Below, one piece after another: positions 1 through 64,000 of a stretch of 64,000 bases of DNA (positions are counted from its first letter, which is position 1; the number at the start of each line of letters is the position of its first letter). The position numbers were made by a program, and so were the translations under genes. Source of the DNA: Bacteroidales bacterium (GTDB lineage: Bacteria; Bacteroidota; Bacteroidia; Bacteroidales; UBA932); the NCBI GenBank assembly GCA_041663505.1, contig JBAYMP010000001.1, forward strand, positions 30,400 through 94,399, given 5' to 3'. The notes below the pieces were generated by a model. That model did no database searches, had not been told where the DNA came from, and was given only the letters and a program-made list of their open reading frames with translations.

Positions 1-65
1 GCTCCTTCAACACAAAAAAAGAGGATATCGATAAATTTGTAAACGACATAAAATCATTAGTGTAA
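1..65 (+). CDS. 3' end of a gene truncated by the window edge. The tail reads ...SFNTKKEDIDKFVNDIKSLV*. Product is not assignable; the tail is reminiscent of C-termini of PLP-dependent transferases.
   Basis: Frame 3 is open from the window edge to TAA at 63-65. It is absent from the ORF track because it is partial. Confidence 0.3.
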   Translation, partial: SFNTKKEDIDKFVNDIKSLV

Positions 66-90
66 AATAACTACTTAACAAACTTACATT

Positions 91-1866
91 ATGGAAGTAA
101 CAAGAATTTTTGATCTCTTGGAGAACCTCAGAACCAAATACCCTAAAGATGATATTTTAAGCAGAAGAGTTAACGGTAATTGGATAAAGTATTCGGTGGA
201 TGATTATTGCAAGATATCTCACAAATTATCATATGCATTTCTTTCTTTGGGCCTGCAGCCTTTGGATAAGGTAATTACAATATGCAATAACAGACCAGAG
301 TGGAATTTTATAGATATGGGACTTTCAATGGCACATTTAATACATGTACCTGTCTATACAACTTTAAGCTCAGAAGATTACCGGCATATTTTCAGCCACA
401 GTGATGCAAAAATAATTTTTGTAAGCACAGGTTCCATCTATAAGAAGATCTCCCTTATCGTTTCTAAAATGAAAACCCCGCCGGCTATATATTCGATGGA
501 CGATATTCCAGGCATTAAATCCATATCTGAGCTTTACAAGCTGGGGAATGAAGTTGCTTCTGAGTTTGCGCCTGTTATCGAGGAGAATAAAAGGATAATT
601 GACGAAAAAGAACTTGCCACGATCATTTATACTTCAGGTACTACGGGAGCCCCAAAGGGCGTTATGCTCTCACATAAGAACCTGGTATTCAATTTTATAG
701 GCACTGCTGTTCAACAGATTAAAGATCACAGGCATAAAATGTTGAGCTTCCTTCCATTATGCCACATATATGAAAGAGGTATGAACTATGACTATCAGTA
801 TCTTGGCATAAGCATATACTATGCAGAAAATCTCTCTACGATTGCTAGCGACCTGGCAGACTGTCACGCTGATGGTTTTTGTGCTGTCCCAAGAGTTTTA
901 GAGATGATGTTTAACAAGTTCGAGGCAGCCGGCAAGGATTTGAAAGGAATTAAAAAAGTCATTTACCGCTGGGCTTTCCGCATTGCCTGTAAGTACGACT
1001 ATACAAAGAACAATCTACTATATAAGCTGCAATACGGACTTGCCGACAAACTGGTCTACAGTAAATGGAGAGAAAAGTTGGGAGGTAAAGAGATGCTGAT
1101 CGTATCTGGCGGTTCTGCAATCCAGGCTAAAATAATACGACTATTTACAGCAGCCAGGATGTATATATTCGAGGGTTACGGAATGACTGAGACCTCTCCT
1201 GTTATTGCAGTAAATAACCCTAAAGAAATGATAATTAAGATCGGTACTGTAGGCAAAGCTATGGAAGGAACAGAATTGATGATTGCTGACGATGGAGAGA
1301 TTCTTACCCGCGGGCCTCATGTTATGATGGGTTACTATAAAGATCCGGAGTACACAAATGCTGTTTTAGATAGTGACGGATGGTTTCACACCGGTGACAT
1401 CGGAGTTATGGTAGATAAGGTATTTCTAAAAATTACTGACCGGAAGAAGGAGATATTTAAACTCTCTGCAGGAAAATATGTAGCCCCGCAAGTTATAGAA
1501 AATAGGCTAAAGGAATCTTCATATATAGAAAACTGTATGGTTGTCGGGGAAAACCAAAAATTTACGTCTGCCATTATCATTCCCGCCTTTAGTTCGCTCC
1601 ATTTCTGGGCAGCTAAGCATAAAATCCAGTTTGCAGATAATGATGAGCTAATAAAAAACCCGGAAGTTCAAAAGAAAATCATCAGTGAAATTGATGTGAT
1701 CAATCAGAAGCTTGCTGCCCATGAACGGGTCAAGAGGCCTAAACTTATTAACGATGAATGGACCCCTCTTAATGATATGCTTTCGCAGACACTCAAACTC
1801 AAGAGGAGCAAAATTTACGCTAAATATGCCGACACTATTAATGACATATATAAGCACGAAAACTAG
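91..1866 (+). CDS. Long-chain fatty acid--CoA ligase (ANL superfamily AMP-forming acyl-CoA synthetase)
   Basis: 591-aa ORF with AMP-binding signature IIYTSGTTGAPKGVMLSH and GWFHTGDIG. Length is typical of ACSL-like bacterial ligases. Confidence 0.88.
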   Translation: MEVTRIFDLLENLRTKYPKDDILSRRVNGNWIKYSVDDYCKISHKLSYAFLSLGLQPLDKVITICNNRPEWNFIDMGLSMAHLIHVPVYTTLSSEDYRHIFSHSDAKIIFVSTGSIYKKISLIVSKMKTPPAIYSMDDIPGIKSISELYKLGNEVASEFAPVIEENKRIIDEKELATIIYTSGTTGAPKGVMLSHKNLVFNFIGTAVQQIKDHRHKMLSFLPLCHIYERGMNYDYQYLGISIYYAENLSTIASDLADCHADGFCAVPRVLEMMFNKFEAAGKDLKGIKKVIYRWAFRIACKYDYTKNNLLYKLQYGLADKLVYSKWREKLGGKEMLIVSGGSAIQAKIIRLFTAARMYIFEGYGMTETSPVIAVNNPKEMIIKIGTVGKAMEGTELMIADDGEILTRGPHVMMGYYKDPEYTNAVLDSDGWFHTGDIGVMVDKVFLKITDRKKEIFKLSAGKYVAPQVIENRLKESSYIENCMVVGENQKFTSAIIIPAFSSLHFWAAKHKIQFADNDELIKNPEVQKKIISEIDVINQKLAAHERVKRPKLINDEWTPLNDMLSQTLKLKRSKIYAKYADTINDIYKHEN

Positions 1867-2757
1867 ATGATTGTTAGATTAGCAGAAGTCAAAGACAATG
1901 AACATATATTTAAGATATGGAGAGCTTGTTTCACTGATGACCACGTTTATATAGCTAATTATCTTAAGTATTGCCTCCCTCATACTAAAACATGGCTGTT
2001 AGGGATTAAAGATGATATTTATGTTTCTTGTCTTTCTGTTATCCCATCATTTATTATTTTTAACAATGTCATTTATAAAGGAGGATATCTCTATGCAGTT
2101 GGGACACTACCCGAACATAGAGGTAATTCTTACTCTAAAATATTGATTAATGCAGCAATTGAAGATAGCAGAAGAGAAGGACTCTCCTATCTGTTAGTTA
2201 AACCGGCAAGTGAAGCCCTTTACCAATTTTACATAAAATTCTCTTTTGACAAAATAATATCAAAGAGTGTATCAAAGTTTATAACTTCGCCCATTGTCTG
2301 TCCGGTCGAAAATTCAATTATTACATCTGATATCAGCGTCTCAGAACTGTATTCAATGCGGGAAGATTTTTTCTCCGGTACGCATTTTCTCTGGACAAAA
2401 GAGATTCTAAATTATGCAATAATTGAGGCAAAAAGCAGATCCGGGTCTTGCAAGAAATTTCAAAAAAATAGTAAAAGATCGGGTTCTACTCTATATTACA
2501 TCGCCTATCCCGATGAACTGAAAAGCAATAAAATTAAGATTCTTGAGACTAATGCAATCAATCCGGCTGAAATTAAAACCATAATATCAGTTCTAATGGA
2601 AGAATACCCTAAAATTGAGGAATTTGAAATTGAATCTTCTTTAAGATTCATGGATTATGCCGGTTTTACCATTGAGAAATCAGCATTACTCTACCTCTTT
2701 AATAATGATTTATCCGACTTTCTGAAGCATCTACACCTCTCTTTGCCGTTAGAATAA
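1867..2757 (+). CDS. GNAT-family acyl-CoA N-acyltransferase with an extra C-terminal domain of about 160 aa
   Basis: The ATG directly abuts the TAG stop of the ligase gene. The N-terminal 130 aa show a GNAT motif-A-like segment (LYAVGTLPEHRGNSYSKILINAAIE). Confidence 0.6.
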   Translation: MIVRLAEVKDNEHIFKIWRACFTDDHVYIANYLKYCLPHTKTWLLGIKDDIYVSCLSVIPSFIIFNNVIYKGGYLYAVGTLPEHRGNSYSKILINAAIEDSRREGLSYLLVKPASEALYQFYIKFSFDKIISKSVSKFITSPIVCPVENSIITSDISVSELYSMREDFFSGTHFLWTKEILNYAIIEAKSRSGSCKKFQKNSKRSGSTLYYIAYPDELKSNKIKILETNAINPAEIKTIISVLMEEYPKIEEFEIESSLRFMDYAGFTIEKSALLYLFNNDLSDFLKHLHLSLPLE

Positions 2758-2784
2758 CTATTGATGTTTTCCGTGGAACACCTC

Positions 2785-4866
2785 CTACCTTCCAAAGTAG
2801 ACAAGTAATACAGAGACATCCGACGGAGAAACCCCCGGGATTCGCGATGCCTGAGATATAGTTTTGGGTTTATGCTTTGCAAGCTTTTGTCTGGATTCGA
2901 TAGATAGTGATTTTAAAGAGGCGTAGTCGAAATTTTCCGGTATTTTTATCCTTTCCAGTTTAAGAATTTTGTCGGCAATTCTCTTTTCTCTGTCAATATA
3001 TCCCCTATACTTAACCAATATTTCTGTTGACTCTATAATTTCTTTCAAGGTCAAGGCCCTGGAGATGGTTTCACTATAAATAATGTCTGCCTGGTATGGG
3101 AGTGAAACAAAATCTGCTATAATAGGTATAGACTCGTTAATATTTTCCGATAAAGAATAATAATACTCTTTTCCGGAAGAATCATTTCCATTGGGCAAGC
3201 TAAGTCCCTTCAACAAACAAATGGCTGGAGTAGTTGTGCTATCTCTTTGAACCTCTTCGATATATTTAAGGAATGTTTCTCGTGGAACATTTTGTAGCAA
3301 TTGTAGAATTTCTACATTCGGTCTGCTTAATATCTCAGACATTTTTTTCCGTTGAGAGATAATAGTAGAGTCGATTTTGTTTAAATATGGATTGATCTCA
3401 ACAGGAGTAAGTGAGACGTGCTCCATAAAATTTACAAGTCCTCTTATTGATTCATATTTTTTAGAAACCAATTTGCATCTCTCCTCCGAGGCCAGCCCGA
3501 TACCGTGTGATAAATGGGTCAGTCTTAAGTCAGCATTATCTTGTCTTAAAAGAATTCTATACTCTGCTCTGGATGTAAACATACGGTAAGGCTCGTCGAC
3601 ACCTTTTGTAACCAAATCATCAATTAGAACTCCAATGTATGCCTGATCTCGTTTTAAAATAAATGGCTCTTTTTCATTAATTTTCAAGTGAGCATTTATC
3701 CCAGCCATTAATCCTTGCGCAGCCGCCTCTTCGTAGCCAGTCGTTCCATTTACCTGTCCGGCAAAATACAAATTAGGTATTGTCTTTACCTCCAAAGTAT
3801 GATCGAGTTGGGTAGGAGGAAAGTAATCATATTCTACAGCATACGCGGGTCTGAAAATTACTACATGCTTAAAGCCGGGAATTGCTCTTAATGCTGCATA
3901 TTGCGTCTCTAACGGTAATGAAGAGGAGAATCCCTGAAGGTAGTATTCATTTGTGTTCCACCCTTCAGGTTCCAGGAATAGCTGATGTGAAGTTTTATCT
4001 GAGAAGGTTCTCAGTTTATCTTCTATGCTCGGACAGTATCGTGGACCTCTTCCGTGTATTTTACCGGTAAAAAGAGGAGAGAATTGAAAACCTTCCTTAA
4101 GAATGTCGTGGACTTCCTGATTCGTATGAACCATATAACAACACAACTGTTTAACACTTCCTTGTATTGGAGAAGGGATATTCAAAAAGGAAAACTTTTC
4201 AGGAACTGAATCTCCTTCTTGTATTTGCAACTTAGTAAGGTCTATAGAACGTGCATCGAGACGTGGAGGGGTTCCTGTCTTCATCCTATCTACAATAATT
4301 CCCTTATTTACAAGTTGTTCAGTTAGATTTAAGGAAGGTAATTCTCCAACCCTACCCCCTTGAGTAGAATTTTGCCCGATAAAAAGCTTCCCGTTAAGAA
4401 ACGTACCGGCAGTCAGAATAGTTGCTTTAGAATAGAAGGTTGCACCAAGCAATGTTTTGACCCCTATAATATTTTCTTGTTTAAAGATAAACTCTGTTAC
4501 AGTATCCTGCCAAATATTAAGGTTGTTGGTATGTTCCAAAATGAATCTCCAGTTAAGAGAGAAGTGCTGCCTGTCGCATTGAGCTCTTGGACTCCACATT
4601 GCTGGTCCTTTAGAGCGGTTAAGCATCCTGAATTGTAAGGTGCTAGCATCAGTGACTAACCCTGTATAACCACCAAGAGCATCTATTTCTCTTACTATCT
4701 GACCTTTAGCAATCCCTCCTATTGCTGGATTGCAGGACATTTGGGCAATTTTCCCCATATCCATTGTCACCAGCAAAACACGGGATCCCAGTTTTGCTGC
4801 AGCGTGCGCCGCCTCACAGCCAGCATGTCCGGCTCCAATAACTATAATATCGAAAGTGTCTGTCAT
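2785..4866 (-). CDS. mnmG: tRNA uridine 5-carboxymethylaminomethyl modification enzyme MnmG (GidA), with a lineage-specific insertion of about 70 aa
   Basis: FAD-binding VIGAGHAGCEAA, GPRYCPSIEDK, TSRAEYRILLRQDNAD, and C-terminal SQASRIPGVSPSDVSVLLVY. It is 693 aa. Confidence 0.95.
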   Translation of the reverse strand: MTDTFDIIVIGAGHAGCEAAHAAAKLGSRVLLVTMDMGKIAQMSCNPAIGGIAKGQIVREIDALGGYTGLVTDASTLQFRMLNRSKGPAMWSPRAQCDRQHFSLNWRFILEHTNNLNIWQDTVTEFIFKQENIIGVKTLLGATFYSKATILTAGTFLNGKLFIGQNSTQGGRVGELPSLNLTEQLVNKGIIVDRMKTGTPPRLDARSIDLTKLQIQEGDSVPEKFSFLNIPSPIQGSVKQLCCYMVHTNQEVHDILKEGFQFSPLFTGKIHGRGPRYCPSIEDKLRTFSDKTSHQLFLEPEGWNTNEYYLQGFSSSLPLETQYAALRAIPGFKHVVIFRPAYAVEYDYFPPTQLDHTLEVKTIPNLYFAGQVNGTTGYEEAAAQGLMAGINAHLKINEKEPFILKRDQAYIGVLIDDLVTKGVDEPYRMFTSRAEYRILLRQDNADLRLTHLSHGIGLASEERCKLVSKKYESIRGLVNFMEHVSLTPVEINPYLNKIDSTIISQRKKMSEILSRPNVEILQLLQNVPRETFLKYIEEVQRDSTTTPAICLLKGLSLPNGNDSSGKEYYYSLSENINESIPIIADFVSLPYQADIIYSETISRALTLKEIIESTEILVKYRGYIDREKRIADKILKLERIKIPENFDYASLKSLSIESRQKLAKHKPKTISQASRIPGVSPSDVSVLLVYFGR

Positions 4867-5294
4867 AAGGATTTTCTCTTACTCAAATAATAATCCTCTT
4901 TTGCCCTCATAACTTTAGTCTGTCTCTTTGTCTGGTCATCATATCCCAAAAGGTGTAAAACGCCGTGGATAATTACTCTGTTTAATTCTGTAGAAAATTC
5001 CTGCTTAAAAATTTTCGAGTTAGACCTGACCGTATCTGTACTGATAAAAATATCTCCCGAGAGTATCTTCCCTTCCGAATTGTCGAAGGTGATTACATCT
5101 GTATAGTAATCGTGGGAAAGATATTGTTTGTTAATGTTTAGAAGATATTCATCTGAACAAAAAATTACAGAGATATCCCCTACTTTCTTTGGACTATCAT
5201 TGCCCTCTTCTATAACAACACTTTTAATCCAGTTAGTGCACTCTCTTCGGTTTTTAAAGAGTATTTTTGTTTCTACAATAAAATAATTAACCAT
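4863..5294 (-). CDS. ybeY: rRNA maturation endoribonuclease YbeY
   Basis: 143 aa with the zinc-binding motif HGVLHLLGYDD. It has a 4-nt ATGA-type overlap with mnmG. Confidence 0.9.
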   Translation of the reverse strand: MVNYFIVETKILFKNRRECTNWIKSVVIEEGNDSPKKVGDISVIFCSDEYLLNINKQYLSHDYYTDVITFDNSEGKILSGDIFISTDTVRSNSKIFKQEFSTELNRVIIHGVLHLLGYDDQTKRQTKVMRAKEDYYLSKRKSL

Positions 5295-5640
5295 TATTTT
5301 TCATCTCCTCTAACTGGTCCCAGTACTCTATCGCTCGTCTTGTGTGTGGAATAACAATTGAACCGCCGACTAAGTTCGCGACAGAAAATATTTCAAACGC
5401 CTGTTCTCTTGTAACATTCATTTCAAAACATTTTTCCAAATGGTAATCAACACAATCATCGCATCTAAGAACCAAAGATGACACTAATCCTAGCATCTCT
5501 TTTGTCTGAGAAGATAGTGCTCCGTCTTCATATGTTTTTGTATCTAAATTGAAAAAACGTTTGAAAAATAAATTGTCAGAGTCAAGAATTACCTTGTTCA
5601 TTTTGGCACGATATGTGCGGAAGTTATTTACTTGTTCCAT
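5287..5640 (-). CDS. Carboxymuconolactone decarboxylase (AhpD-like) family protein
   Basis: 117 aa with an AhpD-like CxxC core (RCDDCVDYH). It overlaps the ybeY start by 8 nt, so it is probably the first gene of a CMD-ybeY-mnmG operon. Confidence 0.7.
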   Translation of the reverse strand: MEQVNNFRTYRAKMNKVILDSDNLFFKRFFNLDTKTYEDGALSSQTKEMLGLVSSLVLRCDDCVDYHLEKCFEMNVTREQAFEIFSVANLVGGSIVIPHTRRAIEYWDQLEEMKNNG

Positions 5641-5658
5641 TCGAAATTAAATTTGATG

Positions 5659-5666
5659 CAAACTTA
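5659..5666 (-). promoter_or_regulatory. Bacteroides-type -7 promoter box (TAAGTTTG on the minus strand) for the CMD-ybeY-mnmG operon
   Basis: Plus strand reads CAAACTTA. This matches TAnnTTTG and lies 19 nt upstream of the start at 5640. Confidence 0.4.
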
Positions 5667-5698
5667 CAAAAATATATAAATTAAATTTTAAAAAAATT

Positions 5699-6640
5699 AT
5701 GGCTAAGGTGACAGTTATAGGTGCTGGGAATGTTGGAGCAACTTGCGTAAATGCAATGACAATGATGCAATTTGCTTCAGAGGTTGTTTTGCTCGATATT
5801 AAGCCTGGTATTTCTGAAGGAAAAGCAATTGATATGACTCAAACTGCAAAGTTATTGAAATTCGATACAAGAGTTGTGGGTGTTACTAATGACTATGAAG
5901 CAACTGCAAAATCCAAGGTCATCGTTGTTACATCTGGTATTCCCCGCAAACCAGGTATGACACGCGAAGAGTTAATAGGTACTAATGCAGGTATAGTGAA
6001 TAATGTGGTTGAGAATGCGCTTAAATATTCTCCAAATGCAGTTATTGTCATGATTTCCAATCCTATGGACACAATGACATATCTTACCCTCAAGACAACA
6101 AAGCTGCCAAAAAACAAAGTGATTGGAATGGGTGGTATATTAGACAGCAACCGCTTTGTATATTATCTCAAAAAAGCATTGGATGCTCCTGCAAGTGATG
6201 TTGCAGGAATGGTGATAGGTGGTCACGGAGATACAACTATGATTCCTCTTACAAGATTTGCAAATTTGAGGGGGATACCTGTAAATGAACTTGTTTCCAA
6301 GGAAGTTCTTGATCAGGTTGCCAAAGATACAATGGTTGGAGGAGCTACACTTACAAAATATTTAGGCACTTCTGCCTGGTATGCACCAGGAGCTGCTGCT
6401 GCTGCACTTGTAAGATCAATTGTACTTGATGAAAAGAAAATTTATCCTTGTTGTGTAATGCTTGAAGGCGAGTACGGTCAAAATGATATTTGCATAGGCG
6501 TTCCGGTAGTAGTAGGCAGGCACGGATGGGAAAGAGTTGTAGAGTTAAAACTTAACGAAGAAGAACAAGCACAGTTCCAGAAAAGTGCAGATGCTGTACG
6601 TGCTACAAATGATGTATTGAAAGAGTTAAATCTGATATAA
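5699..6640 (+). CDS. mdh: Malate dehydrogenase (LDH-like NAD-dependent MDH)
   Basis: 313 aa with Rossmann VIGAGNVGA, SGIPRKPGMTREEL and GGHGDTMIP. These are typical of LDH-type MDH. Confidence 0.9.
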   Translation: MAKVTVIGAGNVGATCVNAMTMMQFASEVVLLDIKPGISEGKAIDMTQTAKLLKFDTRVVGVTNDYEATAKSKVIVVTSGIPRKPGMTREELIGTNAGIVNNVVENALKYSPNAVIVMISNPMDTMTYLTLKTTKLPKNKVIGMGGILDSNRFVYYLKKALDAPASDVAGMVIGGHGDTTMIPLTRFANLRGIPVNELVSKEVLDQVAKDTMVGGATLTKYLGTSAWYAPGAAAAALVRSIVLDEKKIYPCCVMLEGEYGQNDICIGVPVVVGRHGWERVVELKLNEEEQAQFQKSADAVRATNDVLKELNLI

Positions 6641-6648
6641 TACCTAAC

Positions 6649-6722
6649 GGGGTATTAGCTCAGTTGGTTAGAGTGCTTGCATGGCATGCAAGAGGTCATC
6701 GGTTCGACTCCGATATGCTCCA
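6649..6722 (+). tRNA. tRNA-Ala (anticodon GGC)
   Basis: A 74-nt cloverleaf folded by hand. Acceptor stem is GGGGTAT/ATGCTCC with the G3:U70 alanine identity pair. D stem is GCTC/GAGT. Anticodon stem is CTTGC/GCAAG with loop ATGGCAT. T stem is ATCGG/CCGAT with a TTCGACT loop. Discriminator is A, and CCA is not encoded. Confidence 0.9.
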
Positions 6723-6731
6723 CGTAAAAGT

Positions 6732-7898
6732 ATGGAAAAAACCATTTTTGTAGGTGTTATAAGCCAAAATGATGACGAGCAAAAGGTAAATGATTACCTT
6801 GAAGAGCTTGAATTTTTGGCAGAAACTGCGGGGGCTAGCGGGGATAAAAGATTTATTCAAAAAATGGATAAACCTAACCCTAAAACCTATATCGGTTCGG
6901 GCAAATTGGAAGAGATCAAAGCATACATCAAAGAGCAGGATATAAATCTTGTAATATTTGACGATGAGCTCACCCCTTCGCAATTGAGAAACATTGAGAG
7001 AGAGCTTGAATGCCGTATTTTGGACCGTACAAATCTTATTCTGGATATTTTCGCTCAGAGAGCAAAGACTGCCTATGCAAAAACTCAGGTGGAACTTGCA
7101 CAGTATCAGTACCTGCTACCAAGACTGACACGAATGTGGACTCACTTGGAGAGGCAAAAGGGCGGAATTGGGTTCAGAGGTCCCGGAGAGAGTCAGATTG
7201 AGACAGACAGGCGTATTATTCTGGATAAAATCAGCCGCCTTAAAGTTCAGCTCAAGAAAATTGACAGGCAAATGTCTGTCCAGAGGGGAAACAGGGGAAG
7301 CCTGGTAAGGATATCTCTGGTTGGTTACACAAATGTGGGAAAGAGCACGTTAATGAATCTTCTTGCAAAAAGTGATGTTTTTGCCGAGAACAAGTTGTTT
7401 GCAACTCTGGACACAACTGTGAGAAAGGTTGTAATAGAGAATGTTCCGTTTTTATTGTGTGATACTGTAGGATTTATCCGGAAACTTCCGCATCAGTTAG
7501 TTGAATCTTTTAAAAGCACATTGGATGAAGTTCGTGAGGCTGATATTCTGGTTCACGTTGTGGATATATCTCATCCTAACTTCGAAGAACAGATAAAGGT
7601 CGTACACGAGACACTCGCCGAGATTGGAGCTAAGGATAAGCCCCTTTTTCTAGTGTTTAACAAGATTGATATATACAACTATACTCCAAAGGGCGAATAC
7701 GATTTGGGGCCAAAAAAACAGGAGAATTACAGTATAGAAGAGCTAAAGAACTCTTGGATGGGGAAAGAACACTCGCCTTGCATCTTTATTTCGGCAAAAG
7801 AGAAGTTTCATATAGACAAGTTAAAAAACGATCTGTATAAAATGGTAGCTGAGATTCACGCCGGCAGATATCCGTTTAATAATTTTCTCTGGACTTAA
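6732..7898 (+). CDS. hflX: GTPase HflX
   Basis: G motifs GYTNVGKST, DTVGF and NKID, plus an HflX N-terminal domain. The ORF-track start at 6681 lies inside the tRNA, so the start was moved to Met18 (MEKTIFVGV). Confidence 0.9.
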   Translation: MEKTIFVGVISQNDDEQKVNDYLEELEFLAETAGASGDKRFIQKMDKPNPKTYIGSGKLEEIKAYIKEQDINLVIFDDELTPSQLRNIERELECRILDRTNLILDIFAQRAKTAYAKTQVELAQYQYLLPRLTRMWTHLERQKGGIGFRGPGESQIETDRRIILDKISRLKVQLKKIDRQMSVQRGNRGSLVRISLVGYTNVGKSTLMNLLAKSDVFAENKLFATLDTTVRKVVIENVPFLLCDTVGFIRKLPHQLVESFKSTLDEVREADILVHVVDISHPNFEEQIKVVHETLAEIGAKDKPLFLVFNKIDIYNYTPKGEYDLGPKKQENYSIEELKNSWMGKEHSPCIFISAKEKFHIDKLKNDLYKMVAEIHAGRYPFNNFLWT

Positions 7899-8752
7899 CG
7901 AAGCCTTTGTAACCCTTCATTGTTTTTGCAGCAAAAAGAGAGTTCTGAATTAGTCTGATCAATATTCAAAAATTCCAATACTCGTTTTTGAACAAGTTCT
8001 GTCTCTTCTATAAAGCTATTATGACCCGAGTGTTCCATGAACTGTTTTTCTGCCTGAGGGAGAAGTTCTGCAAGCAAATTTGCCTTTTCCAAAGGTATGT
8101 GATAATCGTTATTGCCAAAAAAAATGAGAATTGGAGATGTGTAGCTCTTAAGAAACTCTAAATTGTCCGGTCTGGTCTTGAGCCCCTCAAGGGAGGCAAC
8201 AATTCCTTCCGGGTCGTGTGTTTCTGCCAGTTCAATTATCTCACGGATCTTTTCATCCATCCTTCGCAAGTTTTCCGGGGCAAACATTTTTGGGATTCCC
8301 ATCTTTACAATTGTCTGAAGCTTTGATTTATGTATAAGTGCGATCTCCCTGTCCCTGTCTGCCCTCTTTTCATCTGAATCTGCCAGTGGCCCGGAATGCA
8401 TTAAAATAAGAGAGGTAAACCGTTCCGGAAATCTTTTTACAGCTTCAATGGCAATATATCCTCCCATTGAGTGCCCCATTATGCAAGCTTTGTCAACTTT
8501 ACATAAATCCAAAACCTCTTTTGCTACATCGGCACAAAACTCTATGCTGTTGTTCTCTTTGTGAGAACCGGAAAGTCCGTGCCCGGGAAGGTCTATTGAG
8601 ATTATTCTCAATTTTGGCAACATAGGAATTGCAAAATCATCCCAAACATATAGGGTTTCAAGATAACCGTGTAGCAGAAAAAGTGTTGTATCCCCCTTTT
8701 TACTGTCAGAGATGTGGATAGGGATACCTTTACAAGTAGCAAAAAATTCCAT
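7895..8752 (-). CDS. Alpha/beta hydrolase fold protein
   Basis: 285 aa with the nucleophile elbow GHSMGG and LLHG near the N-terminus. Confidence 0.8.
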   Translation of the reverse strand: MEFFATCKGIPIHISDSKKGDTTLFLLHGYLETLYVWDDFAIPMLPKLRIISIDLPGHGLSGSHKENNSIEFCADVAKEVLDLCKVDKACIMGHSMGGYIAIEAVKRFPERFTSLILMHSGPLADSDEKRADRDREIALIHKSKLQTIVKMGIPKMFAPENLRRMDEKIREIIELAETHDPEGIVASLEGLKTRPDNLEFLKSYTSPILIFFGNNDYHIPLEKANLLAELLPQAEKQFMEHSGHNSFIEETELVQKRVLEFLNIDQTNSELSFCCKNNEGLQRLR

Positions 8753-8856
8753 TAAGTTATATTTTTCACAAATTTAACAGATATTGGAGTTATTTTTATA
8801 TTTTTGTTGAAATAACCTAGATCTGCAATTTATATATTTACAAAAATGATTAAATA

Positions 8857-9384
8857 ATGAAATTAACAAAATTTTTGTCTGTTGCAGTAATCGCTATTCT
8901 CTCTCTTTCAATCTCGAGTTGCAATAAAGAGGCCGACCCTATTATTCTTACAGGTTCCTGGCAACTGGACCCATCTGCAACCTTTCTGCAGATTATTTAT
9001 AATCCGACATATGCAGAAATGTATCCATCTGCTATCCAATATTTAAAAGACAACAAGGAAAAAATTCTAACGGAGATAAAAAAACCAGACATTATTCAGT
9101 TTTCCGATCCAAATGTTGTCGATTTTATTTATACCTCTCCTTTAGCGCCAACTGTCACCGGTACCTTCGACCAATTTGAAATCTATGTAAACATTAAGAA
9201 TGCATTATTTCCAACTGGCATTGCTGGTGCATCAAACAATCATAAGCTTGAAATCTACTATACTAAAGACTATATGATGAGTATATTATACTCAATATTG
9301 ACACCTGAAGACGATTCTCAAGATACCTTCTCAAAACTTATCGAGCAGTTTGATGGAGTGGGTGTTTATGTGAGAGCCCAATAA
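8857..9384 (+). CDS. Hypothetical lipoprotein
   Basis: Signal peptide with lipobox LSISSC. No recognisable catalytic motif. Confidence 0.55.
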   Translation: MKLTKFLSVAVIAILSLSISSCNKEADPIILTGSWQLDPSATFLQIIYNPTYAEMYPSAIQYLKDNKEKILTEIKKPDIIQFSDPNVVDFIYTSPLAPTVTGTFDQFEIYVNIKNALFPTGIAGASNNHKLEIYYTKDYMMSILYSILTPEDDSQDTFSKLIEQFDGVGVYVRAQ

Positions 9385-9407
9385 AATTTTAAATATTGAT
9401 ATTAAGT

Positions 9408-10187
9408 TTAGTCCTTAAGTTTTGCTTTTAAAAACTCTCTGTTCATACGGGCAATATGTGCAACTGAAATCCCTTTCGGACATTCCATTTCACAAGCTCG
9501 TGTGTTTGTGCAGGCGCCGAATCCCAGCTCATCCATCTTTGCTACCATTGCTTTTGCCCTTCTTGCTCCCTCAATCTTTCCTTGTGGCAACAAAGCAAGA
9601 GAACTTACTCTGGCAGAGACAAATAACATTGCTGAACCATTTTTACAAGCGGCTATACAGGCGCCACAACCCACACAAGCAGCTGCATCCATACTCTCTT
9701 CTGCAGTTTCTCTTTTGATTGGTATTGAGTTTGCGTCAGGAACTCCTCCTGTGTTGACAGATATGTATCCTCCCGCCTGTAGTATCTGATCCAGAGCATT
9801 TCTGTTGACAACCAAATCTTTTATAACAGGCATAGCCGCAGAGCGCCAAGGTTCAATAGTAATTGTGTCACCATCCTTGAACTTACGCATATGAAGCTGG
9901 CAAGTTGTTATATCATCGTCCGGTCCGTGAGCCCTGCCGTTGATATACAACGAACACATACCGCAAATACCTTCACGACAGTCATTATCAAACACAACAG
10001 GTCCATCATTTTTGCATCCCTTTTCGATTGCTACAGGATCGCTCCCTTCCCGAATAAGTTGATCATTAAGTATATCCATCATCTCAAGAAATGACGAGTC
10101 GGGAGAGATATTCTTAACCTTGTAGGTCTCGAAATGCCCCTTATCTTTTGCGCTTTTCTGGCGCCATATTTTTAATGTTAAATCCAT
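9408..10187 (-). CDS. sdhB: Succinate dehydrogenase/fumarate reductase iron-sulfur subunit
   Basis: Three Cys clusters: [21 protein letters not shown] and [12 protein letters not shown]. Confidence 0.9.
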
Positions 10188-10199
10188 AATGATAAACTC

Positions 10200-12155
10200 T
10201 TAATCTTTATAGTTTCTTGTAGCCAATTTAATAAACTCGTATTTGAGAGGCTCCTTGTGTTTTTCAGGTTCTTTTCCTTCGCCTGTATACTCCCATGCGC
10301 TAACATACATATAGTTTACATCATCCCGGAGAGTTTCGCCATCCTCAGTCTGCATCTCTTCACGGAAGTGTCCGCCACAAGACTCCTTGCGCATAAGCGC
10401 ATCAAGTGCCATAAGTTCGCCAAGCTCCAAAAAGTCAGCTACTTTAAGTGCTTTTTCTATCTCTTGATTGAACTCTCCGCTCTCTCCCGGGACATATACA
10501 TTCTTCCAGAAGTCTTCTCTTAATGCCTTAATCTCTTTTATTGCTGTCTGAAGACCTTTTTCATTTCTTGCCATGCCAACATATTCCCACATTATATGAC
10601 CAAGTCTTTTATGGAAATGATCTACAGGCTCATTGCCTTTAACAGCAAACAATTTTGCAATTTTAGCTTTGACACCTTCCTCCGCCTTATCAAAAGCAGT
10701 GTGATTTATATCTGTCTTAAGAACCTGAATCTTAGATGCAAGAAAATCTCCGATTGTATAAGGAAGAATGAAATAACCATCTGCCAAACCCTGCATAAGG
10801 GCCGAAGCTCCGAGACGGTTTCCGCCGTGATCACTGAAGTTTGCCTCACCAATCGCATAAAGTCCCGGGATTGTTGTCTGAAGGTTGTAGTCAACCCAGA
10901 GACCTCCCATGGTGTAGTGGATGGCCGGATAGATCATCATAGGCTCTACATAAGGATTAACGTCGGTAATCTTTTCATACATCTGGAACAGGTTACCATA
11001 TCTCTCCTCTATTACATGTTTGCCCAAACGGTCGATTGCAGTCTTGAAATCGAGGAACACTGCAAGTCCGGTGTCGTTAACACCAAAGCCTGCATCACAC
11101 CTCTCTTTAGCCGCGCGGGAAGCCACATCCCTTGGTACGAGGTTTCCGAAAGCCGGGTAACGGCGTTCCAAATAATAATCTCTATCCTCTTCAGGAATCT
11201 GGGAAGCTTTTATATTTTTGGCTCTTAATTTATCAACATCTTCTTTCTTCTTAGGGACCCAGATTCTTCCGTCATTTCTGAGGGATTCACTCATTAGCGT
11301 AAGCTTTGACTGTTGTTCTCCATGAACAGGAATGCATGTAGGATGAATTTGTGCAAATGCAGGGTTTGCGAAGAATGCTCCTTTCTTGTAACATTGCCAC
11401 GCAGCAGATCCGTTACTGTTCATAGCATTTGTGGAGAGAAAAAATACATTTCCGTAACCACCGGAAGCAATTACAACGGCGTGGGCACCATGTCTTTCAA
11501 TTTCACCTGTAATAAGGTTTCTGGCAATAATACCTTTTGCCTCTCCGTCAATAACCACCAGGTCCAGCATCTCGTGGCGAGTGTAACATTTAACTGTTCC
11601 CAAATGAATCTGACGGTTAAGTGCTGCATATGCGCCCAAAAGTAACTGTTGACCGGTTTGACCCCTTGCATAGAATGTCCTGCTAACCTGTGCGCCTCCA
11701 AATGAACGGTTATCCAATAATCCGCCGTACTCGCGGGCAAAAGGGACACCTTGTGCAACGCATTGGTCAATTATTAAGTTACTTACTTCTGCAAGACGAT
11801 ATACATTTCCCTCTCTGCTTCTGTAGTCACCACCTTTAATTGTATCATAAAAAAGACGGTAGACAGAGTCGTTGTCGTTAGGGTAGTTTTTTGCAGCATT
11901 AATTCCACCCTGAGCCGCTATTGAGTGAGCTCTGCGTGGTGAATCGCTAATGCAAAAAACCTTTACATTATAGCCTAGTTCACCAAGAGATGCCGCTGCT
12001 GATGCTCCTCCCAAACCAGTACCAATAACGATAATCTCCAGCTTACGCTTGTTTCCAGGGCTGACGACACGGATATGTGTCTTATGTTCTGTCCACTTCT
12101 CGGACAAAGGCCCTTCAGGGGTTTTTGAAATTAGTTTTTCGGACATTTTTACCAT
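10200..12155 (-). CDS. sdhA: Succinate dehydrogenase/fumarate reductase flavoprotein subunit
   Basis: [10 protein letters not shown] dinucleotide fold and [12 protein letters not shown] (covalent-FAD His). The start was trimmed to Met25 or Met28 of the 675-aa ORF (ATG at 12155 or 12146), because a TAnnTTTG box sits at 12168-12175. Confidence 0.9.
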
Positions 12156-12167
12156 TTTTAAAGTCCG

Positions 12168-12175
12168 CAAAACTA
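12168..12175 (-). promoter_or_regulatory. Bacteroides-type -7 box (TAGTTTTG on the minus strand) directly upstream of sdhA
   Basis: Plus strand reads CAAAACTA. It is 13 nt from the ATG at 12155. Confidence 0.4.
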
Positions 12176-12244
12176 CGCATTTCGGACAAGATAACCAATT
12201 ATATCTCAATTTTTGTACCTTTACCAAAAATAAGAATTGGTATT

Positions 12245-14446
12245 ATGAAAACAATAAAATTACTCTTAATATTTATCGCTTCCTTTTCTGTTTTAACTGG
12301 TTATTCTCAAACCACAATCATTCCAAAACCCAATAGAGCCGAGTTTGGAGAGGGTTACTTTCAGATGAATGAAAATTGTGTTATCTGCACAAACGAAAAG
12401 AGTTATTCCAATTTAAACTACCTTAAGAACAAGCTTGTCAAGGCTACAGGATTTCCTTTTAACGATACCAGAAAACTTCCCTCCGACAATTTTATCTCGT
12501 TGGATTTTTCTGCCGGTTACAACATTCCCAACGAAGGGTATCTTTTAAATATTTCAAAGTCAAGTATTATCATTAAGGCAAGTAGCTCTGCAGGAGTTTT
12601 TTACGGTATTCAGTCACTTTTGCAACTTCTGCCGCCCACAATCTACTCAGGAAGAACTACCGGTCACGAATTGTGGAGGATTCCGGTAGTATCTGTCGAA
12701 GATTCCCCCAGGTTCAGTTACCGGGGAATGATGCTCGATGTATCAAGAACTTTCTTCGATGTTCAAACCGTCAAGAAATATATAGACTGGATGTCGTATC
12801 ATAAAATTAACACTTTCCACTGGCATCTTACAGACGACAATGGTTGGCGCATTGAAATCAAAAAGTATCCCGAACTTACAAATAAAGGTGCATGGAGAGG
12901 GGAGAACGAAGTGCTCGCCGCCGCCTTTGGACAAGGGAACAAGAGATATGGAGGGTTTTATACACAGGATCAAATAAAAGAGATTGTAGTATATGCCGCG
13001 CAGAGACATATCGAGATAATTCCTGAAATAGATCTTCCCGGGCATAGTAAGTCAGTTACAGCCTCTTATCCTCGGGTCGCCTGTTCGGGCAGGGATAATA
13101 AACTGAGTGTACAAGGAGAGGAACAGAATGTATGGTGCGTAGGTAAAGAACAGAATTACAAGATGCTGGAAGAAATAATAAAAGAGTTGTCAAAGTTGTT
13201 TCCATCTAAATACATCCATATCGGAGGCGATGAGGTTAATTATTCTGCGTGGACCTCTTGTCCTGATTGTCAGGCCTTGATGGAGAGAGAGGGGATGAAG
13301 GAGCCGGTTGAACTTCTCAATTACTTTGCAAGGAGAATGGAGAGTATTGTTGAAAAACACGGAAAACATATGGCAGGATGGGAGGAGATAATGGATGGGA
13401 AAGATCTGAAAAGAGAGACAAGAGTATATGCCTGGAGGAGTGTGGAAAAGGGTGTGAAATCTGTAAAAAAGGGACAACCTACTGTAATGATGCCTAGTTC
13501 ATATTGCTATTTAGACATGAAACAATCGGAAAATGAGAGGGGACACAACTGGGCTGGAATAGTGCCTATCGAAAAGACTTACTCTCTTGACCCTGTTGGA
13601 ACTGCCCAATTAACTCAGGAAGAGTCCGGGCTGATTATTGGAGTTCAGGGGGCCCTTTGGGCAGAATTATTGGGAAGACCTCAAAGGTTTCTTGATTATC
13701 AGACATACCCAAGATTATGTGCTATTGCGGAGGTTGGCTGGACGCATCAGGAACTCAGAAGTTGGCTGGAATTTAACGACCGTCTTTCGAAGAATCATTT
13801 TGAAAGGATGTATCAGATGGGCATTGCTTTCCGTATTGCCCCCCCTATTGTTATATATGAGAACGGAGCTCTTAAAGCAGAAGCTCCATATCCTTGGCAG
13901 GTAATAAGATACACTATGGATGAGAGCAATCCGACACCATACTCTTCTATCTACAGAGGTGAGATTTTTACAGACAAGCCTGTTAAGTTTCGTTTTGCAA
14001 CATTTTACAGGGACGAACTCTCAAGCATTGCCGTTAAAGCATCAAATGTAGAATATGAGTATCAAAAACCCGAATTCGAAATAGAGACATCCATTGCTGT
14101 CAATAATAAAACTCCACTCGCCAATCTTTATGATTACAAACAGGATACCTATGTAAGAAGCAGCGAGAGACTCAAGGCCGGAGACTACTTTACATACAGG
14201 TTTAAAATGCCCGTTTCCTCAAAAAGGATAACTGTGGAGACCGGAATACCCAACATTAGTTTCTATCCGGTAACTGACGGGTATGTAGAATACTCATACA
14301 ACGGTACAGATTTTATTAAAGGAGACGAGTTTGTGAATGGTATAGCCGTAATTTATCCTAAAGAACCGGTAATGGCAGTCAGAATACAGGTTACAGCTCC
14401 GAATGATGGCTATACAGCCGCTTTCCAGGAGTTGGAAATTGATTAA
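12245..14446 (+). CDS. Secreted beta-N-acetylhexosaminidase (GH20) with a C-terminal extra domain
   Basis: Signal peptide MKTIKLLLIFIASFSVLTGYSQ, FHWHLTDDNGWR, and the catalytic HIGGDEV. The start was moved from 12077 to Met57, because the longer ORF overlaps the sdhA promoter and start. Confidence 0.85.
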   Translation: MKTIKLLLIFIASFSVLTGYSQTTIIPKPNRAEFGEGYFQMNENCVICTNEKSYSNLNYLKNKLVKATGFPFNDTRKLPSDNFISLDFSAGYNIPNEGYLLNISKSSIIIKASSSAGVFYGIQSLLQLLPPTIYSGRTTGHELWRIPVVSVEDSPRFSYRGMMLDVSRTFFDVQTVKKYIDWMSYHKINTFHWHLTDDNGWRIEIKKYPELTNKGAWRGENEVLAAAFGQGNKRYGGFYTQDQIKEIVVYAAQRHIEIIPEIDLPGHSKSVTASYPRVACSGRDNKLSVQGEEQNVWCVGKEQNYKMLEEIIKELSKLFPSKYIHIGGDEVNYSAWTSCPDCQALMEREGMKEPVELLNYFARRMESIVEKHGKHMAGWEEIMDGKDLKRETRVYAWRSVEKGVKSVKKGQPTVMMPSSYCYLDMKQSENERGHNWAGIVPIEKTYSLDPVGTAQLTQEESGLIIGVQGALWAELLGRPQRFLDYQTYPRLCAIAEVGWTHQELRSWLEFNDRLSKNHFERMYQMGIAFRIAPPIVIYENGALKAEAPYPWQVIRYTMDESNPTPYSSIYRGEIFTDKPVKFRFATFYRDELSSIAVKASNVEYEYQKPEFEIETSIAVNNKTPLANLYDYKQDTYVRSSERLKAGDYFTYRFKMPVSSKRITVETGIPNISFYPVTDGYVEYSYNGTDFIKGDEFVNGIAVIYPKEPVMAVRIQVTAPNDGYTAAFQELEID

Positions 14447-15672
14447 TTATTTACGGTAAGGGTTTTGTATGCACGAATTATTGCCTCAGAGGCCTGTCCG
14501 TTCAGTTCATTCAGCTCATCGAGATTAAGACCGTCTTTTCTCCATCTTTCAATAGGATCTTTGTAGAGCAGATAGACAAACTCTTCTGCGGGGCAAAGTT
14601 CCTGCATATAACCACTTCCCTTGCTATTATAGATAAGGTTGAAGTTCATATATTTGGGTCCGTTTCCACGTTTTAGCGAGAATGTTTTATACTTAAGTGC
14701 AAGGGCGTTATCGCAAGCTGTGGAATTTTGAGACTCACCGGAACGCATAACTACTGAGGGTTGCTGATCTCCGGCTTTTACCCAAAGCGGAATTGCCACA
14801 CCGGCAGGGGGATATCCCAAGACTGTCCACATAGTTGTCATCTCAACATTTTCTCCCGGCCTTACACCTTGAATTACGACTGAAGCTGTAGATGATTTTC
14901 TTGGAATAAAATCCTGATCAACAACCCAACCGTTGAACCTCTCAGGAGACTGGTCTGGTTTCAGAAGATTGAAACCCTGTAGCGAATGATAAAATGAGCG
15001 CGACAAGTTGTTAAAAATCCACTGCGGAGTGATATTCATAAAGGGAGTCTGTTTTGATAAAATTTCACTTGCAGTTTGATACCTGACATAACCCATACCT
15101 TCGTTAAACCGACCTGTATATGAATAATTTGTATAAATAAGATAACCCTCAGGTGCAATTTTTGGATCGTTGGCATCAACTTTTATAAACCCGGCATTAT
15201 TGGTCTCATAATAAGCGGCACCACCCTCTGCATCTATAACTCCGAAGTTTGCCTCCACACCCAAAGGTTTTTTATGTGAATTAAGAAAATTTTCAAAATC
15301 TGACAGATTTTTACAGACAGAGAGAGCTTCAAACATTATTTTTCCCTCCTGATCCATTTTTTCTTCTTTAACATCGTCATCTTTAATATTATATGAGGCT
15401 GTATTAATAATAGAGAAGCCTGCGCTGTTGGTACCCACCCATACTATGCCTGTACTGTCCGGGCTATCGACCAACGCAATAAAATTGTATCTATCACCCT
15501 CAAAAAACTGAATCCTGTTATTATCTTCTCCGGTATCCCTGTGTTTCCACAGTAACGGTCTGCCATCCGGAGTCAATTTACCTGTAATAATAGCAGATGT
15601 ACAGGAAAACAAATCATTACAGTTTAAAATGATAAGTAAAGTCGAAAAAATTGTTATAATAAATCGTTTCAT
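14443..15672 (-). CDS. Secreted Ntn-hydrolase-type cysteine hydrolase (peptidase C69/C45-like)
   Basis: A signal peptide is followed by ...[26 protein letters not shown]. This matches the N-terminal nucleophile Cys pattern of C69 dipeptidases and related Ntn hydrolases. Confidence 0.5.
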
Positions 15673-16685
15673 ATTAAAAGCTCTCCCATTGAATTTTTGT
15701 TTATACCCAAATGTTTGTATGCCAGATCAGTAACCTCTCTTCCCCTGGGAGTTCTGTGTATAAAACCCTCCTTTATAAGAAATGGTTCATAAACCTCTTC
15801 TATTGTTCCTATATCTTCACTTACTGCTGTTGCAATTGTACTCACTCCAACCGGTCCCCCTTTAAATTTATTAATTATTGTAGAGAGAATCTTATTATCC
15901 ATAAGATCTAAACCTCTCTTATCTATATTTAAGGCGTCCAAAGCATAATTTGTAATTTCAATATCTATTTTACCATTCCCTTTCACTTGGGCAAAATCTC
16001 TTACCCTTCTGAGCAGTGAGTTTGCAATTCTTGGTGTTCCCCTGCTCCTGCGTGCTATCTCCGTTGCTGCCTCTTTTTCAATTCCAATATTCAAAATTGC
16101 AGCACTTCTTGTTATAATTTTAAGAAGCACTTCGGCATCGTAGTACTCCAGATGTGATTGAATTCCAAACCTTGCCCGCAAAGGAGAGGTAAGTAACCCG
16201 CTTCTGGTAGTTGCTCCTATAAGAGTAAAAGGATTCAGGGAAATTTGTACAGATCTTGCACCCGGACCCTTATCAATCATAATATCAATAGAAAAATCCT
16301 CCATAGCCGAGTAAAGATACTCCTCGACAACCGGTGCCAGCCTGTGTATCTCATCTATAAACAAAACATCTCCCTTTTCAAGACCTGTAAGCAAACCTGC
16401 CAAATCACCAGGCTTATCGAGTACCGGACCGGATGTAATTTTCATACCTACTCCAAGTTCGTTGGCTACAATATGAGCCAGAGTAGTCTTACCAAGACCC
16501 GGAGGACCGTGAAGCAAAAGATGATCCAAAGCCTCGCCCCTCATTTTAGCAGCTTTTACAAAAATTTTAAGATTTCCAATTATCTTCTCCTGACCTGAAA
16601 ATTCCGCAAAATCCTGTGGTCTTATTTGTCCTTCAAAATCCCTATCTTTGCTTTCTTTCTCATTATGAGGGTCAAAACTTGCCAT
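15669..16685 (-). CDS. ruvB: Holliday junction branch migration DNA helicase RuvB
   Basis: Walker [10 protein letters not shown], Walker [10 protein letters not shown], and [16 protein letters not shown]. Confidence 0.95.
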
Positions 16686-16937
16686 TTTATAAACACTATT
16701 AATTATTACAAATATATATTATTCTTTTTATAAATCTTTTGTTTTTGATATATGCTTGTTTATATGTTCATAAATAAAGATATTAACTTAAAATGGCTTT
16801 TATAAACACCAATTAACATCGTTTTCAACAAGTATTAATTCATATAATTATTTACATATAAATATTATAAATAATTTTTACAGTAGTTGTCAACAGATAT
16901 TAATAACTTTTTGGCTTATTATTTTACAAATAAAAAG

Positions 16938-16946
16938 TGTGGATAA
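16938..16946 (-). promoter_or_regulatory. Perfect DnaA-box 9-mer (TTATCCACA on the minus strand)
   Basis: Plus strand reads TGTGGATAA. Confidence 0.35.
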
Positions 16947-17083
16947 TTTTTCGATAAAAAGATGAAAAACTACCCCTCTAAAATTTGCTTTTCAAAACGG
17001 AATAATTATATATAAAATATCCTTGATTTTTAAAAAATAGTTATTGAAACTTCTGCACATTTATCAAACGGAGTTATTAACAT

Positions 17084-17092
17084 ATATCCACA
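17084..17092 (+). promoter_or_regulatory. DnaA-box-like 9-mer ATATCCACA (8/9 match)
   Basis: Read directly from the sequence. It is in the opposite orientation to the box at 16938-16946. Confidence 0.3.
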
Positions 17093-17108
17093 CTTTATGT
17101 TAATAAAC

Positions 17109-17116
17109 TATCTTTG
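17109..17116 (+). promoter_or_regulatory. Bacteroides-type -7 box TATCTTTG upstream of mfd
   Basis: Matches TAnnTTTG, 12 nt upstream of the ATG at 17128. Confidence 0.45.
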
Positions 17117-17127
17117 CATTCTGATTT

Positions 17128-20100
17128 ATGAAAGATAATAACCCTGAGAGTTGTTTTGCAGAACAAGAGTCTAATAAAGAGCTGATCGAGTGGATCAAAA
17201 GCTCTTCTAAAGATCTTATGGTTCTGGATGGACTTTACTCTTCTGCAAAGGCGTTTGCTATGGCGTCGGCTATGCAGGAGGGGCTTCATCTTGTACTGTT
17301 GAATAATAAAGACGCCGCTGCTTACTGTGCCAATGACCTTAGCAGTTTGATTGACAAGGAGAGTGTATATTTTTTCCCAAGTTCAGTAAATTACAGCTTA
17401 AGGAACGGCGTAAAAGATTCATCACATCTGGTACAGAGGACAGCAGCAATAAAGGCGATAAACTCATACCTGAATGGAGAGGTAAAATCCGGCAGGGTGA
17501 TTCTGGTCGGTTATCCTCACTCTGTTTCTGAATTGTTTATCAATAAAAAAAAATTACAATCCGGCATTCTTAGTATTTCCAAGGGATACACACTGTCACA
17601 CGAATTTATTAAAGAGACCTTGATTGCATACTCTTTCGAAAAAGTAGATTTTGTTACTGAACCCGGGCAGTTCGCGCTAAGAGGAGGGCTTATAGATCTC
17701 TTCTCCTATTCCGACAACAGGCCTTACAGAATTGACTTCTTTGGAGATACCGTTGAGAGCATAAGAGCTTTTGATATTGAGAGCCAAAGATCTACAGAAG
17801 AGTTTGAAAGCATAGAAATATTTCCTAATATATATGAGGGAAATATAAAGGCAGAGCTTATAGATTATTTTACATTTACAAAAGGGAAATCCACGATTTG
17901 GGTTACTGACTACGACTATTTCACGCAACAGATTGCTCTTTTGAAAGAGCATCAGAGAGAGGAGGAGGAGCTGCTGGACAAGGAGGCTTTCATGAGTAAT
18001 ATTGAGAGACATAAAAGGATATTCTTCGGACCTCTGCAAAGGAGTCTGGTTGCCGGGAGAACTCTATCTTACCATACAACTCCCCAGCCATCGTTTAATA
18101 AAAATTTTGAATTGCTGGCCCGGGATATTGCAGATAGAACAGCACAAGGTTATGCGGTTTCGATTTTGAGTGACAACCCTAACCAAATCGAGAGACTTCG
18201 TCAGATTTTCTCTTCTATTGAAAAGTCGAATGTAACGTTTGATACTCAAAACTGGTCCCTTCACGAAGGATTTATAGATCATATATCTAAAATTTGCCTC
18301 TACACAGATCACCAGATTTTTGAAAGGTACCACAGGGTAAAAACTCAGCGATCTGTTGAGAAAAGTGAGAGACTCACCATTAACGAACTGAACTCTTATC
18401 AAATCGGGGATTATATTGTGCATATAGATCACGGTGTGGGGCAATTCGGAGGTCTTGTAAAGACCCAGATAAACGGAAAGCAACAAGAGGCGGTAAAACT
18501 GATATACAAAGACGGCGATGTAATTTTTGTATCGATACACGGACTGCACAGGATATCTAGATACAAGTCCAAAGACTCATTGCCGCCTAAAGTGTACAAG
18601 CTGGGGACAGGGGCCTGGCAAAAATTAAAAAGCCAGACAAAATCCAAAATTAAAGATATAGCAAAAGATCTGATAGACCTGTATTCAAAGAGAAGAGATG
18701 CAAAAGGATTTGCATTTTCAAACGACTCATACTTGCAAAATGAACTGGAAGCATCTTTTATTTATGAGGATACACCGGATCAGGTAAAAGCAACCAAAGC
18801 GGTAAAAGAGGATATGGAGCAATCGTTTCCAATGGACAGGCTTATTTGCGGAGATGTAGGCTTCGGTAAGACAGAGATAGCAATAAGGGCGGCTTTCAAA
18901 GCGGTAGCTGACAGCAAACAGGTTGCCTTGCTGGTGCCAACAACTATTCTGGCTTTACAACATTATAAAACCTTTGAAAGGCGGCTCAAGGACTTTCCGT
19001 GCAGAACAGAATATATCAGCAGATTGAGAGATTCCGGTGAAATCAGGGATATAACACAAGATTTGGAGAAGGGCAAAGTGGACATAATAATTGGCACCCA
19101 CAGACTTCTTAATAAAGAGATTAAATTTAAAGATCTGGGTCTGCTCATAATAGACGAAGAGCAAAAATTCGGAGTTGCCGCCAAAGAGCGACTTCGTCAA
19201 CTGAAGTTAGATGTAGATACCCTTACTCTTTCTGCAACGCCAATACCAAGAACACTCCAGTTTTCACTGTTAGGCGCCAGGGATTTGTCCATAATCAATA
19301 CCCCTCCACCAAACAGGCTTCCGGTTCAGACGGAAATAATTGACTTTAACGAAGAGTATATAAGGGATGCCATTAACTTTGAGGTAGAGAGAGGCGGACA
19401 AGTATTCTTCGTTCACAACAGGGTTGAGGATATCAGAGCTGTGGAAGATATTATACGCAGGCTGTGTCCCAATGTCAAAACCTGCATCGGTCACGGTCAG
19501 ATGGTGCCTGCAGCTCTGGAGAGGGTAGTGCTGGATTTTATGGCAGGAGATTATGATGTTCTTATTGCTACGACAATCGTGGAGAATGGCATCGATATTC
19601 CTAATGCCAACACGATAATCATCAACCAGGCCCAGAACTTTGGCCTCAGCGATCTTCATCAGCTCCGGGGCAGGGTAGGGCGGTCAAATAATAAGGCCTT
19701 CTGTTATCTTATTGTCCCTCCATTAATCTCAATTACAGATGATGCAAGAAGAAGATTAAAGGCGATTGAGGCTTTTTCTGATCTTGGGAGCGGATTCAAC
19801 ATAGCTATGCAGGATCTGGACATAAGAGGAGCAGGAAACCTCCTGGGAGGGGAGCAGAGTGGTTTTATTGCAGATATGGGTTTCGAAACCTATCAGAGAA
19901 TTCTTTCCGAGGCCTTTTCTGAATTGAGAGAGGAGAGAGGCTTGGAAGATATTGCGGAAAGAGGTGCAAAAGAGTATGAGTATATATCTGACTGTATTAT
20001 CGATACCGATCTGGAAATTCTGATTCCCGATGATTATATAGGAATTACGGCGGAGAAAATAAGGCTTTACAAAGAACTTGATGCTATTAATGAGGAGAAA

Positions 20101-20436
20101 GAGCTGCAACAATTCATAGATGCTATGGTGGACAGATTCGGGCCTATTCCGGAGCAGGTGAAACAACTTGCTTATACTGTAAGATTGCGCAGACTTGCCG
20201 TAGAGCTGGGCTTTGAGAAAATTGTTCTGAAAAACGGAATTATGCTGGCGTACTTTGTAAGCAACCAACTCTCTTCTTATTATAAATCGGAACATTTTGC
20301 AAAAATACTGGAGTTCCTGCAGAAGCAGGCAAAACGGTTCCGTCTGAAGGAACAGAATGACAAACTCTATATTACCGTCAACTCTGTGGATAGCGTGGAG
20401 AGGGCTTACAAAATATTTTTAGAGATGAAGTCATAA
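17128..20436 (+). CDS. mfd: Transcription-repair coupling factor Mfd
   Basis: 1102 aa with helicase motifs GDVGFGKTE, DEEQKFG and QLRGRVGRS, plus UvrB-homology and CarD-like regions. Confidence 0.95.
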   Translation: MKDNNPESCFAEQESNKELIEWIKSSSKDLMVLDGLYSSAKAFAMASAMQEGLHLVLLNNKDAAAYCANDLSSLIDKESVYFFPSSVNYSLRNGVKDSSHLVQRTAAIKAINSYLNGEVKSGRVILVGYPHSVSELFINKKKLQSGILSISKGYTLSHEFIKETLIAYSFEKVDFVTEPGQFALRGGLIDLFSYSDNRPYRIDFFGDTVESIRAFDIESQRSTEEFESIEIFPNIYEGNIKAELIDYFTFTKGKSTIWVTDYDYFTQQIALLKEHQREEEELLDKEAFMSNIERHKRIFFGPLQRSLVAGRTLSYHTTPQPSFNKNFELLARDIADRTAQGYAVSILSDNPNQIERLRQIFSSIEKSNVTFDTQNWSLHEGFIDHISKICLYTDHQIFERYHRVKTQRSVEKSERLTINELNSYQIGDYIVHIDHGVGQFGGLVKTQINGKQQEAVKLIYKDGDVIFVSIHGLHRISRYKSKDSLPPKVYKLGTGAWQKLKSQTKSKIKDIAKDLIDLYSKRRDAKGFAFSNDSYLQNELEASFIYEDTPDQVKATKAVKEDMEQSFPMDRLICGDVGFGKTEIAIRAAFKAVADSKQVALLVPTTILALQHYKTFERRLKDFPCRTEYISRLRDSGEIRDITQDLEKGKVDIIIGTHRLLNKEIKFKDLGLLIIDEEQKFGVAAKERLRQLKLDVDTLTLSATPIPRTLQFSLLGARDLSIINTPPPNRLPVQTEIIDFNEEYIRDAINFEVERGGQVFFVHNRVEDIRAVEDIIRRLCPNVKTCIGHGQMVPAALERVVLDFMAGDYDVLIATTIVENGIDIPNANTIIINQAQNFGLSDLHQLRGRVGRSNNKAFCYLIVPPLISITDDARRRLKAIEAFSDLGSGFNIAMQDLDIRGAGNLLGGEQSGFIADMGFETYQRILSEAFSELREERGLEDIAERGAKEYEYISDCIIDTDLEILIPDDYIGITAEKIRLYKELDAINEEKELQQFIDAMVDRFGPIPEQVKQLAYTVRLRRLAVELGFEKIVLKNGIMLAYFVSNQLSSYYKSEHFAKILEFLQKQAKRFRLKEQNDKLYITVNSVDSVERAYKIFLEMKS

Positions 20437-20456
20437 TCTTAATAACTTTACATATC

Positions 20457-21179
20457 GTGTCAAACCTCATTATTGATATTGGAAATTCATCACTCAAAGC
20501 GGCGTTCGCCGAGGGTATAGTGCTTGGTCAAACCCGTCGTTATCAGGGAGAAAAGGTATTGGAATTTATCAAAAAGCTTACATTGATTAAACGTCCCTCT
20601 GTGATGATTGTCTCTTCGGTCAGGCTTTTCGATGAGAATTTCTATAAGAATCTGGAGGAGGAATGTGATAATCTATTGGTTCTCAATGAAAACACAAAAC
20701 TCTCTATTATAAACAGGTATTTGACACCTGCCACATTGGGTCCGGACAGACTTGCAGCAGCTGTTGCCGCTGCAGAACTTTTCCCGGGCAGGAACTGTAT
20801 AATATTTGACTTTGGAACAGCATTGACTATAGATTTTATAAGTGAAAACAAAGAATTTTATGGAGGTAATATCTCATTGGGCCTAAGAACCAGATTTAAA
20901 GCCTTAAATCATTATACTCAACAACTTCCGCTACTGGAAAACCCGGTCAATTTTAAACCTGTCGGGGGTACTACAAGGGAGGCAATTGAGTCGGGAGTAG
21001 TTTTAGGTCTGATTTTTGAAGTTGAGGGCTACATAAATCGTTTTCCGGATCATACTTTTATATTTACAGGCGGAGATGCGATTTATTTTGCAGGAAAACT
21101 GAAAAGTTCCATATTTGTAGTTTACAATTTAGTGATGATGGGTTTGGCCCGTATAGCAGATTACCATGCGAGATATTAA
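20457..21179 (+). CDS. coaX: Type III pantothenate kinase
   Basis: N-terminal LIIDIGNSSLK, DRLAAAVAA and GGTTREAIESG. It uses a GTG start. Confidence 0.85.
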   Translation: MSNLIIDIGNSSLKAAFAEGIVLGQTRRYQGEKVLEFIKKLTLIKRPSVMIVSSVRLFDENFYKNLEEECDNLLVLNENTKLSIINRYLTPATLGPDRLAAAVAAAELFPGRNCIIFDFGTALTIDFISENKEFYGGNISLGLRTRFKALNHYTQQLPLLENPVNFKPVGGTTREAIESGVVLGLIFEVEGYINRFPDHTFIFTGGDAIYFAGKLKSSIFVVYNLVMMGLARIADYHARY

Positions 21180-22473
21180 AAAAATTCAGAAAGGGGCAAT
21201 TTTACTTGCTCTGCTTCTATTCGGTCAGCAAATTTTTGCTCAGACAACTGATGCTCTCAGTACGTTTACCCCATACTCAATTTTTGGATTGGGCGACGTG
21301 GTAAGGCCGGGCACTGCTTTCAACAAAGGTATGGGCGGAATAGGGATTGGCGTAAAGGACGCCCGTTCGATAAACTATCTCAATCCGGCGGCAATCTCAG
21401 AAAGGGATTCCCTATCATTCATGCTTGATTTCGGAATAGAGCAGAAAAATTTCCACATGTCCGGGAACAATATAAAATCTGCATATGACGCATTCAATAT
21501 GGATCACCTGATCATCACATTGCCGCTTTACAGGAGATCTGCAATTGTTGTAGGTGTCACACCATACAGCAACGTAGGTTATAAATTTGAACAGACCGAG
21601 ACGGATCCCGCATTAGTAGCGGAAATGGGTGACATTAAGTATCAGAGATATGGTACAGGAGGTATCAATCAACTTTTTCTGGGGGGATCCTTAAAACTGT
21701 CAAAGAATTTATCTTTTGGCGCAGAGGGTATCTATTACTTTGGAACAATCGACCGATATTCAAATGTTTTGTTCAACTCAAGCAGTTCGTACAGGAGAAT
21801 AAATACAGGAATGGATTATGTTGTCCATTCTTTTTCAGGAAAGTTAGGTTTGCAATACTCTCTGAATTTGCCCAAAGATATGAACCTCACACTGGGAGCG
21901 ACCTATCTTATAAAATCAAAACTAAGCGGTGACTTTACAAAATATGCCACGGCTGTTGGTGCTACCGGAGCGATTGATACAGTCTCCTATGTTACAACTT
22001 CTGATACTCAGATGGAGATACCTACTGAACTTGGTTTTGGTGTGTCGTTGAGAAAAAACGACAAGTGGATGGTCGGTGCAGACTACATAAGGCAAGATTG
22101 GAGCAACACAACATTTACGGCTACGCCCGGTGTTGATTTTAAAACATCACTGAGCAATACTGTCAGGTTCGGTTTTGAATATACACCAAACCGGTATGAT
22201 GTCCGTTACTATTTGAGACGAGTAACATACAAAGGTGGTGCCTATTATGAAAAATCATACATGAGTATTGGAGGTAACCAGATAAACTCAACCGGCGTGA
22301 CATTAGGTGTCAGCCTGCCAGTCTCAAGAAGATATAATTCAGTGGGATTGTCAGTTGATATGGGACAAAGGGGAAGTTTGAAAAACAACATGGTTAAAGA
22401 GAAGTATCTTATGTTTATCTTTAGCATAGGTCTTCACGATAATTCCTGGTTCCTCAAATACAAATACGACTAA
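21166..22473 (+). CDS. Outer-membrane beta-barrel protein (porin-like), uncharacterised
   Basis: It has a signal peptide, alternating hydrophobic beta-strand patterning and an aromatic-rich C-terminus. It overlaps coaX by 14 nt. Confidence 0.5.
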   Translation: MRDIKKIQKGAILLALLLFGQQIFAQTTDALSTFTPYSIFGLGDVVRPGTAFNKGMGGIGIGVKDARSINYLNPAAISERDSLSFMLDFGIEQKNFHMSGNNIKSAYDAFNMDHLIITLPLYRRSAIVVGVTPYSNVGYKFEQTETDPALVAEMGDIKYQRYGTGGINQLFLGGSLKLSKNLSFGAEGIYYFGTIDRYSNVLFNSSSSYRRINTGMDYVVHSFSGKLGLQYSLNLPKDMNLTLGATYLIKSKLSGDFTKYATAVGATGAIDTVSYVTTSDTQMEIPTELGFGVSLRKNDKWMVGADYIRQDWSNTTFTATPGVDFKTSLSNTVRFGFEYTPNRYDVRYYLRRVTYKGGAYYEKSYMSIGGNQINSTGVTLGVSLPVSRRYNSVGLSVDMGQRGSLKNNMVKEKYLMFIFSIGLHDNSWFLKYKYD

Positions 22474-22503
22474 TTTTATCAATAAAATTTTTTATGATAT
22501 AAT

Positions 22504-23148
22504 ATGTTGAAAAAAGAGGTCAGCAGAGGTTATAGATTTACTTTGGTAGCAGTCACATTTGTGATTGCTACCATCGTTTTGTCTTGTAAAGAACAGATAC
22601 CGGTAACCGTAAGTATTGACTCAGACAAATTTCCGACCCAGATAATTGAGAAAATGTCTTTTCAACAGACAAGTGCCAGTAAGGTTGTCTTAAGGGTAGA
22701 GGCTCCAAAAATGGAGCGTTTTACCCAGGTTAAAGAACCCTATGATAACTTTCCGAAAGGCATAAATGTGAAGGCTTACACCTGGGATGGCCGTTTGGAG
22801 ACAGAAATAAGAGCAAACTTTGCAAAGCATATTCATGCATCGGCAGAGGAGATTTGGGTAGCTAACGGGAATGTTGTGGTGAATAACTATATCAAAGGAG
22901 AGAAAATGGTTACCGATACCTTGTACTGGGACAGGATAAATAAAAAAATATATACCCACTGTTGGGTTAAGCTTACGACACCTGATCTCTTTATGCAGGG
23001 TTATGGGATGGAGTCCGATGATATGGCCAGGAATGCAATCATTTTAAAGCCTTTTGACAGTTACGCAATTGTTGCACGCGACTCATTGGAGGTGCCTTAC
23101 ATTGACTCTATAAATTTCATAGGGCCATTTCCTCGTAAAAAAAAGTAG
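22504..23148 (+). CDS. lptC: LPS export system periplasmic component LptC-like
   Basis: About 210 aa with a single N-terminal TM anchor. Its position in the conserved Bacteroidota coaX-OMP-lptC-CNNM-ppiD arrangement supports the call. Confidence 0.55.
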   Translation: MLKKEVSRGYRFTLVAVTFVIATIVLSCKEQIPVTVSIDSDKFPTQIIEKMSFQQTSASKVVLRVEAPKMERFTQVKEPYDNFPKGINVKAYTWDGRLETEIRANFAKHIHASAEEIWVANGNVVVNNYIKGEKMVTDTLYWDRINKKIYTHCWVKLTTPDLFMQGYGMESDDMARNAIILKPFDSYAIVARDSLEVPYIDSINFIGPFPRKKK

Positions 23149-23149
23149 T

Positions 23150-24307
23150 ATGATAGTCCCAATTATTTTTGCGCTTATATCGCTGATTGTTGTGGCTCTC
23201 TATTCTGCACTGGAGAGGGCTCTTCAATGCTACAACAAGCTACAGGTTGAGGTAGACAAAAAGCAGGGGAAAAAATATGCGGAAAAAATAGACAAATTGT
23301 CCCAGAACAAGGGAGAAGTTATCTCCACTTTTTATATAGGCAGAACTTTGGCTCTTCTTGTCTTCGGACTATCTATGGTTTTTACTTTAGACCCCTGTCT
23401 ATCTCTATGTATTTCACTTAGCCGGGTAATGATCATTATAATAGAGATTGCGGTCGTAATTATTCTGGTTTTTATTGTTGCAGAGCTCGTCCCTTTTGCT
23501 GTCTCTACAATGAATCCCAACAGAGTGCTTGAAAGTTTCTGCTGGTTTGCAGATTTCTCCCATCGCCTCTTCTTGCCATGTGTAAAAAGGAGTGTAAAGC
23601 GAGAAAATACGACGGGCGCACCATCTGAAGATATTGCCATTTTCCAGAATGCTCTCAATTTTTCTGAAGTGGTACTAAGAGAGTGCATGGTTCCCAGAAC
23701 CGAGATATGTGCAATTCCGGAAGAGTCTACTTATGAAGAGCTTCTGGAACAATTTGCAGAGTCAAACTATTCGAGAATCATAGTATACAGGGATAATATC
23801 GATAGAATCATCGGCTATGTTCATTCAAAGGATCTTTTTAATGGGGAAAAACCGGTTAAGGAGCTCTTAAGGGAGATCGACTATCTCCCTGAGACTATGA
23901 GTGCTCAGGCTCTTCTTGCAATGTTTACAAAGAGTAAGAGATCTATTGCTGTTGTTCTGGATGAATATGGCGGAACAGCGGGAATAGTTACTTTAGAAGA
24001 TTTGATTGAAGAGATTTTTGGGGAAATTTCCGACGAGTTAGATAAAGAGGAGTTTATTGAGAAAAAAATCTCCGATAACGAATATATTTTTTCTGCCAGA
24101 ATTGAGATTAAATATCTTAACAGAACGTATGATCTGACACTCCCGGAGTCTGAAGAGTATGAGACCTTAGCTGGTTTAATTACATTTTTCCACGAAAATA
24201 TACCATCAGAGGGAGATGTGCTGGAATATGAAAACTTTCACTTTAAAGTATTAAAAACAACCTTAAACAGAGTTGAAACTGTTGCTTTGAGAATAGTTGA
24301 AGAATAA
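23150..24307 (+). CDS. CNNM/DUF21-CBS-CorC family membrane protein (hemolysin/GldE-like)
   Basis: N-terminal TM helices, a CBS pair, and a C-terminal CorC_HlyC-like domain (FHFKVLKTTLNRVETVALRIV). Confidence 0.8.
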   Translation: MIVPIIFALISLIVVALYSALERALQCYNKLQVEVDKKQGKKYAEKIDKLSQNKGEVISTFYIGRTLALLVFGLSMVFTLDPCLSLCISLSRVMIIIIEIAVVIILVFIVAELVPFAVSTMNPNRVLESFCWFADFSHRLFLPCVKRSVKRENTTGAPSEDIAIFQNALNFSEVVLRECMVPRTEICAIPEESTYEELLEQFAESNYSRIIVYRDNIDRIIGYVHSKDLFNGEKPVKELLREIDYLPETMSAQALLAMFTKSKRSIAVVLDEYGGTAGIVTLEDLIEEIFGEISDELDKEEFIEKKISDNEYIFSARIEIKYLNRTYDLTLPESEEYETLAGLITFFHENIPSEGDVLEYENFHFKVLKTTLNRVETVALRIVEE

Positions 24308-24373
24308 ATAGGTTATAAAAATTTTTTACTACCTTCGCGCTTCATAAGGAAATAACTAAAAAATTTATACAAA

Positions 24374-26479
24374 ATGGCAGTTCTAGAGAAGATCCGCGTT
24401 AAATTTGGTGCTTTTATTACACTTTTAATTGGTGTGGCGCTCCTTTCATTTATAATTGACGCAGACACATTACGATCGGCAATCTCTATGTTTTCTTCTA
24501 AATACGATATAGGAGAGATGAACGGGAAAGCTATATCTTATCAAGATTTTCAAAAAAAGATAGATTACTACACAAAGATTCATGAATTGGCAACCGGTTC
24601 TTCTACAATGGATGAAGAGGCGCAAGAGATGGTGAACCAGAGTGCCTGGCAGGAGCTTATCAGTGAAAATGTACTGATTCCGGCAGTTGAGACAGCAGGT
24701 ATTGCTGTTGGGGATGATGAAATGCTCGACTTAACTCAGGGGTCGCAAATATCTCCTGTTCTTTTGAGAGAACGTTCTTTTATCGGATCTGACGGTCAGT
24801 TCGACAGAAATATGTTGGTTCAGTTTATCAAAGCTATACCTCAGGACAACAGTGGCAACCTCTCTACATACTGGAAATACCTTGAAAGCAGTATTAAAAA
24901 CGAACAGATGGTTACAAAATATATCTCTTTACTCGCAAAAAGCAACATTGCAAACCCTGTTGAGCTGAGGAGATCCATTGAGGAGAACAACGTTACTTCA
25001 GACGTGTCCTTTATTATCCAGCCTTACGGTATTTCTGAAGATTCTACAATCGTTGTAACTAAACAAGAGATTAAAAATTATTACAACAAGTACAAAAACA
25101 ACTTTGAACAAGATGCAAGCAGAGATATTGAGTATGTTGTTTATGAGGTTGTGCCCTCTTTGCAGGATATTAACCTTGCTCAGGCTGACATCAATAAGGT
25201 TTATGACGAGTTTGCATCTACTTCGAATCTAAAAATGTTCCTTGCAAGAAACTCGGATAAGCCATTGGATAATTACTACTACAAAGCCGGTGAATTAGCC
25301 TCAATATCACCAATCCTTGACAGCTTTGCATTTAAAGCAAACCGTTCAAGCGTATTGCCTGTATATCAGGAGGGCAATATTTTCAGAGCTGCCAGAATCA
25401 ACTCTATCAGACAAATTCCGGATTCGATATATGTTCAGCACATACTTATTCAAAACAATAACAAAACATTGGCAAAAGCGCAAGCAGATTCTTTGATCAA
25501 GGCCATCGAGGGTGGTGCAGATTTCAGCGAAGTTGCAGCTGCTAACTCTTTGGACAAGAACCCTAATGCAGCTCCCGGAGAATTGGGATGGATGACTCAA
25601 AGTTATAATATTCCGGGTTTTGACACTTGTTTCTATGCTGCTCCAAATAAATTGTTTACACTTGAATCAAACTACGGTCTGCATATTGTCAGAGTTAAAG
25701 AGAGAACAACTCCTGTAACTAAGGTTCAACTTGCAATTTTGGAAAAAAGTGCTGTAGCAAGCAAAGAGACATACCAAAGCTTCTACTCAAAGGCGAGTAA
25801 TTTGGTTTCCAAATCAGACGGAAAGATTGAATCCTTTAATGCTGCAATAAAGGAACTGAATCTGACTACTGTTCCTGCAAATGGAATTGCTGAGGGGGCA
25901 AAGACTGTTGCCACTTACAAGAATGCAAGAGATATTAGTCGTTGGGTATATGATGCAAAAACAAAAATAGGGGATGTTTCTCAGATTATTTCGGTAGACA
26001 ATAAGTTTTTCTTTGTAGTTGCCCTTACAGGAATACGCGAGGAGGGAATTCCGGAACTTGCAACAATCGAACCGGATATCACTACAATTCTTAAGAGAGA
26101 AAAAGCAAATGAGAAGATGGTGGAAAATGTTCAGGAACAGGTTAAAGGAATGACTAATATGGACGAGATTGCCGCAAAATTGGGTACAACTGTTAACAAG
26201 CAGAATGGTGTCTCGTTTGGTGCCGTCGGATCGCAATCGTTCGATCCTAAGTTTGTAGGATCTGTTGCCGGAGCCAAGGTGAGTACGCTTGTCGGACCTA
26301 TTGGTGGTAATGTTGGTGTTTACATATTTAATGTTGATGCCAGACAAACCGGAGCCTTCTTTACCGAGGACGATGCTAAAGCAAGAAAGAACCAGATATT
26401 CGGATATCAGATTCAGATGTTGCCATCCATACTTGAAAAGGCAGCTGACGTTAAAGATCACAGAGCAAAATTCTTTTAG
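24374..26479 (+). CDS. PpiD/SurA-like periplasmic peptidyl-prolyl isomerase chaperone
   Basis: 701 aa with an N-terminal TM anchor and a parvulin-like segment (VQHILI...ADFSEVAAANS...GELGWMT...GLHIVRV). Confidence 0.8.
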   Translation: MAVLEKIRVKFGAFITLLIGVALLSFIIDADTLRSAISMFSSKYDIGEMNGKAISYQDFQKKIDYYTKIHELATGSSTMDEEAQEMVNQSAWQELISENVLIPAVETAGIAVGDDEMLDLTQGSQISPVLLRERSFIGSDGQFDRNMLVQFIKAIPQDNSGNLSTYWKYLESSIKNEQMVTKYISLLAKSNIANPVELRRSIEENNVTSDVSFIIQPYGISEDSTIVVTKQEIKNYYNKYKNNFEQDASRDIEYVVYEVVPSLQDINLAQADINKVYDEFASTSNLKMFLARNSDKPLDNYYYKAGELASISPILDSFAFKANRSSVLPVYQEGNIFRAARINSIRQIPDSIYVQHILIQNNNKTLAKAQADSLIKAIEGGADFSEVAAANSLDKNPNAAPGELGWMTQSYNIPGFDTCFYAAPNKLFTLESNYGLHIVRVKERTTPVTKVQLAILEKSAVASKETYQSFYSKASNLVSKSDGKIESFNAAIKELNLTTVPANGIAEGAKTVATYKNARDISRWVYDAKTKIGDVSQIISVDNKFFFVVALTGIREEGIPELATIEPDITTILKREKANEKMVENVQEQVKGMTNMDEIAAKLGTTVNKQNGVSFGAVGSQSFDPKFVGSVAGAKVSTLVGPIGGNVGVYIFNVDARQTGAFFTEDDAKARKNQIFGYQIQMLPSILEKAADVKDHRAKFF

Positions 26480-26486
26480 CAGATAA

Positions 26487-27590
26487 TCAGACGTTGAATC
26501 TGAAATGCATTATGTCGCCGTCCTGAACGACATACTCTTTGCCTTCGACGCCCATTTTGCCAGCCTCTTTGCAGGCGGCTTCAGAGCCGTACTTTACATA
26601 GTCTGCATACTTTATGACTTCTGCGCGGATAAAGCCCTTTTCGAAGTCTGTGTGAATAATTCCTGCTGCCTGTGGAGCTTTTGTCCCTTTGTGGAAGGTC
26701 CAGGCTTTAACCTCCTGAATTCCCGCTGTAAAATAGGTTTCAAGATTAAGCAACGAGTATGCTGTACGAATTAGACGTGATACCCCCGATTCTTCAAGTC
26801 CGATTTCGTTGAGAAACATTTGTCTCTCTTCAAAGCTATCAAGTTCAGCAATTTCCGACTCAATTTTTGCAGCAACTATAAGCATCTGAGCATCTTCATC
26901 TTTAATTGCCTCTTTGATCCTCTCCACAAACTGATTGCCCTCTTTTGCGGAGTTTTCGTCTACATTGCAGAGATACAGCACAGGTTTATCGGTGAGCAGG
27001 AAGAGATCCTTTGCAAGCTTTTTGTCTTCTGCATTTTCAATTTGGACGGTTCTTGCAGATTTGCCCTGTTCCAGCACCTTTTTATATTTAACCAGGATTT
27101 CGTACAACCTTTTTGCACTCTTGTCTCCACCAGTCTGTGCCTGCTTCTGGAGTTTTCCTATTCTGCTCTCGATAGTCTCAAGGTCTTTAATCTGAAGTTC
27201 TGTGTCAATTATCTCTTTATCCCGTACAGGATTTACACTTCCGTCCACGTGAACTACATTAGGGTCTTCGAAACAACGCAGAACATGTATAATAGCATCG
27301 GTTTCACGAATGTTGGCAAGGAACTGATTTCCTAAACCTTCGCCTTTGCTGGCTCCTTTTACCAGCCCGGCAATGTCTACAATCTCTACAGTGGCAGGCA
27401 CCACTCTGTGTGGTTTAACAAGCTTTTCAAGCACTTGCAGCCTGTCATCGGGTACTATGGTCGAACCGATGTTCGGCTCAATTGTGCAAAAAGGAAAGTT
27501 TGCAGCTTGTGCCTTGCCGGAACTGATACAATTGAAGAGAGTAGATTTACCGACATTGGGAAGACCTACTATACCGCATTGAAGTGACAT
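26487..27590 (-). CDS. ychF: Ribosome-binding ATPase YchF
   Basis: GIVGLPNVGKSTLFN, and the TGS-like C-terminus DGDIMHFRFNV. Confidence 0.95.
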   Translation of the reverse strand: MSLQCGIVGLPNVGKSTLFNCISSGKAQAANFPFCTIEPNIGSTIVPDDRLQVLEKLVKPHRVVPATVEIVDIAGLVKGASKGEGLGNQFLANIRETDAIIHVLRCFEDPNVVHVDGSVNPVRDKEIIDTELQIKDLETIESRIGKLQKQAQTGGDKSAKRLYEILVKYKKVLEQGKSARTVQIENAEDKKLAKDLFLLTDKPVLYLCNVDENSAKEGNQFVERIKEAIKDEDAQMLIVAAKIESEIAELDSFEERQMFLNEIGLEESGVSRLIRTAYSLLNLETYFTAGIQEVKAWTFHKGTKAPQAAGIIHTDFEKGFIRAEVIKYADYVKYGSEAACKEAGKMGVEGKEYVVQDGDIMHFRFNV

Positions 27591-27760
27591 TTTCCAGAAT
27601 TTTATTATTTGTGACGGTGAAAATAGTTAATTTTTGCGGGAAAATCTAAAATCAGATAAAATTACCATAATATCAGATAATTAGAATGGCATAAAGAAAT
27701 TTAATTCATGTGTTGTTTATACTTTTATGGAAAAGGAATATGGAAAAGGGAAAGAAAAAT

Positions 27761-28804
27761 ATGAAATATAAGAGGAATCTGTTTATTATTGCTTGTATAT
27801 CAATACTATCAATAATGTTTTGTTTCATGGGAGAGGCACAAATAACGGTGCCGGAAGGTGGAAACGCAGGAAACTATACAGTTATGTTCTGGAACCTTGA
27901 AAACTATTTCGACCCTTTTGACGATCCTGCAACCTCCGATGATGAGTTTACGCCGTTTGGAGGGAAATTCTGGAGCTGGAAAAAATATGTGACAAAGAGA
28001 AACAACATAGCCAAAGTAATAATTTCTGCCGGAGAAAAGAATTCGAAGGGGGAGGTAAGCTATCCCTCTCTAATAGCTCTGGCGGAGGTGGAAAACCGTT
28101 TTGTGGTCGAGCAACTGGTAAGATCGACACCGCTCGCTCTTGTAAATTATGGAGTAATCCACAGAGACTCACCCGATGAGAGAGGAATAGATGTTGCTCT
28201 TTTGTACAGAAAGGATGTTTTCAGGCCACTTTCGGTGGAGTTCTTATATATTCACCTTCCGGACTCGTCTTTTAAAACAAGACTGATTTTGTACACTAAA
28301 GGAGTATTGGAAGATCTGGATACACTTCATATTTTTGTCAACCATTGGCCCTCCAAATTCGGCGGAGAGGCCATCTCACAACCAAAAAGAAGAGCGGCTG
28401 CAGATGCTTTAAAATTCAAATGCGATTCTATATTTGTAAAAAATACAAAAGCAAACATTTTGCTTACAGGAGATTTTAATGATACTCCAGATTCACAGGT
28501 ATTTAAGAGTATCAATAATTTTATGAACCTTTCGTGGAGATACTTCAGCATTGGAGAGGGGACAATAAAATATAGGGGTAAATGGGAGTTGATAGACCAG
28601 TTCTTTGTTTCAGAAAATCTCCTGAATAAAAGTGAACCAATATTCTGCGATTCCTGTTCAATGAAAATTTACCGGCCGGGTTTTCTTATGGAAAAGGATA
28701 GAGAGTTCTTGGGCGAAAGGCCTAAACGGAGTTACATAGGACCGAGATACAACGGAGGAATCAGTGATCATCTTCCTGTTATTTTGTCAATCCGGAGAAT
28801 GTAA
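27761..28804 (+). CDS. Endonuclease/exonuclease/phosphatase (EEP) family protein, secreted
   Basis: Signal peptide from MKYKRNLFIIACISILS, EEP-like FWNLENYF, and the C-terminal GGISDHLPV motif. Confidence 0.7.
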   Translation: MKYKRNLFIIACISILSIMFCFMGEAQITVPEGGNAGNYTVMFWNLENYFDPFDDPATSDDEFTPFGGKFWSWKKYVTKRNNIAKVIISAGEKNSKGEVSYPSLIALAEVENRFVVEQLVRSTPLALVNYGVIHRDSPDERGIDVALLYRKDVFRPLSVEFLYIHLPDSSFKTRLILYTKGVLEDLDTLHIFVNHWPSKFGGEAISQPKRRAAADALKFKCDSIFVKNTKANILLTGDFNDTPDSQVFKSINNFMNLSWRYFSIGEGTIKYRGKWELIDQFFVSENLLNKSEPIFCDSCSMKIYRPGFLMEKDREFLGERPKRSYIGPRYNGGISDHLPVILSIRRM

Positions 28805-28815
28805 AACAAAATAGA

Positions 28816-28823
28816 TAACTTTG
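28816..28823 (+). promoter_or_regulatory. Bacteroides-type -7 box TAACTTTG upstream of rsmA
   Basis: Matches TAnnTTTG, 5 nt upstream of the ATG at 28828. This implies a very short leader. Confidence 0.35.
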
Positions 28824-28827
28824 TCCT

Positions 28828-29607
28828 ATGTATGTAAAAGCGAAAAAATCACTCGGGCAACATTTTCTTAAGGATCTTACAATTGCGAAAAGAATAGTGG
28901 AGAGTCTTACTATCGGGGAAAACTCCGATGTTTTGGAGATAGGGCCTGGAACAGGGGTGCTCACTCAATTCTTGATTGAGAATGCCGGAATTAATCTGTA
29001 CGTTGCTGAGATTGACAGAGAATCAGTCGGCTATCTTAAAGTCCATTATCCGCAACTTGGAGAGAGACTTAAGGAAGGAGACTTTCTTAAAATGGATCTT
29101 GCCAGTATTTTCCCTGGTAATTTCTTGATTATAGGTAATTTCCCCTATAACATATCATCTCAGATCTTCTTCAGGGTTCTGGACTACAAAGAGAGGGTTC
29201 CTGTTGTTGTGGGGATGATTCAGAAGGAGGTCGCTGAGAGGCTTGCCTCACCCCCGGGAAACAAGAATTACGGAATACTCTCGGTACTGCTACAGGCTTG
29301 GTACGATATCGAGTATCTTTTTACCGTTGATGAATATGTTTTCAACCCGCCTCCAAAGGTCAAATCTGCTGTAATCAGATTAAAAAGAAATTCGAGAAAA
29401 TCGCTGGAGTGTGATGAAATCCTTTTTAAATTAGTAGTCAAAACAGCCTTCAACCAGAGACGGAAAGCCATCAGAAATTCAATAAAACCTCTGCTGGACG
29501 GAAAAAGTTTACCGGATAACTACTTGCTTGGCCAACGTCCGGAACAACTCTCAGTGGAAGAGTTTGTAGAGCTGACAAAACTTGTTGCCACATCTACTTT
29601 GAGTTGA
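28828..29607 (+). CDS. rsmA: 16S rRNA (adenine1518/1519-N6)-dimethyltransferase
   Basis: KSLGQHFL, the SAM site LEIGPGTGVLT, and GNFPYNISS. Confidence 0.9.
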   Translation: MYVKAKKSLGQHFLKDLTIAKRIVESLTIGENSDVLEIGPGTGVLTQFLIENAGINLYVAEIDRESVGYLKVHYPQLGERLKEGDFLKMDLASIFPGNFLIIGNFPYNISSQIFFRVLDYKERVPVVVGMIQKEVAERLASPPGNKNYGILSVLLQAWYDIEYLFTVDEYVFNPPPKVKSAVIRLKRNSRKSLECDEILFKLVVKTAFNQRRKAIRNSIKPLLDGKSLPDNYLLGQRPEQLSVEEFVELTKLVATSTLS

Positions 29608-30865
29608 TAGCGTCTACAGGGTTAAGTTTGGCAGCAGTATATGCCGGAATAAATCCAGATACGATCCCGATCACAGATGATATTAAGATTCCCCGTATAA
29701 CATTGTATGCACTTAATTCCATCGGGAAAGCGGGATTGCCCTGCGTGGCGAGTACAATCCCGAGAACCATTATCAATCCGATAACACCCCCTGCAATAGC
29801 CAGAACTACAGCCTCTGCCAGAAATTGCGTGAGAATCATATATTTCTTTGCACCCAACGCTTTTTGGATCCCTATAATATTTGTCCTCTCCTTAACAGAT
29901 ACAAACATAATATTGGCAATCCCAAAGCCACCTATTAGGATTGAAAAACCACCGATTATCCATCCGGCCAGGTTTATACCTCCAAAGATAGATTTTGTTT
30001 GTTTGAGGAGGAGTGTCATTTCGTTTAGTGCAAAATTATCTGCCTGACTAGGCTTAAGTCTTCTGAAAGACCTTAACAGCAACTTAGTCTCAAGAAGAAA
30101 ATCATCCCTGTTGGCCGATTCAAGCGGTTTGAGACAGATCATTGAACCTGCATTGCGGACATTAATTATGGTACTTGCAAAACGATAAGGTATTACTATG
30201 GAGTTATCGGTGTCGAATATACTTATGATGCTCTCTCCGGCCTTCTTCTGAACCCCTATGACACGGGCAGTACTGGAACCAAGTTTGATAATCTTGTTTA
30301 TAGGATCTTCCCCCTTAAATAACTCTTCATAAACTCCGTAACCCAGAACTACAACCGGAGTAGATGACTGGGCCTCGAAAGTAGAAAAATACCGGCCCAT
30401 TTCAATTTCGACATTGGAAATCTTGTCCCAGTCACTTGTGGGGGCTGTTATGAACCCTCCGTTAAAAGAGTTTCTTTTATATCTGATATTTTTTTCCGTA
30501 AAAACGACGAATACGGCTGCCTCTACAGTTTTGGCCTGGGATTTAATAAATTGAAACTCCTCATACTTTGGAGCAGGTCTTTTACGATACTCCCACCATT
30601 TGTACTCTTCACCGGGAGGTGATTCCCAGGGGGACTCCTGTATATACAGAGTGGTACCCCCAAAACTATTAAGACCAATCTCAATATTTTTCTGCAAAGC
30701 ATCAATTGCAGTAAATACAGTAACGATGGAAAAGATGCCGATGCTTACACCAAAAAGAGAGAGAAATGTTCTGAATTTGTCGCCCTTAAGCGAACCGAAA
30801 GCAAAGCTGAAGCTCTCAAATATCAGCTTAAAAATCATTGAAAATTTTCTGTAAAAACTTAGCAT
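29594..30865 (-). CDS. ABC transporter permease, MacB/FtsX family
   Basis: An N-terminal TM helix, a large periplasmic domain and a C-terminal FtsX-type 3-TM bundle. There is no adjacent ATPase gene. Confidence 0.8.
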   Translation of the reverse strand: MLSFYRKFSMIFKLIFESFSFAFGSLKGDKFRTFLSLFGVSIGIFSIVTVFTAIDALQKNIEIGLNSFGGTTLYIQESPWESPPGEEYKWWEYRKRPAPKYEEFQFIKSQAKTVEAAVFVVFTEKNIRYKRNSFNGGFITAPTSDWDKISNVEIEMGRYFSTFEAQSSTPVVVLGYGVYEELFKGEDPINKIIKLGSSTARVIGVQKKAGESIISIFDTDNSIVIPYRFASTIINVRNAGSMICLKPLESANRDDFLLETKLLLRSFRRLKPSQADNFALNEMTLLLKQTKSIFGGINLAGWIIGGFSILIGGFGIANIMFVSVKERTNIIGIQKALGAKKYMILTQFLAEAVVLAIAGGVIGLIMVLGIVLATQGNPAFPMELSAYNVIRGILISSVIGIVSGFIPAYTAAKLNPVDAINSK

Positions 30866-30874
30866 AACCTCTCT

Positions 30875-33454
30875 TTATAAACCAATCTTTTTCTTTAAAC
30901 TGCGTAACTTATCGAAGGCATCTAATGGAGACATAGCATTGATATCCATCTCTTTGAGCTCGTCACGAATGCTGATAAGCAGAGGATCGTCCAATTGGAA
31001 AAATGAAAGCTGGACTGCTTTAGAGCTCACTTTATCTTTTGCTTCAAGTTGTTTTAATACCCTTTCTGCCCTTTTTACCACCTCCTGGGGCATCCCTGCC
31101 ATTCTTGCCACATGGATACCAAAACTGTGAGCAACTCCTCCAGGAAGAAGTTTCCTTAAAAAGATTACTGTATTATCTACCTCCTTGACGGATATGTGGA
31201 AGTTTTTTACCCTTTCCAACTTCTCCTCCAAATCATTCAGTTCATGATAATGTGTGGCAAAAAGAGTTTTGGCTCTATACAAAGGGTGTTCGTGCAGGTA
31301 TTCAACTATAGACCATGCAATGGACATTCCATCGTATGTGCTTGTACCTCTGCCTATTTCATCTAAAAGAATGAGGGATCTATCTGAAAGGTTGTGAAGG
31401 ATAGTTGCTGTCTCAAGCATCTCTACCATAAAGGTTGACTCTCCGCGGGAAATATTGTCCGATGCTCCTACACGGGTGAAAATCTTATCTACAATCCCTA
31501 TCTCTGCAGATTTTACAGGAACAAAGCTACCAATCTGTGACAGCAACACAATAAGAGCAGTTTGCCTCAACAACGCACTCTTCCCAGACATATTTGGCCC
31601 TGTTAGAATAATAATCTGTTGACTATCAGAATCTAAGAAAAGATCGTTTGCAATATACTCTTCTCCGGGAGCCATTAGTGTTTCAATGACAGGATGGCGC
31701 CCATCTTTAATAACAATTGTGTTTCCTAAATTGATTGACGGCCTGTTATAATTGTTGCTACGGGCAAGTTGGGCAAATCCAACGAGTGTGTCTAGTTTTG
31801 CTAAAATAGAAGAATTTTGCTGTATAACAGATATGTTACTTTGAATCTCTGTCACTATTGCGGCAAAAAGGCTTAATTCCAGCGAAAGCATCTTTTCTTC
31901 AGCTCCCAGAATCTTTTCTTCATACTCTTTAAGCTCCTGTGTTATGTAACGTTCTGCACTCACTAATGTCTGTTTACGGATCCAGTCCTGAGGCACCTTA
32001 TCTTTATGTGTGTTTCTTACTTCGAGATAATAACCGAAAACATTATTGTAACTTATTTTAAGTGAGGTTATTCCAGTCCTCTCTACCTCACGCTCCTGGA
32101 TCTCGTTCAGTAACTCTTTGCCATGTCTTGCCAGTTTTCTTAGAGAGTCCAGCTCTTCGTTTACACCATCTGCAATTACATCCCCTTTTCCAAACTGGCT
32201 GGCTGGCTCGGGCAGCATCTCTTTGCTGAGCCTCTCCTGCAGAGTGCTGCATGGATCCAGAAGAGCAGAGCTCTCCTCCAACTCCTTAAGTTTTGATCCT
32301 GAGCAAAGCTCCTTTATTGGTATAATCTGATTCAGTCCTCTCTTAAGTTGGACAACCTCTCTCGGAGATATCCTTCCGGCAGCAGATTTGGAGATAATAC
32401 GCTCTAAATCACCGATATCTCTAAGATGCTTCTGTAATTCTTCCCTCTGTTCAGTCTCGTTAAAAAAGTATTCTACAATGTTTTGACGGAGATTTAGTTC
32501 ATCAATATTTTTTATTGGCATAGCCAGCCAGCTTCGCAGAAGCCTTGCCCCCATCGGGGACGAGGTGCGGTCTACCACATCTAAAAGTGAGGCGGCATTT
32601 TCCTGATTACTTCCGAAAATCTCAAGGTTACGAAAGGTAAATTTGTCTATCCATACATACTCTCCCTCATCTATCCGGGAGATGGAGCAAATATGACCAA
32701 GCCCCTCGTGCCGGGTAAGTTCCAGATAGAAGAGGATAGCTCCGGCTGCAGTTACAGCAAGTGGTAAATTCTCTATTCCAAAACCCTTCAGAGTTGGAAC
32801 GCCAAAGTGTCGCAACAGTTTTTCGTGAGCGGAATCGGTGACAAATGCCCACTCATCAATTGTGGAGATGTAGATATCTTTCCCATAACGCTCCTCAAAT
32901 CCCTTCTGATAGCCCTTTTGGAGAAGCACCTCTTTTGGTGCTATGCTTGCCAGTAGCAGGTCAATATATGAAAGAGAGCCGCTTGCAACCCGGAAACTCC
33001 CGGTAGAAATATCCAAAAATGCAATTCCGGCCTGATCTTTTTGAAAATAAACTGCTGCCAGATAATTGTTCTCTTTATGTGAGAGAAGCTGATCGTTGTA
33101 TGCAACCCCCGGAGTAACCAGCTCTGTAATGCCTCTTTTGACGATTTTCTTTGTAAACTTGGGATCTTCAAGTTGGTCGCAAATAGCAACTTTATGACCA
33201 GCTCTTACCAACTTTGGCAGGTATGTGTCTATCGAGTGGTAAGGGAATCCTGCGAGCTCTACGTACTGGGCAGCACCATTTGCTCTGCGGGTGAGGACAA
33301 TTCCCAATATCTTTGAAGCCGTAATAGCATCCTCTCCGAAAGTTTCATAAAAGTCTCCCACCCTGAAAAGCAGCAATGCATCGGGGTACTTCCCTTTAAC
33401 GGCAAAGTACTGCTTCATAAGCGGAGTTTCAACTATCTTTTTGTCCTCGTTCAT
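30875..33454 (-). CDS. mutS: DNA mismatch repair protein MutS
   Basis: TPLMKQY, GDFYE, Walker A GPNMSGKS, STFMVEM and DEIGRGTST. Confidence 0.95.
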   Translation of the reverse strand: MNEDKKIVETPLMKQYFAVKGKYPDALLLFRVGDFYETFGEDAITASKILGIVLTRRANGAAQYVELAGFPYHSIDTYLPKLVRAGHKVAICDQLEDPKFTKKIVKRGITELVTPGVAYNDQLLSHKENNYLAAVYFQKDQAGIAFLDISTGSFRVASGSLSYIDLLLASIAPKEVLLQKGYQKGFEERYGKDIYISTIDEWAFVTDSAHEKLLRHFGVPTLKGFGIENLPLAVTAAGAILFYLELTRHEGLGHICSISRIDEGEYVWIDKFTFRNLEIFGSNQENAASLLDVVDRTSSPMGARLLRSWLAMPIKNIDELNLRQNIVEYFFNETEQREELQKHLRDIGDLERIISKSAAGRISPREVVQLKRGLNQIIPIKELCSGSKLKELEESSALLDPCSTLQERLSKEMLPEPASQFGKGDVIADGVNEELDSLRKLARHGKELLNEIQEREVERTGITSLKISYNNVFGYYLEVRNTHKDKVPQDWIRKQTLVSAERYITQELKEYEEKILGAEEKMLSLELSLFAAIVTEIQSNISVIQQNSSILAKLDTLVGFAQLARSNNYNRPSINLGNTIVIKDGRHPVIETLMAPGEEYIANDLFLDSDSQQIIILTGPNMSGKSALLRQTALIVLLSQIGSFVPVKSAEIGIVDKIFTRVGASDNISRGESTFMVEMLETATILHNLSDRSLILLDEIGRGTSTYDGMSIAWSIVEYLHEHPLYRAKTLFATHYHELNDLEEKLERVKNFHISVKEVDNTVIFLRKLLPGGVAHSFGIHVARMAGMPQEVVKRAERVLKQLEAKDKVSSKAVQLSFFQLDDPLLISIRDELKEMDINAMSPLDAFDKLRSLKKKIGL

Positions 33455-33488
33455 TCATACAAAAATAGATAATTTTATTTCAAAACTT

Positions 33489-33496
33489 TATCTTTG
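33489..33496 (+). promoter_or_regulatory. Bacteroides-type -7 box TATCTTTG upstream of the serine hydrolase gene
   Basis: Matches TAnnTTTG. Its position argues for the ATG at 33524 rather than the ORF-track start at 33494. Confidence 0.45.
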
Positions 33497-33523
33497 TACA
33501 ATATCCTTATAACAAATAGAATT

Positions 33524-34720
33524 ATGAAAACTTTTGTATCGATCAAGCGGGTGATGCTCTTTGGTTTAACATCCATTACTCTCTCGGTTCCAGCGATTTC
33601 CTCAGATAAAACTTCAAAGGAGGAAAAGACAGTAAAAGATCTGAAGCAAATAATGTCCCGCACAAATGCTGTGGGTTTGGCGGTGGCGGTTGTAAAAGAT
33701 GGCAAGATTATCTTTTTAAAATCGCTTGGAAAGAAAAATATCGAAGAAAATATAAATCTGGATACAAAAGATCTTTTCCGGATAGCTTCAATTTCAAAAT
33801 CTTTTACTGCAACAGCCATAATGCAATTAAGAGAAAAGGATAAACTTAGACTAAACCAGGATATTAGTGAACTAATCGGGTTCCGGGTCCGCAATCCAAA
33901 ATTTCCGGATGTTCCCATTACAGTTAAAATGCTGCTTTCTCACACCTCCAGCCTTAATGACTCATTAGGTTATTTTCAGCTTGATGTGATAGATCCTGCA
34001 AAAAACCCAAATTATGCAAAAGCATATCACTACTACGCTCCCGGGACCAATTACGATTATTGCAACTTAGGTTTTAATATTTTGGGGACACTTGTAGAGA
34101 AGATCTCCGGAGAAAGGTTCGACAACTATATTCATAATCATATTATTAAGCCATTGGGCCTGAATGCAAATCACAATGTAGACTCTCTGGATGCTTCAAA
34201 ATTCGTCACTCTGTATGAAGTTGATCCTGCAACCAATAAACTGGCTCCGCAACCGGCGGCCTACCGCAGCAGAGGTACCGAAATTGAGTCGGGCTATGTA
34301 ATGGGTTACAGTGCACCGCTTTTTTCACCGACAGGAGGAGTTAAGATATCTGCGGAAGATTTAGCAAAATATATGATTATGCATATGAATTACGGCAAGA
34401 AGGGTTCTGTGAGAATAATTTCCAGGGAGAGCTCACGGATGATGCAGACACCGATTGTAGAAGTAGACAAGTGGAACCAGTATTGTATAGCTCTTAAGCA
34501 TACTACTAATCTGATCCCGGGATTAAACATGGTCGGCCACACAGGCTCCGCATACGGAGTTTACAGTGCAATGTTCTTCGACCCGGATAAAAAATTTGGC
34601 TTTGTAATGATGACAAACGGCTGCGACCCCGCATACAAAGATGGTTGGGTAGTAATTATTCGTGATGTGATACAAACTCTGTATCAGAATTTTATTGAAA
34701 AACAGGTCCCAAAAACATAG
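33524..34720 (+). CDS. Beta-lactamase-family serine hydrolase (class C / PBP4*-like), secreted
   Basis: Signal peptide, the SxxK motif SISKSF, a YxN-like YCN, and a C-terminal HTGS motif. Confidence 0.8.
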   Translation: MKTFVSIKRVMLFGLTSITLSVPAISSDKTSKEEKTVKDLKQIMSRTNAVGLAVAVVKDGKIIFLKSLGKKNIEENINLDTKDLFRIASISKSFTATAIMQLREKDKLRLNQDISELIGFRVRNPKFPDVPITVKMLLSHTSSLNDSLGYFQLDVIDPAKNPNYAKAYHYYAPGTNYDYCNLGFNILGTLVEKISGERFDNYIHNHIIKPLGLNANHNVDSLDASKFVTLYEVDPATNKLAPQPAAYRSRGTEIESGYVMGYSAPLFSPTGGVKISAEDLAKYMIMHMNYGKKGSVRIISRESSRMMQTPIVEVDKWNQYCIALKHTTNLIPGLNMVGHTGSAYGVYSAMFFDPDKKFGFVMMTNGCDPAYKDGWVVIIRDVIQTLYQNFIEKQVPKT

Positions 34721-34723
34721 TTA

Positions 34724-36070
34724 GTGAAAAAGGTACTGATCATAACATATTACTGGCCACCTGCAGGTGGCTCCGGGGTACAGAGATGGCTCAAATTTGT
34801 CAAGTACCTCGGAGAATATGGCTATGAGCCTGTGGTTTACACACCTCTCAACCCGGAGTTTATGGCTATAGACCCGGGGCTGCTGGAGGAGATACCTGAA
34901 GGGGTAGAAGTAGTGAAAAGGAAAATATTTGAGCCATATTCACTCTACAAGCTTTTCACCGGGAAAAAGGGTCAGGCAATTAAACCGGGATTTATTGCAG
35001 AGAGCAAATCAGGAAAAACGAATAAATCGCCATTGTCGGAGAGAGTCTCTCTCTTGATAAGAAGCAACTTCTTTATACCCGATCCAAAATGCTTTTGGAT
35101 CTCGCCATCTGTAAGGTTCTTAAAAAAATATCTCAGGGAAAATCCTGTAAATGTCATTGTTAGCAGCGGGCCGCCTCACTCTATGCATCTTATTGCAAAA
35201 AAAGTGGCCCGGGAAACCGGAATACCGTGGCTGGCCGACTTTCGTGATCCATGGACACGGATGTACAACTTCAAGTATATGAACAACACAAAGTTTGTGG
35301 AGAGAATCCACAAAAGAATGGAAAAAAGTGTTGTCCGGCAGGCAGATGTAGTAGTCGTTGTAACCAATGTAATGTGCGAAGAATACCGGGAACTGGGCGC
35401 TAAAAGGATTGAGGTTATTACCAACGGCTTTGATTACAGTGATTTTGCTCAGACACCGGAGTCACTTGAGGAATTATTTACAATTACTTATACAGGGTTG
35501 TTCGTAAAGGACAGAAATCCTGGGGAGCTCTGGAGGCTTCTCGGGGAGAGGGTAAAGTCAGATAATACTTTTGCAAAGGATTTGAGAATAAGAATAATAG
35601 GACAGGCAGACCAGAGTATATGGGACGATATATCTACAAATGGTCTGAACAGCAATCTTGTAAAAATGGATTATATGCCTCACAGCCAGGTTGTAAAATG
35701 GCAGCAGAAGGCAAGAGTATTGCTTTTGACAGGGGGACAGGAACCTGAGGCCAAAGGTATTTTGACGGGCAAGTTTTTTGAGTACCTTGCAACAAGAAGA
35801 CCAATAATAGGATTTGGCCCTCTGGGTGGAGATATGGATGTGGCCCTGAAGGAGAGCGAGGCAGGAGAGATGTTTGACTATGGAGATTATGCGGGCGCAA
35901 AAAAGTGGATAGATACCCAATACGATCTGTACAAGAAGGGGATTGTTCCTAAGACATCGGGCAAGATAGACCGTTACTCAAGGAAAGAACTCTGCCACCG
36001 TATGGCAGAATTACTGGACGAGATAATTGAAAAAAAATGTAAATCAAAATGTAAATCAAAATATGAATAA
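34724..36070 (+). CDS. Glycosyltransferase (GT-B fold, GT4-like)
   Basis: N-terminal KVLIITYYWPPAGGSGVQRW, typical of a conserved Bacteroidota GT family. It uses a GTG start. Confidence 0.65.
   Translation: MKKVLIITYYWPPAGGSGVQRWLKFVKYLGEYGYEPVVYTPLNPEFMAIDPGLLEEIPEGVEVVKRKIFEPYSLYKLFTGKKGQAIKPGFIAESKSGKTNKSPLSERVSLLIRSNFFIPDPKCFWISPSVRFLKKYLRENPVNVIVSSGPPHSMHLIAKKVARETGIPWLADFRDPWTRMYNFKYMNNTKFVERIHKRMEKSVVRQADVVVVVTNVMCEEYRELGAKRIEVITNGFDYSDFAQTPESLEELFTITYTGLFVKDRNPGELWRLLGERVKSDNTFAKDLRIRIIGQADQSIWDDISTNGLNSNLVKMDYMPHSQVVKWQQKARVLLLTGGQEPEAKGILTGKFFEYLATRRPIIGFGPLGGDMDVALKESEAGEMFDYGDYAGAKKWIDTQYDLYKKGIVPKTSGKIDRYSRKELCHRMAELLDEIIEKKCKSKCKSKYE
36036..36059 (+). repeat. Perfect 12-bp tandem duplication (AATGTAAATCAA x2)
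   Basis: Read directly from the sequence. It encodes the KCKSKCKS tail of the glycosyltransferase. Confidence 0.9.
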
Positions 36071-38603
36071 GTACAAACAATACCTGCCTCACGCACTTGT
36101 AATACTGGCATTTGCTGTTTTGGCATACCTCTTTACCCCTCAGATATTCCAGGGAAAAGTTGTAAACCAGTCCGACATAGCCTCGTGGAGAGGAATGGCC
36201 AATGAGATAATTCAGTATAACGAGGCCAACCCCGATAAGGATCCCACTCTGTGGACAAACTCAATGTTTTCCGGCATGCCTGCCACATCTATCTCTGTCA
36301 AATACGAGGGTGATTACACCAATTACCTCTATAATCTTTTATTTGTAGGGCAGAGACCACCCAGCTACCTTCTGATCTGCCTTGTGGGAGCATTTTTAAT
36401 GTTTCTGGCTTTCGGAGTCAATGTATATATTGCAGCAATCGGAGCAATTGCCGTCACATTCTGTTCGTACAACTTTCAGATAATTCAGGTGGGGCATAAC
36501 TCCAAAATGGTGGCGATAGCATTCATGCCTTGGGTTATTGCTGCCGTTACCTATGCCTACCGTAAGAAACCTATGCTGGGAGCGCTCCTCTTCGCCCTTG
36601 CACTTAGCTTCCAGATTAAGGCAAACCACCCTCAGATTACCTACTATCTGGCAATAATTATTCTGGGATACGGATTTGCTCAGTTATACATGTCAATCAA
36701 AGAAAAATACTTTCCGAAATTCCTCAGGACATCCGTCTATCTTCTATTAGCTGGAGTACTCGGTATATCAACCAATATAAACCATTTATGGCCTACCTAT
36801 GAGTACTCCAAGTACACAATGAGGGGTGGCTCAGAGCTAAAAGGCGACAAGAACCAGGAGAGCAACAAAAAACAAAACGGACTGGACATTGCCTATGCAA
36901 CAAATTGGTCCTACAGCCCTCAGGAGATGCCAAATCTTATGATTCCCAACTATAACGGAGGTTCATCTCCCGGTGAGCTCTCTACAAGTTCCAACACATA
37001 TAAGGTTCTAAAAGATGCCGGATATCAGGGAGCAGAACAGGCAGTAAAACAAATGCCGCTCTACTGGGGTCCGCAACCCTTTACCGCCGGCCCTATGTAT
37101 ATGGGTGCCATATCGTTTTTCCTCTTTATCCTTGGGTTAGTACTGCTCAAGGGGCCGGTAAAATGGTGGATTGCAATTGTGAGTCTAATTGCAGTGTTTC
37201 TCTCATGGGGATCTCATCTGCTCTTCTTTACCGAGCTCTTCTTCAAATATGCACCTCTCTACAACAAGTTTCGAACAGTTTCGATGATATTGGTTATTCT
37301 CCAGATTACAATACCACTATTAGCATTTATCACAACCGATAAGCTCCTCAAAGGTGAGTTTGATAAAAAGAGAGTAAAACAGGGTTTTATAATCTCTTTA
37401 GCCTTAACTGCCGGCTTTGCTCTTATAGTGGCAATTATTCCATCTCTGGCAGGTTCATTCAGCGGAGCGGCAGATGGACAACTTCCCGAGCAACTGAAAA
37501 GCTCTCTTGTGCTGGACAGGATATATCTGCTGAGAGCAGATGCTTTCCGTTCGATAGCATATATCCTGCTTACGGCCGCTGCACTTTGGTTTACTATTGC
37601 CAAAAAACTTAAACCATCGTATCTCTATGTGGTTCTTGGTCTTTTGGTCTTGACAGACCTGTGGAACGTAGATAAAAGATATCTGAATGATTCTCATTTT
37701 GTACGCAACCGGGAGTTTACCAATCAATATTCAAAAAGACCGGTAGACGAAATTATACTTAAGGATACCGATCCCAACTACCGCGTACTGGATTTGAGCA
37801 TCAATACATTTAATGATTCACATGTAAGTTATCACCATAAGACAATAGGGGGTTATAGTCCTGTGAAGATGCAGAGGTACCAGGATATGATAGACTATCA
37901 TATTATGCCTGAAATGCAACAAATTGGCAAGGATATTAACGGATGTCAGACTCTTGATGAAGTACAGGCAAAGCTGGGTAATTATCCGGTGCTTAACATG
38001 CTCAACACAAAATATATTATTGTGGGAGGAGAAAACCCGCCGGTAATAAATAACCGTGCAATGGAAAATGCCTGGTTTGTGAATAATGTTAAATGGGCAA
38101 AAGATGCCAATGAAGAGATTAGTATGCTTGGCTCAATTGACGTAAGAAATACCGCTATTGTATCAGAAGATTTTGCCAAAGTGGTGGAAGGGGTAAATTT
38201 TGCAGAGACATCTTCTTCATCTGTACTCTCTGATTCCTCATTTGTTGCAGGCTCCACAGCAACTGGCACGATAACTCTTACCGCTTATGCACCGAATAAG
38301 CTTCACTACAAGTATAGTACAGATAAGGAGAAAATCGCTGTTTTCAGTGAAGTTTACTATCCAGCCGGATGGAAGGCTACAATCGACGGGCAACCAGCCA
38401 AAATCTTCAGGGCAAACTACATTCTGCGGGCGCTGAAATTACCTGCCGGTAGTCACGAAATAGAGTTTTACTTCCAGCCGGATTCCTTCAAAAAAGGGAC
38501 ACTATATTCAAAAGTAAGTTCCGGGCTGCTGCTGTTGCTTTTATTTGCCGGAATGGGATTTGAAGTTTCAAAATTGAAAAGAGACAAAAAATCTACTTTT
38601 TGA
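36063..38603 (+). CDS. YfhO-family polytopic membrane protein (putative glycosyl-carrier-dependent glycosyltransferase)
   Basis: About 846 aa with many TM helices and a large C-terminal extracytoplasmic domain. The start was set at MNKYKQYLPH, which gives an 8-nt overlap with the GT gene. Confidence 0.7.
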   Translation: MNKYKQYLPHALVILAFAVLAYLFTPQIFQGKVVNQSDIASWRGMANEIIQYNEANPDKDPTLWTNSMFSGMPATSISVKYEGDYTNYLYNLLFVGQRPPSYLLICLVGAFLMFLAFGVNVYIAAIGAIAVTFCSYNFQIIQVGHNSKMVAIAFMPWVIAAVTYAYRKKPMLGALLFALALSFQIKANHPQITYYLAIIILGYGFAQLYMSIKEKYFPKFLRTSVYLLLAGVLGISTNINHLWPTYEYSKYTMRGGSELKGDKNQESNKKQNGLDIAYATNWSYSPQEMPNLMIPNYNGGSSPGELSTSSNTYKVLKDAGYQGAEQAVKQMPLYWGPQPFTAGPMYMGAISFFLFILGLVLLKGPVKWWIAIVSLIAVFLSWGSHLLFFTELFFKYAPLYNKFRTVSMILVILQITIPLLAFITTDKLLKGEFDKKRVKQGFIISLALTAGFALIVAIIPSLAGSFSGAADGQLPEQLKSSLVLDRIYLLRADAFRSIAYILLTAAALWFTIAKKLKPSYLYVVLGLLVLTDLWNVDKRYLNDSHFVRNREFTNQYSKRPVDEIILKDTDPNYRVLDLSINTFNDSHVSYHHKTIGGYSPVKMQRYQDMIDYHIMPEMQQIGKDINGCQTLDEVQAKLGNYPVLNMLNTKYIIVGGENPPVINNRAMENAWFVNNVKWAKDANEEISMLGSIDVRNTAIVSEDFAKVVEGVNFAETSSSSVLSDSSFVAGSTATGTITLTAYAPNKLHYKYSTDKEKIAVFSEVYYPAGWKATIDGQPAKIFRANYILRALKLPAGSHEIEFYFQPDSFKKGTLYSKVSSGLLLLLLFAGMGFEVSKLKRDKKSTF

Positions 38604-38621
38604 GCTTGGTAAGTTATTTGT

Positions 38622-38629
38622 TATCTTTG
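38622..38629 (+). promoter_or_regulatory. Bacteroides-type -7 box TATCTTTG
   Basis: Matches TAnnTTTG, just upstream of the ORF at 38637. The real start may therefore be Met4 at 38646. Confidence 0.4.
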
Positions 38630-38636
38630 CAGCAGT

Positions 38637-39041
38637 ATGCGGTTCATGAAAAATATACTGTTAATGGGTTTCCTGGCTTTAACCAGCGGAACCTTGTTGT
38701 TGAACTCTTTTCTTAATGGAATTAATGAGGAGAGTGACAGATTTGACCACGTTCCATACTCAGCTCTTTCCAGCCAATATAGCTTTTCCAGCTCAGGTGG
38801 CTCGTTCGGAGAGGGATGTGCTATACTGAACAGCGGTTACGACAGCAACACTTTGCAAGCGCGTCTGACACCGGGCTCCTTTTTGACAGCTTGCCTTCTT
38901 GAGAAAATCTTGTTCTATTCGTCAAATAGAGAAAAGTATCTCTCCAAAGTAACTACTAAGCCATTTCCAAAATATTTAATACATTTTCTGGACTCTCCGG
39001 GCGGTTATTATGTATATAGCCTGAGAAAAATCGTCATTTAG
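38637..39041 (+). CDS. Hypothetical secreted protein
   Basis: An N-terminal hydrophobic signal-like segment and no recognisable motif. Confidence 0.45.
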   Translation: MRFMKNILLMGFLALTSGTLLLNSFLNGINEESDRFDHVPYSALSSQYSFSSSGGSFGEGCAILNSGYDSNTLQARLTPGSFLTACLLEKILFYSSNREKYLSKVTTKPFPKYLIHFLDSPGGYYVYSLRKIVI

Positions 39042-39071
39042 TTTTCAGAATCTTCTTCTTTTGCATGTCAC

Positions 39072-39089
39072 CGGTCGCAATTGCGGCCG
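39072..39089 (+). terminator. GC-rich hairpin (CGGTCGC-AATT-GCGGCCG), candidate terminator without a U-tract
   Basis: A 7-bp stem (one G:U pair) with a 4-nt loop, 30 nt after the stop at 39041. Confidence 0.35.
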
Positions 39090-39140
39090 AATAGGATGTG
39101 CTGTATATTCTATTAAATTAATTCATTAAAGAAAAACATT

Positions 39141-39623
39141 ATGAAAACAGATAACTTACAACTCAAACTGACAAGCAAACTAAATACAAAAAACCTCATT
39201 ATTGCCGGGCTGTTAACAATAATAGGAATAGTGGCCATCGTTTTATCGTGGACAATCACAGGAATCATCCTGATTATTGCAGGAGTTATTCTATTTCTGG
39301 TAAAACCGAAGCAGGAGATCTATAAACCCACAGGCAGTGTTGTTAATAAATACTCAAGTTATTTTGACAAGGAGTACATTACGCAACTAGAGAAGATTGT
39401 AAGGGGCAACATTACAGAGGAGACCGCCAATTTTAAATTATCAAATTCCGGCAGCGGCAGGATAGATGTTATAATCTCAGCAGATAAAGAGTTCATTGCA
39501 GTTCAGTTATTCAGATTCGTTCCCCATACTTACGAGCAGGCAACCGAATTCATAAGCTATACCGGACCACAGGCAAAACAGCTGATTGACTATCTTGAGA
39601 AATGCCGGAAGGAGATCAGGTAA
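39141..39623 (+). CDS. Hypothetical membrane protein
   Basis: Two adjacent TM segments (LIIAGLLTIIGIVAIVLSWTITGIILIIAGVILFLV) followed by a soluble domain. Confidence 0.5.
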   Translation: MKTDNLQLKLTSKLNTKNLIIAGLLTIIGIVAIVLSWTITGIILIIAGVILFLVKPKQEIYKPTGSVVNKYSSYFDKEYITQLEKIVRGNITEETANFKLSNSGSGRIDVIISADKEFIAVQLFRFVPHTYEQATEFISYTGPQAKQLIDYLEKCRKEIR

Positions 39624-39722
39624 GATAATGTGCTTGTTTTGATTTATATGTAAGAAGGATTTCTATTAATTATTATGCTTTTCAAATAACCTTTGATTAT
39701 TTGCCATAGTTTCAGTTTTACC

Positions 39723-39730
39723 TATATTTG
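39723..39730 (+). promoter_or_regulatory. Bacteroides-type -7 box TATATTTG
   Basis: Matches TAnnTTTG, 8 nt upstream of the ATG at 39738. Confidence 0.45.
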
Positions 39731-39737
39731 TGACATT

Positions 39738-40649
39738 ATGGAAAACAGGATTTGCAAACTTTTTAATATAGAACATCCAATCGTTCAAGGGGGAATGGTG
39801 TGGTGCAGCGGATGGCGGTTGGCTTCGGCAGTAAGTAATGCAGGGGGTCTTGGCCTGATAGGAGCCGGTTCCATGCATCCTGATGATCTGAGGTATAATA
39901 TACAGAGCTGCAAAGCAGCAACAAACAAACCATTTGGGGTTAATGTTCCGCTGATGTATCCGCAGATAGAGGAGGTAATGAAGATTATTGTTGAGGAGAA
40001 AGTTCCCATAGTATTCACCTCTGCCGGAAGTCCCAAGAAGTGGACCCCTTTCCTAAAGGAGCACAGAATCATTGTGACCCATGTGGTTTCAAGTTCGCTA
40101 TTTGCTGTCAAATGTCAGGAGGCAGGAGTGGATGCTGTGGTTGCAGAGGGTTTTGAAGCCGGTGGACACAACGGCCGTGAAGAGACTACAACATTTTGTT
40201 TGATTCCACAGGTAAGGGAGGCTATCTCACTTCCTCTGATAGCCGCCGGAGGAGTTGCTTCACGAGCAAGCTATAATGCAGCATTTGCTTTGGGATCAGA
40301 GGGCGTTCAGATAGGGACCCGTTTTGCATTATGCACAGAGAGTTCTGCCCATCCCGCATTCAAAGAGCATTGCAGAGGGTTGGCTGAGGGTGGAACAAAA
40401 CTGTTGCTTAAAAAACTTGCACCCGCCCGCCTTGCCAACAACAATTTTTCACAGGCAGTCGCTCAAGCCGAAGAGAGAGGAGCCACTGCCGAAGAACTTA
40501 CAACTCTCCTGGGTAAAGGCAGAGCCAAAAAAGGAATCTTTGAGGGAGATCTCCTGGATGGGGAATTGGAAATAGGCCAGATAGCCTCAATGGTGAAAGC
40601 AGAAGAGAGCGTGGCTGACATTTTCCGTGACCTTATTTTCTTTGAATAG
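39738..40649 (+). CDS. NAD(P)H-dependent flavin oxidoreductase of the nitronate monooxygenase / FabK (enoyl-ACP reductase II) family
   Basis: PIVQGGM, FGVNVP, AEGFEAGGH, and AAGG...GSEGVQIGTRF. Confidence 0.8.
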   Translation: MENRICKLFNIEHPIVQGGMVWCSGWRLASAVSNAGGLGLIGAGSMHPDDLRYNIQSCKAATNKPFGVNVPLMYPQIEEVMKIIVEEKVPIVFTSAGSPKKWTPFLKEHRIIVTHVVSSSLFAVKCQEAGVDAVVAEGFEAGGHNGREETTTFCLIPQVREAISLPLIAAGGVASRASYNAAFALGSEGVQIGTRFALCTESSAHPAFKEHCRGLAEGGTKLLLKKLAPARLANNNFSQAVAQAEERGATAEELTTLLGKGRAKKGIFEGDLLDGELEIGQIASMVKAEESVADIFRDLIFFE

Positions 40650-40654
40650 GTTCC

Positions 40655-40689
40655 AAAAAAAAGGGAGCCAGCACTCTTGGCCGACCCCC
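40655..40689 (-). terminator. Intrinsic terminator for the sod gene
   Basis: The minus strand reads GGGGGTCGGCCAAGAGTGCTGGCTCCC followed by T8. This is a GC-rich hairpin (inner stem GCCAA/CTGGC with one G:U wobble pair) plus a U-tract, about 33 nt after the sod stop. Confidence 0.55.
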
Positions 40690-40721
40690 TCTGAAATGAA
40701 AACAAATTATTTCTTCCAGAT

Positions 40722-41459
40722 CTATCTTACAATAGCTTCATACTTCTTAGATACTAATTCCCAGTTGATTACATTCCAAAATGCTTCGATGTAGTCTGGT
40801 CTCTTGTTCTGATACTTAAGATAATAAGCATGCTCCCATACATCCATTGCCAGAATAGGTGTCCCTCTTTTCTCGGTTACATCCATAATAGGGTTTTCCT
40901 GGTTTGGTGTTGATGACACAAAAAGATCTCCCTTTTCATCTACGCTCAACCAGGCCCACCCACTGCCGAAACGGGTTTTCCCTGCATCGGTGAACAGCTT
41001 TTTGAGTTCGTCAAGAGAGCCAAACTTCTTGTTTATTGCCTCTGCAAGTTTAACCGATGGCTTACCGCCATTGACCTTCATGCTCTCCCAATAGAGGACG
41101 TGGTTGAAGAAACCGCCGCCATTATTCTTAACTGCTACAGGGTATTTGCTGATGTTTTTAAAGACCTCTTCGATGGTCATTGTCTCAAGTTCAGTCCCTT
41201 TAACGGCATTCATAAAGTTGTCGAAATAGGTCTTCTGGTGCTTACTGTAATGAATCTCTACAGTCAGTTTATCTATAAATGGTTCAAGACTGTCGTAAGC
41301 ATAAGGAAGTTGAGGAAATTCAATTTTATTAATTGTGTTCATGATATTTTGATTGTTAATATTATAATGTTCTATATTCTGATGCGTCAGATTCTTTTGA
41401 GCAGTAGTTATAAATGGTATAATGCTGCAAATCAGGGTTGTTATTATATATCGTCTCAT
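40722..41459 (-). CDS. sodB: Fe/Mn superoxide dismutase with a possible N-terminal signal peptide
   Basis: LPYAYDSLEP, HYSKHQ and DVWEHAYYL. An alternative internal start is at 41342 (MNTINKIEFPQLPY). Confidence 0.9.
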   Translation of the reverse strand: MRRYIITTLICSIIPFITTAQKNLTHQNIEHYNINNQNIMNTINKIEFPQLPYAYDSLEPFIDKLTVEIHYSKHQKTYFDNFMNAVKGTELETMTIEEVFKNISKYPVAVKNNGGGFFNHVLYWESMKVNGGKPSVKLAEAINKKFGSLDELKKLFTDAGKTRFGSGWAWLSVDEKGDLFVSSTPNQENPIMDVTEKRGTPILAMDVWEHAYYLKYQNKRPDYIEAFWNVINWELVSKKYEAIVR

Positions 41460-41529
41460 ATATTTGATTTTAATAATATAAACAACTATCTACTGCAAAT
41501 TGTTCAAGGAAGAGATCTAAAGTCTGAAT

Positions 41530-42033
41530 TTATCGTTCCAGCACCACAAACTCAAAGGGATATTCAAATTTTTCTCCTTGCTTATGCTGGTGTGATTCAC
41601 GGAAAATCTCGCGCCATTGACTGTAGTCTATAGTGGGGAAAAAGGTATCGGCATCCTCTATTGTAGTGTGTACGAGAGTGAGATAGAGCCGGTTGGCCAA
41701 AGGAAAGGCCTGGCGGTAGATCTCACCCCCGCCTATTATGAATATCTCTTCATCTGAGTTTGAGGTTGTCTTAAGGACGGCCTCGATTGACGGGAAAATT
41801 TCAATGCCAGAAACCTCTTTAGCCGGATTACCAGCAAGCGAGCGACTTATCACAATATTTCTCCTGTTAGGAAGAGGCCGCCCGATGGATTCCCATGTTT
41901 TTCTGCCCATTATTACTGTATGACCACCGGTGACCCGTTTAAAATACTTCAGATCTTCAGTTATATGCCACAGAAGCTGATTGTTGCGTCCTATTGCACT
42001 ATTATCGGCGATTGCTACAATTATCGATACCAT
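41530..42033 (-). CDS. folA: Dihydrofolate reductase
   Basis: IVAIADNSAIGRNNQLLWH, GRKTWESIGRPLPNRRN and IGGGEIY. Confidence 0.9.
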   Translation of the reverse strand: MVSIIVAIADNSAIGRNNQLLWHITEDLKYFKRVTGGHTVIMGRKTWESIGRPLPNRRNIVISRSLAGNPAKEVSGIEIFPSIEAVLKTTSNSDEEIFIIGGGEIYRQAFPLANRLYLTLVHTTIEDADTFFPTIDYSQWREIFRESHQHKQGEKFEYPFEFVVLER

Positions 42034-42054
42034 AACTTTTGTCTGCTTAATTTG

Positions 42055-42849
42055 CTATACTGCTATCGGAGCCTTAATTACTGGATAAGGGTCATATCCG
42101 GTGAGGGTAAAATTTTCGTATTTAAAACTGAAAATATCTTTGACAGACGGGTTCAATGTCATTTTTGGAAGAGGCCGTGGTTCCCGGGAGAGCTGAAGGG
42201 CAACCTGTTCAAAGTGGTTGATGTAGATATGGGCATCTCCGAATGTATGGACAAACTCGCCGGGTTTAAGATTGCAGACCTGTGCAACCATTAGTGTAAG
42301 AAGAGCGTAAGAGGCAATGTTAAAAGGAACTCCCAAAAAAACATCGGCACTGCGTTGGTAAAGCTGACAACTCAGTTTTCCGTTGGCCACATAGAACTGA
42401 AACAGTGCGTGGCACGGAGGAAGAGCCATTTTGTCAATCTCCGCAGGATTCCAGGCAGAAACAATATGACGACGCGAGTCTGGATTCTTTTTCAAACTCT
42501 CAATGACTTCGCTTAACTGATCGATGGACTTTCCGTCCGGAGTGGGCCAGGAGCGCCACTGGTGGCCATAAACAGGGCCAAGTTCACCGTTTTCGTCGGC
42601 CCACTCGTCCCAGATAGTTACTCCATGGTCGTTGAGGTACTTGACATTAGTGTCGCCATTTATAAACCACAGAAGCTCATAAATAATGGATTTAAGGTGC
42701 ACCTTTTTTGTGGTGAGCAGAGGGAACCCCTCACCCAGATCGAATCGCATCTGATAACCAAAAACACTTTTGGTTCCTGTTCCGGTACGGTCGCCCTTTA
42801 AAGAACCGTTCTCCATTATATGGTTCAGAAGAGAGAGATATGCTTTCAT
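42055..42849 (-). CDS. thyA: Thymidylate synthase
   Basis: DRTGTGT, the active-site [12 protein letters not shown], and a 264-aa length from Met34 of the ORF-track entry. Confidence 0.95.
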
Positions 42850-42932
42850 TGTATAATCAGAAACTTTATATGCAAATATAGACAAAAAGGTCGGCGAAAA
42901 ATATTTATCTTTACTCGATAAACGTACAAAAC

Positions 42933-45900
42933 ATGAAAAGGCACACATTTTTATTGTCTGCTCTTATAGTAATTTTAGCCGGAGCTACTATTTCGGTTTC
43001 GGCTTTTGCTGCAGGCACACAGGAATCAAGACTCCTCAGGTTTCCCGATATTAAGGGAGATAAAATTGTATTCTCCTATGCAGGAGATATTTACATTGTA
43101 AGTTCAAACGGTGGTACTGCACGTCTTCTCACATCCAATATTGGCTATGAGATGTTCCCAAAGATCTCTCCCGATGGAAAAATGATAGCGTTCACCGGGC
43201 AGTATGACGGCAATTCAGAGGTTTATGTTATTCCTGCAGAGGGTGGGGAGCCTAAGAGGCTTACTCATACAGCAACTTTAAGTCGCGATGATATTGGCGA
43301 CCGTATGGGGCCTAACAATATTGTAATGGACTGGACTCCTGATGGCAAAAAAATTCTCTACAGAACCCGCGCCTTTACATTCAACGATTTTACCGGCCAG
43401 CTTATGACTGTCCCCGTTGAAGGTGGACTTTCGGAAAAGGTACCACTTCGCAACGGCGGATTTGCCAGCTATTCGCCGGATGGTAAAAAACTCGCATACA
43501 ACTACATTTTTAGAGAATTTCGTACCTGGAAAAGATATCAGGGTGGAATGGCAGATGATATCCGCATCTTCGATTTTGAAACAAAGCAATCGGAAAAGAT
43601 AACAGAAAATATAAATCAGGATATTATTCCTATGTGGTCTGCGGACGGCAAAAAGATTTATTACATATCTGACCGCGACAGCCACATGAATCTGTATGTG
43701 TATGACTTAGCAGCAAAGACAACCGCTCAGCTTACAAAATACAGCGATTACGATATCAAATTCCCCTCTGCCGGCGATAATGCAATAGTTTATGAAAACG
43801 GAGGCTATATCTACAAATTCGACATGACTTCCTCAAAGGCAGAAAAAATAAGCATCAGTATAAATAATGATCTCTCATACTCACGTCCTGAGTGGAAAGA
43901 CCTCTCTAAAAGTATCCGCTCGGTTTCAATCTCTCCAAATGGAGAAAGGCTGTTGGGAACAGCAAGGGGAGATCTTTTTTCCATTCCGGCGAAAAACGGC
44001 ATAACTTACAATATAACAAACTCTTCAGATGCCAATGACAGAAACGCAGACTGGGCTCCCGATGGCAGCGGATTCGCGTATATTTCCGACAAAGAGGGAG
44101 AATTCAACATCTACTTCAGGGAGACAAAAGGCAACAAAGAGAGAAAGCTGACAGATGAAAAAACATATATATTCGGGTTTGAGTGGTCCCCGGATGCAAA
44201 GACAATTGCATGGAGTGAAAAGAAAAACACACTAAATTTGCTTGATGTTGCAACAGGCAAAAGCACCTTAATAGAGCAGTCGGAAGTTGGCCCGATAAAC
44301 GATTATAACTGGTCACCGGATGGCAGGTACCTGGTATTCACCCGTCCCGGCAAAGATGTAGATGTGATTGTAGTTTATGATTCAAAGGAGAAAAGCAAGA
44401 TTCAGATAACAGACAACTGGTATACTTCCAATTCGGCCAACTTCAGCAAGGATGGTAAATATCTTCTCTTCTCGTCTGCCCGTACATTCAATCCAACCTA
44501 CAGCCAGACAGAGTGGAACCATGTTTACACAAACATGGAAAAAATTTACATTCTTCCTCTCACAAAGGATGCTGATATACCATTAGCTCCTAAAAATGAC
44601 ACTGTTGCAGTAGTGAAAAGTGAGACCTCAGTTTCCTCAGACGCAAAATCCCCTGCGACTAAAGGAGCAGCAGCAAAACCGGAACTCAAATACAACTTCG
44701 ACAACATTGCTGCAAGAATTATTGAACTTCCAGTGGAGCCTGGCAACTATGGCAACCTCCATATGATTGACAAGAATGTCTATTATAACTCCCGGAGTGG
44801 CTCCATGATGTTCGACTTCGAAAGCAAAAAAGAGACAGATTTCAAGGCAAATCTCATTTTTTCTGCCGGTTATAAAAAGGCACTGGCCATTGCAGGAGCG
44901 TCGATGCAGGTGATAGAGATTCCTAAAGCTCCGGTAACCGTGGACAAACCGATTTCTCTTGCAAATGTTAAGAAACTTGTAAACTACCACCAGGAGTGGA
45001 TGCAGATTTACAAAGAGAGCTGGAGACAGATGCGTGACTGTTTCTATGCCAGAAACATGCATGGCGTGGACTGGGATAAAGTTTATAAACGCTACGAATC
45101 ACTTATCCCTTATGTAAACCACCGTTCCGACCTTGCATATATTATTGGCGAGATGATTGGCGAGCTCAATGTGGGCCACGCCTACTCTCAGAACGGAGAA
45201 CATCCGGAAGTTGGCAAGGTTTCCATGGGTCTTCTGGGTGCCGAATTTTCAAAAGATAAATCTGGTTATTTCAAAGTTGAGAAGGTAATAGAAGGAGCAA
45301 ACTGGAGCAAAGAGACCCGCTCACCGTTTACAATGCCAGGAGTTGAGATTAAAGAGGGTGACTACATTCTTGCCATTAACGGCAAATCACTTAAGGAGAC
45401 AGATGATATTTATGAATACCTTATTGGTACAGCCGGCAGCATTGTCGAAATAGATGTTAACAACACCCCTGATTTTACCGTCTCAAGAAGAGTTCTGGTT
45501 GAACCGCTTGCCAATGAATCTGCTCTGCGCTATTTCAGCTGGGTAGAGGACAATATCCGCAAGGTGAGCAAAGCCACAAACTCAGAGGTGGGCTACATTC
45601 ATATTCCCGATATGGGAGTTGCCGGGCTGAACGAGTTTGTCAAGCACTACTACCCGCAGCTCTCCAAGAAAGCTCTCATTATTGACGATCGTGGCAACGG
45701 AGGTGGAAATGTATCACCAATGATTATCGAAAGGCTTCAGAGAACAATTACATACTTCTCTATGCATACAAACGAGAAGGAGGGAGACGTTAACCCTGTG
45801 GGAACCTTCCAGGGACCAAAAGTCCTCTTGGTTAACGAATACTCTGCATCCGATGGCGACCTATTTCCTTACCGCTTTAAATTCAACAAGCTTGGAACAG

Positions 45901-46199
45901 TTATTGGACGCAGAACCTGGGGCGGAGTAGTCGGCTACAGCGGAACAATTCCTGTTGTGGACGGCGGATCGATTGTGACCCCGTCCTATGCACCTTTTGC
46001 TGCAGACGGAAGCGGATGGATAATCGAGGGTACCGGAGTAATTCCGGATATTGATATTTACAATGACTCATACAAAGAGTTCATGGGTGAGGACGAACAG
46101 CTCAACAAGGCCATCGAAACCATAAAGCAACAGATGAAGGATTACAAATACAGTCCTGCAACCATTCCGGCATTCCCGGACAAAGGGCCAAAGAGATAA
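42933..46199 (+). CDS. Tricorn-protease-like S41 peptidase (beta-propellers + PDZ + S41 domain), secreted
   Basis: 1088 aa with a signal peptide, N-terminal [21 protein letters not shown], repeated TolB/WD40-like SPDG motifs, and a C-terminal S41-like DDRGNGGG...SASDGD. Confidence 0.85.
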
Positions 46200-46222
46200 T
46201 CAGAATTATAAAACGAACGACC

Positions 46223-47026
46223 ATGAAAAGTAGATTAATAAAAGTATTGATATTTTCGCTGCTGGCAATTTTTCTGGTTGCCTGCGGTAAGGTTATGATA
46301 ACCGGTAGAAAACAGGTTTTACTGTACAGCCAGGGGGAAATTACATCGTTAAGCAACCAGTCTTATTCAGATTTGATGAGTAAATCTACATTTTCTACAA
46401 ATGCGAATTATAAGAAAATGGTAAACGGTGTTGGGATAAACCTTACATCTGCTGTTGCTGAATACCTCAAACAAAACGGAGCGGAGAACGAACTTGAGGG
46501 GATTACCTGGAAGTTTGATGTGGTTAAAGATGAGACAGTAAATGCATTCTGTCTTCCAAACGGAAACATAGTCTTCTACGAAGGGATAATGAAGATCACA
46601 AATACCCCCGACCTTGTGGCAGTGGTAATGGGTCACGAGATCGCCCACGCTCTTGCAAAACACGGAAATGAACGTATGAGCCAGGAGGCTCTGGTTGGTG
46701 TAGCCGGGCAGGCTCTTTCGGCATATACCGGGACAAAAAGTGAAAAAACGCAGACTATTTTTGAAATGGCGTTCGGAATGGGCACCCAACTGGGAGTACT
46801 GCTCCCTTACTCCCGCAAACATGAGTATGAGGCAGATCGTATAGGCCTTATCATAATGTCGATGGCGGGATATGATATTAATGTGGCCCCTAAGTTTTGG
46901 GAGACAATGAGTGCCTCGGGCACTAAACAGCCCGAATTTATCAGCACCCATCCATCGGATGAGAACAGAGTTAAGAATATTATTGCAATCCTACCTGAAG
47001 CTGCAAAATATGCCAGAAAAAAATAA
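46223..47026 (+). CDS. M48-family zinc metallopeptidase lipoprotein
   Basis: Lipobox LVAC, and the HExxH motif in VMGHEIAHALAKH. Confidence 0.85.
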   Translation: MKSRLIKVLIFSLLAIFLVACGKVMITGRKQVLLYSQGEITSLSNQSYSDLMSKSTFSTNANYKKMVNGVGINLTSAVAEYLKQNGAENELEGITWKFDVVKDETVNAFCLPNGNIVFYEGIMKITNTPDLVAVVMGHEIAHALAKHGNERMSQEALVGVAGQALSAYTGTKSEKTQTIFEMAFGMGTQLGVLLPYSRKHEYEADRIGLIIMSMAGYDINVAPKFWETMSASGTKQPEFISTHPSDENRVKNIIAILPEAAKYARKK

Positions 47027-47032
47027 TTGTAT

Positions 47033-47040
47033 TACATTTG
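47033..47040 (+). promoter_or_regulatory. Bacteroides-type -7 box TACATTTG upstream of aspS
   Basis: Matches TAnnTTTG, 26 nt upstream of the ATG at 47066. Confidence 0.45.
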
Positions 47041-47065
47041 CGGCTGCTATTAGAATTTTAAAGAT

Positions 47066-48823
47066 ATGTATAGAACACACTCATGTGGAGAGTTACGCAT
47101 AAACAATGTTGGAGAGCAGGTTACACTTGCTGGTTGGGTACAAAGAATTCGTAAGATGGGGGGAATGAGTTTCATAGATCTCAGAGACAGATATGGAATA
47201 ACCCAGTTAACAGTTAACGAGAGTGCTTCAAAAGAGTTAAATGCAGTTGCGGAAAAACTTGGAAGGGAGTATGTAATACAAGCAAAAGGGGTTGTTGTGG
47301 AGAGATCAAGTAAAAACAGTAAGCTTCCCACAGGTGATGTCGAGATAAAACTGAATGAACTGATTGTGTTAAACGTTTCGCTGGTTCCTCCTTTTACAAT
47401 TGAGGATGAATCTGACGGAAGGGAGGAGATTAGGGCAAAATACCGCTATCTGGACCTTCGTAGAAATCCGCTTAAAAAGGCACTGGCGTTAAGACACAGA
47501 ATGGCTCAGGAGGTGCGTAAGTATTTGGACGGCATAGGATTTATGGAGATTGAGACTCCTGTACTTATCAAATCGACACCGGAAGGTGCCCGTGACTTTG
47601 TGGTTCCTTCCAGAATGAATCCCGGTGAATTTTATGCCTTACCGCAAAGTCCGCAGACCTTTAAACAACTTCTTATGGTAGCAGGGTATGACCGCTACTT
47701 TCAGATTGTTCGTTGTTTCCGTGATGAGGATTTGCGTGCCGACCGTCAGCCGGAATTTACCCAGATAGACTGTGAAATGTCTTTTGTAGAGAGAGAAGAT
47801 ATACTTGTGACATTTGAGGGTATGATTAAGACTCTTTTTAAAAATATTCTTAACCGTGAGTTCGAAGATACTTTTCCAAGAATCTCTTATGCCGATGCAA
47901 TGAATATTTACGGCTCCGACAAACCGGATATCCGCTTTGGGATGAAAATAGCGGAGATAACCGGATTGGTTCAGGGGAAGAACTTTCCTGCATTTGATTC
48001 TGTCGAATATGTGGGTGGAATTTGTGTAGAGGGTGCAGCCGGATATACCCGCAAGCAACTGGACGAACTTACGGAATGGGTAAAACGCCCGCAGATAGGA
48101 GCTAAGAGCCTGGTATATATAAGAATGGCCGAAGATGGCATCAAGTCTTCCGTAGACAAATTCTATACACCGGATGATCTTGATGCTGTTGCAAAGGCAT
48201 TCGTGGCAAAAACAGGTGATCTTATACTTATTCTGGCGGGTTCACGCAAAAAGACAAAAGAGGCTCTTGGTACACTTCGTGTCGAAATGGGTAACAGGCT
48301 TGGCTTTAGAAAGAGTAATGTATATGCACCGCTTTGGGTATACGACTTCCCTCTTCTGGAGTGGGACGATGAGACTCAGCGTTTTTATGCAATGCATCAT
48401 CCGTTTACCTCGCCTAAACCGGAAGATCTGGATAAGTTCTACAGTTCAAAGAAGGAGGATCTCGAACAAGTTTGTGCAAATGCATACGACTTTGTGCTTA
48501 ATGGAACGGAGATAGGCGGAGGATCGATAAGAATACACGATTCAGGAGTTCAGCAACGAATGTTTGAGGTATTGGGATTCTCTGCAGAGGATGCAGCATA
48601 CAAGTTCAGTTTTATTATAAATGCATTTAAGTATGGCGCCCCGCCTCACGGAGGAATCGCCTTCGGATTTGACCGTTTCTGTGCACTCTTTGGTGGCCAG
48701 GAGACAATCCGCGACTATATAGCTTTCCCTAAAAATAACGCGGGGCGCGATGTTATGCTTGATGCCCCGTCAAAAATCGATGAAATTCAGATGAAGGAGC
48801 TTTTCCTGAAGAGCACCGTTTAG
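47066..48823 (+). CDS. aspS: Aspartate--tRNA ligase
   Basis: Class II motifs [26 protein letters not shown] and GIAFGFDR. Confidence 0.95.
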
Positions 48824-48846
48824 ATTCGGAATAAAACAACATATTT

Positions 48847-49893
48847 ATGGGCCTTTTGCTTATTTATCTGCTTCTTGCCCTGACAGTCTCTTTCGTCTGC
48901 TCAATGATGGAGACGGTGCTACTTACAACCCCGGTTTCATTCATAAACATTAAAGAGGGAGAGGGTGTAAAATCGGCCGCCACTTTTAAAAAATTGAAGC
49001 AAAATGTAGACAGGCCACTCAGCGCAATTCTTTCACTTAACACAATTGCCAATACTGTAGGTGCTGCTGGTGTAGGAGCACAGGCAACCGACCTTTTCGG
49101 AGATGCCTATTTTGGGATTATCTCCGCTGTGCTTACAATACTGATCCTTGTAATTGCGGAAATTTTGCCCAAAACCATAGGTGCTTACTATTGGAAATCT
49201 ATCGCAATGACCTCCGGAAAAATTATCCAGATAATGGTCTATATTACCTATCCGTTGGTAATAATATCCGAATTTATGACCAGAGTAATCTCCCGCAGGG
49301 CTAAAGATAAGGCGACAGTAAGCAGGGAAGAGGTCTCTGCGATGGTTGATATTGGAACCGAAGAGGGTACGTTTGAAGATACCGAGAAAAAGATAATCCA
49401 GAATCTGATAAAGCTGCGTACTGTAAGGGCGAGCGATATAATGACCCCAAGAGTTGTTGTGGCTACAGCATCGGAATATATTACAATAGGGGAGTTCTAC
49501 AAAAACAAGGTATATCTCCACTACTCGAGAATTCCTGTTTACTCGGGAGATAAAGAAAATATTACCGGTTTTGTCTATCGTCAGGAGGTTTTGGAACATC
49601 TTGCCAACGACAATTTTACGCTTATTCTTAAAGAGATAAAGAAACCGATCTTTGTTGCACCCAATATTCAACCGCTTACAATCCTCTGGGAAAAGCTGGT
49701 TTCACAGAAGGAACATATTGCTCTGATTGTAGATGAATACGGAGGGTTCGAAGGTGTAGTAACACTCGAAGACATCATAGAGACCATAATGGGCATAGAG
49801 ATTATGGATGACAGGGATGTTGTGGCCGATCTGCAGCAATTTGCCCGCGACCGATGGAACGAGCGGATGAACAAATACAAGCACCTAAGTTAA
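48847..49893 (+). CDS. CNNM/DUF21-CBS membrane protein (no CorC C-terminal domain)
   Basis: Four N-terminal TM helices and a CBS pair (IALIVDEYGGFEGVVTLEDIIE). Confidence 0.8.
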   Translation: MGLLLIYLLLALTVSFVCSMMETVLLTTPVSFINIKEGEGVKSAATFKKLKQNVDRPLSAILSLNTIANTVGAAGVGAQATDLFGDAYFGIISAVLTILILVIAEILPKTIGAYYWKSIAMTSGKIIQIMVYITYPLVIISEFMTRVISRRAKDKATVSREEVSAMVDIGTEEGTFEDTEKKIIQNLIKLRTVRASDIMTPRVVVATASEYITIGEFYKNKVYLHYSRIPVYSGDKENITGFVYRQEVLEHLANDNFTLILKEIKKPIFVAPNIQPLTILWEKLVSQKEHIALIVDEYGGFEGVVTLEDIIETIMGIEIMDDRDVVADLQQFARDRWNERMNKYKHLS

Positions 49894-50943
49894 CATATCT
49901 ATAAGCTTTTTTGCCAGGTTCCGGAAAGCGATGCTATCCTCCTTATCCTGCAGAGCAACCGGGACACCGTTATCGCCACTTTCCCTTATACTTTGAATTA
50001 TAGGGATCTGACCAAGCAGGGGAACACCGTACTTCTCGGCCATCTTATTGCAGCCATCTTTGCCAAAAATATAGTATTTGTTATTGGGAAGTTCTGCCGG
50101 GGTGAACCACGCCATATTCTCCACAATACCCAGTACGGGTTTATTTATATCCTTGCTTCTGAACATATTTACACCCTTTTCCACATCTGCAAGTGCAACC
50201 GCCTGCGGGGTGCTCACCACTATAGCTCCGGAGAGAGGGATATCTTGCACAATTGAGATATGAATATCACCGGTTCCGGGAGGAAGGTCTATTAAAAGGA
50301 AATCAAGTTCTTCCCATTTGACTTGCAGTACCATCTGTTTAAGAGCATTACTGGCCATCGGCCCTCTCCATATGAGAGGCTGTTCAGGTTTTGCAAAGTA
50401 CCCGATGGACATCCATTTGACCCCGTACTTTTCAATAGGAATTATCATCTCTTTCCCGGTCGAGTCGTCAACCAAGGGAGCTTCATTCTCAGTGTCTGTC
50501 ATCTTTGGAACAGAAGGTCCGTAGACATCAGCGTCTGCCAACCCCACTCTGTAACCGGCTTTTGAAAGTGCGATTGCCAGATTAACGGCCACTGTTGATT
50601 TGCCTACGCCGCCTTTCCCCGAAGCAACAGCAATTATATGTCCGATATTGGCTAAAGCCTCCTGTCCCAATTCCAGATTCACCCTCTTCTCTATCTTGCG
50701 CTCACGCACAAGCTCCAGAATACTAATCTTTAACTCCTCTCCGGGAAAAGCCTCCCTGACAGCATTCTCGCAACTCTTTTTTATCAAAGATGCGAGTGCG
50801 TCCGTAGATTGAAATACCAGTTTAAACCTTACTTTACCCTCCTCAATTCTGATATCCTCTATCATCCCCAGAGATACCACATCTTTCTCTTTAACCGGGT
50901 GAATTACACCCATCAATGCCTCTTCTACCTTTTTTTTATCCAT
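49885..50943 (-). CDS. apbC: Mrp/NBP35-family iron-sulfur cluster carrier ATPase
   Basis: Deviant Walker A ASGKGGVGKST, and an N-terminal DUF59-like domain. Confidence 0.9.
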   Translation of the reverse strand: MDKKKVEEALMGVIHPVKEKDVVSLGMIEDIRIEEGKVRFKLVFQSTDALASLIKKSCENAVREAFPGEELKISILELVRERKIEKRVNLELGQEALANIGHIIAVASGKGGVGKSTVAVNLAIALSKAGYRVGLADADVYGPSVPKMTDTENEAPLVDDSTGKEMIIPIEKYGVKWMSIGYFAKPEQPLIWRGPMASNALKQMVLQVKWEELDFLLIDLPPGTGDIHISIVQDIPLSGAIVVSTPQAVALADVEKGVNMFRSKDINKPVLGIVENMAWFTPAELPNNKYYIFGKDGCNKMAEKYGVPLLGQIPIIQSIRESGDNGVPVALQDKEDSIAFRNLAKKLIDMLT

Positions 50944-50952
50944 TTTTTACAG

Positions 50953-52350
50953 TTATTTCAGTGTATCTATCATATCTCCCGGGACAACCCATTCATCAAA
51001 CTGTTGTTCTGTCAAAAGTCCTGACTCTAAGGCTGCTTTTTTCAAAGTCGAATTATCGGTATATGCCTTTTTGGCAATTCTTGCAGCATTTTCATACCCT
51101 ATATGAGGGTTTAATGCCGTCACCAACATCAATGAATTATATAGATTTTCTTTAATCCGTTCCAGATTGGGTTCGATTCCAATAACACAATTATCGTTGA
51201 ACGCTTTACAGGCATCTGCAATAAGCGTAGCCGACTGCAAAAGGGCACTTATCATTACCGGTTTAAAAGTGTTAAGTTCGAAATGGCCATTTGAACCTGC
51301 AAATGAAATAGTTGTATCATTGCCCATAATTTGTGCACAAACCATAGTCAAAGCCTCTGTCTGGGTCGGATTTACTTTGCCTGGCATAATTGATGAACCC
51401 GGTTCATTAGAAGGAATTGTTATCTCTCCGATTCCCGACCGGGGACCCGAAGCCGACAATCTAATATCGTTTGCTATTTTCATTAAACTAACTGCCAACT
51501 GCTTAATTGCACCATGAGTTTCTACAATGGCATCATTCGCTGCCAGCGATTCGAATTTGTTTCCGGCAGAAGTAAAAGGCAGTGTTGTCAATTGTGAAAT
51601 GGCAACTGCAACCTCCTGTGCATAACCTTGGGGAGTGTTCAACCCGGTTCCGACTGCACTTCCTCCCATGGCTAACTCTGAAAGATGCGGTAAAGTATTT
51701 TTCAATGCTTTTATTCCGTGTTTCAGTTGCGATACATATCCTGAAAATTCCTGCCCGAGCGAAATAGGAGTTGCATCCATTAAATGTGTACGACCAATCT
51801 TAACAATTCCAGCCATTGCTGCCGACTTGTCTGCAAATGTCTTTGTTAACTTTTCAATTTCAGGGATAGTATATTTCACAATCTTTTGGTAAGCAGCAAT
51901 ATGCATAGCTGTGGGAAAAGTATCGTTGGACGATTGGGACTTGTTTACATCGTCGTTCGGATGGATATACCGGTCTCCTTCACCTAATTTGTTACCTGAC
52001 AACACGTGGGCACGATTTGCAATAACTTCATTACAATTCATATTGGTATGAGTTCCCGAACCCGTTTGCCATATAACCAGAGGAAACTGGTCGTCAAGTT
52101 TGCCTGCAATAATTTCATCGCATACCTGTGAAATAATTTCCATTTTATCTGCAGGTAATAACCCAAACTTATTGTTTGTAATAGCCGCAGCCTTTTTCAA
52201 ATAACCAAATGAATGAATAATTTCAATTGGCATAGATGCTGCCGGTCCAATAGGAAAATTAAGTAACGACCGTTGAGTTTGCGCCCCCCAATATTTATCG
52301 GCAGGTACTTGTACTTCTCCCATTGTGTCTTTTTCTGTTCTATAATTCAT
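50953..52350 (-). CDS. fumC: Class II fumarate hydratase
   Basis: [13 protein letters not shown] signature; 465 aa. Confidence 0.95.
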
Positions 52351-52392
52351 GTCTGTTTAAGGTTCAATAGTATTTGAGTTGGCAAGATAAAT

Positions 52393-52782
52393 TTAATTAT
52401 TGGCTTGTACTGTACTAATTATTACTTGAGTAAAGTTTTCAATTCGGAAAAATGTTGGATCTTGCATTGTTGTAGGAGGACAATCGAATTGTTTCAATTC
52501 ACCATTTTTGGCATTTCTAAAACAAAAAGAAACTGAACCACCATTAATAAAGTTAATACCATATTCTAATTGAGTTGTATCTAAATTACAAACCGAAGAA
52601 GGTATATTGAATGTTAATAAAGAATCTTTATTATTTGTGATAATGAATAAACCCAATATTGTTTTAGAGTCGGTTTTCTTGTCAAAACATTTTAAATAAC
52701 CTACTATTTCACCTTTAATCTCACGATTAGCAGGTTCACCTTGCTTATAACATGCAAAAAGCAAGATTGTGCTAAAAAGCAA
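52393..52782 (-). CDS. Hypothetical small Cys-containing lipoprotein (start codon uncertain)
   Basis: Lipobox-like LLFAC. The only available start is TTG at 52782. About 28% GC. Confidence 0.4.
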   Translation of the reverse strand: MLFSTILLFACYKQGEPANREIKGEIVGYLKCFDKKTDSKTILGLFIITNNKDSLLTFNIPSSVCNLDTTQLEYGINFINGGSVSFCFRNAKNGELKQFDCPPTTMQDPTFFRIENFTQVIISTVQANN

Positions 52783-52818
52783 TATGTATTTTTTCGTTTT
52801 TTATATGTTGATTTAATT

Positions 52819-53772
52819 TTACTTCCATTCGCTTGCTTTATTTAGTATTTCAATAGCATCATTACTCAATTCGAGTCGGGCGGCATTTATCAGAGAATCC
52901 AACTGCTCAAGGGTTGTGGCACTTGCTATTGGGGCGGTAACTGAAGGACGCGCAATCAACCATGCAATGGCAACGCTTGCGGGAGTTGTATGGTATTGTG
53001 CCGATACTTCGCCCAATGCTTTCAAAATAGTAAAACCTCTTTCATTGAGATATTTTTTAATGCCTCCACCCCGTACGCTTTTGCCTAAATCGGCTTCACT
53101 TCTGTATTTGCCTGTAAGAAAACCGCTGGCTAAGGAATAGTAACTGATTACACCCACGTTACTGTCAAGGCAAATTTGTTCAAGATTCTTCTCAAAATTT
53201 TCCCGGTCGTATAAATTGTATTGTGGTTGCAATGTCTGGTAAGAGGGGTATCCCAATTTTTTGCTTGCTTCTAACGAAGCGATTAGTCGTTCAGGGGAAA
53301 AGTTGGAAGCGCCTATCCACCTTATTTTGCCTTCTTCTACCAATTGATCATAGGCTTCCAGTGTTTCCTCCACCGGTGTTTTTTCCATATCCACATGAGT
53401 TTGGTACAAATCAATGTAATCTGTCTGTAAACGTTTTAATGAATTCTCAACAGCTCTCAAAATGTATTTTTTGGAAATATCGTTTTGCCCCTGACCCAAA
53501 TCGCTACCTACTTTTGTGGCAATGACAACTTTGTCGCGATTGTTGCGTGCTTTCATCCATTTGCCGATAATCGTTTCCGATTCACCACCTTTGTTTCCAG
53601 GTGCCCAAGCACTATAAACATCAGCGGTATCAATAAAATTGAATCCTGATGTAATAAATCTATCCAGCAGTTCAAATGCAGTTTTCTCGTTAACTGTCCA
53701 ACCAAATATATTTCCCCCAAAACATAAAGGAGCAACATCCATATCTGAATTGGCTAATCTTCTCTTTTTCAT
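52819..53772 (-). CDS. Aldo/keto reductase
   Basis: 317 aa with FIDTADVY and the AKR (alpha/beta)8 pattern. Confidence 0.85.
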   Translation of the reverse strand: MKKRRLANSDMDVAPLCFGGNIFGWTVNEKTAFELLDRFITSGFNFIDTADVYSAWAPGNKGGESETIIGKWMKARNNRDKVVIATKVGSDLGQGQNDISKKYILRAVENSLKRLQTDYIDLYQTHVDMEKTPVEETLEAYDQLVEEGKIRWIGASNFSPERLIASLEASKKLGYPSYQTLQPQYNLYDRENFEKNLEQICLDSNVGVISYYSLASGFLTGKYRSEADLGKSVRGGGIKKYLNERGFTILKALGEVSAQYHTTPASVAIAWLIARPSVTAPIASATTLEQLDSLINAARLELSNDAIEILNKASEWK

Positions 53773-53785
53773 TATTTCTCTTTTT

Positions 53786-53835
53786 AATTTATTGTCAGAG
53801 TGCTATGATCTATTTTTAAAATCATGTTGTATCGT
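53786..53835 (-). repeat. Intergenic repeat copy 1 (plus strand AATTTATTGTCAGAGTGCTATGATCTATTTTTAAAATCATGTTGTATCGT)
   Basis: It shares the blocks AATTTATT / CAGAGTGCTATGA / TTTTTAAA / TGTAT with 55472-55517. Confidence 0.75.
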
Positions 53836-54879
53836 TTATTGTATGTTTTTATAATTTTTTGCTTGCAACAATTGTTGGTCCTGACTTCCAATAAATGTTG
53901 CCGGGTACTTTGGTGTAAGTTTCGTTAATTCATCAATAACCACAATCTCTTCTGTAGATAGTTTCAATTCAGCACCGGCCAAATTTCCTTCTAATTGTTC
54001 GATTTTACTGACACCAATAATAACAGTTGAAACTACTTTTTTAGAAAGCAACCAGGCAATAGAAACAGCCGTTGGTGTATCATTGTGGTTATTAGCTATT
54101 TCGGTTATTTTATCCACAACCTGATAACCAAATTCTCTGTCGAAAAGGCCCAAATCAGATGAATTTAATCTTGCTCCTTCCGGTTGCGGGTTTTGTCGTG
54201 TGTATTTACCAGTCAAAAATCCACTACTCAAAGGCGACCACACCATCATTCCAATTCCGTGGTATAAAGTCATTGGAATAAATTCTCTTTCTACTTCTCT
54301 GTTCAAAATTGAATAATGCATTTGTGAAGCCACAAATGGATGATAGTTTAAATCTTTCTGCTTTTGTATCATTGTTCCTGCCTTCCATGCCTGATAATTT
54401 GAAAATCCGATGTAACGGACCATTCCACGCTGAATTAAGTACTCCATTGTTTTTAATGTTTCGTCAATTGGTGTAATCGGATCATCGTTGTGCAAAAGCA
54501 GAACGTCAATATAATCTGTGTTCAGGTTTTTCAAACTATTCTGGCATTGTTCTATGAGATGTTTTGCATTTATTCCTGCGTTAAATGCTTGTTGTCCTGA
54601 CCTGAAACAAATTTTGGTCGAAACTAAAACATCCTTACGTTTATTGCCCAAAGCCATTCCTAAAATTTTCTCACTTTGCCCGTTCCCATACCCATCTGCA
54701 GTATCATAAAAATTAATACCCGTTTCAATGGACTTGTAGACAAGTTCGGTTGCTTTTTTTCGATCAAAGGTAAATTTCATACCGAAATGGTCACCTTCTC
54801 CTGATTCTCCGAAGGTCATTGTTCCCAAAGCTAATTCAGATACGATAAGTCCTGAATTTCCGAGTTGTCTGTACTTCAT
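53836..54879 (-). CDS. Aldo/keto reductase
   Basis: MKYRQLGNSGLIVSELALGTMTFG, FYDTADGYGNGQSE. The start was set at Met13 of the ORF. Confidence 0.85.
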   Translation of the reverse strand: MKYRQLGNSGLIVSELALGTMTFGESGEGDHFGMKFTFDRKKATELVYKSIETGINFYDTADGYGNGQSEKILGMALGNKRKDVLVSTKICFRSGQQAFNAGINAKHLIEQCQNSLKNLNTDYIDVLLLHNDDPITPIDETLKTMEYLIQRGMVRYIGFSNYQAWKAGTMIQKQKDLNYHPFVASQMHYSILNREVEREFIPMTLYHGIGMMVWSPLSSGFLTGKYTRQNPQPEGARLNSSDLGLFDREFGYQVVDKITEIANNHNDTPTAVSIAWLLSKKVVSTVIIGVSKIEQLEGNLAGAELKLSTEEIVVIDELTKLTPKYPATFIGSQDQQLLQAKNYKNIQ

Positions 54880-54881
54880 TA

Positions 54882-55439
54882 CTATTTTCTCAAAGGTTTT
54901 AAAGCTATACCCCACGCTATTACCTGGTCTATTACTGTATTTAAGATTGCTTCATGGTGAGGAGCAGGTTTGAATACACTATAATTTTCAAAGTCGGTAA
55001 ATAGTGAAAGGGCAACCTGTGCACGAACATCAGCTACCTGAAGTTCTCCCATAATAAGACGTAATTGCTCAACGGCACGCACACCACCTGCTGAACCATA
55101 GCTAACAAAACCTGCTGCTTTATTATTCCATTCTACATAAAGATAATCAATTGCATTTTTGAGAGCTCCGGTAGCTGCATGATTATATTCCGGAGTTACA
55201 AAAATAAAGGCATCAAAAGATTTAATTTTTTCAGACCACAATTTTGTATGCGGGTGCATATATTGTTGCATTGATGCAGGCACAGGTTCGTCTAATAAGG
55301 GCAGATCATAGTCTTTAATGTCAACAAGTTCAAATTTTGCATCGCTTCGTTTTTGAGCGATTTCATTAACCCAGAAAGCAACGGCTTCACAGTTCCTTCC
55401 GGGTCTCGTACTTCCAATGATGATGGCAATCTTAATCAT
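54882..55439 (-). CDS. NADPH-dependent FMN reductase family protein
   Basis: IAIIIGSTRPGR and FVTPEYNHAATGALKNAIDY. Confidence 0.85.
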   Translation of the reverse strand: MIKIAIIIGSTRPGRNCEAVAFWVNEIAQKRSDAKFELVDIKDYDLPLLDEPVPASMQQYMHPHTKLWSEKIKSFDAFIFVTPEYNHAATGALKNAIDYLYVEWNNKAAGFVSYGSAGGVRAVEQLRLIMGELQVADVRAQVALSLFTDFENYSVFKPAPHHEAILNTVIDQVIAWGIALKPLRK

Positions 55440-55471
55440 AATAATATCTTTTTATTGTTTATGTTTTTTTC

Positions 55472-55517
55472 AATTTATTACCAGAGTGCTATGAGTTTTT
55501 AAAGTATTTCTGTATTG
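55472..55517 (-). repeat. Intergenic repeat copy 2 (plus strand AATTTATTACCAGAGTGCTATGAGTTTTTAAAGTATTTCTGTATTG)
   Basis: See copy 1. It fills the spacer between the NmrA-like gene stop and the FMN reductase start. Confidence 0.75.
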
Positions 55518-56174
55518 TTAATAAGCTGCTGTAAAACGCTGGCGGATGTGCTTTGGATTTTCTGCTTCATCCACAATAACCACAGCAAGGTCTTCTACGG
55601 AAAGGACGCTTCTATTATTGGCATCAAATACAGGGTTTTCCAAACCGGTTCTATATGTGCCTTTTCTTTCGCCTGATGAACCTTGGTGCATTTCGATTGC
55701 AGGGCTAAAAAAAGTCCAGTCCAGATCTTTCTCTTCTCTTAGTATATTCAAGTAATCCCGTGCTGCCGAAGCCCCTGGTTTTATCTCTTCCGGGAATTGC
55801 TGTGTGTCTATTAATTGAACACCTTCAGCAACATATAAGCTTCCTGCGCCGCCTATTACAATAAGACGTTTAACGCCCGATTTCTTTACGCCTGCCTGGA
55901 TAGCTTTTGAACCCTCCAAAAACTCATTGTACAGATTTGGATTGGCCCATCCTGCATTGTAAGCACTTACAACAACGTCATTATCTTTTACTGCTTCGGC
56001 CACGTCGTTTTCATTTAAAACATTGGCTTTAACAACAGTCACCTGCTCCGCCTGTTTTATTTTTTCAGGGTGGCGCACTATGGCGGTTACTTTATGCTTT
56101 CGTTGTAACAATTCATTTAGAATTGCTGTACCTACGAATCCTGATGCTCCTATTAATGCTACTTTCATTTTCAA
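55518..56174 (-). CDS. NAD(P)H-binding NmrA/YwnB-like atypical SDR (flavin reductase-like)
   Basis: VALIGASGFVGTAI Rossmann motif; about 215 aa. Confidence 0.8.
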   Translation of the reverse strand: MKMKVALIGASGFVGTAILNELLQRKHKVTAIVRHPEKIKQAEQVTVVKANVLNENDVAEAVKDNDVVVSAYNAGWANPNLYNEFLEGSKAIQAGVKKSGVKRLIVIGGAGSLYVAEGVQLIDTQQFPEEIKPGASAARDYLNILREEKDLDWTFFSPAIEMHQGSSGERKGTYRTGLENPVFDANNRSVLSVEDLAVVIVDEAENPKHIRQRFTAAY

Positions 56175-56185
56175 GTTTTATCCTA

Positions 56186-57172
56186 TTATTTGTTCACATA
56201 TGTCATATTTTGCCCGGAGTAACGAGTACCGGAGGCAGCACCGGCAGGTATCGCATTGTTAAGTTGCGTTATCTCTTCCCTGGTTAGGGTTATGTCCACT
56301 GCTTTGACATTCTCTTCAAGATATGTCCTGCGTTTTGTACCAGGTATAGGCACTACGTCTTCACCCTGAGCAAGTACCCATGCAAGAGCTATTTGAGCCA
56401 GAGTACAGCTTTTTACCTTTGATAGTTCATCCAGCTTGCTAAGGAGGTTCAAATTATTTTTGAAATTTTCTCCCTGGAAACGAGGAAGACCTTTACGGAA
56501 GTCCTCTTCTTTCATATCTTCATCTTTCCTGAATTTTCCGGTAAGGAAACCTCGTCCAAGAGGACTATAAGGAACAAACCCAATTTCCAGCTCACGACAA
56601 GTTGCGAGTATTTCCTTTTCTACGTCACGCGTCCATAAGGAATACTCTGTTTGCAGTGCTGTGATCTTATGAATTTTATCAGCACGTCGTATCGTATCAG
56701 CACTTGCTTCAGAAAGTCCGATATAGCGTACTTTGCCTTCTTTTACAAGTTTTGCCATTGCTTCGATAGTCTCTTCAATCGGAGTATCCGGGTCAACCCT
56801 ATGCTGGTAGTAAAGGTCTATTACATCTACATTAAGCCTTTTCAGACTGGCCTCGCAGGCAGAACGAACATATTCCGGTTTGCCATTCACTCCTAAAAAC
56901 TCCCCTTTAGAACCTCTCAAATTTCCGAATTTTGTTGCGAGAAATACCTTATTTCTTTTTCCTTTCAGAGCTTTGGCGACAAGCTCCTCATTTTTGCCAA
57001 CACCGTACATATCGGCAGTGTCAAGAAAATTGATGCCAAGCTCTATCGCACGATGGATAGTAGCAATAGATTCAATGTCATCGCCTTTCCCATAAAATTC
57101 TGACATACCCATGCAGCCCAGACCGATTGCGGATACTGTGGGGCCATTCTTACCTAAAGTTTTGTTTTTCAT
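56186..57172 (-). CDS. Aldo/keto reductase
   Basis: [33 protein letters not shown]. The ATGA start/stop overlap with the upstream gene suggests translational coupling. Confidence 0.85.
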
Positions 57173-58230
57173 ATTACAATCAATTTTACTTCTACATTGC
57201 CACGGGTGGCATTGGAATATGGACATACCTGGTGCGCTTTGTTTGCCAGTTCTTCGGCTACACTATGTTCAACGCCCGGTACTTTTATTTTCAGCGTTAT
57301 TTCTAAGCCATAGCCTCCTTTCTCATTTTTGCCCAGACTTACCTCTGCTGTTACAGACGTAGTGCCTGCTTTTATTTTTTCTGCCCTTATGATATTGAGC
57401 AGGGCGTTGTCAAAACAGGCAGCATATCCACCGGCAAACAGGATTTCAGGATTCAGGTAATCACCCTTCGGGCCGCCAAGCGATTGTGGTGCCCTTACCT
57501 GTATGTCGAGTACGCCGTTATCTGATTTTACATGTCCGTTACGTCCGCCTGTTGCGGTGGCTATTGCCGTATACATTTTTTCCATTCGAAGGTTATTTCC
57601 GAAAATTTCTTCCACACGGTTGCGTTTCTGATACATGTCCCAATAAAGAGCAGCAATTTGATCGGCAATATCCGGTGTAATCTGGCAGCAAACAGTTACA
57701 GTCCCGCTATAAATTCCTTTCTCCGCTAATTCTTCGTTCAATATATAAGTGTAATTGCGCAAAGCGGCAGCCATAAGACTTAAAGAACCAATCATTGGCA
57801 TAGGAGTGATAGACGACCTGCCGCCCGTCAGCAGAATCGCCCCATTTTTATTTTTAATCATATCCGGCAGTACTTGTTGAACGCTTGCTATCGCACCAAG
57901 AACTTGAAATTCGAATGTCCTTTTAGCAATAGCAGTCGTTACTTGCGACGGAGGTATAAATTCCATATTTATCGGGCTGTATTCCAGCACATCAACCGAT
58001 CCGTATTCGGTGCTTACCGACAAAAGGGCATTAATGATTGACTGTTCGTCCATAACATCTGCCACAAACCCTTTTGATTCAATTCCAAGTGATTTAAGAG
58101 AAGCAACCATTTTACCCAATGATTCTTTGCGTCGGGCTATCAACGCTACCCGGAAACCATTCCTGCCAAATGTTTTCGCAACAGAAAGGCCGAGTCCCGG
58201 ACCCGCACCAATAATAGCTATTGTTTTCAT
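57169..58230 (-). CDS. In-frame fusion of an SDR-like NAD(P)-binding domain (about 215 aa) and an Ohr/OsmC organic hydroperoxide resistance domain (about 139 aa)
   Basis: The N-terminus has [13 protein letters not shown]. The C-terminus from [17 protein letters not shown] has Ohr hallmarks: R (GGRNG), E (NPEILFA), Cys (YAACF) and Cys (HQVCPYS). There is no stop codon between the two parts. Confidence 0.75.
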
Positions 58231-58253
58231 ACGTAGATATTTTATAATTTTTA

Positions 58254-59267
58254 TTAATTTAAAATCCGGTCTTGCTGCATAGAATCAACCGCCCAACTGG
58301 GATATTCCGGTGTAAGTTTGCTTACTTCATTTAATTTTTTCAGCTCATCTTCCGTAAAATATATTTCGATTGATTTTAGATTGTCCTGCAATTGTTTTTC
58401 ATTTTTAACTCCGAGTATTACACTGGTAACTACCTTTTGATGCAGTAACCATGCTAAGGCAACCTGAGCAACTGAAGCATTATGCGCTTTACTTACTTCA
58501 TCCATTATGTCAATAATATCAAAAGTTTTTTCTTTGTTGATTGGGGGGAAATCAAATTCTTTTCTTCTTGATTCTTCTTCCGGTATTTGGTTTCTTCTGT
58601 ATTTACCGGATAAAAATCCACCGGCAAGCGGACTCCAAACCATCAAACCCAGATTTTGATCGTTAAGCAATGGAACAATTTCTCTTTCCAATTCCCTTCC
58701 GGCAATTGAATAATAAGCTTGCAAAGATTTGAATTTATTGAAACCATTTTTATCGGATATCCACAAACTCTTCATCAATTGCCAGGCTGTTAAATTGGAA
58801 CAACCGATATACCTGACCTTTCCGCTGTGAACTAAGTCATCCAAAGCGCGTAATGTCTCTTCAAGCGGGGTAAGTATATCGAAACCATGGATTTGATAGA
58901 GGTCAATATAATCTGTCCCAAGTCTTTTCAAACTCTCATTAACCTGATTCATAATATGCACGCGCGATAAACCTGTCTGGTTTACTCCTTCGCCCATTTT
59001 GCCCCTGACTTTTGTCGCTAAGATTATGTCTTTTCTTTTTGTGCCTAAAGACCTTCCCAGTATCTGCTCGGAAATTCCGGTCGAATAAATATTGGCGGTA
59101 TCAAAAAAATTGATTCCCGCATCGAGGGCTAAGCCAACCATCTGATCGGCTTCTTCTTGTTGAGTTTTACCAACCGGGGTCCACGTACCGGTACCGCCAA
59201 AAGTCATAGTGCCGAAACATAATTCTGACACTAATATTCCAGTGTCTCCTAAAATTCGATATTTCAT
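58254..59267 (-). CDS. Aldo/keto reductase
   Basis: MKYRILGDTGILVSELCFGTMTFGG, FFDTANIYS. The start was set at Met19 of the ORF. Confidence 0.85.
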   Translation of the reverse strand: MKYRILGDTGILVSELCFGTMTFGGTGTWTPVGKTQQEEADQMVGLALDAGINFFDTANIYSTGISEQILGRSLGTKRKDIILATKVRGKMGEGVNQTGLSRVHIMNQVNESLKRLGTDYIDLYQIHGFDILTPLEETLRALDDLVHSGKVRYIGCSNLTAWQLMKSLWISDKNGFNKFKSLQAYYSIAGRELEREIVPLLNDQNLGLMVWSPLAGGFLSGKYRRNQIPEEESRRKEFDFPPINKEKTFDIIDIMDEVSKAHNASVAQVALAWLLHQKVVTSVILGVKNEKQLQDNLKSIEIYFTEDELKKLNEVSKLTPEYPSWAVDSMQQDRILN

Positions 59268-59305
59268 ATTTAAAAAGTATTTGTGTGAATATACTGTTAT
59301 AATCG

Positions 59306-60085
59306 TTACATTGCTGTCCATCCTCCGTCGGCTGTGACAACAGCACCATTGACGAAACTTGAGTCACTTGAGGCAAGAAATAGGGCTACCTGAGCAATTT
59401 CTTCAGGTTCGGCAGTTCTTGGATTAGTTAATGCTTGTGCCGGAAGAATAACATTTTTGACTAAGTCTGATACATTGTCTGTCGTAAACCCACTTGTATG
59501 CGCAATATTGGTATTAACAGCACCCGGAGCTATAGCGTTGCAGCGGATGCCCCTCTTAGCATACATAAAACCGGTATTTTGAGTTAAACCTATCAATGCA
59601 TGTTTGCTTGCTGTATAAGCTGCACCCGCTACAGCCCCTGCAAAACCGGCTATTGATGCGTTATTGACAATTACTCCCCCTTTACCACTGTTTAACATGA
59701 TCTGAATAGCTTTACGTGTAGTTTTAAACGGGCCATTAATATTTATATTCATAGTACGCTCCCACATTTCAACAGACATTTCTCCTGCCCCATTAAAATC
59801 ATCCATTACACCAGCATTATTAACCAACACATCTACTGTTCCATATATATCAAGAGCCAACTTGAACATTTTTTCAATATCTTCTTCTTTTGCCACATTT
59901 GCCAAAACTGTTGTTATCTGGCCTCCTGCTTGTTTAATTTCTTTTTCCAGATTGTCTAAAGAGGATTGATTGATATCAGAACCAACCACTAAACTGCCAT
60001 GTTCGGCAAATAATATAGCAATTGCTTTCCCCATACCGGAACCTGCACCGGTAATAATAGAAACTTTATTTTCTAACTTTTTCAT
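59306..60085 (-). CDS. Classical short-chain dehydrogenase/reductase (FabG-like)
   Basis: TGAGSGMGKA, NNAG, and YTASKHAL (YxxxK). Confidence 0.9.
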   Translation of the reverse strand: MKKLENKVSIITGAGSGMGKAIAILFAEHGSLVVGSDINQSSLDNLEKEIKQAGGQITTVLANVAKEEDIEKMFKLALDIYGTVDVLVNNAGVMDDFNGAGEMSVEMWERTMNININGPFKTTRKAIQIMLNSGKGGVIVNNASIAGFAGAVAGAAYTASKHALIGLTQNTGFMYAKRGIRCNAIAPGAVNTNIAHTSGFTTDNVSDLVKNVILPAQALTNPRTAEPEEIAQVALFLASSDSSFVNGAVVTADGGWTAM

Positions 60086-60632
60086 TGCAATTCATAACCC
60101 ATTTTGCGAATGCATCCAGAAAAATCCGTAAAAATCCCGATGTTGACTCATTTACAAGATTTCCGCTGTCGTCAAACAAATTTGCTACACCTCCGATATA
60201 AACTTCGGGCTGTGGCATAACAGGAACATTTATAACCATAAGCGATTGTCTCAAGTGATGATTTGCACCGAATCCACCTAAAGCTCCTGGTGAAATACTT
60301 ACAATGGCGCCTGGTTTTCCATCCCATGAATTTTCACCATAAGGTCGGGATCCTACATCGATTGCATTTTTAAGTACCGCCGGAACTGAACGATTGTACT
60401 CAGGCGTAACGAAAAGAAGACCGTCAAAGTCCTTCAGTAGACTACGAAACCCCAACCATTCGGCAGGTGGTGTTTCTTCGAGATCCTGGTTGTACATCTG
60501 AAGTCCTCCTATCTCAACGATTTCAAGTGTAAGTGATTCGGGTGCAAGCATTATTAGTGCTTTTGCCATCTTTCGGCTAAATGATTCCTTTCTAAGGCTT
60601 CCTATAATAACTGCGATTTTTTTAGATTTCAT
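60066..60632 (-). CDS. NADPH-dependent FMN reductase (ChrR/YieF-like quinone reductase)
   Basis: IAVIIGSLRKESFSR and FVTPEYNRSVPAVLKNAID. Confidence 0.85.
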   Translation of the reverse strand: MKSKKIAVIIGSLRKESFSRKMAKALIMLAPESLTLEIVEIGGLQMYNQDLEETPPAEWLGFRSLLKDFDGLLFVTPEYNRSVPAVLKNAIDVGSRPYGENSWDGKPGAIVSISPGALGGFGANHHLRQSLMVINVPVMPQPEVYIGGVANLFDDSGNLVNESTSGFLRIFLDAFAKWVMNCNEKVRK

Positions 60633-60748
60633 TTTTTCTCTTAATTAATTGTAATTATCAGAACTCATAACAACTATTATAACAAAAATGTTGTTTCACA
60701 GTTCATTTTAATAACTGAAATAAAGTTTCTCTTGTAACTAATATTTAC

Positions 60749-60756
60749 TAATTTTG
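60749..60756 (+). promoter_or_regulatory. Bacteroides-type -7 box TAATTTTG upstream of the tetR gene
   Basis: Matches TAnnTTTG, 28 nt upstream of the ATG at 60784. It overlaps the palindrome at 60755-60778. Confidence 0.45.
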
Positions 60757-60778
60757 ACCTATAAACGATAAAAGTCAA
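60755..60778 (+). promoter_or_regulatory. Candidate TetR operator, copy A (TGACCTATAAACGATAAAAGTCAA)
   Basis: TGAC/GTCA arms are separated by 15 nt. It is 19/24 identical to 61366-61389. Confidence 0.5.
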
Positions 60779-60783
60779 TTATT

Positions 60784-61368
60784 ATGTCAGAAATAGAAGT
60801 TAAGAGCTTAATTGTTGAATCAGCAACAAGAACTTTTTCAAAATTCGGCTTCTATAAGACTACGATGAATGAGATTGCCAGGCATATCCATAAAGCTAAA
60901 GGAGTTCTTTATTATTATTATAAAAGCAAAGAGGACCTTTTTAACGAAGTACTGAAACAAGAATTGAATATTGTTAAAGTAGAGTTAAATAAAATAGTCG
61001 ATAATGAAGAAGATTCTCTTGTTATACTCAAAACATACATACTTTCACGCCTGAAATTACTAAGCAAGTCGATTAATTATCGCGAAACACTAAAAGCAGA
61101 TTTCTTTGAAAAATATATTTTTGTTAAAGGTGTCAAAGATGATTTTGACGTGTTTGAACGTGCCAAACTAACTTTAATTTTAGGAAAAGGCAAAAATCAA
61201 GGTTACCTCGATGTTCAAGACATTAATTCTGCAGTAAATATTTTAATGATGATAATGAACGGTATAGAAATACCTTTATTCTTACAAAATAAGTATTCTG
61301 AATATGAAAACACTATTGATGAATTATCCACAATGCTAGTGAAAAGTTTAAAGGTTCAAAAAAACTGA
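60784..61368 (+). CDS. TetR/AcrR-family transcriptional regulator
   Basis: N-terminal HTH FGFYKTTMNEIARHIHKAKGVLYYYYKSKEDLF; 194 aa. Confidence 0.85.
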   Translation: MSEIEVKSLIVESATRTFSKFGFYKTTMNEIARHIHKAKGVLYYYYKSKEDLFNEVLKQELNIVKVELNKIVDNEEDSLVILKTYILSRLKLLSKSINYRETLKADFFEKYIFVKGVKDDFDVFERAKLTLILGKGKNQGYLDVQDINSAVNILMMIMNGIEIPLFLQNKYSEYENTIDELSTMLVKSLKVQKN

Positions 61369-61389
61369 CTAAAAAACGATAATGGTCAA
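61366..61389 (+). promoter_or_regulatory. Candidate TetR operator, copy B (TGACTAAAAAACGATAATGGTCAA)
   Basis: It has the same architecture as copy A. It overlaps the tetR stop codon and lies 10 nt upstream of the -7 box at 61399. Confidence 0.5.
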
Positions 61390-61398
61390 AAATATTTT

Positions 61399-61406
61399 TA
61401 ACTTTG
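61399..61406 (+). promoter_or_regulatory. Bacteroides-type -7 box TAACTTTG upstream of the radical SAM gene
   Basis: Matches TAnnTTTG, 26 nt upstream of the ATG at 61432. Confidence 0.45.
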
Positions 61407-61431
61407 CACGAAACTTCACTATACTTTAGTC

Positions 61432-62862
61432 ATGAAATCATTAAATTCTAACTCAGCTATTTTGAGGGTAATTAATTTAACCCTAAAGAACAAGTTATCC
61501 AGAAATATATTACTGTCCAGTTTAGATAGAAATGTACGGGACAGAGTTCTCAGGGACATAAGCCCTCAGTCTCCTAAGAATGTGAGGATGTATCATTATT
61601 ATGGATTGCGTGCAATGTATATGTCCTTTTTTAAAAATTACGATAAGGGTTATATCTCTCCGGAGGTAGCTGGTAAAGTTATAAGAACACTTGTAGAGGA
61701 GGTATTTTTGGGCAAAAAAGAACAGAAGGAATCGAAAGAAAATTTTAAAAATAAATATGGACAAGACTCTACAACTTTCATAACAATTTCACCTACAAAA
61801 AAGTGTAATCTTAATTGTACAGGTTGTTATGCTTCGTCAAACGCAACCTGTACCGCTTCGTTGGATTGGACACTATTGGATAAAATAATTGAAGATTTAT
61901 ACAACAATATGGGTATGAGGTTTTTTGTCATATCTGGCGGAGAACCTTTGCTATATAAAAGTGAAAATAAAACAATACTGGATTTAGCCCATAAGTGGAA
62001 TGATTGTTTTTTTCTTGTGTACACTAATGGAACGTTAATCAATGATGATATAGCCTCACAAATGGCTTCTGCAGGTAATATCACACCTGCTATTTCTGTT
62101 GAGGGATTTGAAACGGAAACAGACAAACGGAGAGGAGAAGGGGTTTTTAGAAAAATAATAAATGCAAAAAACAGTCTCATAAAAAATGGTGTTCCCTTTG
62201 GTTTATCAGTTACAGCAACAAAAGAAAATATTGGACTAATGCTGGATGATAGTTTTTACGAATATTATTTTGACAATTTCGGAGCAACATATATGTGGGT
62301 TTTCCAATATATGCCCATTGGGAGAGAATTTTCAACAGACCTGATGATAACTCCTGTCCAAAGGGTTGAACTTTTTAAACAGGAAATGAAAATTTTAATT
62401 GATAAGAAACATTTTATTGCCGATTTCTGGAATAGTGCAATCCTATCCAATGGTTGCATATCTTGTGGAAAACCGCATGGCTATTTTTATATAAACTGGG
62501 ACGGCAACATAATGCCTTGCGTTTTTGTCCCGCACTATCTTGATAATGTGAAATCACTTTATTCTTCAGGAAAGAAACTTAGTGATGCACTCTTTTCCCC
62601 TCTCTTTGTTAAAGGCAGAGAATGGCAATCGGATTACTTAGGAAATAATGGAAAACCCGCAAATCTTTTAACTCCCTGTTTTTATCGGGATCATTATAAA
62701 AATTTTGCAGAAATAGCCAAAAGTACAGGTGCAAAACCAGAAAACCAGGCAGCAGAAGATGCTTTACAATCCACAGAATACTACGAAGCGATGCTATCGT
62801 TTGACGACCAGTTAAAAAAAATAGCTTCTCCTGTATGGGATGAGATATTAAAGACTAATTAA
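61432..62862 (+). CDS. Radical SAM enzyme with a SPASM/twitch-like C-terminal Cys-rich domain and an N-terminal extension of about 115 aa; substrate unknown
   Basis: CNLNCTGCY (CX3CX2C), ISGGEPLL, the C-terminal NGCISCGKPHGYFYINWDGNIMPCVF, and TPCFY. Confidence 0.85.
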   Translation: MKSLNSNSAILRVINLTLKNKLSRNILLSSLDRNVRDRVLRDISPQSPKNVRMYHYYGLRAMYMSFFKNYDKGYISPEVAGKVIRTLVEEVFLGKKEQKESKENFKNKYGQDSTTFITISPTKKCNLNCTGCYASSNATCTASLDWTLLDKIIEDLYNNMGMRFFVISGGEPLLYKSENKTILDLAHKWNDCFFLVYTNGTLINDDIASQMASAGNITPAISVEGFETETDKRRGEGVFRKIINAKNSLIKNGVPFGLSVTATKENIGLMLDDSFYEYYFDNFGATYMWVFQYMPIGREFSTDLMITPVQRVELFKQEMKILIDKKHFIADFWNSAILSNGCISCGKPHGYFYINWDGNIMPCVFVPHYLDNVKSLYSSGKKLSDALFSPLFVKGREWQSDYLGNNGKPANLLTPCFYRDHYKNFAEIAKSTGAKPENQAAEDALQSTEYYEAMLSFDDQLKKIASPVWDEILKTN

Positions 62863-62880
62863 TGTAAAAGAAAATACTAT

Positions 62881-63828
62881 ATGATTATAAATCTTGTAAC
62901 TGATTATGTGCCGGATATCATAGTACAAAACGAGTACTTTTTTAATAATTATGGTATTACAGAGGAGGAAATTATTGCTAAAAGCGGAATTAAGCAGAGA
63001 AGACGTAGCCGTCCGGCTGAGAACACCAATTCAATGGCGATTGAAGCGGTAAATAAAGCATTTATTGATTTACCATTTTCTATAGGCGAAATAGACTTAA
63101 TCATTGGAGCAACATATACACCCTATGATACTGTCGGCACATTGGCTCATGCTGTGCAGAAACAATTTAATATTAACAATGCAAAATGTTTCACTATTGA
63201 TTCTGCATGTTCTTCGTTTGTAAATGCAGTAGAAATTGTTGACTGTTATTTTGCCAATAACAAAGCGAGTAAAGCTTTAATCGTTATCTCGGAAAATAAC
63301 AGCGTTTACAGTGACGACTCTGATAAAAAATCAGGGTTTTTATGGGGGGATGGTGCTTCAGCCGTTTTTATTTCTAAGCAAAGATACTCAGATAAAGATT
63401 TTGAAGTGCTTGATGTTAATACTACCGGTTTGGGTAATATTGGGAAAAGCACGAGTGCAGTCACTTTGTTCCCTAACAATGGAGGGTTGAAAATGCCCCT
63501 GGGGAAAGATGTTTTTCAATATGCATGTAAGTACATAATACGTGAAATTGAACAAATTTTGAATAAAAACAACATTCCTCTTAATGAGTTGGGCTATTTT
63601 ATTCCTCATCAGGCTAATACCAGAATTACAGATTACGTTGTAAAGGCATTGAAAATTGATCCTGCACGAGTTATAACAAATATTGAGTATTTGGGTAATA
63701 CCGGTTCAGCAAGTACTCCAATTATTTTATCTCAAAACAGTAGGAAATTCAAGAAAAATGATACGATTGCAATATCGGTTTTTGGAGGAGGTTATTCAAG
63801 CGGGGCTATTTTGTTAAAAAAATTATAG
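62881..63828 (+). CDS. FabH-like beta-ketoacyl-ACP synthase III family condensing enzyme
   Basis: The Cys-His-Asn triad is present in context: DSACSSF, IPHQAN and LGNTGSAS. 315 aa. Confidence 0.85.
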   Translation: MIINLVTDYVPDIIVQNEYFFNNYGITEEEIIAKSGIKQRRRSRPAENTNSMAIEAVNKAFIDLPFSIGEIDLIIGATYTPYDTVGTLAHAVQKQFNINNAKCFTIDSACSSFVNAVEIVDCYFANNKASKALIVISENNSVYSDDSDKKSGFLWGDGASAVFISKQRYSDKDFEVLDVNTTGLGNIGKSTSAVTLFPNNGGLKMPLGKDVFQYACKYIIREIEQILNKNNIPLNELGYFIPHQANTRITDYVVKALKIDPARVITNIEYLGNTGSASTPIILSQNSRKFKKNDTIAISVFGGGYSSGAILLKKL

Positions 63829-63837
63829 GCATCTGTT

Positions 63838-64000
63838 TTGAAGACAATATCAGGATATATTCTTACAAAAGTGTTTGGGTGGAAAATCGGGGGAGAGTTT
63901 CACAATTTTCCAAAGAGTGTCATCATTTTCGCTCCTCATACCAGCTATTATGATGCATTGTACGGGAAGTTGTACCTTAATGAACTATGCATCAAGCATA
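63838..64000 (+). CDS. PlsC-type (lysophospholipid/1-acylglycerol-3-phosphate) acyltransferase, 5' fragment cut by the window edge
   Basis: The frame is open from TTG at 63838 to the window end: (M)KTISGYILTKVFGWKIGGEFHNFPKSVIIFAPHTSYYDALYG. It contains the HX4D motif HTSYYD. Absent from the ORF track because it is partial. Confidence 0.6.
   Translation, partial: MKTISGYILTKVFGWKIGGEFHNFPKSVIIFAPHTSYYDALYGKLYLNELCIKH

Follow-up and report, generated by a model that had tools for sequence, protein, structure and literature searches.

The question raised by this locus is whether the in-frame union of an SDR-fold module with an Ohr peroxidase has created a self-contained enzyme driven by pyridine nucleotides, or has joined two modules that go on working separately. 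The ORF concerned has 353 codons, from an ATG start to a TGA stop, and lies on the minus strand at 57169..58230 of the stretch of Bacteroidales DNA analysed here (64,000 nucleotides; hereafter referred to as the window). The original prediction, which omitted the strand, described an in-frame SDR-Ohr fusion, and one continuous ORF is indeed what the window contains.

Two complete modules in one reading frame

Residues 1-215 (57586..58230, minus strand) constitute an SDR-fold NADP(H)-binding module, delimited with PF00106, an AF2 model and Foldseek, and residues 216-353 (57172..57585, minus strand) constitute an Ohr module, delimited with TIGR03561 and PDB entry 6d9n, with the native Ohr ATG (MEKMYTA...) as its first codon. 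Comparison at the DNA level with the unfused genes of a relative (L099) placed the junction, ...N-L-R215/M216-E-K-M219, at 57578..57593 (minus strand). The linker between the modules consists of about six residues. In a model of the full-length protein both domains fold, and no fixed SDR/Ohr interface is predicted, because the confidence of the linker is low and the pTM is 0.63.

The C-terminal module belongs to the Ohr subfamily, with a match to NCBIfam TIGR03561 over residues 219-351 (160.8 bits, cutoff 88.85) and to Pfam OsmC (PF02566) over residues 255-350 (53.1 bits, cutoff 27.5); its score for the Vibrio-type Ohr equivalog NF052637 (150 bits) falls below the cutoff of 240. The best solved relative was the Ohr structure 6d9n (E 1.7e-53, residues 215-352 aligned), and the module aligns end to end with 6d9n, 1zb8 and 1n2f, with which it shares four catalytic residues. 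Arg230 (57541-57543), Glu262 (57445-57447), the peroxidatic Cys272 in YAACF (57415..57417) and the resolving Cys336 in QVCPYS (57223..57225; quoted earlier as HQVCPYS), all on the minus strand, align with their counterparts in 6d9n and 1zb8, and the Ohr half can be considered catalytically intact, as had been claimed. The AF2 model of the monomer has low confidence at residues 231-249, a segment that, to judge from Ohr structures in general, probably takes part in the dimer. Ohr had been described as normally a stand-alone protein, and its relatives are single proteins of 135-157 aa (135-149 aa for all of the best 120). The fusion, at 353 aa, differs from this single-domain form of about 140 aa by the 215-residue SDR-fold module placed covalently in front. 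Stand-alone relatives with about 90% identity or more begin with the same Met (MEKMYTA), and the nearest of them have a short C-terminal tail that the fused module lacks.

The SDR-fold module and its stand-alone family

The N-terminal module has a Rossmann fold and an N-terminal Gly-rich dinucleotide motif, and is therefore an SDR by fold. It matched Pfam adh_short (PF00106) over residues 2-176 (80.7 bits, cutoff 26.6), its AF2 model has a pLDDT of 96, and Foldseek comparison with classical SDR structures gave TM scores of 0.8-0.9. The dinucleotide-binding motif that had been noticed in the sequence, GAGPGLG, corresponds to G8-A-G-P-G-L-G14 (58189..58209, minus strand). In alignment A4, G10, G14 and R33 are invariant, and G8 and G12 are conserved in at least 90% of sequences. 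Arg33 (58132-58134, minus strand) lies just past strand beta-2, a position that we read, from general SDR knowledge, as a mark of NADP preference, and it suggests that the module prefers NADP(H).

Classical SDRs (PF00106), such as actinorhodin ketoreductase (1x7g) and DhuD (9kd1), share the fold and the N-terminal dinucleotide motif with the fusion at about 20-25% identity, but the catalytic residues are different. HMM alignment to 3ucx placed L150-S-L-M-A154 (57769..57783, minus strand) at the classical Tyr-x-x-x-Lys site, so that Leu and Ala stand in for the catalytic Tyr and Lys, in agreement with the earlier reading of LSLMAAAL as a possible sign of a non-canonical SDR. E83-Y84-S85-P86 replaces the NNAG motif, and the position of the catalytic Ser aligns with the invariant G137, S139 being two residues further on. 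Neither Tyr nor Lys occurs at these catalytic sites in any of 61 homologues that stand alone; their absence is therefore a trait of the whole family rather than decay following the fusion.

The module retains 52 of the 53 positions conserved at 90% or more among these 61 homologues, and its 215 residues are a complete domain (orthologues 213-226 aa, more distant members from 214 aa). On both the conserved residue set and domain length it belongs to a stand-alone atypical SDR family (P0001-like), the members of which (for example P0001, P0006 and P0017) have 213-252 aa and bear no annotation beyond ‘SDR family NAD(P)-dependent oxidoreductase’. Residues 1-215 of the fusion are 80-90% identical to this family. 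The features common to the fusion and the family are GxGxxG, R33, Y84-S85-P86, G137 and R158, together with the lack of Tyr-x-x-x-Lys, and the two differ at the C-terminus, where Ohr stands in the fusion instead of the family's final 11 residues (IENGLPVRFND) and stop codon. The stand-alone genes lie within HxlR-NmrA-DoxX-SDR or TetR-SDR units.

Authenticity and distribution of the fusion

The fusion is a genuine, transcribed gene fusion and not an assembly error. A missing base or a stop codon at the junction had been named as a finding that would refute it, and there is no stop or frameshift there in the window ORF or in independent contigs. Gap-free contigs cross the junction in runs X1, X2, X3, X6, X12 and X20 and in the metatranscriptome X9, amounting to at least six independent runs from groundwater, landfill and wastewater and one metatranscriptome; the X9 contig (3929 nt, depth 65) covers 56900-58500, including the junction. 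The gene is abundant in wastewater samples, with a depth of about 170 in run X6. Across at least five studies, independent assemblies agree exactly on the junction, with no indels. The fusion is found in NCBI, JGI, ENA and Logan records, and public collections hold both an identical 353-aa protein and a near-identical allele (NCBI MEN6619092.1), named ‘Ohr family peroxiredoxin [Rikenellaceae bacterium]’. Two fusion alleles differ at 26 codons, with no stops or indels; the changes are 12 synonymous and 8 non-synonymous in the SDR half, and 5 synonymous and 1 non-synonymous in the Ohr half. Judged from these substitutions, and from the 52 of 53 family-conserved positions retained in the fused SDR, the fusion ORF is kept by selection.

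Absence of the architecture from all other genomes had been named as counting against the prediction, and this comes close to being so: the other carriers are very close relatives (at least 97% amino-acid identity), and the architecture was found nowhere else. All carriers belong to one species-level lineage, labelled as a Rikenellaceae MAG, the GTDB species representative of which (L005) carries the fusion at 97% amino-acid identity. Among the best 150 matches from an exhaustive search through 1.84 billion protein representatives there was no other SDR+Ohr protein, and in 84 loci, mostly from GTDB species representatives, the only SDR and Ohr neighbourhood was that of L005, which is the fusion itself; co-clustering of the two genes appeared only in close Bacteroidales relatives, beyond this set. 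The exact 31-nt junction sequence had no matches in JGI metagenome contigs, so this collection apparently lacks these samples, and a protein-seeded scan of the same contigs detected no fusion. Six matches had apparent extensions upstream of Ohr. The two that were opened (L119 and L125) proved to carry an in-frame OhrR C-terminus. A similar extension, in L007, was A-rich non-coding DNA rather than a fusion.

The 90% protein cluster (226-aa representative) chains together SDR-only, Ohr-only and fused proteins, and in homology searches it hides the fusion as well as the Ohr proteins closest to it. The SDR half was misaligned in joint MAFFT alignments of many SDR and many Ohr homologues (A2 and A3); alignment A5, with window-derived fragments added and fewer Ohr rows, was sound.

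Gene neighbourhood

The fusion lies in a run of ten tightly packed genes on the minus strand (52393..60632), which is likely to be an operon: FMN_red, SDR259, AKR, SDR-Ohr, AKR, NmrA-like, FMN_red, AKR, AKR and a 129-aa protein of unknown function. A divergently oriented TetR-family regulator gene (60784..61368, plus strand) flanks the cluster, no OhrR/MarR gene being adjacent to the Ohr module, and its position makes it a candidate repressor; no operator palindrome was found in the intergenic region between it and the operon. NmrA-like genes also often adjoin the stand-alone atypical SDR genes. Genes for the atypical SDR family, Ohr and Gpx occur together in three distinct arrangements, and this recurrence could reflect a closer functional tie than co-regulation.

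Origin of the junction

In relatives, the atypical SDR and ohr genes are separate members of one stress-response cluster, with one or two redox genes between them. The gene order is SDR213-AKR-GSHPx-Ohr-pirin in L096 and SDR226-DsbA-2HADH-Ohr-GSHPx in L099. The L096 segments match the window in permuted order, with DNA identities of 81% (SDR), 90% (AKR) and 87% (Ohr), and the AKR gene immediately upstream from the fusion (58254..59267, minus strand) is 89.6% identical to the L096 AKR gene located between SDR and Gpx. The SDR and Ohr homology segments of L099 overlap by 9 nt (57578-57586), exactly at the junction, and this overlap carries an 8-nt near-repeat, ATTGAAAA near the 3' end of the SDR gene and ATGGAAAA at the start of ohr. 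Stand-alone Ohr relatives begin with the same ATGGAAAAAATGTATACGGC as the fused Ohr.

We propose that a deletion between these two near-identical octamers joined the SDR gene to Ohr's own ATG, and that it took with it the last 11 SDR codons, the stop codon and all sequence up to the ohr start codon. The location of the junction on the near-repeat fits this model, the relatives compared being 80-90% identical; in AT-rich DNA, a near-repeat of 8 nt is no more than suggestive of a deletion. A crossover at the exact 8-mer AAAATGGA was rejected by reasoning, because Ohr would fall out of frame there. The fusion would thus have formed recently, by rearrangement and deletion in a shuffling operon of one uncultured Bacteroidales lineage. 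At the other end of the fusion, an ATGA (57169..57172, minus strand) contains both its TGA and the ATG of the aldo/keto reductase gene that follows downstream (328 aa; 56186..57172, minus strand). This overlap is compatible with translational coupling. The site is also a second breakpoint, since relatives in which Ohr stands alone run on at this point with a tail of 7-15 aa.

Function of the fused protein

The fusion is a real, lineage-specific variant built from known parts, and nothing indicates that it has created a new kind of enzyme. In the reading that we favour, with a probability of about 0.7, it is a deletion-born, transcribed fusion of two autonomous modules that are co-expressed, with no direct electron transfer between them. 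Cys272 would attack an organic or lipid hydroperoxide, as in other Ohr enzymes, Cys336 would convert the resulting sulfenic acid into a disulfide, and recycling of the module would depend on a lipoylated protein or a comparable external dithiol. Ohr requires dithiols (DTT or dihydrolipoamide) and not monothiols (PMC5384416). The SDR-fold module would retain whatever NADP(H)-linked role the stand-alone proteins of its family have, electrons would not pass directly from one module to the other, and the main effect of the fusion would be that two proteins from a single TetR/HxlR-type detoxification regulon are always co-expressed 1:1.

The internal Met216 and Met219, pointed out in the original prediction, both exist in the ORF, and ribosomes starting there, additionally or mainly, would make an Ohr of about 15 kDa and leave the 38-kDa polypeptide as a minor or neutral by-product. 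The native Ohr ATG and the codons following it are unchanged, and Met219 has an A at -3 and an A-rich leader, which matters in Bacteroidia, where Shine-Dalgarno sequences are not used and starts depend on A-3 and weak mRNA structure (PMC6847099). Nevertheless, the predicted local structure is -10.8 kcal/mol at Met216 and -13.3 kcal/mol at Met219, as against -1.2 to -6.6 kcal/mol at 12 genuine starts, the upstream AT content is 0.60-0.67 as against mostly 0.73-0.93, Met216 has a C at -3, and ribosomes translating from Met1 would occlude the internal site. We consider internal initiation unlikely, and it would in any case be compatible with a full-length product too.

Quite improbable is an organic hydroperoxide reductase that needs nothing but NAD(P)H as reductant, in which the SDR module would bind NAD(P)H and re-reduce the Ohr disulfide, directly or through the vicinal Cys181-Cys182. 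The intact Rossmann motif and invariant Arg33 would suit such an enzyme, as would the linker of about six residues, which holds the modules near each other, and the clustering of the atypical SDR family with Ohr and Gpx in relatives. Cys181-Cys182 sits at the end of strand beta-6, presumably, from general SDR knowledge, near the nicotinamide site, but the pair is missing from most members of the stand-alone family. The only cysteines of the protein are residues 181, 182, 272 and 336, and none of them forms a CxxC motif; the Pfam domain search detected no flavin-binding domain, the sub-threshold match to Pyr_redox_2 (18.6 bits, cutoff 26.1) being due to the Rossmann motif alone. The fusion therefore has neither a flavin domain nor a CxxC dithiol as a relay between pyridine nucleotide and peroxidatic Cys, which makes a self-contained NAD(P)H-driven peroxidase unlikely, and the SDR module lacks the Tyr/Lys pair. 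To our knowledge, no SDR has been established to pass hydride from NAD(P)H to a disulfide in the absence of a flavin. AhpC/AhpF and the peroxiredoxin-glutaredoxin hybrids resemble the fusion in concept, a thiol peroxidase being coupled to a possible source of reductant, but there electrons are carried by FAD plus CxxC, or by the CxxC of glutaredoxin, none of which was detected in the fusion. Moreover, the architecture is restricted to one lineage, 83 of the loci surveyed have no SDR-Ohr neighbourhood, and a deletion accounts for the fusion. The pyridine nucleotide-linked peroxidase put forward in the original prediction thus finds no support.

It is a long shot that the whole atypical SDR family, the genes of which are repeatedly clustered with those for Ohr, Gpx, DsbA and DoxX, serves thiol peroxidases as an NAD(P)H-linked partner that needs no flavin and has so far gone unrecognised, the fusion revealing lipoyl-independent recycling of Ohr in anaerobic Bacteroidales. 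Alternatively, the SDR module might sense NADP(H) without any catalysis, as NmrA or HSCARG does, so that the NADPH/NADP+ ratio would tune the activity of Ohr or its binding of partners. Strict conservation of the nucleotide-binding residues in a family wholly devoid of the catalytic ones is in keeping with a sensor, as is the frequency of NmrA-like neighbours. However, the family mostly stands alone beside TetR or HxlR regulators, and its role for that reason does not hinge on Ohr; no interface between the modules is predicted in the full-length model, and regulation of Ohr of this kind has no experimental precedent, making a sensor very improbable. The possibility of an artefact, in which a mistake in sequencing or assembly, or a decaying pseudogene, merely seems to unite genes that the nearest relatives encode separately, is already effectively refuted by the indel-free junction common to the independent assemblies of at least five studies, the skew towards synonymous substitutions in both halves and the records in four collections.

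If, as we favour, the modules merely coexist, the locus is a clean natural case of operon shuffling and microhomology deletion making a two-domain protein, useful mainly for annotation and teaching because relatives still show the ‘before’ states. The locus also draws attention to a widespread family of stand-alone SDR-fold proteins without catalytic residues, encoded in electrophile and peroxide stress units. It would bear on Ohr recycling where lipoylated proteins are few only if the SDR module fed electrons to Ohr or regulated it.

Other N-terminal additions to Ohr

Other proteins show that Ohr tolerates N-terminal extensions. The MarR(OhrR)-Ohr protein P0165 (295 aa) is another sporadic N-terminal fusion to Ohr, the partner differing from the SDR fold. 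Fungal Ohr with a mitochondrial presequence likewise carries an N-terminal addition, and its specific activity is unchanged by the 33-aa presequence (PMC5384416). The His-tagged Ohr chains in 4xx2 and 6ecy begin at residue 24-25.

A single ORF combining SDR and Ohr modules

The ORF on the minus strand at 57169–58230 comprises 353 codons, uninterrupted from its ATG to its TGA. Pfam places adh_short on residues 2–176 and OsmC on residues 255–350, and the NCBIfam Ohr family model TIGR03561 matches residues 219–351 with 160.8 bits (cutoff 88.85). Among solved structures, Ohr proteins give the best matches, with 6d9n aligned to residues 215–352 (E 1.7e-53). All residues of the Ohr catalytic set are present, namely Arg230, Glu262, peroxidatic Cys272 (YAACF) and resolving Cys336 (QVCPYS). 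The N-terminal half carries a dinucleotide motif (G8-A-G-P-G-L-G14), and Leu150 and Ala154 occupy the catalytic Tyr and Lys positions when the family profile is aligned to the SDR structure 3ucx. The original prediction was therefore correct in all its descriptive statements (a single ORF, both domains, the Ohr residues, and Leu/Ala in place of Tyr/Lys).

The junction is continuous, as predicted, in contigs from independent samples. No insertion or deletion was found at the junction in Logan contigs of independent public sequencing runs: those from groundwater (X1, across 56933–58131) and landfill (X2) had no differences from the window, and one from a second groundwater study (X3) had 25 substitutions and no gaps. 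A wastewater run (X12) contained the whole stretch in one contig, another run (X20) yielded a 170-nt contig (57500–57669) taking in the junction, and in a further wastewater run (X6, depth about 170) the junction lies inside one of two contigs that adjoin at 57607–57636. The same 353-aa ORF, with 97% amino-acid identity and the same neighbours, is present in the GTDB species representative L005, a MAG labelled Rikenellaceae bacterium. Both alleles are in public protein collections, that of L005 as MEN6619092.1 (NCBI), under the name "Ohr family peroxiredoxin". The fusion is thus real, and an assembly error is ruled out. A wastewater metatranscriptome (X9) provided a 3,929-nt contig (depth 65) with the fusion and both flanking genes, which is evidence of transcription within a polycistronic RNA, with the caveat that DNA contamination is possible in such libraries.

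Landfill run X2 also contained, at a loose end at 57598, a low-depth contig from a relative with an unfused SDR 3' end (...ENIRIENGFP), indicating that fused and unfused lineages co-occur in this sample.

Distribution

The fusion has a very narrow distribution, being confined to one species-level lineage, which occurs in metagenomes from groundwater, landfill and wastewater. In a word-indexed search covering 5.8 billion proteins, the closest SDR relatives (84–89% identity) all proved to be stand-alone, with lengths of 213–226 aa, and the closest Ohr relatives are all 135–149 aa long. When 1.84 billion representatives were scanned exhaustively with phmmer, no protein matched both halves among the best 150 matches (to 119 bits, a score below which an SDR fused to a distant OsmC-subfamily domain would fall). 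A scan across 185,579 GTDB species genomes found one fusion, that of L005, and no fusion emerged when JGI metagenome contigs were scanned from a protein seed; the apparent extensions upstream of Ohr that were checked in JGI contigs were OhrR C-termini.

The 90%-identity cluster represented by a 226-aa stand-alone SDR (P0001) also holds the 353-aa fusions, along with Ohr-only proteins (116–157 aa). The fusion links two unrelated families in this cluster, an effect that hides the fusion and its closest Ohr relatives from homology-search listings. In a different Ohr fusion, P0165 (295 aa; from a public protein library, outside the window), a MarR/OhrR-type winged-helix domain at the N-terminus precedes Ohr.

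Origin of the fusion and its gene cluster

This locus is of value chiefly for how well the origin of the fusion is documented and for drawing attention to an atypical SDR family that is uncharacterised. In stand-alone Ohr relatives the protein starts with MEKMYTA (DNA ATGGAAAAAATGTATACGGC), to which the window is identical from Met216 on. Stand-alone SDR relatives end in ...EEIFGENIRIENGLPVRFND; the window tracks them to ...EEIFGNNLR215 and then continues into Ohr. The unfused states are retained in two relatives, L096 and L099, each with both genes in one cluster. The order in L096 is SDR213-AKR-GSHPx-Ohr-pirin. Its SDR (with a 26-nt leader) is 81% identical in DNA to window 58255–57593, its AKR (with a 14-nt trailer) 90% identical to 59271–58240 and its Ohr 87% identical to 57586–57188; relative to L096, the gene order in the window is permuted and gpx is missing. 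In L099 (SDR226-DsbA-2-hydroxyacid dehydrogenase-Ohr-GSHPx), the SDR alignment reaches window position 57578 and that of Ohr begins at 57586, the two overlapping on ATTGAAAA (SDR) and ATGGAAAA (Ohr start). A deletion between these near-repeats would generate exactly the in-frame junction seen; we infer this step, as no immediate progenitor was found.

At the other end, the stop codon (TGA) of the fusion and the start codon (ATG) of the following aldo/keto reductase gene overlap as ATGA (57169–57172). The fused Ohr ends in ...KLIVI, and its nearest stand-alone relatives carry a tail of 7–15 aa (SDDEASS, NDGEAPNYEVHKQVP and others; L099 7880–7952). The presence of the ATGA overlap in place of these tails indicates that recombination had a second breakpoint, located precisely where the Ohr domain ends. 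Given the permuted order and the two breakpoints, the locus is a mosaic of reductase cassettes.

The reductase cluster, together with a divergent TetR gene adjoining it (60784–61368), spans 52393–61368, in a chromosomal region with many housekeeping genes. Its ten tightly packed genes, on the minus strand and with several overlapping starts and stops, are ordered FMN_red, SDR259, AKR, SDR-Ohr, AKR, NmrA-like, FMN_red, AKR, AKR and an unknown ORF (two FMN reductases, four AKRs, one classical SDR, an NmrA-like protein, the fusion and one unknown). The last of these, distal in the cluster (52393–52782), encodes 129 aa and had no Pfam match at E values up to 1e-5. The cluster has the appearance of a large operon for electrophile and peroxide detoxification, built from shuffled cassettes. 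In L096 (3570–11290) and L099 (4808–11468), the atypical SDR, Ohr and a glutathione-peroxidase-family gene share one cluster in varying order, and the companions of such clusters in relatives include HxlR, NmrA-like, DoxX, DsbA-like, pirin and TetR genes. This recurrence suggests a common regulon.

The SDR module and its family

The SDR module (residues 1–215) is, judging from its homologues, complete: lengths go down to 214–219 aa in distant family members, the L096 orthologue has 213 aa, and the fused SDR retains 52 of the 53 positions conserved in at least 90% of 61 stand-alone homologues. Its model (pLDDT 96) adopts a classical SDR fold, resembling ketoreductases and sugar dehydrogenases (TM 0.8–0.9, 20–25% identity). 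The non-canonical nature proposed for this module was confirmed at the family level, as none of the 61 stand-alone homologues has Tyr or Lys at the Tyr-x-x-x-Lys columns; the module therefore did not degenerate after fusion. A conserved E-Y-S-P motif stands where NNAG is expected throughout the family. The usual neighbours of family members, which in Firmicutes encode TetR-like regulators and in Bacteroidales HxlR, NmrA-like, DoxX, DsbA-like and flavodoxin-like reductase proteins, point to membership of electrophile or oxidative-stress units. A vicinal pair, Cys181-Cys182 (57685–57690), limited to the Bacteroidales subgroup of the family (about 10–15 of the 61 homologues), lies at the end of strand beta-6, where classical SDRs have a PG motif near the nicotinamide.

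The window and L005 alleles, in both of which the fusion was already present when they split, differ at 26 codons, with 12 synonymous and eight nonsynonymous changes in the SDR half and five and one, respectively, in the Ohr half. These counts indicate purifying selection over the whole ORF since the divergence of the alleles.

Functional interpretation

Both domains fold in the full-length AF2 model, but the linker (about residues 211–216) has low confidence and the pTM is 0.63, so no defined domain interface is predicted. N-terminal additions are tolerated by Ohr: tagged crystal constructs begin at residue 24–25, and the activity of a fungal Ohr is unaffected by its 33-aa presequence (PMC5384416). 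The latter study also shows that Ohr requires dithiols, such as dihydrolipoamide. On the basis of this tolerance and the lack of a defined interface in the model, we favour two autonomous modules: a normal Ohr, which would be recycled by a dithiol, and an NADP(H)-binding module that would play the same role as its stand-alone family. The two would have become fused because they were co-operonic, the fusion being tolerated or mildly advantageous through fixed stoichiometry. The original prediction envisaged a self-contained, pyridine-nucleotide-linked organic hydroperoxide reductase. The real fusion, intact Ohr and non-canonical SDR on which this idea was built all stand, but a direct electron path from NAD(P)H to Ohr is unlikely in a protein with no flavin domain, CxxC motif or SDR catalytic pair, and the notion of a new self-contained enzyme found no support. 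Separate translation of Ohr from Met216 or Met219 had also been raised. Met219, a candidate internal start, has an A at −3, but the mRNA at both codons is more structured and less AT-rich than at most real starts in the window, according to start-site determinants taken from PMC6847099.

Follow-up and report, generated by a model that had tools for sequence, protein, structure and literature searches.

Positions 60784-64000 of the window, by which we mean the whole 64,000-nt stretch of DNA analysed, appear to hold the beginning of an operon of ~10 kb, repressed by TetR, that would serve the synthesis or remodelling of a special membrane lipid in an uncultured anaerobic Bacteroidales. The radical SAM enzyme of this operon most likely couples lipid tails through a C-C bond, or modifies them in some other way, while the FabH-like enzyme, the acyltransferase and the patatin would supply and exchange the chains. 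Taken whole, and with the coupling of tails included, we regard this explanation as evenly balanced between right and wrong. What is conserved from genome to genome is the combination of TetR, its operator and the radical SAM gene, to which a varying selection of lipid genes is added. Sequence comparison places the radical SAM clade as sister to the Mss-type clade of lipid tail-coupling enzymes.

Operon content and extent

The TetR gene (60784-61368, + strand, 194 aa; TetR_N PF00440, 52 bits) is followed on the same strand, after 63 nt, by the radical SAM gene (61432-62862, 476 aa). A FabH-like KAS III gene (62881-63828, + strand, 315 aa) begins after a further 18 nt and, beyond a 9-nt spacer, the first 54 codons of a PlsC/LPLAT-type acyltransferase gene (63838-64000, + strand, TTG start) run off the window edge. 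These ORF coordinates agree with an earlier, sequence-only reading, which had placed three same-strand genes with spacers of 18 and 9 nt behind a TetR gene. The GC content of 60784-64000 is lower than that of the remaining window, as also claimed there, although the contrast (33.6% versus 40.7%) is smaller than the 28-35% against ~43% that had been given. Extension of the contig downstream, as that reading had proposed, showed that the public contig L001 matches the window at 100% over 12,569 nt and carries the operon past the window edge as far as a glycerate kinase gene. L001 has eleven genes on one strand, ten of them after TetR, with intergenic gaps of -4 to 64 nt. Behind the acyltransferase lie genes for a patatin, a CDP-alcohol phosphatidyltransferase and a GtrA protein (the patatin, CDP-OH_P_transf and GtrA domains were each matched), then Spt, a KdsR-like reductase, a GNAT-like protein and the glycerate kinase. 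The trio described earlier is therefore present as stated, but it is merely the head of a longer operon with patatin, head-group and sphingolipid genes. An ACP gene had been reported as absent from the visible part, and none occurs within the window or the following 10 kb; no Ger/PlsA-type ether-lipid genes (HGD-D, BcrAD) were found in the window or in 21.4 kb of L001.

The FabH-like protein matches ACP_syn_III_C (PF08541, 84 bits) and ACP_syn_III (PF08545, 52 bits), and the intact Cys/His/Asn triad ascribed to it is found in the motifs DSACSS, PHQAN and GNTGSAS. It scores under the NCBIfam cut-offs (NF006829, 222.4 versus 249 bits; TIGR00747, 185 versus 292.1 bits) and, judged on these matches, appears to be a divergent paralogue rather than a housekeeping orthologue. 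The acyltransferase, of which only a fragment with the HX4D motif HTSYYD had been seen in the window, is complete on L001 (12407-12961, 184 aa), where the full protein matches PF01553 (33 bits, cut-off 23) and shows the further blocks PEGG and VPIIV.

We give scarcely any credence to a degenerate flexirubin, aryl-polyene or Ole-type cluster. Related loci do resemble the export and attachment module of aryl-polyene and flexirubin clusters, in that they encode a PlsC-type acyltransferase, a GT2, a pair of LolA-like proteins and an MMPL exporter; a 4HBT thioesterase is a further gene that they share with such clusters. The window operon, in contrast, has neither the polyene- or resorcinol-building enzymes nor the exporter genes, and KS/CLF, dehydratase, DarA and OleBCD are absent from L001. 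DarB models reach 35-50 bits against cut-offs of 450-550, and among solved structures the FabH-like protein matches true FabHs best (138 bits) and OleA at about 54 bits. We rejected this candidate, and a glycine-lipid cluster likewise, in keeping with the earlier failure to match the gene order to flexirubin DarAB, aryl polyene, OleABCD or glycine-lipid pathways.

The radical SAM enzyme and its clade

Radical SAM superfamily membership, previously proposed from a CX3CX2C motif and GGEPLL in the 476-aa protein, is confirmed by Pfam (Radical_SAM PF04055, 68.9 bits versus a cut-off of 29.5; Fer4_12, 33 bits). The motifs CNLNCTGCY and GGEPLL are present, and C125, C129 and C132 as well as G169-G170-E171 are invariant across 33 relatives. 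Towards the C-terminus only C342, C363 and C416 are invariant in the same relatives, while C345 varies. The SPASM model PF13186 stays under its cut-off (21.0 versus 21.5 bits), and the seven-cysteine SPASM set is lacking. From its sequence, the C-terminal region looks like a site for one auxiliary cluster (twitch-like) and not a full seven-cysteine SPASM domain, which corrects the former description as SPASM-like.

The predicted model (mean pLDDT 90.9) has a separate N-terminal helical domain ahead of a SPASM/twitch-type core, and a further helical region after the auxiliary-cluster part. The first ~115 aa, in which no motif had been recognised and whose structure we had been advised to predict, correspond to a confidently predicted five-helix domain (residues 1 to ~110; block pLDDT about 75-95). 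The fold is nearest to SPASM/twitch enzymes, with a TM of about 0.5. This N-terminal domain is clade-specific and probably binds substrate.

The best NCBIfam and PDB matches of the protein are mycofactocin maturase, SkfB, SuiB, CteB and anSME, and two relatives (L087, L089) have a conserved hydrophobic ORF of 36 codons between TetR and the radical SAM gene. Both observations would suit a peptide (RiPP) or cofactor maturase that adjoins lipid genes by chance, a reading that we consider very improbable. The matches are far under their family cut-offs (e.g. 68.7 versus 265 bits) and cover the generic core only. No precursor-like ORF occurs in the window, where the TetR-radical SAM spacer is just 63 nt; the protein has no RRE/PqqD-like domain and an all-helical N-terminus, and the neighbours of the gene are consistently lipid genes in many phyla.

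A profile search returned 701 clusters at E ≤ 1e-30 in two tiers, a core tier of 400-700 bits and a second tier of 250-350 bits. The window clade is represented in at least 586 species genomes, which belong to anaerobic and CPR bacteria and to DPANN archaea. The second tier contains Moorella, Thermanaeromonas, Thermosediminibacterales, Thermoanaerobacterales, Atribacterota and Clostridium ihumii; for example, its members P0286 (Bacillota) and P0460 (Moorella humiferrea) are both 37% identical to the window protein (E 1e-80 and 5e-75, respectively). Overall, identity to this Mss-type clade is 32-37%, with 80-110 N-terminal residues that do not align, and both tiers have all six conserved cysteines and many motifs in common.

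In the absence of oxygen, Mss joins two fatty-acid tails into diabolic or iso-diabolic acids; its activity was demonstrated by anaerobic expression in E. coli. It is confined to anaerobes, in which Ger/PlsA ether-lipid genes often co-occur, and the tested enzymes come only from Thermotoga (T. maritima Tmari_0825) and Thermoanaerobacter (T. ethanolicus WP_129545148.1) (Sahonero-Canavesi et al. 2022; PMC13159169). The Mss carriers named in PMC13159169 include the second-tier taxa, several of which are also in the supplement of PMC13274423. Because the comparison was made by way of a proxy clade and not by alignment with Tmari_0825 or WP_129545148.1, the link to Mss rests on taxonomy and on neighbours shared with the sister clade. 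Published 'Mss homologues', defined by E ≤ 1e-50 and at least 30% identity to the two tested enzymes, extend to FCB (including Bacteroidota), PVC (including Planctomycetota), candidate phyla, Patescibacteria and Woesearchaeia. This spread matches that of the window clade, whose carriers are anaerobic lineages, and many of the published hits probably belong to the distinct clade described here. The protein is neither an orphan nor a generic SPASM enzyme, and its known relatives are the Mss-type sister clade.

Operator sites and genomic neighbourhood

Two operator-like sites bracket the TetR gene. O1 (TGACCTATAAACGATAAAAGTCA-A; 60755..60778, + strand) ends 5 nt 5' of the TetR start codon and O2 (TGACTAAAAAACGATAATGGTCA-A; 61366..61389, + strand) overlaps the TetR stop codon, with the radical SAM start 43 nt further on. 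The 64-kb window has exactly two copies of the pattern, where 0 would be expected from 100 shuffles. A relaxed 23-bp pattern gave 17 sites across 1.2 Mb of related loci (0-1 in shuffles), and all 17 flank the TetR gene of the cluster, in Bacteroidales and Aminicenantes; four relatives (L087, L089, L024 and L034) have a site at the position equivalent to O2. TetR lies directly 5' of the radical SAM gene on the same strand in 18 of the 80 related loci, from several phyla. We postulate that the TetR protein binds two 23-bp operators around its own gene, and that it is probably released on build-up of a lipid or acyl ligand.

Of the 74 loci whose flanks extend over 3 kb or more, 41 have lipid-type genes within 5 kb of the radical SAM gene. 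Recurring neighbours are TetR, a UbiB-like kinase, patatin, LolA-like/MMPL, a small acyltransferase, FabH, CdsA/PgpA/UppS and sometimes Spt, and the Mss-type gene of Moorella likewise has the UbiB-like kinase as a neighbour (38-40% identity). In CPR and DPANN genomes the radical SAM gene is solitary or accompanied by a regulator, which fits an enzyme acting on finished membrane lipids.

The sequence-only reading had proposed another order of events, in which the radical SAM enzyme acts on a growing, FabH-primed chain on ACP or CoA that the acyltransferase then installs. In its favour, each of the three closest relatives has an ACP gene in the cluster. In L087 and L089 this gene comes directly 3' of that for the radical SAM enzyme, and in L088 nothing but the small acyltransferase gene stands between the two; the substrate could thus be bound to ACP instead of being a membrane lipid. 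Genes for FabH and for the small acyltransferase turn up repeatedly in clusters with the radical SAM gene (FabH in L003, L004, L007, L079 and L087; acyltransferase homologues next to it in Bacteroidales and, as three copies, in one Bacillota MAG), and L087 additionally encodes a methyltransferase and a 4HBT thioesterase, as dedicated acyl-chain pathways typically do. Against it, FabH, ACP and acyltransferase are not near the radical SAM gene in most loci of the family, the solitary CPR/DPANN copies point to finished lipids, and the window operon itself has no ACP. Conservation of the strict radical SAM-KAS III-acyltransferase order across Bacteroidota, one of the tests suggested for that proposal, was seen only in a few close Bacteroidales. 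A module under TetR that tailors lipid acyl chains is upheld by our analysis, but chain building before installation seems to us unlikely.

Proposed function and related lipid systems

On the explanation that we prefer, the 5'-deoxyadenosyl radical would abstract hydrogen from an unactivated carbon close to the methyl terminus of a lipid tail, which the N-terminal helical domain of the enzyme itself would hold in place. Coupling of this carbon to a second tail would then yield a long α,ω-bifunctional chain like diabolic acid. The FabH-like KAS III would provide the right tails, probably iso-branched, and tail exchange on the lipid would fall to the small acyltransferase of PlsC type and to the patatin lipase. 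For the head group, the CDP-alcohol phosphatidyltransferase and GtrA could act in its supply or flipping, and Spt, the KdsR-like reductase and the GNAT-like protein could form a sphingoid or ceramide backbone.

A different radical reaction by the same operon on the same class of lipid, be it O2-independent desaturation, mid-chain cross-linking, cyclisation or hydroxylation of fatty-acyl or sphingoid chains, is plausible, if on the doubtful side. First, the low identity to the Mss-type clade and the clade-specific N-terminal domain leave room for it, and there is a precedent in a B12-radical SAM protein, 31% identical to a lipid methylase, that turned out to be a desaturase. Second, Spt lies beside the radical SAM gene in three loci only, but these are from unrelated lineages (the window, L038 and L050), and GNAT-like and SDR genes co-cluster with it in several Bacteroidales. 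Lastly, to our knowledge anaerobes lack O2-dependent sphingolipid desaturases and hydroxylases. The core motifs, the three auxiliary-cluster cysteines and the UbiB-like neighbour held in common with the Mss-type clade argue for tail coupling instead, as does the presence of the gene in CPR/DPANN genomes, where sphingolipid synthesis is not expected.

If tail coupling does apply, the coupler might have been recruited into sphingolipid synthesis in this Bacteroidales lineage and some Latescibacterota-type bacteria, yielding bola ceramides or mixed sphingo-glycero membrane-spanning lipids, of a class not known to have been described. In a wider sense, the main tail coupler for branched tetraether-type lipids, whether in anoxic sediments and digesters or in CPR/DPANN symbionts, might be this clade and not the Mss of Firmicutes and Thermotogae; taken together, we consider this extended proposal a long shot. 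As a point against tail coupling, we know of no membrane-spanning lipid reported from Bacteroidales, and none is apparent in the titles and abstracts of the papers retrieved. The locus bears on the question of which anaerobes, and which enzymes, make membrane-spanning branched lipids, and so on the source of the brGDGT palaeoclimate proxies. It defines a distinct clade with its own substrate-side domain, its own conserved repressor/operator switch and recurring lipid-remodelling and export partners, linked directly in this genome to sphingolipid synthesis through an operon. Two cultured carriers, Roseimarinus sediminis DSM 28824 and Rectinema subterraneum, and one operon offer testable candidates, and 'Mss homologue' hits should not all be read as diabolic-acid synthases.

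Tes (GDGT-MAS), the archaeal tetraether synthase that joins two lipid tails by radical SAM chemistry, matches the window protein weakly in the core (PDB 7TOL, E 1.3e-4, residues 115-229) and is not within the best 50 structural matches of our model. Tes reportedly has three 4Fe-4S clusters and a rubredoxin-like iron, whereas the cysteines conserved in the window clade would serve one auxiliary cluster only. Models of Mss are reported to share the catalytic architecture of Tes (PMC13274423). Gms (GMGT synthase), like the window protein, has an N-terminal extension of ~100 aa before a SPASM/twitch radical SAM core, predicted in Gms to form a hydrophobic lipid pocket (PMC11214058), but the two N-terminal domains are unrelated as far as compared. 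Gms is also near AhbD (36% identity, E 7e-79), while the window protein reaches 63 bits with the AhbD model (cut-off 500).

Mss itself resembles the window protein in being a radical SAM enzyme from anaerobes with a length of about 460-480 aa, and the two clades have in common the cysteine triplet of the radical SAM site, another three cysteines, many core motifs, the UbiB-like neighbour and an odd taxonomic spread that includes Patescibacteria and Woesearchaeia. The window clade, known from sequence alone, differs in forming a separate clade (400-700 bits within versus 250-350 across), in its own ~110-aa N-terminal domain and two insertions, and in the TetR/operator unit, accompanied here by FabH, acyltransferase, patatin and sphingolipid genes. 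The last of these resemble the bacterial sphingolipid pathway (Spt, KdsR/CerR, bCerS): Spt (L001 15027-16214) is of the CFB type (NF047600, 692.7 bits versus a cut-off of 640), although the KdsR-like SDR is under the KdsR cut-off (324 versus 400 bits) and the GNAT-fold protein, of N-acyltransferase size (374 aa), has weak GNAT matches only and is not tied to bCerS. Sphingolipid genes are usually unclustered in Bacteroidota (PMC11334938); in contrast, here they share one operon with the radical SAM, FabH, acyltransferase, patatin and head-group genes.

A radical SAM gene at the head of a lipid operon

The ORF list and the raw sequence place four same-strand genes at the window end: a TetR gene (60784-61368, 194 aa), the radical SAM (rSAM) gene (61432-62862, 476 aa), a FabH-like gene (62881-63828, 315 aa) and an acyltransferase ORF with a TTG start at 63838 that continues past the window edge. 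The last three, termed the trio here, are separated by 18 and 9 nt, as the sequence-only reading had it, and the gene families it proposed were borne out by Pfam and NCBIfam. The drop in GC that it described is real but modest (33.6% versus 40.7%). An exact-protein look-up led to a 45.5-kb ENA contig; the 21.4 kb retrieved from it (locus L001) matches the window without a mismatch throughout the 12,569-base overlap. The acyltransferase is complete there at 184 aa and is followed, on the same strand and with -4 to 28 nt between neighbours, by genes for a patatin-like lipase (GTSMG and DGG motifs), a CDP-alcohol phosphatidyltransferase (intact DG..AR..G..D..D signature; top NCBIfam match archaetidylinositol-phosphate synthase), a GtrA-like protein, a serine palmitoyltransferase (Spt; NF047600, 692.7 bits against a cut-off of 640), a KdsR-like SDR (324 bits against a cut-off of 400), a 374-aa protein with no more than weak GNAT hits, in a profile search of the PDB as well, and a glycerate kinase. 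Because same-strand lipid genes continue in L001, the trio is the head of an 11-gene lipid operon with a sphingolipid backbone set. The ACP gene missing from view in the window is missing from all 11 genes of the operon as well. Downstream extension, proposed earlier as a check, brought further lipid genes and none of the genes that define flexirubin, aryl-polyene or Ole clusters, and these identities were rejected. Adjoining the operon on its 3' side, on the same strand and with tiny gaps, are genes for a DUF6249 membrane protein, an ECF-type sigma factor and a DUF5056 putative anti-sigma factor (L001 19334-20514, 7.3-8.5 kb past the window end).

The FabH-like protein keeps its catalytic motifs and lies closer to FabH than to OleA or DarB (138 bits with true FabHs versus about 54 with OleA); its failure to reach the cut-offs of the FabH family is what one would expect of a dedicated paralogue, and a housekeeping FabH/PlsC reading was rejected. 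It may prime a particular tail, plausibly of the iso-branched kind that is usual in Bacteroidota. PlsC blocks are present in the acyltransferase, which together with the patatin could swap the tails of a lyso-lipid. Action on the head group would fall to the CDP-alcohol transferase and GtrA, and Spt, the SDR and the GNAT-like protein would build a sphingoid or ceramide backbone.

The radical SAM family and its variable partners

Homology and representative searches returned thousands of rSAM relatives at 40-70% identity, nearly all from uncultured anaerobes. Bacterial carriers include Bacteroidales, Marinilabiliales, Planctomycetota, Aminicenantes, Latescibacterota, Omnitrophota, KSB1, WOR-3, Nitrospirota, Acidobacteriota, Spirochaetota and Chloroflexota; Saccharibacteria and Parcubacteria are among the CPR carriers, and Woese-, Pace- and Altiarchaeota and Methanosarcinales among the archaeal ones. 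Two carriers are available in culture, Roseimarinus sediminis DSM 28824 and Rectinema subterraneum SURF-ANA1. An HMM search of 1.84 billion representatives gave 701 clusters at E<=1e-30. They fall into two tiers, a window-clade tier aligning over its full length at 400-700 bits and a second tier of 250-350 bits, in which alignment begins only at about residue 75-100. The N-terminus, in which no recognisable feature had been seen, proved to be a five-helix domain over its first 110 residues, confidently predicted in the structure model. In the SPASM-like C-terminal region, the SPASM domain falls just short of the Pfam cut-off (21.0 versus 21.5 bits). Given this score, and since C342, C363 and C416 are the only invariant cysteines beyond the rSAM triad in an alignment of 33 relatives, the protein more likely holds one auxiliary cluster than the two of a true SPASM enzyme.

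No NCBIfam model reached its cut-off with the protein, and PDB sequence and fold searches found generic SPASM/twitch maturases only, with GDGT-MAS a weak core match among solved structures. Readings as a peptide maturase or as part of a pigment cluster stay among the alternatives, with the gene context and the missing defining genes against them; a RiPP maturase was among the identities rejected. The identity Gms was rejected for a far too low AhbD-like score, and Tes was likewise rejected.

All ORFs were clustered for 80 loci from named genomes. The commonest neighbour of the rSAM gene is a TetR gene directly upstream on the same strand (18 of 80 loci), found in Bacteroidota, Aminicenantes, KSB1, Spirochaetota, Bacillota, Saccharibacteria and Thermodesulfobacteriota, among others. 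Patatin and a UbiB/ABC1-like kinase each occur in 10 loci, LolA-like proteins in eight, an MMPL exporter, FabH, a GNAT-like protein and an SDR in six each, a small acyltransferase and a phasin-like protein in five each, and Spt in three. UppS, CdsA and PgpA adjoin the gene in planctomycete loci. A lipid-type neighbour lies within 5 kb in 41 of the 74 loci with enough flank. Spt is a rare partner in the family: one of the three loci is the window's own operon, and in the other two (L038 and L050) Spt lies directly 3' of the rSAM gene and a PhaR-like regulator takes the place of TetR. These regulators (L038 7510-8124, L050 1264-1836) combine a PHB_acc_N DNA-binding domain with a phasin domain. 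In Aminicenantes and KSB1 loci, too, the rSAM gene is followed by genes for small coiled-coil proteins that resemble phasins.

The synteny suggested for the trio is seen in its exact order in the window and in L004; L003 is cut after FabH, and L007 holds all three genes in another order. The closest relatives (L087, L088 and L089, 66-69% identity) differ further. L087 reads TetR-rSAM-ACP-cis-prenyltransferase-FabH-methyltransferase-acyltransferase-patatin-GT2, L089 reads TetR-rSAM-ACP before its sequence ends, and in L088 the order is rSAM-acyltransferase-ACP-GT2, preceded by GNAT-like, patatin, LpxL-like and SDR genes. In a Bacillota MAG a TetR-rSAM pair is surrounded by a small acyltransferase in triplicate. 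Because the gene sets around the pair vary among relatives, the conserved core is TetR plus the rSAM gene, with FabH, ACP, acyltransferase and patatin as a recurrent but variable accessory set. The three acyltransferases of the Bacillota MAG (L063 7343-8641 and 13194-13838) are paralogues of 196-214 aa, and a 394-aa ORF just downstream encodes a putative glycosyltransferase. The order first proposed, in which an acyl chain is modified while being built and then installed, remains a rival; it is favoured by the ACP adjoining the rSAM gene in close relatives, but many rSAM copies stand alone, and in DPANN and CPR genomes the gene is solitary or has a regulator only.

A putative TetR operator

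A 23-bp motif has exactly two sites in the window versus none in 100 shuffles. O1 (60755-60778) ends 5 nt upstream of the TetR start codon; O2 (61366-61389) overlaps the TetR stop codon and lies 43 nt upstream of the rSAM start. The ends of the motif form an inverted repeat, TGAC...GTCA. A relaxed pattern, YGACY-N3-AWAC-N5-W-N-GTCR, matched 17 sites across the 1.2 Mb of fetched loci versus 0-1 in shuffled controls, and all 17 flank the cluster's TetR, in Bacteroidales (L001/L002, L037, L087, L089) and Aminicenantes (L024, L034). Most simply, the motif would be a TetR operator carried with the gene pair across phyla. Scanning the regulatory region for inverted repeats gave no result, promoter and terminator scans were uninformative, and comparison of TetR with solved structures gave no informative relative.

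Three further arrangements were observed around the regulator. First, L087 and L089 (9760-9880 in both) have a conserved 36-codon hydrophobic ORF, MKLLLFIYKYKIIIIIGGVIVKLLSLVAVILWARFQQ, between TetR and rSAM, followed by a third operator copy; their TetR-rSAM spacer is 343 nt versus 63 nt in the window, from which the ORF is absent. Second, in a Bacteroidales MAG (L037 12192-18894, minus strand) the TetR gene is flanked at either end by operator sites, and its product shares 70% identity with the window's TetR; this gene heads an operon of MMPL, LolA-like, patatin, membrane protein and LolA-like genes about 700 nt from an opposite-strand window-type rSAM gene; because of this similar TetR and its sites, the lipid export genes seem to be under the same regulator. 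Lastly, eight divergent redox genes (window 54882-60632, minus strand) start 151 nt from TetR: two FMN reductase/flavodoxin-like, three aldo-keto reductase, two SDR (one OsmC-fused) and one NmrA-like, with two more aldo-keto reductases further upstream in L001. O1 sits in the intergenic region common to TetR and this run, which is not conserved beside TetR in relatives.

Relation to the membrane-spanning lipid synthase

The Moorella clade within the second tier served as proxy for the two tested membrane-spanning lipid synthase (Mss) enzymes. One second-tier Bacillota protein shares 37% identity with the window protein (E 1e-80) and has its own relatives in Moorella, Thermanaeromonas, Desulfofundulus, Thermosediminibacterales, Thermoanaerobacterales, Halothermothrix and Atribacterota; another second-tier cluster comes from Clostridium ihumii. 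The values for the M. humiferrea protein (37% identity to the window protein, E 5e-75) lie within the thresholds published for homologues. The PMC13274423 supplement names at least five of nine looked-up second-tier taxa (Moorella humiferrea, M. sulfitireducens, Thermanaeromonas, C. ihumii and Desulforudis), a list that we read as Mss-carrying Bacillota.

We propose, giving it an even chance of being right, that the rSAM enzyme, like Mss, couples two lipid tails end to end through a carbon-carbon bond, within an operon that would also supply and remodel its substrate lipid. Another radical modification of the tail remains a rival: identity to the Mss-type clade is only 32-37%, the N-terminal domain differs, and in a recent case elsewhere a methylase relative acts as a desaturase. 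A literature search for radical SAM with serine palmitoyltransferase in Bacteroidetes found no paper, and searches that combined Mss-type enzymes with sphingolipids, or with TetR, patatin or UbiB as neighbours, gave nothing that appeared relevant, judged on titles and abstracts. In the literature searched, judged partly in that way, we found no description of a distinct clade with its own N-terminal domain, of the conserved TetR/operator unit, of the recurrent patatin, UbiB, LolA/MMPL and acyltransferase partner set, or of an operon fusion with FabH and sphingolipid genes. The rSAM family itself is already known, because Bacteroidota, candidate phyla, Patescibacteria and Woesearchaeia already appear in published surveys of Mss homologues.

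Side observations on the Mss-type loci concern their neighbours. In M. humiferrea (L083 7435-10129) the Mss-type gene is followed by genes for a 231-aa protein, a UbiB-like kinase and a ferredoxin, and the UbiB link is common to the Mss-type sister gene and the window clade, the close family around the window protein. In Halothermothrix orenii (L085 7664-10866) two HGD-D genes and a BcrAD activator follow; these domains occur in PlsA/Ger ether-lipid enzymes.

In a joint alignment the window clade shares with the second tier the three radical SAM cysteines, C342, C363 and C416, and motifs such as YTNGTLI, GN-PA-S-EG, RRG, PIGR and DFWN. The N-terminal domains fail to align, and two insertions belong to the window clade. 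The UbiB-like kinase that follows the Moorella Mss-type gene is 38-40% identical to the window clade's UbiB-like neighbours. That the window clade is a sister clade of Mss is well supported but indirect, since it was reached through the second-tier proxy.
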